From: Podarcis melisellensis
Taxonomy: Eukaryota
Assembly: GCA_964234715.1 (NCBI GenBank)
Contig: OZ174281.1
Length of the DNA: 64,000 bases
Reading direction: 5' to 3' (one strand)
Below are positions 1 through 64,000 of the stretch, piece after piece. The translations under genes were made by a program, and so were the position numbers. The first letter of the stretch is position 1, and each line of letters opens with the position of its first letter. The notes under the pieces are model-generated. The model was not told where the DNA came from. It did not search any database and worked only from the letters and a program-made list of their open reading frames with translations.

Positions 1-670
1 AGAGCAGCACTGGGCGACTAGTTGTTAGTCCCCATATATAACATCTATATGAAGCCTTATGGCATGGTTATTAGGGGATTTAGAGCATCAAATCTTTCAG
101 TATGTTGGAAACACTCAGTTCTAGTACTCTATAGTATCTGAATCAGGAGTGGGCATGCAATTCCTGAGCCAGTATCTGGATGAAGTGGTAGGCTGGGAGA
201 GGGTCAAAAGACTGAGATTAAATCCTGGCAAGATGGAGGAATTGTGTGTGAGTTGCTCCTGGATCCAGGAAATTGCCTATTTGCCTGTTCAGGATAGGGT
301 CACAAACCTTTTGAAGGAGCAGCCTCGTAGTTGATTCATCTTTGCCACTAGAGACTCATGTGGCTTCAGTAGCTGAAAGTATCTTCTACCAGGTTTGGCT
401 GGTATACCAGCTATGGTCATTGCTCAACAGGGATAATCTGGCCATGGTGGTCCATATGCTGGTAAACCTGAGATGGTTTGCACTCTATTTGAGACTGCCC
501 TTGACGATGGGCTGGAAGCTCCAGTTAGCTAAAATCCTGCTGAGAGGTTACCATCATCAGCACATTACACCTTTCTTAAGCATCTGCACTGTCTGCCTAT
601 ATAAGAATAACAATATTATTATTTATACCCCACCCATCTGGCTATTGTATGGGGCCAAGTTCGAAGGCAG
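1..670 (+). mobile_element. Degraded L2/CR1-group LINE reverse-transcriptase fragment
   Basis: Peptides RLRLNPGKMEEL, HVASVAESIFYQVWLVYQL, LAMVVHMLV, LPLTMGWKLQL resemble the RT C-terminal region of squamate L2-type LINEs. Many stops and frameshifts. Confidence 0.75.
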
Positions 671-844
671 TCTCTGAAATAACAAGAATGTTTGAAAACT
701 ATCTATTCATGACTAAAACAGGGAACTATAAGCTTGATCACACAAACTAGTACACATCATTGTAACATAAAGAGCAGTACTACAAAGTCAAAAGCTTAAG
801 TGCCATGCAGATAAGATACAAGACTTTACAACACACTTAGTAGC

Positions 845-1439
845 TGCCATGGACTGGCTGGATGCAAAGGAGTGGTAGGAGGCATCAGTTGGGGAACCCC
901 CTGGAGAACCAAGCCTAGGAAATTAGTGGTGGAGTGACAATGAGTGGTCACAGGGAGAAGCAGCAGACTGGAAGGAGGCATCAGCTGCAGAAGAGGCGGC
1001 AGGCTTTAGTGAACAGGAAGAGGCTACGGCAGAGAGCAGTTTGCACTCTGAGACTGAAGCAGAAGCCGGAGGGGAGGGTGGTCAAGAGACAAAGTTGAGA
1101 CAGGCTGCTGAAGAATCCAGGGAGTCCCCCCCTCCTGCTGCAACCAGCTTCTCTCCTCCCTAGTCTCCTAGAACTCTCCTAGAATTCAATGAAATGGGCA
1201 GAGCAGAGGATGCTTGCGCACAGAAACCACCTGAGACAGTGTGGGAAAGACCCAGAAGAGGAGGAGTCCTACTGAGAACTGGGAAGGCTCACCTTCCATC
1301 CTCACAACAGCTTCATCAGGGCAAGACTTCCTAGAAAGAGTTTCTGAGAATGCTAGGCCCGAGCTGTGCTTCTTTCCTTGAATAATGAGTTAACTTCACT
1401 GGCAAGTTATTGCTTTGTTGAAGATCTACAGCCCTGACA
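845..1439 (+). mobile_element. Probable solo LTR
   Basis: TG...CA termini (TGCCATGG ... CCCTGACA) with imperfect inverted ends, flanked by GTAGC/GTAGT 5-bp TSD-like sequences. About 595 bp. Confidence 0.55.
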
Positions 1440-2410
1440 GTAGTTGGCAAAACATGGCTAACTGCCTTCCTTAGAGAAACACTACAGCAAATCTAATTTG
1501 CATGGAGGAAGGCATAGAAAACTACAGCACACTCATCTAAGTTAGGAGGGAGGGAGGGATGGGGGGAGAAAGAGAGAGAGAGAGCGCAAACCATCTCCCA
1601 GATCCTGTCCAGCCACAATGAACCCTGCTGCTGCCTTCCAGTGTTTCACTATTTCCACAAGGGCAGACACCAGAGCCTTATGTACCATTAAATAAATTCT
1701 GCACTATCTATTGACAGAAGAGCCGGCATCAGATCAGAGATTATATTTCTGAGATTCTACTCAAAATCTATATGATATCCTGAACTCAAAATAGAGTGGC
1801 TTCCCATCCTCTATAATGCATATCTTTATCCCTATTCCAGAATGCAGGATGAAGTAGGAAAATGATAATAGGGGATGGCTGGGTGGGGGGCAGAAACCCG
1901 GCCCAGTGCTTCCAAACCTTTACTATACATTCAGGAATGGGTTCCCCATGCTGCACAAAGCAAATCAGGAAAGGGTAAGGGTACCCATGGGGCAACCTTT
2001 GACCCTCTAAAAATGTGAACTATTTGCTTCAATTGTTGTAACCAATTAATTTCGCCAACACTAAACCTCCATTGTCACAGGCACCTTTGCTGATTTGGCT
2101 AAACCTCAGTCAACAAGGCAAACAATAGGGGTGACAGGGGGTACCCCTGCTTAGTGCCCTATGGGGATTTACACCAGGGAAGACAGGCCCATTCATTCGA
2201 ATTGTTGCAGTTGTGACTGAATAGAGCTGTTGGATTGAACAGATACATTTTTCGCCAAACCCCCTTGTCCATTCAATACGATCTAATACCTTAATGATAT
2301 CCACTGAGAACAGTACTGCTGGGATTCTGTATAACCACATTCAGCACCATTCTGATGGAGTCTGCTATATTCTACCTAGGGATAAAACAAGTTTCATCAG
2401 GGGAAATATA

Positions 2411-2658
2411 AAATAAAAAAATTCCTTCCAGTAGCACCTTAAAGACCAACTAAGTTAGTTCTTGGTATGAGCTTTCGTGTGCATGCACACTTCTTCAGAT
2501 ATCGTGTGCATGCACACTTCTTCAGGTATCTGAAGAAGTGTGCATGCACACGAAAGCTCATACCAAGAACTAACTTAGTTGGTCTTTAAGGTGCTACTGG
2601 AAGGAATTTTTTTATTTTGTTTTGACTATGGCAGACCAACACGGCTACCTATCTGTAA
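2411..2658 (+). mobile_element. Penelope-like element terminal fragment with inverted duplication; 13-bp TSD
   Basis: Near-perfect ~90-bp inverted arms. Each carries the motif CTGAAGAAGTGTGCATGCACACGAAAGCTCATA. TSD CAGGGGAAATATA at 2398-2410 and 2659-2671. Confidence 0.8.
2525..2564 (+). ncRNA. Minimal type-I hammerhead ribozyme motif (Penelope-associated)
   Basis: Stem I GGTAT/ATACC, core CTGAAGA, stem II GTGTGC-AT-GCACAC, GAAA, palindromic AGCT mini stem III, then UC cleavage site. A mirror copy lies on the minus strand at ~2465-2500. Confidence 0.6.
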
Positions 2659-5600
2659 CAGGGGAAATATAGTCACTGATGAAAACATTCAGTTTGAGGA
2701 CCATCACTGCTGATAGCAATTTGTCATCTTGGTTTATCAGTGCTATGGGATGGTAAAAGGCCACAAGGGCCACTGACTAGGCTTCAAGAGAACCACAATT
2801 TTAGATTGCTTACCCATGTCTGGTATGGTAGCCCACTCAAGAATCTTATTGAGCAGCTTGTTCAGCCATGAGGTCAGCTCAGCTCAGAAGGTCTCATAGA
2901 AGCCCCCCACTGAAACCATTCAAACCCAGGCAATTTCTGTTCTTTCATCATTTTACATCTTCATTGACTTCCATTTCTGTTATAGGCTGGTTCAAGAACT
3001 TTCTGTGCTCACCTGACAGAACTCTGAGGTGTACCCTCAACAAAGAAGCATTTATGTATTGATGCATCTATGTATTTATGCACCTAAGCATTGTCCAAGG
3101 AGTAGAGGGCAGCACAGAATTTGGTACCTCCTCTGTCTTAGCTTCATAACACACTTTTCCTAATGCCTGTTACTAAGCTTCTGGGCTTTTTCAAGGCATG
3201 AGCCAGCAGTTTGAAGCATCTGTCTCCAAACTCTATTTACTTTACTTTTTGTTTTCATACTGCAAAAGCCATCACCCATTGTGCTTATTGTCTCATGACT
3301 TGAGGAGAGTTGGCATGAAGCTGCCATTAAGCTTGTGTGCAGGCCCTGCCCCCAACCCAACTAAACATTTCCTAAGATTTGCCCCCAAAGGCAGAGCTCC
3401 TGGATGCTGCTGGCAGGAGACTGAAGCTGGCTGGTAATGGCACATTTCCAAAAAGGAGAACCAAAAGTTATTCTGCCTGGTCCCGATAAATGCCTACACT
3501 GTGAGCTACACTATGGTTCAAACTGCTATGTTAAAAACATAAACCTTACCTCTGCCATACTGAGTGTGGGACTACATCACAACTTCTGCAACACAGGGTA
3601 TTATACAGACATTGCCAAGATGTTTCTGCAGCACCAGAGGCAGACGGTTATAATATATAAAAACCTTAGCCTTCTTTCTATTGCGTGCCAAAAACAAGTC
3701 GTGGCAATGCCAGCATTTGGGATCAGAGTGTCAGAAAGTTAATTAACCTTAAACTACAAAAGTTATCCCCTCACACCAGAGATCTATGGGCACAATACAA
3801 GTCCTCACTTCCACAGTCCCGTTCTCAGTTCATAACTGTTTCTGGAGTACTCTGGATTCTGCCTCAGTGCAAGGATTTGAGTACCACCTGATTTAGCTCT
3901 GTAATGCCAGCTGGTAGTTTCATGACACTAATCTTGGTTAAAAAAGAAAACAACACCAAACATGTACACTAGTAATCTGACAAGTGCACCATGCTCATTC
4001 TTTTTTGCAGACTGACTTAAACAGTTGTTTCTTGTGCACAATGCCAGGAGTAGTAAATTCGCCCCACTCAAAAGCAAGCTGTTACAAAATTGGTCAAAGC
4101 AGCCTTGATATTTCCCTACTATAGAAACTACACAGCCTACCATGTAACCAAGAATATCAACACAATTGATGGACATCCTGATTTGTCACCAGAAATTAGA
4201 ATAAATGTAGTCTCATTTCCAAATTGATCCAACTGAAAGGAAGTCAGAGGAATCCATATGATCTTAGCACTAATGGAAGGCCAAGAAGGTGCTGGCAGCT
4301 TCTTTCCCTACTATATACATACATGGATGTCTAAAAAGGCCTGCTCTGTCCCACATCCTTCAAAGGCCATGTCTATGGTGAAGTTTTATTTCCTTGGAAA
4401 TAATGGCTTATCTTTGAACTACTTGTTAGCATCTTCATAGCATTTATAGTGGAATTTGCATGTATCTTATTGATTGCTTTTAAAAGTAATGCAAGCCGCC
4501 ATCCCAAACATTTTCTTTTCTTTCCAAGGAAGCTCACCAGCTTCCCATTAAAGGACATTTTCCCTTCTCTGAGCATTTTCTCTTCTAGATTCCCTTCTTT
4601 TGCCAGCCTCGCAAGTTAAAGTAATGAATATACTGTACTTGGACAGGAAAAATCTGCCTTTTAAGTTCTGATTCCATATACCTCCAGATACAAGATGATG
4701 GACACTTACAGAAACATTAGTAGTATGGGCAACCCCCCATTTATGGGCGTTATGTTCCGAGGCACCACGCATATCTGTGAAACTGTGTATATTTGAAACA
4801 CCATTGGCAAAGCCTGAAGAAACCTCTAAACCTCTGGAAATCCTTGAAAACACCTTAAAAAACCAGCAGCACTTACCAGATGTTAAATTCCGTCAAACTC
4901 CACCACAACTGCTCCCTCCAAACCTCCTTGCTCAAACTCCAACTCTGCACAGGTCTCAACAGTTGGCGCAAGGGTTTGTGGGATTGATAGGTACAGTTTT
5001 CACACCTTTCTGGACTCTTTTAGGAGCATTTTTTGCCATTTGGCACAATGCACGTATGCGCAGCCACACACATACTGAATGTGCATAAACAGGGTGGGGG
5101 GCTGCATTCTTGCTGTTCATCTAAACTTCCATGCACAATTGGACTTTTGAATTGGCACAATAACTTCCTCCTCTTAAATACCTGGGGTCTAGTATTCAAA
5201 AATTTCACTGCTTCTTAGCACCATTACTAGGAAAAATAGGAAGTTATTTTCATCAAGCTCAGTGGGGTGGGGCTTACTTCCAAAAAACATAGGATGAGAC
5301 TATAAAAATTATATTATCAGTGAAACACACCTATGAATAATTGTTTCTTTCAAAACCTGACATTTAAGAAATATATGTTTTGGAACCTTGTAATTCACCA
5401 AACCACAGAAGAGGAACCTGCTGCAATAATGTTGAATTTTTTTACATAATCTAAGATTCCAAAAGGAGGGAAATTTAAACCATGTTTTTAGGTGGGCATA
5501 GAAATGGTCAGAAAAATACGGCATTCCTGAACCTCAAAGCATTTAAAAACCAAGCAAAAAAACTGCTCTTACTCCACCGTTCTTGACTAATTTTTTCTCA

Positions 5601-5823
5601 AAGAGGTAGCTACTCCTTGATTTTGTACTGATATACAAATTTTCTCAATTCTTTAAAGAACAGAATTTTCATACTTTGTACTGCTAAAGCTCATCAATCT
5701 AAGCACTATATAATATCATCAGAAATTGTATAACAGCAAAAGCAAACCAAGACTTTGCCCAGAGTCTTGCAGTCTACAGACGTGATATGCTAAGTAACAC
5801 ACACAAACTGAAATATCCAACTA

Positions 5824-6050
5824 CAGTGGTACCTCGGGTTAAATACGCTTCAGGTTACAGACTCCGCTAACCCAGAAATAGTGCTTCAAGTTAAGAACTT
5901 TGCTTCAGGATAAGAACAGAAATCTTGCTCCGGCGGCGCGGCAGCAGCAGGAGGCCCCCATTAGCTAAAGTGGTGCTTCAGGTTAAGAACAGTTTTAGGT
6001 TAAGAACGGACCTCTGGAACGCATTAAGTACTTAACCCAAGGTACCACTG
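5824..6050. mobile_element. Tc1/mariner-pogo-type MITE
   Basis: TIRs CAGTGGTACCTCGGGTTAA / TTAACCCAAGGTACCACTG and TA TSDs. Confidence 0.85.
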
Positions 6051-9000
6051 TATTCTACAAGTTACTATGCAATTCAGTTTGAAGCTTTTATGACCAGAGA
6101 TTGTAGGACTTTTGCAGTTAGTAAACTTGGAAAGATCGCCCCTAAAGCAGCAACTGACAAAAACACAAAACTCATTTTAAGAAGAGTTGCATAAATCTAT
6201 CAAGCCTAGGCTAAACTAACATATTAATACCTACTGACAAAAATATTTAGGGTCTGTGCCCCTGCTCTCTCTGCATGGCCATTCCCCCATAAACCTCTAA
6301 AAGCTTTCCCCTCCCACGCCATGCAACTAAGTTCACTTTTGCCTTCCCAAGCCCATTTCTGAAAGCACTTCTCTTGTTCCGCAGTCCTACTATGCACCTG
6401 TTTTCAGCTTCACCTCTACACTGCCCCTCCTTTTGTGTAACCACCACCCCCCCGCACACAAACCACCCTCAAAGCCACCTCCTGCATCTTCCTCCTCTCA
6501 CACATGGCAACGATGCCGTACCCTTTGCACATTCTACCCAACTAAGAAGCTACCAACCCCTCCTATTCCTCAGACCCTTTCATCTCCCTGCTTTCTTCTT
6601 CAACCCCATTCCATTTTTACCTTCACTCCCTTTTTTCTTCCACCCTCCTTACCTTTCTCAACTCTCCCTTGCACACAAAGAACACCCATTTCCATCTATT
6701 GTGTCGCAGATAGCTCAGTTCTGCTCCTCCTAACATTGATCCTGCCCCCAATGTTAGTCCGACATGCCGCCACCTCTCCAGTTGTGCTCTCCTGCTCCCT
6801 TTGCACATACACAACACTTTCACCCTCATCCTTTTTTCAGTTCTCTCTTGCACACAGACCTTTCTCACTTTCATGCCTCCTCCTCTCTCCCAATTCTGCA
6901 GCTTCCTTTGCCTGCACACCTCATGCTGATAAATGATCCTGTAAGATGAATAGAATCCTAAGAGCAAGGCTGTCAGTCAGCTGATTCAGTTAGAGCATGT
7001 TAAGTTCAGCTGATGGATGTTGTACATACAGGCGACTCCCCACTCACACTTGTTCTACTTGTGCTCAACTGCACATATGTGTGGTGCCAGGAAATGATTA
7101 GATAATTCAATTCAAAACCAGTAATGGCGGGAGAGAGCTGGAGAGTCCTCATGGCTTGCAAGGAGACCCAAAGAGAGCATCAGTGAGGACAGAGGACACA
7201 CCGAAGAGACTGGAGGTGCAGCAGGGCTTTGTGTAGGGGAGCAAAGCCTCCTTTGCTTTCCCACAATCCTCTAGCGTCCTGCTGGCCCCAGAGCTTCAAT
7301 TCTAGATGTCAATATTTTTGGATACAGTATTTTTGGTATGGATTGGAGAGCGGCAGAGAGGGGGTTTAGAGAGTGCTCCCCACTTTACACAATTTCACTC
7401 ATCTGTGCAGGAGCCCAGAACATAACCCCTGTGTAAGCGAGGAGTTGCCTGCATATGTTTGCTTGCTAATAAAATATCTTCTGAAGTACTACATAGACTC
7501 TGGTACTTCCTCCTGAAGACAGCACAGTGTACCAGGAGGTGAAATACAATGGTGGGAAGGTACCATGGAATGTTTGAGGGCTCCACATCCTTTATCTCTC
7601 TCACATGAGGCAGTTGAGGAGTGGAAAAGGGAGAATTTTAAAACAGCCCTTGTTTTCTTTCTCCCTGTACTCAAAGAACAGTCAGAAGTTTGAATAAAGC
7701 AGGGGAGGAGGGAGACTGAGGGGTTGCTGTTGCTGTTTTAAATAAAAAGTTTAACAAGGAGAAAGAGTAGAGATAGGTACAACACAGGCGCTAACACCAA
7801 AAGTTAACATAACAGAGCCTTTCCAAACTCCCTTCTCACTGTACTCAGACCTTGTTGTAAACTGCCACTCTCAGCCTCACCAAGCCCTCTGCCAAGCCCT
7901 GGCTGTTTCCCCCCTCTTAGTTTTCCCTCCAATGATGCAGAGCCCTCAGATATTGCATTGCATGAAAGGGACTTCACACAAGCTTCCGCCACTGTTTCCT
8001 CCATCCCTGCTTTACTCATACTTTCCCCTTGTCAGTGTCTCTCCATTCTTACTCCCATGCCGTGGCCCCTGGTGTTGTGCAACATGCCTTCCCTTTTGCT
8101 CCTCTCCCCTGACTTCCTTCAAATCCAGGACTGTGACGTGGTACTGCAACCCTCCAATGAGGGCCATAGAATGGCAGCCTTAGATTTTTATGTATATAGG
8201 AAGAAACATAATTTGATTTGCATTCAGCACACTATTTTAGAATGGACAACGTTGGTCAATCGAAGGCAAATCCTTGAGTACCGTAAGTTCACCAGTATAA
8301 ATATCCTCTGCATTCAGTACCTCTGGTGTCCAGCAAATACAAGAAGCTCCAAGAATCTCAAGCCACCTCTATAGGGAAATCAATGGTTGTTTGCCTGACT
8401 TACAAATCCACAAGGTGGATTTTTGGGTGAAAATTGGGCAGAGTTATTGGTTCCTTAAGGAGCCTGGAAATATGAAAACAAAACTCAAATTTGAATATCC
8501 TTATGACCTGAGCCTAAAAATATGAAGGTCTGAAATTCAAGATAGCCAAATTACAACCCAATCGACAACCCAGGTTAGGTTGACTATTTTTCTTGAAACA
8601 TTTGTTCCAAATCATTACAGTAATTACAATAAGACAAAATCAGCTTTAGTTATATAGCAGTTATTGATAAAGGCCCACGATAGTCTAAGCAAGGCCATTG
8701 ATCCATCTGAACTCTATATAGTTCAGTTAACAGGGATACACATAAAATTATACTTTCACTTGATGCTTCCTTCTGCTGTTTCCAAGTCTGACAAAAGAGC
8801 AATTTGCATATATGCTTGAAGTTACTTTAGATCCTCCCTCAACAAGCTAATTATTCATATTCAAATTAAATATGGTACCAACACACAAGCTCTCAGAAAC
8901 AGATGCCATTAAGGATGTTTGTTACAAAAAACCCTTTGGGTTGTTAGAAAAATTGCAACTTTTCATCTACTTAAACAAAATTATAAATGCCATTGTTATA

Positions 9001-9328
9001 AAGTTTACCTCTCAAAGGAGGCTGTTTTGTGGGAGGAACTTAATGGAAAAAACGTGTGCTTCTAGAGTGAATGTTAAACAGCAACTTCTAATGAAAAATA
9101 AATATATGCTAACCTAATAAAGCAACATTTCAACAGCAAAACTATTTATTTAAAGCATTTATATGCTGCTTTTCCAGCATTCAGTAATATATAAGCAAAC
9201 TTTATCTTTAAAAGAAGTTAAACAGAGCAGCTTTTTTTTTTAATTAGCAAAGAAACTCAGTCAGTTTTGCCAAATAAAACCTGAAACAAAGTTCCAACTT
9301 TTTCTGAAAGGATAAACACCCTCTAGAG

Positions 9329-9514
9329 CAGGGGAAGTCAACCTTTTTATACCTACTGCCCACTAATGCATCTTTCTTGATGGTAAACTTTCCTTACCTC
9401 CCACCAGTGCTCAATGGAAGGAGCATTCAGCTTCTGCCGTAGAACCCCCTACCGCCCACCTAGAATCCTGAAACACCCACTAGTGGGCGGTAGGGACCAG
9501 GTTGACAACCCCTG
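9329..9514. mobile_element. hAT (Charlie-like) MITE
   Basis: TIR CAGGGGAAGTCAACCT / AGGTTGACAACCCCTG. 8-bp TSD CTCTAGAG/ATCTAGAA fits the nTCTAGAn target preference. Confidence 0.8.
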
Positions 9515-9529
9515 ATCTAGAAGATCTAA

Positions 9530-9880
9530 ACACGGGCAACTCTAGCAAAAAGCCTGACGTTTGCACAGGGCGGAGACTGATTTCCCGAGCAAAGACAGTG
9601 TGATGGTCTCTCTACAGGCCAAGGAAGTCTGAAGATACTTGGGTTGCCAGATGAGAAGGCCTATGAAAAATAAAGCACCAGCACTTTTCTGTGGGTCTGG
9701 AAGCAACCATAATCAGTACAATTGTCGCAGGACTAGTATAACATGTACCCATCTTCCAAATATTCACCAAGGGGTAAACAACAGCACTTTGCACAAGCTG
9801 CAGCTTCCATGCCATCGTCAAGGGCAGCTCCACATTCAATGTGTTTAAAATTAGCATCAAAGCTAACCACTACAGTTGTT
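9530..9880 (-). mobile_element. L2-type LINE fragment
   Basis: Minus ORF LNVELPLTMAWKLQLVQSAV, same family as 1-670. Confidence 0.65.
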
Positions 9881-11322
9881 ATATGTGGAGAAATGAAAAG
9901 CCGTATGAGATATGGCATATGTGGTACACGTTACCAAAATATTTGATCCTACCTATCTTTTGATAACAGAAGATACACTGGGAAGGAACAAACTGGGAAG
10001 GGACACACATTTCTGTGGCCACTACTCAAGCCACACTTAAACTCCTTTAGACTTGTTTTCACAATGTAAAATAAAGGGGGAGATTCAACTAAGTTTAACT
10101 CAGGAGTAGACCCACTGAAATTAGTGGGCCTGCCATAGACATGTTCATGAATTACAATGGGTCTATCCTGAGCAAAACTTTGCTAAATACTACCCAAGGA
10201 ACATAGTTGCACTAAAAAGCCTCAATGTTTTGCAAAACTAACAGGGCAGTTTATTGAGTCAAAAACACAACAAAATGCATTCGTCTTCAAAAACTGAAAT
10301 GAACAGATTCTGTCTGTTACCCGTAGTCAGGTAATCTACATATGGTTTAGCAACGTACCTAAAGGCCAAGAATCAGCCCCATCCCCTTACAGCAAATATT
10401 AGTTTCAGTCTTTGCAAAATGGGATAAAACTTTGTATTGTACAACAGCACATACTGAAAAGTACTAGAAACTTTATGAACAACACTGGATTCTTGGGGGG
10501 CCATTTTAAAAACTCTTCAAATGGTTTGCAAGATACCCCCATACATCTGCGGTTATTTTTAAAGGAATTACTGTATTCAGAGGTCACCTTTATACTGCCT
10601 CTTCAACGCTTTAGAAGAATGACCAGGTAAGAGATGCTAACATTAAAACAAGCTTTAAAATTTGTAGAAGACAAATTCTTGTTTAAGAGGCCAAGGTTGC
10701 AGGCAGCTAAAATGACTGATGAACTTTGTAAAAGCAAGAAGGTAGAATTTGTAATATACAAAACTTGCAGTCCTTTCAATGAAGCTCATGGCAAAGATCA
10801 GCATCTAAACCACATAACTAGGTCTAAATGGCTACAGGAATGCTCAACTTTATTGAACAGCAGCTCTCTGTACTACATGGTGAACATCTTTAGAAACTGG
10901 CATGAGTTTCAGAGTAATTTGTTCCTTGGAATGTGTCTCAGGGTCTGCAGTTCACGGGGAAGCAAAGCCGAAGTCCCCATTGCCCAACATCTGGGCAGAC
11001 CTCTAAAGCAATAGCCCTCTGGATTCTCCAATCAAATTGTTTTAAGTTTGAAATCAAGGTATGCATGGGCCAAGCGCATTCTATTACTCATATGAAGCAT
11101 ATTTTACGCATTGTACATATCAATGCCAGAATTTTTCACTTTCAGCCTTCATAATTTTAAGCCGGTTAGACATGAATCGCTCCTCTGAACACAATGCCTG
11201 TTGCTAAGTAATTCACAACATGAAAATCAACACTTTGACAAGTGTTGTCTTTGATCAAGAATTCTTAAGTGATGGTTAAATCTTGATTAAAAATAAATAA
11301 AGGATCAAATCTGTGTTTAACA

Positions 11323-11408
11323 CTGCAATCCTATGTGTGCTTACTTGGAAACAAGCCCCACTATGTTCAGTGCGTCTTACTCCTAGGCAAGTGTGCACAG
11401 AATAACAG
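11323..11408. repeat. Short palindromic (hairpin) MITE-like repeat
   Basis: CTGCAATCCTATG..TTACTTGGAA..CCCAC..GTTCAGTG..CTTACTCC..GTGCACAG. Related copies at ~10085-10190, 25351-25437, 32825-32890, 36545-36660, 41180-41280, 57860-57935 and 57940-58010. Confidence 0.65.
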
Positions 11409-11552
11409 CCTAGAAAAAGCTTTGAAGAAAAAAATGGTCAGCAATAAAAATTGGACTCCAATTCATTGCTACTTGCCCAATTCAGGAAGGCCTCTATAGC
11501 ATAGAGAAAAGGTTTGGAGAATTAGGAATGTGCTCACCTGTTCCTCATCTTA

Positions 11553-11908
11553 AGGTAAAGGTAAAGGTACCCCTGCCCGTACGGGCCAGTCTTGACAGAC
11601 TCTGGGGTTGTGCGCCCATCTCACTTAAGAGGCCAGGGGCCAGCGCTGTCCGGAGACACTTCCGGGTCACGTGGCCAGCGTGACATCGCTGCTCTGGCGA
11701 GCCAGAGCCGCACACGGAAACGCCGTTTACCTTCCCGCTGGTAAGCGGTCCCTATTTATCTACTTGCACCCGGAGGTGCTTTCGAACTGCTAGGTTGGCA
11801 GGCGCTGGGACCGAGCAGCGGGAGCGCACCCCGCAGCAGGGATTCGAACCGCCGACCTTTCGATCAGCAAGTCCTAGGTGCTGAGGCTTTAACCCACAGC
11901 GCCACCTG
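11553..11908 (-). mobile_element. Sauria SINE, full length
   Basis: (AAGGTA)n tail equal to (TACCTT)n on the minus strand, tRNA-like head with box B GGTTCGAATCCC on minus, 14-bp TSD TGTTCCTCATCTTA (11539-11552 / 11909-11922). Confidence 0.9.
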
Positions 11909-12399
11909 TGTTCCTCATCTTACCACATACCAATTCCTTTCTCTGTTTCCAGGTTTCTTCTAGCCAGAGTTTGCTAGCGCATCTAAATCAGGCTATGGTT
12001 TATGATAACCTTCAAACAAGGCTTTTAAGCGGGCATACAACCCGTACTATGAACATAATTATTTAGCCTTTTGAATAAGATTACATAGAATCTCTAACTA
12101 AAGGAAACCTAGAAATGGAGAAACTGGCACATGATAGGTTAGGAGCACATGGGACACATATTCCCAATGCTTCAAACAACTGTTTGGATGTCTGGAATGG
12201 ATGTCACAAACAGGCCACTGAATATTAACAAAGCAACTTGGACATTAAAAGCATTTCAATATGTACAGTTAATATTTCTCATTTATCTCCTGTTCTGTCA
12301 TTTCAATGGCTGCAGTTTCTCAGGGCACATATAAAGCCTTGGGCATTAGTGCATGCAATACATTAAAAGTGAGTACAAGCAGAACAGATCCATTGCCTT

Positions 12400-12405
12400 T
12401 TTATT
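12400..12405 (-). terminator. Candidate PURA polyadenylation signal AATAAA
   Basis: Minus strand reads CAGTACATTTGTAATAATAATAAAAAGGCAATGGATCTGTTC at the edge of the TE-free block. Confidence 0.5.
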
Positions 12406-15400
12406 ATTATTACAAATGTACTGACCAGTTGGCTTCAAAAAGATCTACCTATTTAGGTATGCCAGTACAAAGTAAAAAGCTATTTAACAAATTAAATAAA
12501 AACTGCCAAAAATAGTATTTTAATGGAAAACAATTATAAAATACTGTGACCCCATTGTGAGTATTCCGACCATTGTTTGAATTATTTATTATTTCCAACC
12601 TATCAGAAGTAGGGTGTATATTTTTCCATGCAGAATAAGTAGGATTTGTTAGTGCCTTTTAAACAAAATGTAAATAGCAAACTACCAGCCATAATAATAT
12701 ATACATTCAGTAGTGCATATATATATTATATACTTTTAGTCTCTCCCTCTGTGTGTGTGTGTGTGTATTGTACACTATTAGTGAATATATATAGTAGTGC
12801 ATACAAATCCCATTTGTTTGTTAGCCAACTACAGTATACAACAGAATGCACAGCTTAAAAGGGACATGGCTGATCAAAGAAGTGATTTCAGTGCTGTTTT
12901 GAAAGCCAAATATGTAATTGTTTTCAAAATAAGTTATTGGCCTACGACCGACACCTCTAACCTTTCTTTGCTGCTTGATATGGTAGTTCTTTGTACAGTA
13001 AACAGGCCTATTACATTTTACAAAGTTCTGAGAAGGTGGTTCTGTTTTGTAGTATTTCTCAAAGAGACCTACATAGCGCAAGCTGCAACTCCTGCAAGAA
13101 TACTTTAAAAAGTGACACTGTCAAGTATTTTTCAGTTAAATGTTTACATTTTCACAGGTTTCCCACCACCAGTATGCAAGGCTTGCCTTTGAACTTGAAA
13201 ATATTCTTACCTCAACCCTCAATCATTTGTTTAGTAAATGCTGGATTCCCTGCTCATTTCTTCTGGTAGTCAAATTCTATAATTTCTTCCCTATTCAATT
13301 ATTTTATTTTTATTACTTTAGCTCCCCCTCTGGCTGAAAACTGCATTTTACAGCATAAAACAATAAAGAGGCATGAATCAACAGTGTCTAATTTTTAATG
13401 TGTTTATTTAATTTCTCAGACAGAGCAATTAAAAAAAAAAACATGTGGACTCAAAGTAAGGACATTATTTGCCATGCTGTAATCACCTGAAAGGGAGGTC
13501 ATGTTTTAAATGTTAAGTTACTTGACAGTGTCGCTTTAGCTTAGAAAGGAAAACAAAAACAGACTATGTTTGTATTGCAGTAGATTTCAAGTTTTCTTGC
13601 ACTTCATATAAAGTAGCATTATGAGCTTGGATCTTTCCTACAAGACACTGAAAACATTAAGGAAAATAAGGCATGTTTTCCAAAGGTGGATTGCTTGGCA
13701 CATTTGAGCATACTGTTTTTTGGAACACCAAATATGGTCAAATATACCTCTCTCTCTCTCTTTTTAACCCCCTGACCTTAAGACAAGGTCTTTTCACTGT
13801 TGCTCATTGTAAACAGTGAGCTGCACAACCATGGTAAAGAACTGAGCACCTCAACTGGAAAAAGTGAAACCCAAAACAAGGTCATTTATAGTCAACGTAA
13901 CATATTATGACTATTAATCAAGTCAATGCACAATATCTACAGTGTGCATGTAAATCACAACGTTGAGACTTAGGACGCAGAATGCTGCTGAAACTGTGGT
14001 AATTAGCAGACCATACCAGGACAACTGCATAACCCACACATCAGCTTGACCTACTCAGATCAATGGTAAGATTCTCAAATGTGTGGGTCAAGTAGAGTTC
14101 CTTTTCATGCATTTTGATTCTCAGAAAAAGGAAATAGGCAAAATGCTGATTCTATTGATTCCAATGACTAAACCAATCTACATGTTGGCTGGAATCAGAC
14201 AATAGGTTTTCAGAGAGTAAAAAGTGATTTGAGAGAGTCACTGTTTGTAATATGTATGCGCATTCCACTTTAGCCTCTTAGTTAAAGAGGTGCTTGTTTT
14301 GTTCTATGAACCTGCAAAACTAACCCTTTATCAGAGACAATAGTGGGATAAAATGGAATATAGTTTCATATCATGAGACAAAACACTTTCAGCTCTTCTG
14401 AAGACAATTGTTTATGTCCAGCCAAAAACTGAATAAGGATTTTGCTCTTTAACAAAGTTTATATTAATTCAAAGAGAATAAAGACACTTTGCTGTACACC
14501 GACCTACACAAGTTATTGCTAAAAAAATAAAAAAAATCTGCCAATCTGCAGTATTGCAACTTTTAAAACTATAATGAATAGTAGAACCGAGACAACCAAA
14601 TAGCAGAATCTAAGCAATTTAAAACTTTCCTAACTACCTGTAGCATGGAGAATGCAATTCTTTCACCATTCAAATGCAGTATTAAACTGCTCAAACTCTC
14701 CAATTAAAACAAAGAAGGCTTACCAGTCAATGTTTACATGCAGTCAAAAACCATTTCAGTTATCACATTACGCACCATGGAAGCTTATTTTTGCTATATG
14801 GAAAAGTGCACCTTAGAAAGTAATGTAATAAATTCCAGTGATTCTCAAAACAAAAATTTCTAACCACTATAACATTATTGCACATTTGGTGCTCAATGGA
14901 CACCAGTAGCAAAATTGTTAAACTGGAAAATGGATGATACAACGGAAACAGATTTTATATTGACACTTAACAGTGCATCTCCAAAAAGGGAATTATACTT
15001 TAATGAAAACAGAAAATACATTTCCTTTGAACAATCTCTTTGTCTTTCCTAGGCCCAACCTCTTACAATCAATGAGAAGCTTAGAAAGTCTCTTTCCTAC
15101 TGGTAGCATCTTCAACATACAGCAGTTAAATCTAAATTGTTAAATTTGTCAGGGTGTTAAGAAAATGAATACACTCCAGATCTCAAGAATCACACAGATT
15201 CTTATATTGTTGACTGTTTCTACAGAATTCCAACTATTTTTCCTACTGTTTTAAGGCATCATTTATAACATATTCTTTTCACTTGCAATGATGATAGTCA
15301 TGCAGCAGTTTAATGATAAAAATATATTAATATTTTACTATACAGCAGCAAGAAGTTAGTCAATTAAAAGCACACAAACATTTTAAAAGAAAAACCTGTA

Positions 15401-16110
15401 AAAGTATATTACTACAAACAATTGCAATTTGGAGAACACTACTTGACAGATTAGTGTTCTGACAGACTGTTTTCATACCCTACAGTTCTGATATAATCAC
15501 ACAAAGTACATACTTTTAACTGAAGGGTTGGGGAACTTGCACAGTTGGGGGAGGGGCAGGGTATCCTTACTACATGTATAAAGTATGTAGCCAGTAATAA
15601 CTAGCACCACAGCTACATTAAAATTTCTTTTACAGCACACCAACTTGGCTTTCACTTTTAAAGGAAATTCAAAATCCATGGCTCAGAAGGATTACTCTAT
15701 AATCATGTTGCATTGACTTCCATGACAGGCCTATATAAATTAGTTAGCACTAGCACAAAACAGGAGTTTCAATTCAGACTTAAACAAGTTAAAGGGATAG
15801 TGCTAGTGGCCACACACAGGAAAAGAAACAAAAAACCTTCACCGCCTGTTATTCAAAAACAGGTTTACTGGAAATTGCTGCACGTGAAGTACTTTAAGTA
15901 CACATCATAAAAAAAATATATTATGAACAATACAAGTACATCTCATATACACAATAAGGACAATATACCTACTTAGTTGTAAACCAAATAGGTGCAGAAA
16001 AATATGGGAGATCATCTTCCTCTCTCTCTCTCTCTCTTTCTCTTTTTAACTATTTGAATAACTTTGGTTCAAACCATAAAAATCACAAGTTAGCAAATTT
16101 CATTTAAATG

Positions 16111-16382
16111 NNNNNNNNNNNNNNNNNNNNNNNNNNNNNNNNNNNNNNNNNNNNNNNNNNNNNNNNNNNNNNNNNNNNNNNNNNNNNNNNNNNNNNNNNN
16201 NNNNNNNNNNNNNNNNNNNNNNNNNNNNNNNNNNNNNNNNNNNNNNNNNNNNNNNNNNNNNNNNNNNNNNNNNNNNNNNNNNNNNNNNNNNNNNNNNNNN
16301 NNNNNNNNNNNNNNNNNNNNNNNNNNNNNNNNNNNNNNNNNNNNNNNNNNNNNNNNNNNNNNNNNNNNNNNNNNNNNNNNNN
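16111..16382. other. Assembly gap (272 N)
   Basis: Run of N. Confidence 1.
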
Positions 16383-17136
16383 TTGAAATTTGGTAACAAA
16401 ATGAGAAGAAAAACTAAAAATATTATTTTACGTGTTCTAAAATATCTCTTTTTGTGCTAAAGTCAAATGTTAGCTCAACATGAAAAGGACATTTTCTCTT
16501 TTTAATATAATTCAGCAATATTTTAATCTTGACCATTTTTGCAAACACTTTTTTTTTTAATAATAATAATAATAGCTTAAACGTGTACAAAAGTTCTTGG
16601 TTAATTAGGGAAATAAACACTCAGTTCTTTATATTTTTAATCAAGTAGGAAACACAGTTCATCATATATAATGTTATTACTTTTTTTGTAATTTTTTTGT
16701 AATTTTTTTGTTTTGTTTTTTTGTTTTGTTTTTAGCAGCTGCTTACTGTTTTATACGATGGGCAAGAGTGGAAGGAACAATCCAGCGATGGGGTGGAGAG
16801 AAAGAAGTTGCTTGCTCGGCTGTCAGTTTTGGTGGTGGGTGGGTGGTCGGTGGTGCTCCCCTTGGAGTTAGAACAACAGGTATATTTAACTGCATGTATT
16901 ATTTTCAGTGTGTGGGATGTCGGTTTTCTCTCTCTCGCTCGCTTACAGTATAACGTATCTCTCTCTCTGTGTGGCGATGTTGTTGTTTGTTGTTGTTGTT
17001 GTCGTCGTCATTATTATTATTACGAGTGTCTCTGTGCAGCAGGGCAGGGAGGAGGCAGCCAAGTGGGGAGGAGGAGGAAGGCAGTGGGGAGGAGGAGGAG
17101 GAGGAGGAGAAGGAAGGAGGCAAGGAAGGATGGAGA

Positions 17137-18126
<990 letters not shown>

Positions 18127-18296
18127 GATGCTGCCGCCGGGCCTCCCGAAGCCCGCCTGCGCCCCCCGGCCGCCGCCTCCGCCGCCGCCTCCTCCGCCTC
18201 CCGCCGCCGCTACTGCTCCTGCTGCCGCCGCCGCCGCCGCCGAGCCAACCCCCTCCGCAGCCGCCACCACCACCAGCAGCAGCAGCAGCCAGCCGC

Positions 18297-18306
18297 TCTC
18301 GCGAGA
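18297..18306. promoter_or_regulatory. TCTCGCGAGA palindrome (BANP/CGCG element)
   Basis: Perfect 10-bp palindrome, a known CpG-island promoter motif. A YY1-like AACATGGC lies at 18340-18347. Confidence 0.6.
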
Positions 18307-18307
18307 T

Positions 18308-18336
18308 CTGTGGAGGAGACAGAAAGAGAGAGAGCG
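18308..18336 (-). other. PURA: 3' splice acceptor in the PURA 5' leader (exon starts at 18307)
   Basis: Minus strand CGCTCTCTCTCTTTCTGTCTCCTCCACAG|ATCTCGCGAG: long polypyrimidine tract plus CAG, 181 nt upstream of the ATG. Confidence 0.7.
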
Positions 18337-19883
18337 GCTAACATGGCAGAGAGAGAGAGAGGCGCGCGCGACTGTGTACAGTAGCCGGGAAGGGAGGGAG
18401 AGAGTGAGAGTGAGGCGGCGGCGGCGGGGGGGGGGGGGGAGGAAGGAGGGAGGCGGCGAAGGAGCCCCAGGATGTGAGGCGGCCGCCGCCGGCAGCGCCC
18501 CGCCGCCCGGGCCGGGCGAGGGCACAGAGGAACAGCTCGCTTTAGTGGCGCTCAGGCCCCACCCACCTGCCCCTCGCGCCCGAGGCTGCTGCTGCTCCTT
18601 CCAGCCCCTCAGAGGGACCCGCGCGGATCCTCACGCCGCCGCCGCCGCCCGTCAGAGGGAGGGATAGGCAGACAGACGGAGCGGCTGCCAAGCCCCGTCC
18701 CCCCCCTTTCCTGTCACTCGCCTCCTCGCGCGCGCACTCGCGCCGACCGGCGAGGCCCCCCCCCCCTCTCTTCCACCCCATTAAAAAAGGCTGAGAGGGC
18801 GACGCAGACATAGCCCCGAACTGACCGGCCTCCGCGGGGGGGAGGGGCTCCCGCCGTTTCCCCTCAGGCGGCGTCTCTCACGCGCTTCTCCACCTTTCTC
18901 CTCAGCCGCTCTTTCCCTCCGCGCTCCTCAGGCGCGGGACCGGGACGGAGGGCTCGCCAGGGCCTCCCTCGGTGACAGGAGTAGCAATAACAGTAATAAT
19001 AAGTGCCCGGAAGAAGGAGGGAAAAACGGGCCGGGGGGGAGGGGGAGAACCTTCATGAGAATGGCCTCCGACCCGGGTTGGAGGATGCCGACGTGCCTCA
19101 TCAGTGTCCGGCGAAGAGGAAGGAGGAGTCTCTCCCATCTTTCCACAATAAATATGCTATAGAGTCGATGCAGCACAACTCTTTTGGGCGCGAGGCTGGA
19201 GGGCCGTTTCGGGATTTGGCCATGCCTGAGGTAGAGCGGCGGGAATTCCCGCCCACCCGCCTCAAAGGTCCTGTCCGGACAGCGGCAGCTGACCCCTCCG
19301 GCCGCCCCCCTCAGGAAGGGCGCCCCCGGCTCCGCCCGCCTGAGCAGCAGCAACTCCGGCGCCCTTTTGCGCGCCTTGCTGACGGGGAGGCAGGCCGCGC
19401 AGGGAGGAGGAGGAGGTCAGCTCTGGATCCCGCGCAAGAGCTTCGCCTGGAGTGGAGGTTGCGCAGCTGGGGCTCCCCTCGAAGTTAGAGGCCTCCTGAC
19501 AGCCCTCCCGGGAAAAGGGAGCTGTTCTGTGGCCAGGCCTGCCCCTGAATCCTGCCAGGTGGGAAGAGGCAGATTCAGGACTTGGCAAACTTCTGTTAGG
19601 TTGCTCCTGCCCAGCCCACCTTGGCAGGACTAGCCCGCGACCCCTTCGCTCGCTTGCACTGACTGGGGCGAGTGCGGCCTTTGGGAAGATGGCATACAAG
19701 TCAGAAGAGACTTATAAACGAAGAGCATTATTCCAGTAAATTCAGTGGGAGTGTGTGCCTGCAAGTGCGTCCTTTTAACTGGAGGAACTGCTGTGCATGA
19801 GCGTGGCTGGAGATCCCCCTCGAGCAGCTCCCGTTTTCCCTTTCTCAGCGGGGCCGGTTATGCCGGCATCTATCGCTGCGCCG

Positions 19884-20366
19884 CTAGACAGCATCTTAAA
19901 AAGTAGAGACATCACCTTGCCAGCAAAGGTCCGCATAGTCAAAGCCATGGTTTTCCCAGTAGTGATGTATGGAAGTGAGAGCTGGACCATCAAGAAGGCT
20001 GATCGCCGAAGAATTGATGCTTTTGAATTCTGGTGCTGGAGGAGACTCTTGAGAGTCCCATGGACTGCAAGAAGATCAAGCCGATCCATTCTTAGGGAAA
20101 TCAGCCCTGAGTGCTCACTGGAAGAACAGATCCTGAAACTGAGGCTCCAATACTTTGGCCACCTCAGGAGAAGAGAAGACTCCCTGGAAAAGACCCTGAT
20201 GTTGGGGAAGATGGAGGGCACAAGGAGAAGAGGACAACAGAGGACGAGAAGCTACCAGCATGAGTTTGACCAATCCGCGGGAGGCAGTGGAAGACAAGAG
20301 TGCCTGGCGTGCTCTGGTCCATGGGGTCACGAAGAGTCGGACACGACTAAACGACTAAACAGCAAC
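19884..20366 (+). mobile_element. BovB (RTE) LINE, 5'-truncated 3' end
   Basis: LDSILKSRDITLPAKVRIVKAMVFPVVMYGSESWTIKKADRRRIDAFEFWCWRRLLRVPWTARRS...LKLRLQYFGHL...SLEKTLMLGK. 3' end GGGGTCACGAAGAGTCGGACACGACTAAACGACTAAAC. TSD ATCGCTGCGCCG/ATCGCAGCGCCG. Confidence 0.93.
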
Positions 20367-20722
20367 ATCGCAGCGCCGTATGTTTGCCTAACCGGCGAAA
20401 AACAGGCCTGCCTGCAACGGGCCAGGGGGACGAGAGTCTCCATTTGGAATAGAAGCGGGCAGAATCCCCAGGGCCGCTCTCTCTGCCTTTCCAGGCCTTG
20501 CTTCCTAAGGCTTGAAGGCTAGGCCTTCCCCGCAGACCCGAGGAGCTGCAGATCTCGGGGTGCAAACTGCAGGCGCGGAAAGGACCGAGCAAAGAACCAG
20601 CCACCGCCATAGCGGAGGACTCTGGATACCCGGGAGCTGCAAGGCGCGCATTTTAAGCCCCGGCTGCACTGATGGAGTGCGCGCGCGGGGAGGGAATGAG
20701 CTGCCCATTCTGGTGGCCCATA

Positions 20723-20947
20723 CAGTGGTACCTCGGGTTAAGTACTTAATTTGTTCCGGAGGTCTCTACTTAACCTGAAACTGTTCTTAAGTGAAGCACC
20801 ACTTTAGCTAATGGGACCTCCTGCTGCCGCTGCGCCACCAGAGCACGATTTCTGTTCTTATCCTGAAGCAAAGTTCTTAACCTGAAGCACTATTTCTGGC
20901 TTAGTGGAGTCTGTAACCTGAAGCGTATGTAACCCGAGATACCACTA
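20723..20947. mobile_element. Tc1/mariner-pogo-type MITE (same family as 5824-6050, opposite orientation)
   Basis: TA-CAGTGGTACCTCGGGTTAAG start. The interior is the reverse complement of the 5.8-kb copy. Confidence 0.85.
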
Positions 20948-23474
20948 CCCTGCCCCTAGGTAGCCCCCCCTTCTTCTGCCACCCGTTTTGCGGATCCTTG
21001 GCTGCGCCAAGTTCGTTGCCTCGCACCGGATTCCCTGGCCAAGAGCCGACGTGGCTCCCCGGCCGGGCTTCCCCTTTCCTCGCCAGCCGAGGGACCAGCT
21101 GAGCGACGGGGGTGGCTCCCCCTCGGCTTTCGTTCGCTCCTGCAAGCAGGACTTGGGGCGCGAGAGGTTTGCAGCAGCCCAGCTGGGAAGCTGCTTTCTG
21201 GCCGGCGAGGGAGCTGCCCGGAGGGCTTAGTCCCGCGGGCTCAAAGCGGCGGCGACGGGGACACCTCGGCCTCCAGGGCGAGCTGGCTGCGCCTCCCCGC
21301 TAGCCGCGCGGCCCCCGCTTTCCTCGGCCACGTGTCAAAGCATCCTTAAGTGCAGCCCCGTCCCCGACCCCAAACAAAGAATCCCCAACGAAGCGTTGCT
21401 TTCCCTCGGGCAGAAAGGCTGAGGAGGGGGCGGGAGAGAGGCAGCCTTGGGCTCCCCCCGGTTTTGCTCCAGCCAAATGGGAAGAACTCGAAGAGAAGCG
21501 CATCTACTCGCACCTGCAACCTTCCCTTCCTCAGCAAGCGAGTCCTCGGTCCTTTCACTTTACGCGCAAGTGTAGCTTGTCATTCTGCCCGCATTTATTT
21601 TTTAACCCGACGGGTTATTAGACGACCAGTTTGAGATGAGACCCAGTTGTCATGCCGCTGCCACTTACTTGAGAAGCATGGACTGAAAACGTAAAAACCT
21701 TGCCGATAGAAGAAGATATATGCCTGCGTGTTGCGGGAGGGAAATTACTGGAAGGAAATGTAGTCCAGGTTTGGAATCCCAAAGTCCCCCTTCATTGTAA
21801 AAGCAAAACATTAAAGATTTTATGGCCAAAACAACAGCACTTCATTGCTGATTTTTAAACAAAGTAGGCGAGCCAAAATGAAATAATTAGGGTTTGCATT
21901 TCACATCAAATATGTGACAACAACTACGGCTATTTTAGTGTGTGTATATCTTTGTAGATGATTTTAAATCTGGTTAGTTCATACAGCTAACATTCCATTT
22001 TAATTTCTAAGTAATATTTTATACCCACACAGTTCTATTTTAATAGCTTTGATTGTAACTTCTTTATTTTTCATAAAATAAATCCCAGGCTCCGAGAAAT
22101 ACAGTTGACAACTAAAAATAAAGTGAATGTAAAAATTGTTGTCTACTCTTGGGGGGGGGGGAACATCATAGATTTACAGATAAAAGTGTGTGTGTTTATT
22201 AAACTCATTAAAAATAATCCTAACGTGTGTATAAATCATGCAGTTCTCTATACATTTAGTTTGCTAAAGCTGCATAAAATAGATTTTCAAGGCTTTTAGC
22301 ACATAACAGCAATTGTAAAACCTCCCCCTAGAATTTTTTATTGAAGCTTTACTGAAATTCCACTGTAGAAATATTCCATTATATAACTAAAGCTAACATA
22401 CATCTGCTACTTATGAATATTCTATTATAATACACTTAAAAACTAGCAAGTCTATCAACTCCTACACTTGCTGTGGAAGCAGGTGTTCAGATTTCACACT
22501 CATTTTAATCAAATTAGAAGCAGTTTATCTTTTGATTTTTGCTAAGTTAGCAAAACAATGAATTCAATGAGACTTCTGAGTAAGAATGACATAGTTAATT
22601 TATTAATCTAATTACAAAATTTAATGCTACACAGCTAGATCTTTAAAAAGTAGGATGGAGAAAGGAAAGCACATACAAGCAGGGATTCAGATGTATTTAT
22701 TTATCAAATAAGGTATATACATTTTTTTAAAAAAACTATTTTTAGTTGCCTCATTTAAAAAACATCATAATTATGGCATGCAAGTTGGCATTTAGTGTGA
22801 GTTCAAAAATAATGAACAAAAATAAAATTCTTTAAAACTTCCACAAGACTATGACTGCATATGACTCAACAAGAAAACAAAGTAAAGATTTGCTCACTTT
22901 TAAGTAAACAGGGGAAACGACCAGCATAAAACTCTGCATGGAATAAAACAACAAATGTTAAGCAATATATTCATTTTTTTAAAGAGCTCACAGTTACTTT
23001 TGAAGGTTCAATAAAAATTAAATTTATCAAAGGAACTTTTTCCCAGATCAACCAATTAGTGTGCAAATGAAGAAGAAATACAAGGAGAATAAAGGGGCTC
23101 AAAACACACTGACATCCAAAGGCTTAGGAAGTGATAAATTTAAAACAGAAGAAACAGCCAATCAAAACCTTTTCATCACTACTAATAAAAAGTTAACAAT
23201 TGTTGAAAATATTGTATATGTGTACACTGTCACCTTTGTTGAAACAAAATACTTGAGGAAAACAGGAAATAAAAGGGTACAAATAATTTAAAAATTATGG
23301 CTTTGAAAGGTTGATTATATCAAAATTTTAGTTTGAGGAACATCTATTGTCATTTATATACTACACTACAAATATGAAATTTTAAAGAAAAAAGTGTATT
23401 TATATTACCTGTAAAAATGATTTAAAACTGATCTTTCACAACATGTGAAATAGTTATTTAGTAAGAGTTTGAAC

Positions 23475-23563
23475 CCCTTAGGCTACATTTTCTCAAGTAT
23501 GTAAAAAGATTTTAGTCCCTTAGGCTACAATTTCTCAAGTATGTAAAAGGATTTGAGTTCCCT
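23475..23563. repeat. Tandem duplication, 42-bp unit x2
   Basis: CCCTTAGGCTACA(T/A)TTTCTCAAGTATGTAAAA(A/G)GATTT(T/G)AGT repeated. Confidence 0.85.
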
Positions 23564-24809
23564 GAGTTGGGACTACTGAATTTTGAATCCCTCAGTTTCA
23601 CTAAAGTCACCAACTTCTCTAAGATGTCTGACATCCTTACAGATCTTGTAGATCTTTAATGAAACAAATTAACCCACAAAAAACTTAAGTTTAAAACATA
23701 AAGACCCACAAATAAACCAGAGGAATGAAAAAGGTTTTCCTAATCATTATTATAACAATAGCTTCAGGTACTGTAATTATATCTTATCTTACTATTTACT
23801 AATTATGGGCCACTATTCTTGCAACAAAGAGACTACAAAAATATTTTATATCAAGCAGAGGAAATAAAGGTTGGTTTTCTGCAACTATGTTTAAATTTGA
23901 TCCATGTAGTGTGACACTAAGCAAATTTGCTGAAGTTTCAGTGTATTAATTGGAACTGATATGAATATGCATGCTTAGAATCACAGTGCTAGCAGAAGTG
24001 TATTTCTGCCCATCACTATTGCTTTTATCGCACTCAGCTTGAAAAACTTCATTTGCTATTAATATAATCTTATAGATGTATTAATGAATGCACTACAGAA
24101 AACAATTGCAGATCTGCTAGGGGAAAAACACTAGTGCACTTCAGTACTGTACTTTATTTTGATAACTTGTGTTTTAGTTCAGTAATGGTCAAGTTTGAAT
24201 GTTTACAGCTTCAACCTATAGTATATTTAAACAATTGTCAGCTAGCACAACTTTTCACAAAATAAATGAAAATATTAAATAGCAGGTAAAATCACACTGA
24301 CGATTTGAAGTATAGAATTTTCCATCCCCAGTACCTATGAAACTCTCCCCTTTCCCATCATTTAAGGCAACAGCTTTTATCCCTTTGCAAACCACTAGAA
24401 AATTGCTGGGGGATCTTGGGCTTAATAATGGTTTTTTTTATTTGTTGTTCTACAAAACACATTTTAATGAGTATATGCAACTATGTAATGCAACCATGGT
24501 CATAACCACGATTACACAACCCTAGCCCTCTGATCCCAGCTATCAAAGGGGAAGAAATGAATGAACTGTCAAGGCTAAGTACAGATATTCTGGACTGTTC
24601 TGTAACCTGTCTGAGGACCAGCAAAATGGAGCTTGTCAACCATCAGTGGTCCACAGAACCTCACCCTGAAAATCTCTTAAGTAGGCTCTTGCCTTTTTTT
24701 TTACCTTAAGGAATCAAATATGTTTAATTCAGAAAAGTTGTAGAAAGCCCATGTTTCCCACAGCTGGAAAATTTCTTACATAAGGAACTAAAATTGAGAA
24801 ATTGGGAAG

Positions 24810-24940
24810 GGGTGCAGCACCTCCAGGTAAGTCAGGGAGAGACTTCCTGCCTGAAGCGCTGGTGAGCTGCTGTCAATCAGCACAGACAATACGCAGATAG
24901 ATGGACCAGTGATCTGACTCAGTACAATAAAGTTGCTTTA
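24810..24940 (+). mobile_element. Squamate SINE 3' part (Squam-type), degraded
   Basis: CCTGCCTGAAGCGCTGGTGAGCTGCTGTCAATCAGCACAGACAATAC...AGATGGACCAGTGATCTGACTCAGTA resembles a common squamate SINE body. Confidence 0.55.
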
Positions 24941-25259
24941 AAACACTGGAGATTACATTTAGAGTAGAATACAAATTAATGAACATTTTGCTAAGAAGTC
25001 AAACACAGTACAGTAATTTTTCTCCAACACCGAAACTGCTCCTTGTCACCTGCTTAATCTGTCATTTGATACATTGTCGCAAACTTTTAAGAGTTTTGCT
25101 TCTCAAAATTAGCATCATGGCACGTGCAGCTCCTCTCATGCTCCTAACCAACACGTGAAAAACTGCAGGTACGGGTATTAACAGGTTGCCAACGCTTTAG
25201 ATATTTCCGCCAATATGATGCACCTTGGTGGCCCTAATAATAATTATAATCACACAAAT

Positions 25260-26310
25260 CCGTAGGTTTTGCAATAAGCCGCCGCCGCCGCTATTCTTCC
25301 GTCTTTTTACTAGAATACAATCTCCCGCAGAAGCGCTGCCATCCTTACCGACCGAGCCTGGGCATCTTTTACTTGGAAGTAAGGCCCCCGGCGGAGTTCA
25401 ATGCCACTTACTCCCAAGTAAAGGCGCAGCCGATTCTCGCCACGTTCCTGTCCGGCCCGCCAGGCGATGCCCCGGCCCCAGGTCCGCCTCCCTCCTCCCG
25501 GCAGCTGAAGTTCTGCTGCCAGACGGAGCAGCGCCGGGCGCGATCCCTGCAGCAGCAGGCGGACACCGGGAGCAACCAAGGCGGCGGCGGCGGCGGCGCG
25601 GGGCTCCTCGGCTCGCTCTTCCGCCGCCGCGCCTCGACCCGCCGGGCACCTGTTCCGAGCGCGGCCGCCGCAGCGCTTTCTCCGCCGGCGCGGCTGGCCG
25701 GCAAGAGCGCGGAGAGCGGAGGCGCCTGTGCGCGCTCGGCGGGGCCCAGCGGAGCCGGGGCGGCCGCAGAGCAGGCCTGGGCCCTGGGCAGGCTGGGCCG
25801 CTGGGCTCCGCCTCTTCCTCCGCCTCCCCGGCAGACGAGCCGCGAGTCGTGGCAGGCGAGCGGGCGGCGCCACCTCGCGCGGACCCCGCCGCCCCGTCCT
25901 TTCCCTCCGCCTCTTCCGCCCGCCGCCTCCGACCAGCCCGGGAGGCCCGCTGCGGCCTGGCGGCGGGCAGGCGCGCCTCCTCAGGCCGGGCGCTCCGGGG
26001 AAGGATGCAGGGCCCGCCCGGGGAAGAAGGGAAGAGCGAGAGCGAGAGAGAGAATGGCTTCTCCGGGGCGCCCCCCCGCCCCCCGCCACGCCGAGTTTGG
26101 CTTTGTTCGCGTGACGCGCGAGTCTGGCGAGGGAGGCGCTTCTCGGCTCCCGCCCCCCTCTCCGCCCCCCCCGCATTTGGGGGGCGCGCGGGGCGGGGCA
26201 GCCGGGCAGCAATATTGTCCACCCCCCCCCCGCCCCCATGCCGGCCGGTTCCGCCTTTTGAAAAGCGGCTCAGCATAGGGCAGTCATCTCGCCTTTTAAA
26301 GTGCTGCATT
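25260..26310. promoter_or_regulatory. Distal CpG island, probable upstream PURA promoter / bidirectional promoter
   Basis: Isolated ~1 kb CpG island 7-8 kb upstream of the PURA ATG. GC box GGGGCGGGG at ~26190, CRE half-site TGACG at ~26112, flanking E-boxes CACGTG at 25121 and 25152, CCAAT at ~25210. No recognisable protein in its ORFs. Confidence 0.65.
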
Positions 26311-26324
26311 TGAAGAAGGCTTGC

Positions 26325-26414
26325 TGCCTCCTCCTCCTCCTCCTCCTCCTCCTCCTCCTCCTTCTCCTTTTCCTTTTCCTCCTCCTTCTCCTTCTCCTTT
26401 TCCTTCTCCTCCCC
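26325..26414. repeat. Polypyrimidine (CCT)n/(CCTT) tract
   Basis: About 90 bp of pure C/T on the plus strand. Confidence 0.9.
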
Positions 26415-28130
26415 GAATTTACTTCTCTTGCTTTTCTTCATAGTCAGGTTGCTTATTTTTTCTCTATGAGTGCATTTTTAAATTGTAAGCCTGTGTGCAG
26501 GGACTTGTGTTAATTGTATTTAAGCGGATTTGGGAGCTGGTTTTGACTGTAGAGCAGGATACAAATGCTCTGAATAATGGATAAGTAAATGAGTCGTGAG
26601 AATGTGGGACCCAAGGCCAGCCTCTCTCCACCACACAAACACTACCACCCCAACAAGCAGTGAGAAACCAGGCAGACATTTATAGGGCTTACACTCTGTC
26701 CTATTCATGTCTGCGTATGTGTGTGTGTGAGAGAGGTTCAAGTGGACATTGTCTTTCAGACTCTTGGAAGAGGCAAAGCCCATTGTTGTAAACCAATTGA
26801 CAATAAATACTAAAAGATTCAGCAAGTAATAGAGCTTTTAAGCCATTCATCTTAAGGCACGTTAATATTTACTTACAATAACTTATAAACCAAGGGTGGA
26901 GAATTCTTTTTTTCTCCTTTGGGAAAACAGCAACAAATAATAATTACTTTATTAAGTGTATTATAAGTTCATTATATTCATTAAGATACATATTGTAAAG
27001 CCTTGGAAGAAAGGGATATCTACTGAAGCTCTGGCTCTTAGTCAGTTTAAGAATGGGATCCACTGTGTAACGGGCAATTTTACTATATCTGTGAAGAGTG
27101 AATCAGGCGAAGACACACACATGCCTCATCGGGCAGGTCAAATATACAATCAAAGAGAAATATCCCCATTTATAAATCTGTTTCACATTGCCTGCCCCCC
27201 CCCCCAATTCTCTCATTCCTCTATATTACCCACACACTCTTTCAACTTAGCAGACTCTCTTAACTGCCTAAAGCATATTTCCTCAACTGTCTCAGAATAC
27301 TGCTGTCAATCACTTAAAGTTCTCCACCAACGTTCTAGTAGTAGCAGCACATTACATGCAATTTTGCCCTTGTTTTCAGTTTTCCTAAGCATGCCCAGAT
27401 ATAGTTCTCTTTCTTCCTGTGTGTTGAGAAAGGAGCAGTTAACATGTCCATATAGTGGTGCTACCTTGGCCACATTTTGGATTGAGGATCTATATGATGC
27501 ATGGTCACAACTGGAAAATGATCAAAATGTAGTTTGAGCACAAATATATGGATTCTGATACCTAAAAGTTTGGGGAAAGTCAGGACACAAGCTAAATGTT
27601 GCATTTGCTCTGTAATTGCCACAAATGTTGGGTAGGCCAGCAGATCCTTTCTCATGAGTTGCATTCCATCCATCAAGCAAGGTAACATCTACCATATTAT
27701 GCTCTTTAATTTGGATTAGTTAACATGGAATAAATGTTATTGATTTTTTAAATTGATTTTACCATCCCTGACACACATTATTGTACACGTTAGGGATCTT
27801 TCTCATGGTTGCTTAAGAACACAATAATTTCCTTGCTGGATACAACCAAATTGTCCACCCAGAGAGGTTCATAAAGGCTTTGCTCCTCATTTCCCTTGGA
27901 CATTCCCTTGGTTCAGTACGTATCTGAAACTGCTGGGTAATATTACATGAAAATAGGTTTTGAAACCATCCATCCCCATTGTATGTTTCTCCATTTCAGC
28001 TAGTCCAGACCTTGCAGTATTGATGGTCACATGGTGGAGAACATCAGATAGAAGTGTATCCCCGAATGTTCTGTTCTGTAACATACAATACATAATACAG
28101 ACAATATCCATCCTGTTTTGAAAAGCTAGT

Positions 28131-28481
28131 AAGGTAAAGGGTAAAGGGATCCCTGACCATTAGGTCCAGTCGTGGCCGATTCTGGGGTTGCGGCGCTCAT
28201 CTCACTTTATTGGCCGAGGGAGCCGGCGTACAGCTTCCGGGTCATGTGGCCAGCATGACTAAGCCGCTTCTGGTGAACCAGAGCAGCGCACGGAAACGCT
28301 GTTTACCTTCCTGCCGGAGTGGTACCTATTTATCTACTTGCACTTTGACGTGCTTTTGAACTGCTAGGTTGGCAGGAGCAGGGACCGAGCAACAGGAACT
28401 CACCCCGTTGCGGGGATTCGAACCGCCGACCTTCTGATCGGCAAGTCCTAGGATCTGTGTTTTAACCCACAGTGCCACCCG
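28131..28481 (-). mobile_element. Sauria SINE
   Basis: AAGGTAAAGGGTAAAGG tail, body homologous to 11553-11908, box B GGGATTCGAACC on plus. Confidence 0.9.
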
Positions 28482-28764
28482 CTATAGGTTGCTTAACAGC
28501 CAAAGGCCTGATTGAAGAGGTATGTTTTCACCTGAAGTGTAAAGATATCTAGTAAATGGACCATGTGAGCCTCCCACAAATGAGGAACCACCACAGAAAT
28601 AGCTATAATAACACTCATCATGTGCTAATAAATAAGCAAAATACCTCTCAGCATCTCCCACCTCTTGCATTACAAATCACTATCGGATATATTTGATTTG
28701 TATTATTAGCATGAAACAATGGGAAGAACCTGCTCTTCTCTATCCCTAGAGGATCTTGGCATAT

Positions 28765-28830
28765 AGTCATAGAATCAGAATCCTAGTCTTGGAAGGGACC
28801 ATGAGGGTCGTCTACTCCAACCAGAACCTC
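28765..28830 (-). mobile_element. CR1 3'-end fragment
   Basis: CATAGAATCAGAATC..TTGGAAGGGACC..TCTACTCCAACC, the CR1 (ATTCTATG)n tail. Confidence 0.55.
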
Positions 28831-29621
28831 AACACACAGCCTCCCATTCAGTCCCAAACCACACCATGCCCTGCTTAGCTTTGCAAATGTGCCAGCAATT
28901 TTACTGCTGCACCACTAGGAGGACAGAAAGGGATTGGAAGTATATGAACACACATCTCCAAGCCTAAAAGGGAGAAATATCTTTATTATTTGGGAAACTT
29001 GGATACATTCCTTCAATGATTGTTTCCAGAGGTGTTGGGATATATTTATTGGAGGAGTCTGTTCCTTTTAAAAAAAGTTTTGAACCAGTTTCCTTCAAAC
29101 ACAATGGGGTAGTTCAAATTTCAGCATTAAGTTTCAGAAGTAAGCTGTTCTTAAACCAAGGTACCACTGCAGTTTTGTTCCCAAACACCACATGGTCCCA
29201 AACCAGTTGCAGTGCTGAGTGCTTCTTTTCAGAATTCCAGCACCTCAATTCTTTCTTCTCTGTTCCTGGTGTTCCTCTGCTCTTTTTGGTATCCAGTGAC
29301 CACTGAAGGTGTTCAGTCCTTGTTTGCAAGTGTTTTGGGTTTCCCCCTCCATTCCAGCCTCCCCCCACCACTTCCCACTCCCATTTTGTTTTTTGTGTGT
29401 GTGTATGCGCATAAGCTTTAATTTCTTGATCATTCTCTGGTTTCATTCCTAGGAAGACTTAATAAGTGGTTATTCTTACCCTTTATGGTTTTTCTCCTCC
29501 CCCCTTCCACCCCCCTTCTCCCCTTGGTTTATTTCCTTATTGTTATTGTCGCATATCTTGTATTTTTATGCTGTGAACCACCCTAAGATCTACAGATGAA
29601 GGACAGTAAACAAATTTAAAT

Positions 29622-29650
29622 CAACCAACCAACCAACCAACCAACCAACC
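29622..29650. repeat. (CCAA)n microsatellite
   Basis: Direct reading. Confidence 0.9.
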
Positions 29651-32375
29651 TGCTGCCAGCATTTCTAAACATTCCATGCTATGGAGTTCTTATGGGACCA
29701 CCCCCTCCATTTTTATTTGGCAAAAATGTGAGAATTTGCAAACTTTGTGGCCTGCTAATGCCTCGCTCTTGTGGGTGAGTAGGTGGTGTGGCTTTGACCT
29801 GGGACAACTTGAATCAGATAAAATGTTAGAATGAATCCCTGGTGTTTGTATACTACCTGAAGATGCAATTGTGTGAGCTGAAATAAATACTAGTATCAAT
29901 GACAGGAATCTTTGTTCTGACTCTTGTTTCTTGTGCAATTTAAGAAGTCCAACCAGTTCTGCATGCAAGTCAGGGCTGCTAAAAAAAGCTCAACAGCTTT
30001 TGGGGTACCCTGGTTTTTCCTTATTGAAATATGGCAACCCTACTTCTGCATGCAACTGAGTGCATAATTTGGCCTAGAAGGAGATCTGAGGGGGCTATTT
30101 AAGCAGTTTTACCTTTGCTGCAACTTGAGAGGAATGGGGGATTTTTGACTGGATGCTGTGAGCTGCTGCTTTTTCCCAGTGCAACTCTCCAACCTGCAAT
30201 AGAGGTATTACATTGAATACACAAGCTTTCAGTCCAAGCTGCAATGTGTGGATAAAGGCAATGGATTTTATTCTTAGGTTGAGTTTTAGCTCAACTCTCA
30301 ACTTGCAGCGGGGTCTAATCCTTCTGGATAATGCTACTCAGAACCCGATCTTCAGACTACAATACAGGACTGCCATTAAGTCACTCTCCTCCAGCCACAG
30401 CCCCTTCCAACCTGCAACATGGAGAATGGACTGCACTTGCTTTGGAATTTTATTTGCAATGTTACCTTTAAATGTTTTTAAAAGAACAAAAACTAAGTTA
30501 GAAAGATCAGGGACATTTGTTTTTGCTGCCACCTTTTTTTGGCTATTTATTTATTTATATATTGCGGGTGTGGATGGCACTCCCCTGGCTACTTTAAAAC
30601 CTTGGCTTTCTCTATTGATTTCTATAGGCAGCTCTCACATCTGCCCCTGGAGACATTAAAAATAGCTTCTCAGTGTGAATTAGGAAATGACCTCTCCAGA
30701 GATGAGATGGTTCTCTCATCCCTCTTTGAGAGGCATCTCCTGGGGCTTTGAAGGGAGCCTCAGCAGATAGGGAAGGCTCATCACTGCAGACCTGCTGAAT
30801 GTGCCATTGCCAACGTGGAGGACCACTGCGCTGCTGGGGTGGGGCTAAACACAGTCTCAAGGCCCCTTTCTGCTCTACCCTGACTAAAACAAAGTTTTCT
30901 GAGTGGGAGTCGGGTGTTGGTGCCTGGAGGTATCTATCAGGGTGCTAGGCAGAGGGGTGATAGCTGATGTGCTCAAGCTCCCATGTATGCTGAGGCCAAG
31001 CTAAGTGCTTTCTGTGCATGCAGTTTGCCCTTTCCCCCATCACAAGTTCCTTCCTGTGGGCTTGTGAGTGTGGGCGACGTGAGACCCGAGAGCTACTGTA
31101 CCCACATCAGAACAAAATGCACTCTTCCCTTACAGAAACTGGAAATATATTTAGAAATAAAACAGACTGTTTGTACTACCCTCTAGTGGTGACTCAAAGT
31201 CATTTGCACTATTAAAAATGTTACAATTCAAGTCTTTTTGCTTTTCCTGTTGTTGAAAAGCAATCTCCTGCCCCAGCTTCATGTTCTGTCAAGATTTCAT
31301 AATACCTCTGTCGTAGTTCCACCTCCAGTTCCTTGCCTCCACTTCCAGGGCTTCCAGGGAGGGTGGCACAAGAAGGGCGCAACAGCCATGAACCCATGGG
31401 TGGAAGCATGGGGGGGCAGGGAGGGACAGCTGCCCCCCTTAATAAAAATCAATTACAAAATAGCAAACCGAGGTTCTCCCCTCCTCAACAAAAGGTCTAC
31501 CCTCCCTAACAAAAACCCTAGCTATGCTCATGCATGCATCCTTCGATCCCAGCTGGTGAGGCCGGAATTGAAGGGTGAACAGCAGCCACATCCCCATGCT
31601 GCTACCCCCCCCCTGCAAGGTTGGGATCCAGGGAGGGTGGCGCGAGAAGGTAAAACAACCACGTGTTGTCAGTTGATCGCCTACTCGGAGGGGAGCCTGG
31701 GCAGCCAACGTGGCACTGGGGCTCAAAGCAGGCACCCCCATGCTAATGTGCCAGCCAGAGGCGTAGCTAGGGGGTGGGGGTCACTGGGCGCCACACCACA
31801 GTGGCTGGCACTTACCGTGGGGCCTGCAGCGTGTCTGAACCACATGTCCCTCCTGGGAGTGACGTGGTGGCTTGGGCGCCTCCAGGGTCTGCACTGCCGG
31901 AAATGGCAGCGTGGGGCTGGCACCTGCCCCCCGCCTCTCCCTCAGCCACCCTACAGTTGAGGGGGAGGCAGTGGTGAGGCTCTGTGCAGTGTGCCTTGCT
32001 TCATCACTGCCAGGACTTGGGTGTTTCCCTGAGGTGGGGCCTGTGGCAGATCTCTGTCTGAGTAGTGGGATCAGTTTTCAGAACTTGGACAATAAAGCAG
32101 GAAAACATTGATCGATCATGCGATTTGCACAGCTCACATGTGGGCAGTCTGTGACCTGGGGCCACAACCAGTCCACAATATCATTCTATTCAGCCTCCTA
32201 CCCTTCTGAAGAGGCCACATACCTCCATCCTATCCTGATTCCTTCCTACCTGTTTGTTTTCTCCTTTTCTCAAGGCTTCTTAAAGTGTCCTTTCCTTTTC
32301 TATATCATTTCGGAACAATTGGAAGGGGCAGCATTTTTGTGAACAATTTATGTCACAATCATGTCACAATTGTAT

Positions 32376-32617
32376 CATACCCTCCAACATCCTCCTGGCC
32401 AAAATTGGGATACTCATTTTTTGGTCCTGAGCTCTCGCAGGGGTCAGGTGACTCTCTCAAGAGTGCGAGAACAAAACACAAGAGTTTTTTGTTCTGGCAC
32501 TCTGGCCTTGGCCAGCTGATGTGTACCACAGCACCAGACGAAAGAGAGAGGACATGCTGGGATGACTTCTATAATTCTAGGATGTCCCACTTAAATCAGG
32601 ACGGTTGAGAGGTATGT
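32376..32617. mobile_element. hAT-like non-autonomous element
   Basis: Imperfect TIRs CATACCCTCCAAC / GTTGAGAGGTATG. Related start at 57463 (CATACCCTCCAAG...GGGACAGTCC). Confidence 0.5.
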
Positions 32618-32899
32618 TTTACTGGTCATCGAAGCAGCTTCACCCCCAGCTGTTTGAGAACAAATTAATATCCTTCTCTCTGTTCTGTGTGTGTGACATT
32701 AAAGTTCCTTCATTTCCAGTACAGTAGCTGTACTGATCTACTTTACTTTTAATACTCTTGAGCATGCAACCCCAGAGTCATCTGCAACTGGACCAAACGG
32801 TCAGGGGTAACTTTACTTTACTTTAAACTTATCTAAGAGTAATCCCATCAAATCCAGCCAGTCTTACTTCTAGGTATACATGGATGGGGTTGGGAATGT

Positions 32900-33740
32900 T
32901 TTGTTTATTTATTTCCTAAAAGTTATACACCGCTTGATCAAACAAACAAAGCGGTTTACAGAAAGGTAAAACAGTAAAATCAAGAAAAAAATACTACCCT
33001 ACTTAAAAATATACAAAACTTAAAATACTGAAACAGATTATAATTTTCTCAACTTTCTAAGTATTTGGGTAGGCTTGTTCAAACAAGAATGCTTTAAGCA
33101 GGCACAAAAAGAGTACAGTGAGGGTGCCAGCTTGATCTCAATAGGCAGGGAGTTCCAAAGTGCAGGTGCTGCCACACCAAACAAGCAAGTTCTTACAAAT
33201 GCAGAACTATGGGCAGATGTGGGATAAGGCAATCTTGTAGGTATCCTGGTCCAAAGTTGTTAAAGGCTTCATATTCTAACACCTTGAACTTGGCCCAGTA
33301 GCAAATTGACAATGAGTGCAGATCTCTGAGCACAGGTGTTATATGTAGGCAAGGCCTCACTCCTGTCAGCAATTGTGCTGCAACATTTTGCACTAACTAC
33401 AGCAAAGCTTTCCAAACTGTGTGTTGCGATACATTAGTGTGTCAGCCGTAGTGTGTAGGTGTGTCATGTGAATGCTTCCCGCACTCCTCCCAGGGCTGGA
33501 AAAGGGTTAGTTTAACCTCTGGTTTGCTAGTAAAACTGAATTATGGTACTCTGTCATGAAATGATGTGTGTCTAAAAAGCGTGTCACCAGCATGAAAAGT
33601 TTGGAAAGCTCTGCTACATCCTCCAGATCAAGTGCAAGGGAAGCCCCACACAGAGAGCACTGCAGTAATCTAATCTTGAAGTAACAAGTGCATGAACTAC
33701 TGTGGCCAGTCTCCCTCAGTCTAGGAATGCTCATAGCTGT
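32900..33740 (-). mobile_element. L2-type LINE 3' region with a nested hAT MITE (~33400-33613)
   Basis: Minus peptides QNVAAQLLTG...HITPVLRDLH, AAPALWNSLPIEIKLAPSL and FKIRLLQC (shifted RLDYC). Insert has TIRs AGCTTTCCAAACT / AGTTTGGAAAGCTCTG. Confidence 0.75.
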
Positions 33741-36700
33741 CGAACCAGTATGACTGCAGAGTGAAGTAGTCAAGGTGTCAGTGGGGGACTGTGAAAAGTT
33801 GTAACTATTTGGGGACACCCCCCCCCAACATCCCTGCTAGACAGGTGTATTCATCTCTGGCAGAAGAGAGGTGTGACCTCTCTATTTAGGCATGATGGAG
33901 GGCCAGAGAAACTGGGTAGTCTTAAAGGGGCAGGCTAACGCAGAGCAAAACTGTGACACAAGCCCCACTCCAGTTATTTCACTGCAATATATTTTGAGCC
34001 TCCTCCCTCCCTTCCTGAAAACAAACACAGCAGATGTTTGAATTTGAAATGTAGAGTTGTGTCTGGAACGTGCTTGTTTCCTTCAAGTAGATGTCTTCAG
34101 TGTAGATGTCACACTGCTGTGTTCTGCACGTATTCTGCCTCTTGGAAATGGGTGGGGGTTCAGCAGAATTCCCACCCAGAAACACAGAAGATGTCCTGAA
34201 CGAGCCTATCAGAGATAGCCAGTGTGGGGCTTCCACTTGGTGGGGATTCCCATTTTTCCTGTTTATTCCTTATTTAAATGGTTCAAAAATATGAAAAACA
34301 ACCAAGAAAATAATGCTAATAATAAAGATTTTTTTAAATCGCCAAGTGTGTGACATTGATAATTATAATGTGCCCAACTTTATAATGCAACCAAATATAA
34401 ACCCTTTTGATATCACATTACATTTTGCCTTGTTTTGTATGCTGCAGGTTTCTATTCCGGACTGGAGAATACGGCGTCTTGTGAACTTAGGGAAAACACT
34501 TCTTATAGATCATTACACAGCCCAATTTCATGTGTGTGCTTCCATGACTTTTCTCTTGCTGACACGTTTGTTTTTATATACAATAAATTGATACCAATTA
34601 GCTGTTAACATGTCTGCATGCTTTTCCCTCTTCAGGACCCAGCATTTTTTAGTAACTCTCAGCCTTTTGCTCAGGGGCAAAGAAAACGGAAAGATGTGAC
34701 CTTCAGCTCTTTTTTTTAAAAGGCACGACTGTACTTTTATAGCCATGTCAAGAAATGTGAGTCTTGCCACACATGAAGTTATCTTAATGAGAAAATTTGC
34801 AAAGATAATTGTGTGCATTATAACACAGCGCTGCACCCTCATAATTAAGTGTGATGTTCAGCTTATTTTTAGTTACTGGTTTGTTAATACTGTTTTATTG
34901 ATTGCAATTGTTTTACTGATGATTACTGATGATTTATGCTATACTTGTGTGGTGTTCTATTATGTTAGGGTTTTTAAAAATTGTTTGCAAGCCACTTTGG
35001 GATTCTGTTGGCACTTTTGCATGGCTGGAATGTGTCCTTGAGCAGCAATAATGCATTTTATTGCCTGGATGGTGAGTTTTGTGTGTGTAGCAACCGCTGA
35101 CCTTTGTGTGACTGGAGAGTAGCATAGAGAAAGACTCGAGCGGAATCTGCAAGCTTGGCTACCCCGATGCTTGCCAGCCTCTTGTCTGCTTCTGCCTACT
35201 GAGAACAAGGCAAAAATTGCTGGTGACTGGAGCCGCCGGAGCTGCGCAGACCAGCAGGGGAGCTGTCCAGCAAAATTCAGAGCTGAGTTAGCAAGGCTAT
35301 GCAAGCAGCTTACCTGTTACAGAGCTGTCACAGTAGCAACTAGCAGAAGCTCAGGGCTGCGTAGCAGTCGCAGCTCTTTCCCCAATGCGGCACCTTCAAG
35401 CGAGGAAGGGAATCCTCAGTTGCTAAAGGAACACTGCATTATTGGTGCTCGAGAAAACTCGGAAGTCTCAAATGAACAAGAACACTTTTGGTTTAAATTT
35501 AGGCCAGTTGGTTCATTTATTGCAAAAGGTATTATTAAACAGCAAGTAAATGAAAACGTATGCCATTTGAACACCTAGCACATAATCTTAACGATAAAAG
35601 ATAGGTCACCCACATTTATAAATATTTACAGAATTAGTCACAGATGATCTAATACTGTAGTTTTCAAACTCCCCCCCCCCCCGGGCCCCACTTTCAGAAT
35701 AAAAATTTGCTCATGCCACAACAGGTTTTTTTTATTGATAAGACATTAGAAAACAAAAAAGAAAGAACTCCTAGCAGTGCCTGTTTTATAACACAGAACA
35801 CAGCTGCTTTAGAATATGATCCTGGGACATTCAGAAAGTATAAAACAATGTAACTACAAAAGAACATTAATCATTCCCAAAATATAAATCAGCCTCTTAG
35901 ATATTTACCATTATTTACAGACTCAATGTGAGATGTGAGCTTGATTTTGATGGGTAATCTTATTTATATTAGGTCTAATTTGAGACAAACAACACAAAGA
36001 AACCTTTCTCTTTTCTGATCTTTCATATTTGTGGAGCAATATGCTGTTGAAGAAAAGTGTGTATACTGTTTGTCCCCCCCATGTAATATGTTGATACTAT
36101 GTTTAAAAGTTTATTTGATTGCTTCTGCCAGTCTTGCCATCCTCTCCTGCTACAACCTGATCTAACAGGATTACAAAACTGTTGGGCAAAGTGTTTGGGT
36201 TATGGCCTGTTTATTGAGCATTTATCCTTATTTGTTTGTAGGGTTATCCAACACTTTCCATTGCATTTTCCTGTCACTTTCCTAATTACTAAAAGATCAA
36301 TCTTTTTTGAATGTGGGTTTGTTGTGCAAGATCTCAAAATTTCTCCAGAGAGTAGTTTAGGGACCAGAAGTTTATTTTGCTACCTGATCACACTTCTGCA
36401 TAGACACTGGGGCTCTGCTGTGTAGCTGACATTACTAAGTAATAAGGGATTCCCCTTACAGAACACTGTGGGGGAGTATTACACTATTCAGACACCTTTT
36501 TAACCCCTCAAATGAATTGGGATAATAGATGGTAGCCAACTAAGTCATTCTCAGGGCAGGCCCACTGAAATCAGTGAACTCATGTTAGTCAGGACTTCCT
36601 TAAGTTCACTGGCTTTAGTGGGTCTGCTCTGACTTTGGCTTAGTCAGAAACAACCCCCTACCTTTTAAACTAGATTGGATCTCCAGGAGGTTCACCACTT

Positions 36701-36949
36701 GGTTATCCTTGATATATTGGATGTTAAGTTTGCTTGCTGCCACTGCCAGCCTTTTTATTTCTCTGCACCTGTTCACATTCTGATCCCTGACTGTGGAGAT
36801 CACCCAACCATTTGCCTTTTTTTGGACCTAGTATTAGCTTTTTATTCTATGAAAAACAGGTTATCATGGTCAAACAATTGAAGGCTATTTCAATTTAAAG
36901 TTTCCAGAAGGGTGTGTATGTTAATCTCTTGCAGCAAGCTCATCAAAGA

Positions 36950-37140
36950 GTATTTTGGCATCTTAAAGACCAACAAATATATTACCATGACAGAAGCTTT
37001 TGTGGACTGCAATCAGTTTCATCAGTTCACATCACCAGGCACCTGCAGCTCAAAATAACTCTTCATACATCTGATGGATTGCAGTCCAAGAAAGCTGTCT
37101 GCCATTATAAATGTGTTACGTTTTAGGTTCTGCAAAACTC
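36950..37140. mobile_element. Older inverted Penelope-end remnant
   Basis: CATCTTAAAGACCAAC..AGCTTTTGTGGACTGCAATC..CATCAG / CTGATG..GATTGCAGTCCAAGAAAGCT: same inverted architecture as 2411-2658 but decayed. Confidence 0.55.
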
Positions 37141-37239
37141 CATGAAGTTTCTGGATTCAAAGTCTTTCGCAATCAACTGGTACTATTAAGCGGCAACCTA
37201 TGTACTTATAAATGTCTTACTCATCCTTCACCATAAGGT

Positions 37240-37600
37240 CCCTTACAGCAATAGAGAACAAAACCATAAAAACAGATTAAATGGTTGCATTTATAAAACA
37301 AGCAAAACTGTTCGAACAACAGCAAAAGAGATGGGTCCCACAAAACCAAATACTTTCAACATCAAAGGCCACAGAAAAGAGGGGTGCCTCCAGCATATGG
37401 AGAACTTTGTACCATGCAGGTGCTAGACACACCTTTGTGGGGAAGTGGTTCCGCAATTTAGGGGTTGCCACAGAGAAAGTCCTCTCCCTGATTTCCATTC
37501 CCCACATTTCTGACTGTGGCAGAACTACCAAGAAAGCCCCTAAGAAGGTTGGTAGGGATACAGACAGTATTTCAGGCATTTGGGGCCTAAGTCATTTTAG
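37240..37600 (-). mobile_element. L2-type LINE 3' end, degraded
   Basis: Minus peptide RERTFSVATPKLRNHFP...LEAPLFSVAF (RAFSVAAPxLWNxLP...LKTxLF motif). Confidence 0.6.
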
Positions 37601-38451
37601 GGCTTCATATTTTCACATAAGAGCATCAAAACATATTCCAAAGAATTAAGAAGTTACCTTTTCTTGGATCACTCCTGTTGATAGGATGATCTCTCAGCAT
37701 CTTTCTCTCTGAATCTCTCTCTGAGGTCTTCATTCAGCAAGCAGAGATGTATGTTTCTTTTACTGCTGGCAGTGCTTCTAATCTAAATTCAACCTAAGTG
37801 TCTGGAGACACAACCAAAGCAGCAGAACCCTGCATTCCATTCTCGCTGTGGCTTGGTATGTTGAGCACTGGAATCGTTCTGAGACAAGGATGCCCCCATT
37901 TTGAGATATTCTAATAGTCAGAGGCTCTTGGGCAATGAAGGGAGGCAGTGCCAGCTTTCTCAGAAGCCAGTAGCAAGCCTTGGCCTGTGTCCCCTTTGGG
38001 TGCTCCCAGGCTGGTGCTTCCTGTGGGATCAGGGTTCCTCATGCACAAATCTTTCTTTCATCGGTTTTTATTTTGCAGAGTCCACATGACATTGCTGGCA
38101 TCAGAATGCCAGCCTACATCACCCCCTCCCCCTAAATCTGGGCTGGGCGGCCCAAGACATTTTGGCACCTGAGGCAAATCACCAGGGAAGAAGGACTGAG
38201 CCAAGATCTACACCAAAGGCCATTGCAGGGGCACACATTCTGCGTCAGGCTCAGTGGAAGCAGCGCCCAGGAGGCAGCCCCCACCATTTCCTCCCTGGGA
38301 GTGGGAGGAGGCCAGTAGCATCTCCAACCACTGAGAGCCTGCTGTGGAGGCAGCAGGGGGGGGCAGTCTCCAAGGAGCACATCAGGGCTTCATGGTGGGC
38401 CTGGTCTAGGTATACTCTTTCCAGGGGAATTCCCATAAACATTTTTTTTTA

Positions 38452-38493
<42 letters not shown>
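38452..38493. repeat. (AAGT)n microsatellite
   Basis: About 10 perfect units at the edge of the NRG2 CpG island. Confidence 0.95.
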
Positions 38494-38494
<1 letters not shown>

Positions 38495-38499
38495 ACCTG

Positions 38500-40320
38500 T
38501 TGCCAACCTCCCTTCGCGACAGGTTCAAGGCTGGTCCTCGAACTCCCAAAGTATCCCGCTGGGTTCTCATTCTCTGGTCGATCAGCCACCGAAGCCCAAG
38601 AGAATCTTCGCTTGCCCGCAACAGATGCAGACACGCGGGATCCTTTCTCGCGCGCTTGGAAGGAAAAGCCCCGCGCTGCACATCTCGCCCCGCCAGCGGC
38701 TGCCGGCGCCCCCTCCCGAGGCCTTTGCGGGGCTGCCGAGCCGCGGAAGAGGCGCCCGCCGCGGAGAGACGGCCAGGGCTGGCCCGCCCCCCGGGGGGCT
38801 CCCGCGCCGCCGGAGCAGCGACGTCCGCCGACCCCGGCGCGGCTCCGCCTGCCGGGCGGGCTTTTCTACCTGGCGGGGAGGTGGCCGTCGAGGGGGCGCC
38901 CGCGGAATCCCCGCGGAGGGAGGCGCGCGGGGGGGGGGCTGGTGGGGGCGGAGATGGGGTAGGCGCGCCCTCCGCCGCCCCGGTGCCCGGCTCTCGCTCC
39001 CCTGCCCCGCCGCCCTCCTCCTCCTCCTCCTCCGGCGCGGGAGCCCCGAGGGCAGGGGCGGGATCCGCGGCCCCTCCGCCGCTCCTGGCCGGTCCCCCCC
39101 CAGCTTACGCCGCTTCCGGTTCTGGCGCTGGAGCCGCGGCGGCGGCGGCGGCGGCGTCCCCCCATGGCCTGGCCAGATGCGGCAGGTCTGCTGCTGCTGC
39201 CTCGCGGTGCGGCGCCTGGGCGGCGACGGACGGCTCAGTGCGGCAGCAGCGGCGGCGGGCGCAGGAGCAGCTGGGCGCGGCGCGGCGGCGGCGGCGGCGG
39301 CGGAGGAGCGGCCTGGTGCGCGGGCGGCTCCGGGGCTGCCTCGGCATGCGGCGGGCTGCGACGGCGGCGCCCGGCTTGTGCGTGCTGCTCTTCGGCGTGT
39401 CGCTGGCCTGCTACTCGCCCAGCCTGCGCTCGGTGCAGGACCAGGCGTACTCGGCGGCCGTGGTGCTGGAGGGCAAGGTGCAGGCGCTGCCCGCCGCCGC
39501 CGCCCCGACGGGCAACGGGAGCCGGGCCGAGGAGGGCGCCGACGGCCCCCCGCCGCCCCCGCCGGGCATCCTGGTGAAGGTGCTGGACCTGTGGCCCCTC
39601 AACAGCGGCGGCCTGCAGCGCGAGCAGCTCATCCGCGTGGGCTCCGCGCCCGCGCCCTGCTCCAAAGTCAAGCGCAACCACCGCTACATCTTCTTCCTGG
39701 AGCCCACCGAGCAGCCGCTCGTCTTCAAGACCTCCTTCGCCCCGCTCGACACCAGCGGCAAGAACCTCAAGAAGGACGTGGGCCGCATCCTGTGCGCCGA
39801 CTGCGGTGAGCCTCGAGGGGGGCGTGTGGCCCAGGGAGGGGGCGGCAGGTGCCCGACGGCCCTGCGCAAGGCCGGCTATTCCGGCGGCGCTCCTCTGCAG
39901 TGCTGCATTGGCGAGCGGGGCGCAGCCGGGGAGGGCGCCCGGGCGCCTGTCGGGGCCTCGGCCTCCTGGACGGGCGCCCTGAACCCCGCAGCCGTCCTTG
40001 AGGGGGCGGGTCGGGTGGAGAAGGAGGCCGGGGGCGCTGCTGCCCGCCTTGCCCCGGGCGCCCCTCTTGGCGCAGGCTGCGCTCCGTTGTGTAAGGCATC
40101 GCCAGCAGCAACTTTCTTATGTAAACAACGCCCCCCCCTCTGCTCCCCCATCCCTGGGTGTTAAATGGCTCCATTTGTTGCTTTGAGCCGCTTCGCGTTT
40201 CTCCAGAGAAAACAGCTGGCCTGGGGCAGCCCGTGGCCGCGTCTTTTGCGGGGAAATCCTTTCTGCCGTCTTTCTTTCTGAGCGGAAAAGGGCGCTTCTT
40301 GGGGCGCGTGCTTCTGCTGC
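38500..40320. promoter_or_regulatory. NRG2 promoter CpG island
   Basis: Very high GC and CpG content with GCG repeats surrounding exon 1. Confidence 0.85.
39346..39805 (+). CDS. NRG2: Neuregulin 2, first coding exon (signal peptide + N-terminal domain; phase-1 donor G|GTGAG)
   Basis: MRRAATAAPGLCVLLFGVSLACYSPSLRSVQDQAY...VVLEGKVQ...LVKVLDLWPLNSGGLQREQLI...RNHRYIFFLEPTEQPLVFKTSFAPLDTSGKNLKKDVGRILCADC matches the NRG2 N-terminus. Donor GTGAG at 39806. Divergent arrangement relative to PURA matches mammalian synteny. Confidence 0.95.
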
Positions 40321-43300
40321 AGATGCTGGTTTGCCGCTCTGGAGTTTGTGTGGCCCCGGGTTTTGCAGATTTTATGGTGCATTTCACAGGAAAGTTTGGA
40401 TTTTGTCAGGAGCCACGTTTCTTTTGCTTGTGAGGCTGGCAGGGCAGATGCTGGCTCCTCTCACTGAAGAGCGAAGAGGTCTCTCTGCTGGGTGCAGGCG
40501 ATTAAGGGGATACAACTAAGGTGTTGTCGCACCCCACCCCCTTAGGGTCAAGGAAGCGCCTGAGTTAGGGCCACAACAGATGCTTAGATCTAGCCTGATG
40601 AGGTTTTTTTTAAGCAACCAGGCATTGTGGACTTCCAAATTTGGTTAGATAGAACATCAGCACCGGTGGAGTGAGGCTTTAACCCCTTTCACTCCTTGCT
40701 TTTCCTTCTCCAACTCTGAAATGATGTCCTCTGATGCAATGCATGCCTGTGGCAGACAGAAACATTTTCTAATGCAGATAATTTATAAACTGCAGAACAT
40801 TAGAACATTCTTCCCAAGTAAAAGCCCTCTGTGCTTCCCATAGCCTCCTTTTGAGCCTAATTATTTTTTTGTGCTTCCCTTTAGGGGTTTTTCTTTTTTT
40901 TAAGATAAAAAGTGTATATTTAAAATGATCATCTGGAAAATGAAGCAGTGGTTCATATTTGTATTTTTGGGTGGCCTGTTTTACTGTGTGGTTCCAGGAA
41001 TGATTGTGGTGTGAGCTGACTGGCCGTAGGTTGGCAGATTTTTCTGAACTATCTAACCCCAGAAGCTCAAGGCAGTTGAAATAACAGAAACTCCTAAGTA
41101 ATGGATTGTACAACTTGGTTGCACATGTGTTGACCTGGAAGCAAGGGACTGTAGCTTAAAAGGGAACTGACATATTCTAAAGCTGTAAGTCTATGCATGC
41201 TTAGTTGAGACGGTAAGCTCTACTGAACAAAGTGCGTCTTACTTCCACGTAAACATGTGTTGGCTAGTTTGGATTGGATGGCTGATTTAGCTTCATTCTC
41301 TTTTAATCTAAGGAAGCCATGATGAAATGAACAGGTTTTTAACCAAGTAATAGAGAATTTCTGGTTCTCCTCTTCAAACTTGTCCAGTTCAAGCCACAAT
41401 ATAGCTTTTGGTGGCTTAGGTGCCATTTATTTATATACAGTACAGTACTGTAAAAAAATGTAGATACCTCTTGATTTAGTAGAACCTCAAAGTGACTTTG
41501 ATAAAAGTGCTAATAGGGTTGTTTCCACTCAGCTTTAGGACTGTCTTTCCTGGGAAGAGGCCTTCCTGCACAGACATTCACTGTATATGTCAGGTGAAAA
41601 TGGCTTCATGCCGGCCAGTCCTGGGGTGCTCTCTGCCCCAGCTGCTCCCATTCACTTCTCTTTCTGCCTTGGGATTTTGGGAGGGGGACAAGGAAGTCTT
41701 GGGTTTTTGAGTTGGTTTTATTGATGTTTCATTGTGATCTTCTTATGCAAATACTTTGCTTAGAAAGTGTATAATAGTTTGAAGGGCACAATCAAATCAA
41801 AATTAATCAGTGTCAAACATTATTCCATTAAAGCAACGGGCTGGACTGTTTACGATTATTGCTGCTTCCTGATATTTAACTATGACTTTTCAGTACTTAT
41901 ATTGTTCAAAGTGATTAACACCCACAGTCTCCATAATTTCTCTCCCCTGAACATCTTTGCTATTATGAAATTTCAACATACACTCTCATGAATAATACAG
42001 AATTCCCCGGGGACAATCTTTATAACATAAAGAATGTATGAGCAAGCTGTTCTAATTGACAGCACATGGGCATTCATTGGGTTAATTGGATCATTTATTC
42101 ATTAAGAGCTTTGTAGCATGCCAGTCATACAGATGTATGTAATAAAAGTTCTCCTCACCCTTTTTTACCTATATACTTCCAGAGTTAGTACTTTGCCATA
42201 CAAGAGAACTGATAATAGCAATTAAGATGGTTCTTCACTTAATAATGATTTTTAAAAGTTCCTTTGGAGTTTCAGTTGCCAGCAAGGAATGAAGGTGAAT
42301 ATTAATACTCTGAAGCTGATGAATTGTCCATTAGAGACAGAAGTCATATATGTGAATGTTTCGGTTCCCAGATATAAGTTTTGGCTCTGGATATCTGATT
42401 GATTAATTTTGTTCTCTGTGATAGAGAAGGAATGTTGAAGACCAACATTTCCCATCGGGATCTGTGGCAAGCTTTTATAACTGGAAACGGTTGAACTACA
42501 GCAGGTACCCTGAGAATAAGTCATCACTCCTCTTTTTCCATGCTTCTGATTAGCTGAAAGTTTGGCATATCCATCCGCTTATTCACAAAAATGCAGCAGA
42601 TAAAATTAAGAAAGCCAGTGATAGATTAATGTAAGAGGACTAAAAATTGGGGGACACACCACCAACTAACACATTTTTTCCTCTTATATTAGGAAAGGGC
42701 TCATCCTATGCATTTTTAATCTGAGAAATCACAAGTTAATTCTGCGAAAACGGCTCAGTGTAAAAGGAAGTTTATATTTGCACTTTAACGGTTTGAAGGA
42801 ATGCCTTCTAGCTAAAACACTCTGTGGGGTTATCAGGAGCACTTTCTCAGCACAGCCATGGTGCAGATTGCAACATCCCCTCCCTTTTATCTCGCACTTC
42901 ATTATAAGGTGAATTGCTGTAACGGGCGTCTTCTCTACCCTTGAACCAGTGGAGTGATGTTCACAGATGCCTATAATTCTGTCCTGCTCAGGACTAGACC
43001 TCCTCAGAAGTCATGGGATGTAGGATTCATTGCTCATTTGAACATTGTTCTGGATCCCACAATCCTCTTGTGCCAGGACGAAGACATGTTCTCCTATTAT
43101 ATTAAATGATGCCATTATAAAATAATTGGTGCATTTGGATGTTTTGAATGCCCACAGCTTTGCTTATAGTGTTAACCTATTTACTGTGCTGTCAACGTTT
43201 ATGATCTCCTTTCTTGGCTGGGGCCTGAGGCTGCACAGGTAACACTCAATGTGGGGTGGGAGAGCAGGACCATGGCCAGCTCACTATGGAATGGGGTAGG

Positions 43301-45224
43301 GCCAGCCAGGCTGGCTGCAAGCAGAGCAGGACCATGGTCAGCTCAGTGTGGAGCTCAGAGTCATGGCACTCAAGAGCTAGTGTTCCTCAAGCAATCATCT
43401 GGAGTCAGTGGAGAGCCTTCCTCAGTCTCTACTCTCCAGATGTTTTCTGCCCATGGTCAGAGATGATGGGAGTGGTAGCTAAAACATGTGGAGAACACCT
43501 GGTTGGGAGAAGACTGTTTCAAGTAGTTTTGCTGTCAGATTGGTGTTTGAAGCTCCCCTTCCCCACACTGGGGGAATTGTTGGTGCTTAAAATAGATGTT
43601 CCTCAGGTGCTACCTTTTACAGACCTGGGCAGGTCACTGCCCCTGAAGGTAGTGTGATAGGGAGCTGCCCCTGGGAAAGAGTTGGAGGAGAAAGGTATGG
43701 ACTGCCTGCTATGGCTACACAGGTGAAGACATTGCTGGCTTCTGGGATTTTTTCTCTCCTGGGAGTGCTAGGAGGCTTAGGGTCTTCTAGGGAACTTACC
43801 AGGACTGGTTTCTGCACTCAGTCTCCCCCTCAGAACTTCCCTCTGTTCCAACTCCTGGGCCAGATCATCATGAACTCTGCTATGTGCAGCCTTTGTGTCC
43901 AAAGTGTTGAGTAGTTCTCAAGCAAACTCACAAGAATCTTTATTGCCTGGGATTTTTCTTGTAAAATGTTACAAAGCAATGTTGAGCAGACCCCAGGGGA
44001 GATCTTGTATTCCTAGAGAGAATTGGGGGCGGGTAGTATAGTTTTGATCCAGGGCTAAGTCACCTTTTATGGTCTGGCTTCTTTTCAGGTCCAGACCATT
44101 TCTGCCATTCTGTTTCTTGTCTGTCATGGTGATATGCAGAGGGAAGTCATGTGCATTTGAGGTACATAGAGGTGATGCTATGGGCTTCTGCATTTTGTGC
44201 GCCAGTGATTTTTGTGCGCCAGGTTTGACAAGAGCCCCACGGGAAGGCCTCAGAAGATCTTGCTGGAACCCAGAAGCTGCTGTAGCCACTTCCCCTTACT
44301 TCTCAGGCTGCAATGATGCCCGTGGGTGGCATTGACACATGCCACTTTGCCCCCATGATTGAGGGGGCCGTGCGATGTCAACACGCCATGTGCACACACC
44401 CTGTGGCATGCGCGCATGACATCAGCATGCCCTGCAGCATGCTTGTGTGCATGGCAGGGCATGTTGGCGTATCATGCAGATGTCCTGTGGCTTGTGTGCG
44501 AGATACGCGCATGCCCCACGGCATGTGTGTACAGCCACCACAGAACTTTGTCATGCATGCCTTTGCATGGGTGGGTGGGTGTGCCTGTAGAGTTGCCCCT
44601 TGCTGCCTGCCTCAGTCTGCCTCACGGACAAGCTAGGCCTGCTAGTGCTGCTTTCTCTGCCTGTGTTTGCATTGGTGGAAAAGTGGAGTTTGGGGTGGAT
44701 GATATACTTGCAGATTATTTGTTGGCAGCCAGCTGTGTGCCCTGGTTGCAGGGTCTCTTTTTGCTTGGATTGGTTTTGCTCTTATGGTTTTGTGGCGCCT
44801 CTTCCCTCCTCCCTCACCCACCCAGCAGCCTTTTGATTTAAGATGCTTTTGAAGCAATACAGAGAAACAATATATTGTTATCCATGTATTTTTGAGATTA
44901 TTGCTGCTGCTGGGGCATGTATATGTGGGTGGAGCTGTGAAGGGATGGGGAGGGCTCTGTGAAGCCTTTCACAAAGACACCCATTTTCCAATTTTAATTT
45001 TTGGGTGAAGGAGAAGGAAGTTTGCAAGGAGCTGCCTGAATTCTTTCACATTTTACCTTTTTATTTCCTTTAGTGATGAGGGGGATTGGACATTCAGAAG
45101 CAATCACACACGTGTCTTTAAAACTTTCCTATTTAAGGATCGAGGGATAAAAGAGTTAGAAATATAATGCACCTTTCATTCAAGGCACTGAGGTGCACTA
45201 CAGAACCCCCCCTTTCCCTGTTTC

Positions 45225-45374
45225 AGCCTCATGACAACCTGTGAGGTAGGATGCACCAAGAGAGCATGACTGGCCCAAGGTCACCCAGGGAGCTTCCTGG
45301 CTGAGGGGGGGTGTTTGAAGCTGGGTCCCCACAGTCCGAGTCCAACACTCTAACCACTACACCACACTGGCTCT
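45225..45374 (-). mobile_element. MIR/CORE-like tRNA-derived SINE
   Basis: ACAACCTGTGAGGTAGG..TGACTGGCCCAAGGTCACCCAG..CTCTAACCACTACACCACACTGGCTC, a CORE region plus tRNA head on minus. A fragment also lies at ~58140-58200. Confidence 0.7.
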
Positions 45375-45735
45375 CACAGGTATCCAAAGAAACCCTACAG
45401 ATACTCTCCAACCCCCCTCCCTACCACTCGGGGGGGGGAATTATTTGTGTCCTCTTCAAGCCAGACACCGAGAGCAATGAAAATATTCAGAGAAGTGATG
45501 TGATAAAGTCACCCTGGACAATTTAAAAAAAAAAGAGGGGGGGGGGTTACATGTATACCTTGGGAGTCCCATTGCCTTCTAAGGGAGAGGCAGATCCAAA
45601 ACACACAAGGGATTGTCTTCCTCTTTATTTGTGTTCTGCCAACATTGAAAACATTTATTTTTAAACAAACTGGGCTGCAGGCGAGGTGTGGGACAGCTTG
45701 ATCACCCTGCATTTGGGGGCCAGGATAGGGATTTA

Positions 45736-46282
45736 TTTATTTATTTATTAATATAATATTTTATTAAGTTTTAAAAATAACAACATACAGAAAAAAGAAA
45801 AAACACAAGAAAAACACAAAAAATACACAAAAGATACACAAAAAGAAAAAAGAAAAATCCCTCTTTTTAAATTCTCATCTTTGATTCACCTATTTTCCTG
45901 ACTTCCTCACGCCTCCCTTTTTTGTATCCCTTTTAAAAAATTGTTCAGCAAATTCATATCCAATTAATTTATCTGTTATCAATCCAATCTTATTTTTTTC
46001 CCCTTGTTGCTAGAACCCCTTCAGTTCATTTCAATGTCATCAACGTTCAAAATTTTTTACAATATTTCTGTAAATAAATTTTAAATTTCCTCCAGTCTTC
46101 TTCCACCAACTCTTCTCCCTGATCTCGGAATCTGCCAGTCATTTCCGCCATTTCCATATAATCCATTACTTGCATCTGCCATTCTTCCAGAGTGGGTAGG
46201 TCTTGTGTCTTCCAATGCTTTGCGATGAGTATTCTTGCTGCTGCTGTAGCGTACATAAAGAAAGTTCTATCTTTCTTTGACA
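45736..46282 (-). mobile_element. L1-clade LINE, 5'-truncated 3' end
   Basis: Minus ORF end FFMYATAAARILIAKHWKTQDLPTLEEWQMQV...DWRKFKIYLQKYCKKF*, AT-rich 3' UTR and (AATA)n tail. 15-bp TSD CAGGATAGGGATTTA (45721-45735 / 46283-46297). Confidence 0.85.
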
Positions 46283-46443
46283 CAGGATAGGGATTTAATG
46301 TCGCCCCCAAAGTGACAAGATCCCAGGATTGTTGAACCTGTGGCTTCAGCAGCAACCCTTGGGCTCTCCCTTTAGTTGACAGGAGGAGCCTTGGGAAGCT
46401 GGCAACACGAAACGAGGCCATAAAAGCTGTGGTGGCAGCCAGC

Positions 46444-46632
46444 CAGGGCCGGCCCACCCAAGAGGCAAGCTGAGGGGACCGCTTTGTGGCAGGATCCACA
46501 GGGGCAGTGTTGATCTTTCCTTTTCCTTTGTTCCTGATATTGATATTCATCCCCCCCCTTCCCTGGTGGCGAAGGGTGTGTGTGCCATTTTGTGGTTTGC
46601 CTCAGGTGCCAAAATGTCTTTTGCTGGCCCTG
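46444..46632. mobile_element. hAT-like MITE
   Basis: TIR CAGGGCCGGC / GCTGGCCCTG. The subterminal CCTCAGGTGCCAAAATGTC is shared in reverse with 38145-38180. Confidence 0.55.
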
Positions 46633-48042
46633 CAACCAGCTGTGTTTGCCTCATGGATAGTTTGAAACAGATCAGGAGCTAACATATCAGAATAAATTTA
46701 CAAAAGCCTATATGCCCAGGATACTTCATACTATATGAGAGGGAAAGTTTAGAAAGGTTAAAGTTTTGTAAGAATTGTGAAATGTATTAAATATTAGACC
46801 TTTTAGGAGTTGTGACTAATTCTCTGTAGAAATCTGTAGCCTGATGATGCTACCTGTCCAGTCATGAGCAATCTTTAACAATTCCTCAGTTAATCAATTG
46901 AGCATTACAGTCCTTTACTTCCCTCCACAACAATTACCCAAATACTTTATATTTTTAAATAATGCCTCTAGATCCTGTTTTTACTGGAAACTCCTCCCTG
47001 GATTCATGTTCTCCTGAAAGATTATTGTTCCTACTGGTACCAGAAATACCATGATCTGGGAATATTTATTTGTTGTAGGTTTCCCTCTGGAGAAGCCTGG
47101 GGGGGGGTGGAGGGGGGAGGAGAGGATGAAGCTCTGTCACATCTACTGGTGTGATGTTGGATCTTGCCCAGTATTTCACAGGCACCTCATGCAGCCATCC
47201 TTTAGGCCAGAGGTGGCCTGGCCATTTCTGGCCTGTGCTCCAAATTCCCCCTTGGGCAATGCTCCAGGGGCCTTTTGCCAGCAGAGGGTGTGGCCAGAAC
47301 ATACTTTCCCATGCGCATGGGGCAACATGTGCTGGGCACACAGCCACCCCTCCTCAGAGGATCACTTGAGCAAATGATTGATCAGATGCTTAAGGAGTTT
47401 TTGCATCCCCGTTTGGGTTCTAGTGCAGGAGAAGAGGCAATAACCGTGCCACTTTTTAAATATATATTTACTTTTACCCCACCTTTTTCCCTGACAGGGA
47501 CTCAAGGCGCCTTACAGACAAAAATACCAGCAACTAAAAACATTGGGGAAATAAACAGTCATTTAAAACTATTAATTAAACATTGATTGAATTAAAACTA
47601 TATAAAGTATTAAAAACACAAGGGTAATTACAATAAAAACAGCACAGCACTAGCCCTTTCATTAAAACTTTCTATGTGTGGTTCCAAAGACAAAGGAGAA
47701 ATGCCCAACACGGGTTGGATTTTCCTTTAAAAAATATTTAATTTCTCTGAGTACATACTTACATCAAAAATTAAAAGACAGTTATACAAGCAACTTCTGA
47801 TTCCCAAGCTGACAGGTGAATAACTAGGCCCTTCTTCTGACATGCTCCCTAAGTGTTAAAATTAGATCTGGCCCTTTTATCTTGACCTGCAGATATTTTT
47901 CCTCTTTAGAGCATGTCTAAAGTGTCAGTGATCTTCTTTATATATAATGCTAAACCATAGTTTAGTGTTATGTATATGAGCCCCTAGAGCAGCTGCAAGG
48001 AGGTGGCTGCAAGCATTCATTTCTGTTCTCAACTAGCCACAA

Positions 48043-48254
48043 CAGAGCTTTCCAAACTTTTAAAGTTGGGGACACAGTTTATGGACATGCATCATTCTGC
48101 AACACAATAATTCAATTTTGCATCATTTCGCAACACAGTAATTCAGTTTTACTAGCAAACCAGAGGTTAGGAGAGCAAGGAATGTTATGTGACACACCTG
48201 CACACTGCAGCCAACACACTAACGTGTTGCAACATACAGTTTGGAAAGTTCTGA
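48043..48254. mobile_element. hAT MITE (same family as 33400-33613, reversed)
   Basis: TIR CAGAGCTTTCCAAACT / AGTTTGGAAAGTTCTG. Internal CAGTTTTACTAGCAAACCAGAGGTTA is the reverse complement of the 33.5-kb copy. Confidence 0.75.
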
Positions 48255-48721
48255 GCCACAACATGACATTTTAACTGAACTGGGAAATGTGGTTAGAATA
48301 AACCAGGGCTTTTCCCCCAGCCGGAACTCAGGTGGACGCTATTGCCATTATAAGAGAACAAGGGAGGCGTTCATGGTGAGTTCTGGCACCTCTTTTTCTA
48401 GAAAAATAGCACTAGTTTAAATTGTGTTTTATCTGAACAAACCAGGGTCAGGGACTGTAGTTTGATCTTTGTTCAGATAACCATGGTTTAAATTAACTGC
48501 AGTGACGCTTTGTCCTCATTCAAGCAAAACAACAAACTGCAGGTAGTTGAAGATGGAAGCTGATGCTTCCAATTTTGTGGTTGTGCTGGAAGAGGAGCAG
48601 GGAACACACAAATGGACACCCAGTAGCGCTGCGCTGAGGGACAGCCTTCTCGTAGGGCAGAACAAACGGACTGCCTCAGGCAGCAGATGCTGAGGGCAGT
48701 GGTAGCCATCTCCCAGGCTGT

Positions 48722-49160
48722 TCATAGAATCATAGAGTTGGAAGAGACCACAAGGGCCATCGAGTCCAACCCCCTGCCAAGCAGGAAACGCCATCAGAGC
48801 ACTCCTGACATATGATTGTCAAGCCTCTGCTTAAAGACCTCCAAAGGAGACTCCACCACACTCCTTGGCAGCAAATTCCACTGTCCAACAGCTCTTACTG
48901 TCAGGAAGTTCTTCCTAATGTTTAGGTGGAATCTTCTTTCTTGTAGTTTGGATCCATTGCTCCGTGTCTGCTTCTCTGGAGCAGCAGAAAACAACCTTTC
49001 TCCCTCCTCTATGTGACATCCTTTTATATATTTGAACATGGCTATCATATCACCCCTTAACCTCCTCTTCTCCAGGCTAAACATGCCCAGCTCCCTTAGC
49101 CGTTCCTCATAAGGCATCATTTCCAGGCCTTTGACCATTGGGGTTGCCCTCCTCTGTTCC
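48722..49160 (-). mobile_element. CR1 LINE 3' end
   Basis: [40 protein letters not shown]...TRSNGSKLQERRFHLNIRKNFLTVRAVGQWN, with (ATTCTATG)n tail. Confidence 0.93.
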
Positions 49161-50900
49161 TTCTGAGCCCTCTAGCTGTTCGTACTTGTTGCTTGCCTGG
49201 GCTGCTTGGTTGCCTTGCCTGATCACCTTCTCCCAACATGTCACAGAAAAAAGTGGGCAATGCCCCTTCCTGAGTAAGCAGCCTTCCCTTCCCACCCCAC
49301 CCCCTCCAGCAGGCACTGCTCTGCTCACACAGTGCATTGTGATGCCACTGCATTGCAGCATTTGATGAAGCAGGCAGCAAACAGGGGCCAGGCAGTGCCT
49401 TGGTGTCTTACTCACCACTGGGGGAGGAATGGGCTTCTCCCCTCTTGATGGCGTTGTCTGTTTCTAATTTGGTGGAAAGTTGTATTTCTTTTTTTTACAT
49501 ATAATCCTGTGCAAGGGATGTAGGCTTAGCTTCAGTCAGGAAGCAACTTAGTCCACTTCAAATCATAATTGCAAGGGAAAATAGCTTCCAATTTGATTGG
49601 CTGTTTCAAGCAGAAATACTGTAGGTTGGTCAGTTAGAGATTATTGGTTTGGCAGCACACATTTCCTCTCTGTTGCTCTAGCCTCTTGGATTCCCTGTAC
49701 TTCTGTGACATGTGGCTGTAGTTTCTGCCTCATGAGAGTTTGCAGCCAGGATTTCTGCTGAGACTAAATTTAACTTTCCTAGCAAATGCTGTCCATGTTG
49801 CAGATGGATGATGCCCTGTAAATTGAGAAGTGGAAGGCCTTTTGTAGCACTGCATATTATCTATATTGCTTTGCAAAAACTGCATTTTCATTGTATATTA
49901 TTTGCTTTTATTAGAACTGGAAAACATGCTTTGTTAGAGAAAAATGACCGAGTTGAGTTTCCAGAACCTTCACATCAGCTACAGGTGAGAGAGATAGGAA
50001 AGACCAAAAGAAAAAAACTTCTGAAATATAAATGTTGCTTTGAAAAGAATTGGAAAAGTCTTCATGACCTTTTTCAGAATGTGGAATATAGACAACTGAA
50101 TAACAGCTTCTGAAAGACACAAAGTGACAGGAACCCAAGTGGAACAAAATAAAATTGATAATTACAATACACATAGACAGCTAAAAATGAAAGCACATGT
50201 GGATATATGTGTATAAATTAAAGGATTACAAAACACAAATACAAAATTTTCCAAGCTGTAGCTGCTATATACCAAAATAAATAAGTTCTTCAACATTGCA
50301 GATAATAATTGATGCAGTCTCCAGGATTGCATCTCATGTCCTACTTCTTCTGATCACATTGGATAATTGTTCATGAATGGCAGACATTAATCCCCAGGTT
50401 ATGTTTGTACATCTATGCAGTCCATTTTCTTCACTTGCCTGTTGCATGAGTGAAGATCTTAAGTGGTTCTGTCTGGTTATGGTGATGGTTGCCTTGCAGT
50501 CACAAAAATGGGGTGACTACTTTTGCACTGTCGCCTGTAACTGCTCTGAGTGAAAGCCATGGCTGCAGCAACTGAAGTCTGGGAAACAGAACTGGAGTTT
50601 CAGGGAGGTTTGGCACAAGTAGGCAAGCCCCCCTCCTTCTATTTTGGCAAAAGCAAACTCAAAACCTGAATGCCAGTTCACCTTAGTATGCGATTCTTGT
50701 CCTTTGGCAGCTGAATCAGCAGTATTGATGCCCGTGTTGTTTTTTCTTCCTGTAAATTCATTGCTATACCGAAAGGAGCTGACTATGACTTGCTAAAAGA
50801 TAGGGCATGCCTGGGGGGCATGTCAAAGAAGTGGATCTGGTTTGAACAATCTCCTCCTCCTGTCACTATGCAGACTTTAAAATGTAGTACATTATATTGA

Positions 50901-51263
50901 AAAGGGATGAGGGTGGCGCTGTGGATTAAACGACAGAGCCTAGGACTTGCCGATCAGAAGGTTGGCAGTTTGAATCCCTGCGACGGGGTGAGCTCCTGTT
51001 GTTCGGTCCCTGCTCCTGTCTACCTAGCAGTTCAAAAGCACAAAGTGCAAGTAGATAAATAGGTACCACTCTGGCGGGAAGGTAAACGGTGTTTCCGTGC
51101 GCTGCTCTGGTTTCGCCAGAAGCGGCTTAGTCATGCTCGCCACATGACCTGGAAAAACTGTCTGTGGACAAATGCCAGCTCCCTCGGCCAGTAAAGCGAG
51201 ATGAGCGCCGCAACCCTCGAGTCGTCCATGACTGGACTTAATGGTCAGGGGTCCTTTACCCTT
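50901..51263 (+). mobile_element. Sauria SINE, full length
   Basis: GGTGGCGCTGTGGATTAA head and CCTTTACCCTTTA tail. TSD TACATTATATTGA (50888-50900 / 51264-51276). Confidence 0.9.
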
Positions 51264-53519
51264 TACATTATATTGATACTGTCCTGCATCAACTTCTTGC
51301 CTTTCTGTGGAGATGATGGAAGTGTGACTTTCTGTATCTAGCTTTAATTTTGGAATCAGAGCAGTGCCATTAATAGATTAAGTAGTGGCATTACAGGCCC
51401 TCTTATATTCCTTCTTGACTAGGAGGAGCTAACAGCAAACATGGTGAGGACCAGGCTGGATCTGGAAGGTTCTTCCCTGAGGAGCTGCTGTTCTGCATTT
51501 TGTCATGTGGAGCAGTGGTTAGCAGTTCTTCACAGAAGGTTCTTGACTGTGGGACTGTGCCTATGTCATTCACCACATGGGACCAAGGTCAGCAGTCTTT
51601 GACAATGGAGGAATCTGGAAGTCCTTTTGTTGTGGTGGTCTGTTTTGTCATGGAGCTGAAATACAAAATAATTAATTAGTTAATTTTGACGTCATTTCCC
51701 TGGGGGTACAAACATGGACAACCATAAGTGATATTCGCTGATGTTTTTGACTTGGTTGTCAGTGTCATTTTGATTTAAATACGCTGTCCACAGTTTTCCT
51801 ATCAGGACATATTCTCAGGATATTCAGACACCCATCTTTGACTCCCAGGCAAATGAGAAGCATGTCTGGAAGGCCTTGGAGGTGTAGCCAGGTTTAGAGT
51901 CACAGGCAGAACGCAACTCGTTAAGCCACACACATCCTAAGCCACTGACAGGAACTATCAAGAGAGACAATGGGAAATAAAAACGCGGAAGAAATATGAG
52001 CTGACTCCTGCTCAAGCTGCACATTACAATCAGATGTAGGATCTTTCCTCCACCCCATATTATTTATTCACTCGTATTTATTTAATGCATTTATACCTAT
52101 TTTGCAGGGAATCCTGCCCTTGTGAGAAGGCCCATAGAAAATGTTTAAAACATAAAAACACAATAGCAAAAAAAATAATAAAATACAATTCCATAATTAA
52201 AAGCCATCACCACAGGCCAGTATAATAATATATAATGCAACTCAAAATATGAGAGCTTGAGGCAATTTCTTTTTCATGCACAGAAAATGGATTCAACATG
52301 GTCCAGCGCAATGCAGAACAAACTTTACAGTATGTGATGGACGTAAGAAGAAGAAAAGACTCGTGGGACTTGCAGTTCAGTTCATCTAGTTGGGCCTTCG
52401 TGTTTGTGCTCAATCTTGAGTCGGTTGGTTCTGCCCACTCACAGGACCTGCATTCTGTTCCTCTAATGTGCAGAGGCACTGCTCTGGCAAGTTTTGCTTC
52501 TGGTGAAGAGACAGGCTGGCATTTCACACAGCAATTGGTACCATGGAGAACCTTCTCTGTACTGTTTCAATTTTCCTATCAGCTACATGTCTCCTTTTCT
52601 TCTCTTTTCTCCACTTTTCATTTCTTTAGTCCCCTGTTATCTACTTTGCATTTCCTTATGTCAGTCTTTGTGTGTTTATTTTCCCCCTGTCAAATCACAT
52701 ACTGATTGGCAGTGGCCCTTTGTTTTAAGAGCGCCTGAAAACAACCTCAGGGATCAAACAGCCTTTGTGTCCCATTCGCAGGAGCATCACTGGTGGTTCC
52801 CTGAGTTGGCCAGGCTCATTTGACAGCAACAAGAAACCAAGCCTGTTGTGTCATCAGCCCAGTCCTGTGCAATCCTCTGCCAAGAGAGATTCAGCAGGCG
52901 CCTTCTGTGCCAACTTTTAAACACCTGCTGGAAACATTTCTACTCTGCCAGGCCTAGACAGGCAATTAAGAGAACATCCTTCCACAATGGTTCATTGATG
53001 TCTGTATTTAACTTTTTCAATGGGTTTTCGTGTATGGTTTTATTTTATTGCTGTAAACTGCTTTGATTTTTTTTTAAAAAATGATGCAGTGGTATACAAT
53101 TTAATTAATTAATTAAATAAGGCAGCAAGCTTAATGCACATGGCTGCTGATGTTGCTGTGCTGGGAAGGGTCGCAGTGCCACAGACTGACTCTATTTGGG
53201 GGGCACACTGTGGGAATGGGCTTTGCTAGCTGCCAGTTCCATGACCCAGCTTGACCCTGGTTCCAGTTTCCACCCTACTGTTCATTCCAGCTGGATACCC
53301 TCCCAGCACTGACCCACATGGAAAAGAAAGGAGCTTGTGGAACAGAAGTGCCTGAACTAAAGGAATGAGGGGGCATGTGAGTCAGGATGGTGGAAGGAGC
53401 TGGGCCTTTTCACCCAGGCTGAGCCCTAACACTGGATGTTCAGATGCCGCATGTAGAAGGGAGAGAACTCTGAAGTGACAGGGAAGTGATACTGAGACGG
53501 TATCTCAGCTGTGCTAAAC

Positions 53520-53533
53520 GTTGTCATGGCAAC
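53520..53533. promoter_or_regulatory. RFX X-box GTTGTCATGGCAAC
   Basis: Full-length match to the X-box consensus GTTRYCATRGYAAC. Confidence 0.55.
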
Positions 53534-53694
53534 CTGTGCCATGGAGGGCGGAGGCTTACATGATAGCAGCTTTTTCAATACAGAAGCCTTGTCTGGGTTG
53601 TCACACTGTTCCATTTCTCCACACCAGAACTCAACTTCTTAAAAGTTTGTAGAACAATGGATTACAGTCCATTCTTAGAGCACTCCTTACAATA

Positions 53695-53935
53695 CAGTGG
53701 TACCTCCAGTTACAAACTTAATTCGTTCTGGAGGTCCATTCTCAACCTGAAACTGCTCATAACATGAGGCGCATTTTGCTAATGGTGCCTCCTGTTGCTG
53801 CTGCGCTGCTGGCACACGACTTCCGTTTGCATCCTGGGGCAGAGGCCGCAACTGGGAGCATCTACTTCTGGGTTAGCAGAGCTTGTAACCCGCATCGTTC
53901 ACAAGGGGGACGGTACGTAACATGAGGTTCCATTG
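53695..53935. mobile_element. Tc1/mariner-pogo-type MITE, diverged copy
   Basis: TA-CAGTGGTACCTC ... GAGGTTCCATTG-TA. Interior similar to the 20.7-kb copy. Confidence 0.75.
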
Positions 53936-54556
53936 TACTGAAGACTGTTTCAGATGTTAAGGTCAGCAGAGGCGGCCTTCTCAGTAGTTCCTATGAAGTT
54001 TGGGGTGGCAGCAGCCCAGGAGAGGACATTCTGTGTGGCAGTCACCAAGTTGTGGAAGTTTTCCCCACTTCCACAACTTGGGGGAAGGCGCCCTTACTGT
54101 GCAGCTTTTGTAATATGCTGAAGACTTACCTCTTTGGAATAGTTTTGATACCCGAGAGATATATTTTCAGGGCCCACCCTATTCCTGTTTCTAATGTTCA
54201 GTTCTGCTGGTGTAGAGTGAGCACAGAATTTCAACACCTGGAACTGCCTCAATATAGCTTTGCTGGGCTCTGTTGAAAAACAGCTTCTCCATGCAAACCA
54301 GGAAGTGACCTCTTCAGACAACAGAATGACTCTTCTTTTCTTATCTCTGCAACTGCGATCTCCTGGGTGATGTGAACACCATTAGGCAGCAAATGTGCAT
54401 TACTCCATCTGTTTCCCTCCTTCCCACCCCCATTGTGTGGCCCTGGGAGCTGGCAACCCATGCTATGCCACTGCCTGGGACTGCTGGTGAAAGGAAGGTA
54501 ATACAAACACAAGCAACAGCCATAACCTCTTTCTTACTCTTCCTCCTCTTCTGGAA

Positions 54557-55900
54557 CCATGGAATTGTAGAGTTGGAAGGGACCTCGAGAGTCATCTAGT
54601 CCAACCCCTTGCAGTGCAAGAATCTCAGCTGAAGTATCAATTACAGATGGCCATCCAACCACTGCTTAAAAACCAAAGAAGGAGAAGCCCCCACCTTCCG
54701 AGGGCAGTGGTGAATTTGAGTACTATAGTGCCCAAAATTTGTCGCACTCCTCCAGGCCTTATGTTGCCTTCCCAAATACAGGTAAGGAGGCACCCAGCTT
54801 TGGTAAGGAAGCGTAAGGGCTCTGGCAGGGTCCTAAAGCCCTCCACTTCCTTCCCAAAGCTGGGAAAGTGCTAACTAGGCTTTGGGAAGAATGTGTTATT
54901 GTAAAGCACCAAAGCTGCTGCAAGCAAAGGCTCTAGCAGCTCAGGCAGCTGCTTGTGGCTGCAAAGCCAAACAGGATGTTTGTGACTGTTGCCATGGAAA
55001 CAAAGGGGCAGTCCATTCTGTACTGAGCACTGGATGTTAGCTCAGTGTGTGTGTCATATGACCCGTACTGGAAGTACATGGGTGGAGTCTATTCTAACTG
55101 CTATGGAGTGCAGACATGTTTTCTCTGTACTGATATGAAAGACAGGAATAAAAGATGTAAATAGATTTCTGTCTGCTTCTTTCCCCTCCCTGGGGGACAC
55201 CAAAGGGGAGAGAGGAAGAACGGTGTGTTCTTCTCACACATCTGAGAAGAATCGCCGAGACCTCGGCTGCTTATCAGCAGTGTAGCAGCGGGGAGGTCGC
55301 CAAGGAATATCTGCCGGTGCCTAAGCTGTGGCACATACCTCTGACCATGGCAGAATTCCAACAGAATGAAGGAGGACTCTAGGACCCTGTCAGAGCCCTC
55401 ACACCTTCCCTGCACTTTGCTTACCAGGCCCTCTCAGCGCCCAGTACATGCACACTGTTCACACAGCCCTAAATCTGTCCCTCCTGAAGCTCTGACTGTC
55501 AGGAAGTTCTTCCTGGTGTTTAGTCAGAACCTCTTTTCTTGTAACATGGACCCACTGGCTCCGGCCCTACCTTCCAGAGCAGGAGAAAACAAGCTTGCTC
55601 CATCTTCCATGTGACAGCCCTTAAGGTATTTGTAGATGACTATCATATCTCCTCTTTTCCAGGCTAAACATACACAGCTCCTTCAAGCAGTCCCCGTAAG
55701 GCTTGGTTTCCAGACCCTTAAGCATCTTGGTTTCCCTCCTCTGCACATGTTCCAGCTTGTCAACGTCCTTCTTAAATTGCGGTGCCCAAAACTGGACACA
55801 GTATTCCAGGTGTGGTCTGACCAAGGCAGAATAGAGTGGGACTATTACTTAACTTGATCTGGACACTGTATTTCTGTTGAATAGCATTAGCTTTTTTTGT
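54557..55900 (-). mobile_element. CR1 LINE 3' region split by a ~780-bp insert (~54706-55486)
   Basis: The CR1 3' UTR is at 54557-54705 and continues at 55487 (GCTCTGACTGTCAGGAAGTTCTTCC) into [30 protein letters not shown]...GLETKPY. Confidence 0.8.
54988..55001. promoter_or_regulatory. RFX X-box GTTGCCATGGAAAC
   Basis: Full-length match to the RFX consensus GTTGCCATGGNAAC. Confidence 0.5.
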
Positions 55901-58730
55901 TACAAGTATGGCAGCATAGCTTCTAATTTCCTCAGAGAACTAATAGTTCAGGAGGAACCCAGAATAAAGGCTGCAGAAACATTCTGAAGTACCGTAAATT
56001 ACTAATACAGAACACTGTAGTAATGTCTGCCATTCATTACTAATACAGAGTAACCAGTAGATACAAACTGAGGGAGGTTGTTTTCCTGGGGGCCTTGTTC
56101 TCCTATTCTCAATTGTCTGCTCCTCCATTTGCTTCCATGATGTAGCTGACAAAAACCCAAGCAGTCTTGGGTACTGTGCTCAATAGAAGGTTGTCTGGGT
56201 AACACGGCTCATTCTCCTCCATTCCCCAGAAAAGAAGGAAATATGACTGAACGGTACACACTCTGTGCCTAGAGGAAGTGCAAATTGTTTTTGTTGCACA
56301 CTTTCAGATCATACATGTGTGCAAGAGCATTTCACAGGTAAGGAATGGAGGGGAGGTTAGTTTCCTGCTGATGGAATATTTCAGCTGAAGCTTCTCTTTG
56401 GACACCCCAAGGTTATTGGCTCCCCAGTGAATAGGAAAGGTACTCTTCCCACACCAGCACTGTCACACAGCACTGAAGTTTCCCTTATTCAGTTTATGGC
56501 TTCTCTTTATCTTTCTTTTGTACACATGTGATGTTATGGTTCCCACATCCTGTGTTTTCTACCCTGAGATTCCTGAATAGGTGGGAATGTACACAACATG
56601 TCCCCCATTTTGTAGACCGAATACATGCCTGCTCTTTGAGGGCAAAACATGCAAAATGAAAATAGCCTTCTGGAGCAGCTGTATGACATGCCCAGAGCAA
56701 GAACCAAACCAAAGCTCCCCCCCCCCCGCAGCCCATTTGCGTTCAGTGACCTGGCTGCATGACAGACATGCCACCTCCTTAGCCCTGGCTTTAGTGCCTT
56801 ACGTATGAGAGTTCTTCTAATATGTTCCTTCCTGGCAGATTGTTGGGCCACCTCCAGTGTGGGTCTGATGATTCTGCAGCCGCTCTTTCAGATTTGGCAT
56901 GGGCTTTCCATCCTGCTCCTAATATGAAGGGATGAAGTGACAGCTCTGAGGCCCACCTGTCAGGGTCTGCAAGGGCCCACCTGGTCCTGCGTTTACCAGC
57001 AGGGCAAGGGAAAGAGCCTCTGCCCTTTGGCACTGATGTCCAGCCTAGGCTGGCAGGCCCCAGCTCTTGCTGCTTCCATTCCTCCCTGCTTTCATAGATC
57101 TCTCCTTGTGCTAGGTAAAAAATAAGCCATTGAAGGAACTTGGCATGGGATGGCTGGAGTGGTATTCAGAGGACAAGGAGTTGCTCGGACAAGGTATTAA
57201 AAAGCAACACCTGACAATCAAATTGCTTTGCTGTACTGAGCAATCTGCTCAATGTTCTTTTGATTTTTTAGGTAAAGGGGGCAACTGAGCTAGGCCATTC
57301 ATGCCTTCTGGCTCAATTCTTGCCTCAGAGCAGGCATGAGTCTTGTTCTATTTCTGCAGGATTTTGCTGGGCTAACCACGGAAAAATGAAGCACACTTTA
57401 GAGAACTGTGCTCCGGCAACTTTCAGGTTTGTCTATAGTGATACATCATATTGGGGTGGGGGCATACCCTCCAAGGGTCCTGATTTTCCAGGGACAGTCC
57501 TAGAATTACAAAAGCCATCCCAGTTTCTAATTTAATCCCGGAATCTCCTGGTTTTCCCTTTTCCTCCCCTCCCCATCTCGATTGAAAGTGGTGGAGAGAT
57601 GAGACACTCCAGCTCCTGTCCTTTTTGGAAACGGGAGACTTTGCTGTGTGTAGGTGCAAAAACTGAGTCCTGTTTATACAAAAATAAAATATCTGCACCG
57701 AATGAAGGAAATGGTGAAACTGCCATACAAAGCCTTTCCTATAATTTTGAAGGAAAATGTAACCAATTCACTTTAAATTCTTCAGCAGCCAGCCATTTTT
57801 AAGGAAATGTGTGGAGTGTTTATTTCTTTGTTGTAACTAGAGCCTTACACTACAAGCCTTTACCTATCTACTCAGAAGTAAGTCCCACTGTATTCAATGG
57901 AGCTTACTCCCAGGTAACTGGGTAAAGACTGTGCAGGCTTACACTGTAATCCTAAGCATTTTTACACAGAACTAAGTCCTACTGAGTTCAATAGGATTAA
58001 CTCTCTGGTATGTTCCTGATCATTCATATCGTTATCCCGTCTTTTTCCCTGACAGGGACTCCAGACAGCTTACAGGTAAAATTATATTTCATTCCATTGA
58101 TCTGTTTATAGTGTTGTACATGATCCCTCCCCTCACACATTTTTCCTTTACAACAACCCTGTGAGGTAGGTTAGGCAGGCAGGTGGTAATTGGCTCAAGG
58201 TTAGCGATGTATGTGGCTACATGATGTCTATGTGCGTGGCAGATCAAACGCGGGAGAAGCTTCCTGATGTAGAATAGAATGTCCCTACTTTCTTCAGAGA
58301 AACGTTGGCGGGTATGGGTTGGGGACAAGGGTGTTTTGCCTTTTCGAAACTGCATTGGTGGTTATGAAATACTCTCCACAGAAAGCCTTGCCTGGTGCCT
58401 AGCTTGATGCAGTTTTGTTGTCATACCAAAGCCTTTTTAGTCTCCCAGGCCTTTTAATTGTGAACTTCAATTTCTTCTTATTATAGGATTTTATATCCTG
58501 CTCTGCCATCTACTGGTTTAACATTTTATTGTTGTTGTTTTACATTTTCAACAGTGGTATTATTACATCTTTATCTGCATTGTAAAGCTTCTGTGGGAGC
58601 TTTTTTTTTAAGGCAGTCTATAAGCAGCTTCTATAAATATATTTCTAAATAAAATGCTCTGAAGTGGCTTGTCATCATAAAAATAATACTTGAATTATAA
58701 CACAACGAAATGGCTGTTCTGATTACGTAT

Positions 58731-58749
58731 CAGCACTAGGTGGCAGTGT
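58731..58749 (+). promoter_or_regulatory. Candidate CTCF site
   Basis: CAGCACTAGGTGGCAGTGT fits the CTCF core (CCASYAGRKGGCRS) with one mismatch, in non-repetitive sequence. Confidence 0.5.
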
Positions 58750-59409
58750 TGCGCTCACCCATTTTGACAAAGCTGGTTATCCTCCAACAAGTGTCCGCAG
58801 GGCGAACCCACTGGCTCTCCCATCTGCTCTCTCTGAAATAAATGGGAACAGGTTTGCCACACTGCAGAGTTTCTGTGTCTTCCCCTCCTTTTTTTGAAGT
58901 GCTCCAGTTCACTTACAACATGAAGATACCATCAGTCAACAGCTATTTTAATTAAACTGTCTTCAGTTGGCTCTTCAGTTAGCCCAGTCCTATAATTAAA
59001 GGGAATTTAATAAACACTACAAAGCCTATTTAATTTTTCTGTCTCTGAAACTAAAGCTGAACTTTCCCGACCTGCTAGGAGCTGAGAAGCTGGCACCCCC
59101 CATTCCCACGTCTTGTTGCTTCTGCCGCGCTCTCCCCCCCACCCAACCGCTGCCTCATTGCGCTCAGGTGGAAGTAGAGAAGCCTGCTGTTTTCCTCTTG
59201 CCCAGGGCTGTGGCTCTTGATGGCAGAAGCCAGGCACAAGCAAGTAGGGCGCACAATGTTTTTCACTGCAGACATCCTCTTTGCTCAGCCTGGCCCTGAG
59301 GGGTGTTTGCACTGAAACTTTCCCAGATCATCATGCCAGCCCAGATAGCCTCCCTTCTTGTGGCTGGGCGGCTTCTCTAGCAGGAAGGCCACATTTTTCA
59401 AGCACTGGA

Positions 59410-59771
59410 TATGCTGAGGGGATATCTTCGGCCTCGGTCCAGTATACCTGAAGGAGCGTCTCCACCCCCATCATTCTGCCCGGACGCTGAGGTCCAGCGC
59501 CGAGGGCCTTCTGGCGGTTCCCTCATTGCGAGAAGCAAAGCTACAGGGAACCAGGCAGAGGGCCTTCTCGGTAGTGACGCCCGCCCTGTGGAACGCCCTT
59601 CCAGCAGATGTCAAAGCGATAAACAACTACCTGACATTCAGAAGACATCTTAAGGCCGCCCTGTTCAGGGAAGTTTTTAACATGTGATATTTTACTGTAT
59701 TTTTGGTTTTTATGGAAGCCGCCCAGAGTGGCTGGGGAGGCCCAGCCAGATGGGCGGGGTATAAATAATAA

Positions 59772-59821
<50 letters not shown>
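59410..59821 (+). mobile_element. Young L2-type LINE 3' end with (TTA)n tail
   Basis: Intact C-terminus YLKERLHPHHSARTLRSSAEGLLAVPSLREAKLQGTRQRAFSVVTPALWNALPADVKAINNYLTFRRHLKAALFREVF, 3' hairpin GCCGCCCAGAGTGGCTGGG..CCCAGCCAGATGGGCGG, (ATT)n tail. Confidence 0.85.
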
Positions 59822-59858
59822 CTTTTCAGAGATAGGGCATCCATTGCTACCTGTAGAT

Positions 59859-60220
59859 CAGGGGTCCCCAAACTAAGGCCCGCGGGCTGGGTAAGGCCCA
59901 AGGGACTCGTTTATCCGGCCTGCGGTGACACCTGCCGCCTGCTCTTACTGGCACTGCGCTGTGCGGCTGCCCACTTCCAGGTCGGAGGTGCACCAGAAAT
60001 AGCTTGTGTGCATGCGCAAGTGTTATTTCCGGCACACATCCGGGTCAGAGGAGGCCCGTGCACATGCACACAAGCTATTTCCGGTGCTCCTCCAACCCAG
60101 AAGTGTGCCAGAAATAGTGTGTGCGCACGCATATGGGCACGCACTCCCCCGCCCTCCGGCCCACCGCGCAATCAGCGCTGGAGACACCGGCCTGAGGTGC
60201 AGTAAGTTTGCAGACCCCTC
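59859..60220. mobile_element. hAT-Charlie-like non-autonomous element
   Basis: TIR CAGGGGTCCCCAAACT / AGTTTGCAGACCCCTC, perfect 8-bp TSD CTGTAGAT, internal repeats of CCAGAAATAGCTTGTGTGCATG. Confidence 0.85.
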
Positions 60221-60667
60221 CTGTAGATGCTATGCCCTGACATCTTGTCTGCAGAGGGCAGTGGTCAGAGACAGATTTAGGGACACAGAGTCTTGGGGGT
60301 GTTGCCGAGGGCGCCACAACTATACTTTAGAACGGAGCATGAGAGGAGGGGGGCAATGTTGGCGTTGCACAGGGGGCTGCTGAAGTTTGAAACCCCAACA
60401 TCTGTCACTTCAATGGTCCCTTATTAGCACATATGTAGCTGCCTCTCGTGTCATATCATACATGCAACCTCAAACCGATGGATCAGTTCAAGTTCTGTGG
60501 TTCTATTAAAAATAGACTCCTCAACTTTTTTAAAAAGACCCCTCTGTATCAGCGTGGTATGACTGATTCTGTGATTCTGTTTTAACACTACTAGAAATAA
60601 GAGGGCAGGTCTTCATACTATGCAGACATATGAAACTCTTGATAGTTTCAAACCACAGTATCTTGAA

Positions 60668-60930
60668 TACCATATTTTTTGCTCTATAAGACTCACTTTT
60701 TCCCTCCTAAAAAGTAAGGGGAAATGTGTGTGCGTCTTATGGAGCGAATGCAGGCTGCGCAGCTATCCCAGAAGCCAGAGCAGCAAGAGGGATTGCTGCT
60801 TTCACTGCGCAGTGATCCCTCTTGCTGTTCTGGCTTCTGAGATGCAGAATATTTTTTTTCTTGTTTTCCTCCTCCAAAAACTAGGTGCGTCTTGTGGTCT
60901 GGTGCGTCTTATGGAGCGAAAATTGGGGTA
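60668..60930. mobile_element. Tc1/mariner (Tc2/pogo-like) MITE
   Basis: TA-CCATATTTTTTGCTCTATAAGACTCAC ... GTGCGTCTTATGGAGCGAAAATTGGGG-TA inverted ends. Confidence 0.7.
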
Positions 60931-62369
60931 ATCATTTTCAGGCTGCTTCTAGTCATCCACTCCCTAACTATATTATTTTGTTTCCTCATTATTGTTCTTT
61001 TACACTTGTACCCGAGCTAGAGGAGGGAGGGGGCTGCCCTTTTTTCTTTTATTTTGGGGGCTGCATTCTTGTTCTATTTGTTTTCTATGTGTTATTCTCT
61101 TGATATTGAGTAGAGATCTCTCTTTAAAAATAAAAATAAAAAATAGACCCCTGCAATTACTGAAGAACAGTCCCGCGACTGTTTTGAGGTGTTTTGTTTC
61201 TTAGCTGACTCAGTTGGGCTTCTTTGGGAGTCAGAATGTTGGGATGTCACCAATTTGTACCCACACCAAATAAAAATGAGACGAGACATTTGTCATTGTG
61301 CAGACTATGGGCTGTATTCAACCAAATAATTGTACAAATATTTGGAATGACTTCCACTTGTGCAATAGAACCCCCCACTCGCCTTGTCATTCCTACATCT
61401 GCTGCTCAGGGTTGGGAGAAAATCCAGAACCAGTTTTGGGTGCAGTGGGGGGCAGGCGAGGTCCCATTTCACAAAGCAGTAGAGATCATCCAGCATGCAG
61501 AGTTCAGGCGCCCCACCAACTCCTGTACCCTGCCATGTGGTTTTGTGTCTGCCACATCTGCAGTGCAGCTCAGTTCTCTATAGGGAGTCAACAGTATCTT
61601 CAAATCCTCAAGAACAGGAGGCTCTCATTTGTTTTTCCCCTTGCCCGAGAAATGCCAAGTTCCTCTGGCAGTTGGCCAGATTCCCTCCTTAGTGTTTGGC
61701 ATTGCCGGTAGGTCCTGCAAATAATAATTTTTAAAACCCTCAAAGTAGCAGGCTCTGCTGCTTAAGACCGGCTCAGATGGATCTCACATACATAGATGCT
61801 ATAGTACTTTTGTTTATAAGTCTTCAGCTCTGTTCTGGAAAAACACGACAGTATGCCTTAAAAAATAATTAGAAATCTGTAATTTATTAATTGACAGATT
61901 CCTGTGGTGATTAGTCAATTATTATTTTTCTTACCAAAGTTGCTATGTGTGTGTGTCCATATAGCAATATATGTCATGACACTTTATAAAGGAGATATCC
62001 AGTCCCCTCAAATACTGATAGTTTCAGGACCTACCTGAATTTTGCATGAATTTCTTCCACTCACTCATTTGGTGTGAACCTGCAAGATTTCTCATTTTCT
62101 CAGCCTTCTGATCTTTGGAGAGATTATTGTTTTTTGTTTTTAGTCAGATGGGGGGGGGGAGCCCTCTGGAAATAGACACCCGCCCCTCTCCAGTGGGAGA
62201 GAGAGGAGGGGTGTCAGAGAGAGAGAGAGAGAGAAAGAAAAGGGGGTGACAGGTCCCCACAATTGACTTTGTCTCTGCTCACTGCCAGGATGTGACCCCA
62301 ACAGAGTATGCTCAAGGCAATGTAGCCCTCAGTGGATTCCACTCCCACACCAAATTCAGACATTTAACA

Positions 62370-63127
62370 TAAGGTTGCCAGATTTTTTCCAAAGAATCCA
62401 GGGACACTTTGTTTTGGAAAAGAGAAAAAAGGGTGTTTTTTAAAATAAGTTTTGTTTTTTTTTAAATAAGAAGTAATATCCTTCCTCTGGGCCCCGGCCT
62501 GCTCTCTTGGAGTGCTAGCCACCATGGAATAGTCTCGGGTTGGGCCTGGGCTCGGTCACATCCCCTTGCCCACCCGGTGCTCTCCCACCTCTCCTCCTTA
62601 GTGGCGGTGGCAGTGGTGCGGCAAGGTCAGGGTTCTCCTCTTTTTTCTCCTTCCTCTTTCTCTCTCTTCCTTCTCCTTCTCCTCTCCTCCTCCTCCCTGT
62701 ATTGGCTCCGGGGTTTTCCTGGCCCCGGAGCACCACTGGGCAGTCGGCTGGATGGCCGGTCGCTCTCGCTCCTGGCTCAATTTGGGTTGTGGGGGAGGGG
62801 GTCCAGCGGTTCCCCCTCGGCAGTGGCAGCGGCAGTCTCAGCAGCCCGGAGCCAGCCTGGTAGCACAGTGGGCTCTGGCTGGCTTCAGGAGCTGCCCGTT
62901 GCCGTGGCGCCCGCCATTTTGCCTCTTTGGAAGTCCCCATATGATGTGTCTTGTGCCATTGAACCAACCACGCAACATTCATTCCCTACTAGTAAATCTA
63001 TAACACTTAAAATATAAATCCGGGGACATTAAATGAAATCTGGGGAAATTCCGGGGACGGATTTTGTCCAGGGACAGATTTGTAAATCCGGGGACTGTCC
63101 CCGGGAAACGGGGACGTCTGGTAATCA
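62370..63127. mobile_element. hAT (Blackjack/Tip100-like) non-autonomous element
   Basis: Ends AGGTTGCCAGAT / ACGTCTGGTAATC, repeated subterminal CCGGGGACA motifs and a GC-rich interior. Confidence 0.6.
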
Positions 63128-64000
63128 TACATGCTTTGGATATGTGAGGGCAAGGAGAGCCAGGAGGCCTTTTGGGCCTGACTTTGATCCAGAAAACAGT
63201 TCTGTGTAGGAAAGGTCCTGGAACATAGCATTTTCTGTGGCTGCATGTTAGATCTTCATGGCTCAGGATTTCCAAGAGATCTTCAATTCACAGGGCTTTC
63301 TAAATGTGAAGCAATCCTCATAGTAATACATAGCTTTCCTTACTGTCTCACCTATAAGTAACAGTCATCCTAGCCTTGGAATTCAGGAAAGTCTCTCAGA
63401 CATGTGCTGAGATGGCTGGTATCAGACACAGGTTATAAACTAGATTTGGCAGGGGCCATAAACCTCTTTCTTTCAGGAAGACGAAGAGGCGTCTGGTGTC
63501 AGGCTGACACAAACCATTTGACTGGGAACCGATTCCATCCCCCATAGGCAGGTCCTTATAGCTGCATTAAAATACAGAATGGCTGATAACAGGCCCTGTT
63601 AATGTTTATTGGCACTTGGTTTTCCTTTGCACCTCTCCTCAGACAGATTTGGGGTTTTCCCCACTGGGTGCCATGAGCCTATCAGCGAGTTCAGGCTTGT
63701 ATGGAGTGCAAGGTCTTTGCTACCCTTTGGAATGTGAAGCTCTAGTGACACAACTTTAGCCCTGGCCTCCTTCATTCTGCAGACACTTTAATTTTTTTAA
63801 AATCAACCCCCCTTTTCTGCTGGAGGGAAGTGTTTCAAATGGAAAGGACCACAGAATGGATTTTGCATGTCATACTATACTACTGACTTCAGAATTTTCA
63901 TTTCCCACTATATATGCATGGTTTGTTGTTATAGAAATTCCCTCTGGCTCAGTTTGACCAGGAAACAGGCAAGAAAAGCAAAAATGGAGGGTAGTTAGAC

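Follow-up and report, generated by a model that had tools for sequence, protein, structure and literature searches.

Overlapping upstream open reading frames (ORFs) that lie out of frame with the main coding sequence are in many cases passed by leaky scanning, the textbook case being the second upstream ORF of ATF4. NRG2, an ErbB3/ErbB4 ligand of interneurons, presents a comparable arrangement in the lacertid lizard Podarcis melisellensis. Like the ATF4-type upstream ORFs, those in front of lizard NRG2 end past the main start, so that initiation upstream would exclude the main product, and the sequence context of the ATGs is weak upstream and better at the main ATG. Unlike ATF4, NRG2 features two upstream ATGs in two frames, 13 nt apart, and the arrangement is known here from sequence alone; a further difference is that another clade has one of the two upstream ATGs annotated as its main start. 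Human reference models start NRG2 at MRQVCC, and rat work counts from a Met further downstream. One rat study numbers the NRG2 ectodomain from aa 20, which can be read as residue 1 being the downstream Met and the signal peptide having 19 aa (PMC4451617). A search of the literature for NRG2 upstream ATGs or start choice found no report.

The window, by which the whole 64,000-nt stretch of DNA analysed is meant (assembly GCA_964234715.1, contig OZ174281.1), contains exon 1 as its only NRG2 content according to tblastn. Three ATGs are found on the + strand at 39164 (ATG1, frame 2), 39177 (ATG2, frame 0) and 39346 (the main ATG, frame 1), the last of which opens the protein MRRAATAAPGLCVLLFGVSLAC. 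They define the following features:

39164–39577, + strand: ORF of ATG1, frame 2, 137 codons, beginning MAWPDAAG, stop codon at 39575–39577
39177–39809, + strand: ORF of ATG2, frame 0, beginning MRQVCCCC with the human-type start codons, 210 codons within exon 1
39346–39806, + strand: NRG2 exon 1 coding part, frame 1, with start Met, signal peptide and NRG2_N; a split codon begins at its last base
39346–39411, + strand: signal-peptide-like N-terminus (MRR, hydrophobic core, SLAC), as read from the sequence
39807–39808, + strand: splice donor GT of exon 1, reading GTGAGC; NRG2 protein homology stops at 39804/39806

The initial annotation had placed three ATGs in three frames at these positions and had noted that the offset from 39177 to 39346 is not a multiple of 3; the coordinates were reproduced exactly, and the spacing was remeasured at 169 nt, or 1 mod 3. 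Its description of the MRQVCC frame as open through exon 1 holds as far as the donor, with a length of 210 codons in place of the 209 given. Both upstream ORFs (39164–39577 and 39177–39809) start before the main ATG at 39346 and end past it, that of ATG1 229 nt beyond and that of ATG2 at a TGA (39807–39809) overlapping the splice donor GT. ATG1 has C at -3 and G at +4, ATG2 has C at both positions, and the main ATG has G at -3. A Pfam search of the two upstream ORFs returned zero matches, and an exact look-up of four ORFs of the window in the protein collection returned zero identical entries.

Judged by homology, frame 1 is the sole NRG2 frame among the three. Pfam places NRG2_N (PF25518) on aa 33–136 of the ORF opened at 39346 (E=2.6e-30; 104.9 bits against a cut-off of 27), whose GC3 is 0.987, and tblastn with aa 1–153 of Podarcis muralis NRG2 maps to 39346–39804 at 98.7% identity. 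The predicted protein matches P0001 at 99%, and its best database match is the P. muralis pro-neuregulin-2, likewise at 99%, followed by other sauropsids at 75–84%. The P. muralis record (XP_028594096.2) starts at the same Met and shares 151 of 153 exon 1 residues; it differs at the other 2 and, as a database model, is silent on the upstream ATGs. The exon 1 part of P. raffonei NRG2 differs from the window at more residues than the 2 of P. muralis.

The start of this frame is likewise the one annotated in relatives. Among the relatives listed, the downstream Met (MRR[AD]P... or MRHDP...), and with it the signal-peptide-like N-terminus, forms the start of 39 of the 49 sauropsid NRG2 models, the other 10 being partial or odd bird read-throughs; a MRQV start occurs in 0 of the 49. 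Every squamate, turtle and crocodilian NRG2 model listed, and most of the bird models, use the downstream Met, which backs the earlier proposal that the functional start is the ATG in front of the signal peptide. Among the therian models or ORFs listed, 61 of 67 start at MRQVCC, which lies in frame and 80–97 codons upstream of the second Met in the six that were measured. The placental gene and the lizard gene share the cluster codons WPGQ-MRQVCC, the downstream Met, the signal-like segment and NRG2_N. They differ in that 80–97 in-frame codons link MRQVCC to the Met in placentals, whereas 169 nt separate the two out of frame in the lizard, and in a Ser-rich stretch of the placental protein that the lizard lacks. 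The lizard gene therefore falls outside the human-type extended NRG2, in which MRQVCC is in frame with the signal-peptide Met.

The two upstream ATGs form part of a short conserved cluster that was identified by comparing protein models and ORFs, and that lies within a GC-rich leader:

39159–39194, + strand: start cluster with ATG1 and ATG2, 13 nt apart
39001–39315, no strand assigned: GC-rich leader with triplet repeats and C runs

The cluster is met in three readings: as WPGQMRQVCC in lizard frame 0, the turtle model P0233 and the seal model P0081; as GLARCGRS in lizard frame 1 and the crocodilian sequences P0139 and P0009; and as MAWPDAAG in lizard frame 2 and in turtle and mammal models. 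The ATG1 peptide MAWPDAAG(L) forms the N-terminus of models from two turtles, rabbit, squirrel and a rodent, is internal to bat and tree-shrew models, and has a cobra variant, MARLDAAGL. Since MAWPDAAG is found in mammal models, mammals would have ATG1 as well, 13 nt before the annotated start and out of frame with it, and the pair of ATGs at this spacing appears to be conserved across amniotes, mammals included. In the platypus NRG2 model P0078 the first residues, MACPAAAAS, are similar to the ATG1 peptide and are followed in the same frame by an extension rich in Glu and Ser; cluster and gene may be joined here in yet a third manner. In teleosts, read-throughs in the NRG2 frame hold RWHGH[LF][RHC]KV..., which can be aligned with WPGQMRQVC and has no Met at the place of ATG2; its distance to the main Met is 42 codons in six records and 51 codons in three. 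There is no stop between the motif and the Met in the teleost records P0177, P0179, P0191, P0208–P0212 and P0214, the genomes of which are not GC-rich. The fixed distance suggests a strongly constrained, or even translated, leader in the fish NRG2 paralogues, and because the teleost motif is without a Met there, the cluster motif would be conserved for something other than, or besides, ATG2.

Several database models touching this region deserve separate mention. The Halichoerus grypus model P0081, named 'SKI family transcriptional corepressor 2-like', carries NRG2 exon 1 with an upstream read-through and is likely misnamed. The UniProt models P0224, P0225, P0220, P0227 and P0228 (two turtles, cobra, rabbit and squirrel) have ATG1 as their start and, compared with window positions 39164–39610, jump from ...GSV(R/Q)QQ.. 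to GGLQREQ in mid exon 1, skipping the signal peptide. The jump may reflect splicing within the exon or, alternatively, an artefact of modelling across a GC-rich gap; a donor matching it is absent from the lizard ATG1 frame.

Our preferred reading, which we hold to be probable, is that the downstream ATG is the start of NRG2 and that two weak-context upstream ATGs open overlapping ORFs that are passed by leaky scanning. NRG2 would be translated from 39346, putting a classical signal peptide at the N-terminus, since this is the only start that places the hydrophobic segment there. If the cluster is transcribed, both upstream ATGs would open ORFs overlapping the NRG2 start, and a ribosome starting at ATG1 or ATG2 would yield no NRG2 because of this overlap. 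As neither ATG has a purine at -3, most scanning ribosomes should leak past the pair, and those that do would use the better-context main ATG. The ATG2 ORF would leave exon 1 in a foreign frame and may terminate early in later exons. We infer all three elements of this scheme, namely the presence of the cluster in the mRNA, leaky scanning past it and a repressive or tuning effect on NRG2.

A comparison of ATG-to-ATG distances mod 3 across clades had been put forward as a check, and it was carried out with phases read from protein models and ORFs rather than from DNA alignments. In the Crocodylus porosus UniProt model P0139 and in a crocodilian ORF from a public run (P0009), the leader is read through in the NRG2 frame, with ATG2 175 and 172 nt, respectively, before the main ATG; the cluster reads ...NGLARCGRSAA... 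in both, compared with ...HGLARCGRSAA... in lizard frame 1. The RefSeq model P0233 of the turtle Mauremys mutica reads ...KWPGQMRQVCCSA... and then continues unbroken into an alternative exon 1 frame matching lizard frame 0 (218 aa aligned, 51% identical); H-E stands there at the position of the main ATG, which gives a distance of 145 nt from ATG2, and the model reaches 36 codons upstream of ATG2. The turtle model thus enters the same alternative frame of NRG2 exon 1 from MRQVCC, with the difference that it holds about 45 residues resembling the mammalian extension before the frames part just 5' of the main ATG, whereas the lizard leader after MRQVCC is without likeness to that extension. P0233 goes under the name 'cyclic GMP-AMP synthase-like isoform X2', likely a misannotation; the NRG2-like models of this turtle are found on its contig too.

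The distances of 169 nt in the lizard, 145 nt in M. mutica and 175 and 172 nt in the crocodilians are all 1 mod 3, so that the turtle and the two crocodilians match the lizard. The phase from the cluster to NRG2 is 0 in placentals and in teleosts (42 or 51 codons) and +1 in the lizard, turtle and crocodilians, and, judged from these models and ORFs, the shared reptile phase looks like a real feature and not an assembly error. That indels could alter the frame linkage, as had also been proposed, fits these two phases, the platypus start and a 4-nt difference within the lizard species itself.

This last difference emerged when the leader (39001–39315) was compared in other contigs of P. melisellensis by contig coordinates, that is, by letters spanned and not base by base. 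The X1 contig, from the same species and possibly the source sample, covers 39000–39316 in 316 letters, equal to the window, and the X4 contig, from another individual, sample and study, covers the same interval in 312 letters and is thus a net 4 nt shorter, a shortfall that is located only to within 39001–39315. The contig of organism H breaks at about 39305, and organism B contributed none. Both C runs and two of the four triplet repeats are located within the 176 nt that precede ATG2, which makes it plausible that X4 lost 1 plus 3 nt there; if the 4-nt loss falls between the ATGs, their distance becomes 165 nt and MRQVCC is in frame in that animal. At window positions 38837 and 38928, the X4 contig is longer than the window, by an 8-nt insertion (CGCGGCTC) and by one more G within a G run, and the CpG island upstream of the leader is indel-polymorphic between individuals. 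The window contains two N runs, at 16111–16382 (272 bases) and 17889–18020 (132 bases).

Composition limits what can be read from the frames themselves. The leader is 82% GC and the region of the MRQVCC frame 73–82% GC, and long ORFs are present in all six frames of the exon 1 region. When the codons of the coding part and the bases of the leader were permuted, the MRQVCC frame stayed open in 51% of shuffles (p about 0.5); its openness therefore carries no weight and was discarded as evidence. ATGs are neither enriched nor depleted in the leader, with 4 observed and 4.2 expected from composition. A special RNA structure between the ATGs was considered and rejected, as the 251-nt fold (-153 kcal/mol) is weaker than that of shuffles (z=+2.15), and an Rfam search of the stretch around the ATGs returned no family. 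The element beyond chance is, as far as the compared sequences indicate, conservation: the ATG pair recurs in amniotes, and its phase is common to three other reptiles.

The ATGs might instead be incidental to an element of another kind, since the region around exon 1 has features of a promoter:

38600–40400, no strand assigned: CpG island around exon 1, presumed promoter, with GC of 0.65–0.83 through 38600–40199 and 0.56 in 40200–40399
39113–39119, + strand: ETS-like CTTCCGG, 45 nt upstream of ATG1
39169–39171, + strand: candidate near-cognate CTG start, in frame with NRG2 and flanked by G at -3 and +4 (speculative)

CpG observed/expected in the island is 0.7–1.2. RFRF is the reading of the CTTCCGG bases in frame 0 of the lizard, in the NRG2 frame of crocodilians and in the teleost read-throughs; because the reading frames differ between lizard, crocodilians and fish, this conservation would be at the DNA level, and it hints at a promoter element near the transcription start. 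A search for the stretch in RNA runs gave zero hits, and the upstream ATGs may lie 5' of the transcription start, the ETS-like site and the cluster being 45 nt apart within the CpG island. The cluster would then be a promoter-proximal or leader element with another role, in which the ATGs are untranscribed or too rarely used to matter. The teleost motif without a Met at the place of ATG2 agrees with this, as do the DNA-level conservation of the adjoining CTTCCGG, the nature of the region as a CpG-island promoter, the number of leader ATGs that composition predicts and the weak context of both. Against it, the mammalian cluster lies inside the mRNA, as 61 models are annotated to start at MRQVCC, the turtle RefSeq model P0233 reaches back 36 codons 5' of ATG2, and both ATGs are retained across amniotes. 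On balance, incidental ATGs are unlikely, but they are the alternative to be taken most seriously.

A less probable possibility gives the cluster a larger role than leaky scanning does. If the phase is fixed by clade, translation from the cluster would matter in itself, and either the reptile MRQVCC ORF would specify a second exon 1 product, or the placental extension would be a fused upstream ORF, with the downstream Met the true start across vertebrates. We regard this as rather improbable.

It is more doubtful still that reptiles produce an extended pro-NRG2, whether initiated at the CTG at 39169 or, in those individuals where ATG2 may be in frame, at ATG2. Frame 1 has zero stops from 38500 to 39346, the CTG lies inside the conserved cluster in a favourable context (G at -3 and +4), and Arg/Ala-rich residues 5' of the Met resemble those of birds and mammals. 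The GC3-rich phase, moreover, follows frame 0 over 39130–39219 and then, starting at about 39220 and up to the main ATG, frame 1. However, open frames are expected at such GC and CGG/GCG repeats give a period of 3 without coding, the lizard residues just 5' of the Met differ from the AGG-Met junction of fish, birds and mammals, and the signal peptide would be buried in an extended protein. The ...GSVRQQ... segment of the lizard is displaced out of the ATG1 frame relative to the cobra, turtle and mammal models, and together with the switch in GC3 phase this agrees with a frame that was formerly continuous and was broken by an old frameshift, although triplet repeats also give such periodicity.

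Last, an assembly indel in the GC-rich leader, which the initial annotation had offered as its alternative and which would leave the true lizard MRQVCC in frame with NRG2 as in human, could be imagined from the triplet repeats and C runs at 82% GC, from a switch of the GC3-rich phase near 39220, where frame 1 takes over from frame 0 in the pattern expected of a recent frameshift, and from the 165-nt in-frame distance that the 4 nt missing from X4 would give if lost between the ATGs, but it is now very unlikely, the faintest of the readings considered here, because the phase of the window is shared with the turtle and two crocodilians (a wrong phase would agree one time in three, and four independent assemblies would need an identical error), the listed sauropsid models include no MRQV start, the X1 contig matches the leader span of the window, and the 4 nt of X4 may equally fall in the 176 nt upstream of ATG2.

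Leaky scanning past the two upstream ATGs thus remains the reading that we favour. Apart from the question of start choice, lizard NRG2 would be a commonplace example of a GC-rich leader with upstream ATGs, and overlapping upstream ORFs are already well known; the peculiarity of this locus is that one of the ATGs is the annotated main start of placentals. The comparison also flags two misnamed database models (P0233 and P0081). Three reptile lineages preserve the human-type start codon in their DNA, each time out of frame, and because MRQVCC is kept in this manner, the conserved thing would seem to be the start cluster and not the N-terminal extension. With this, the choice of AUG in NRG2, in mammals as well, becomes testable.
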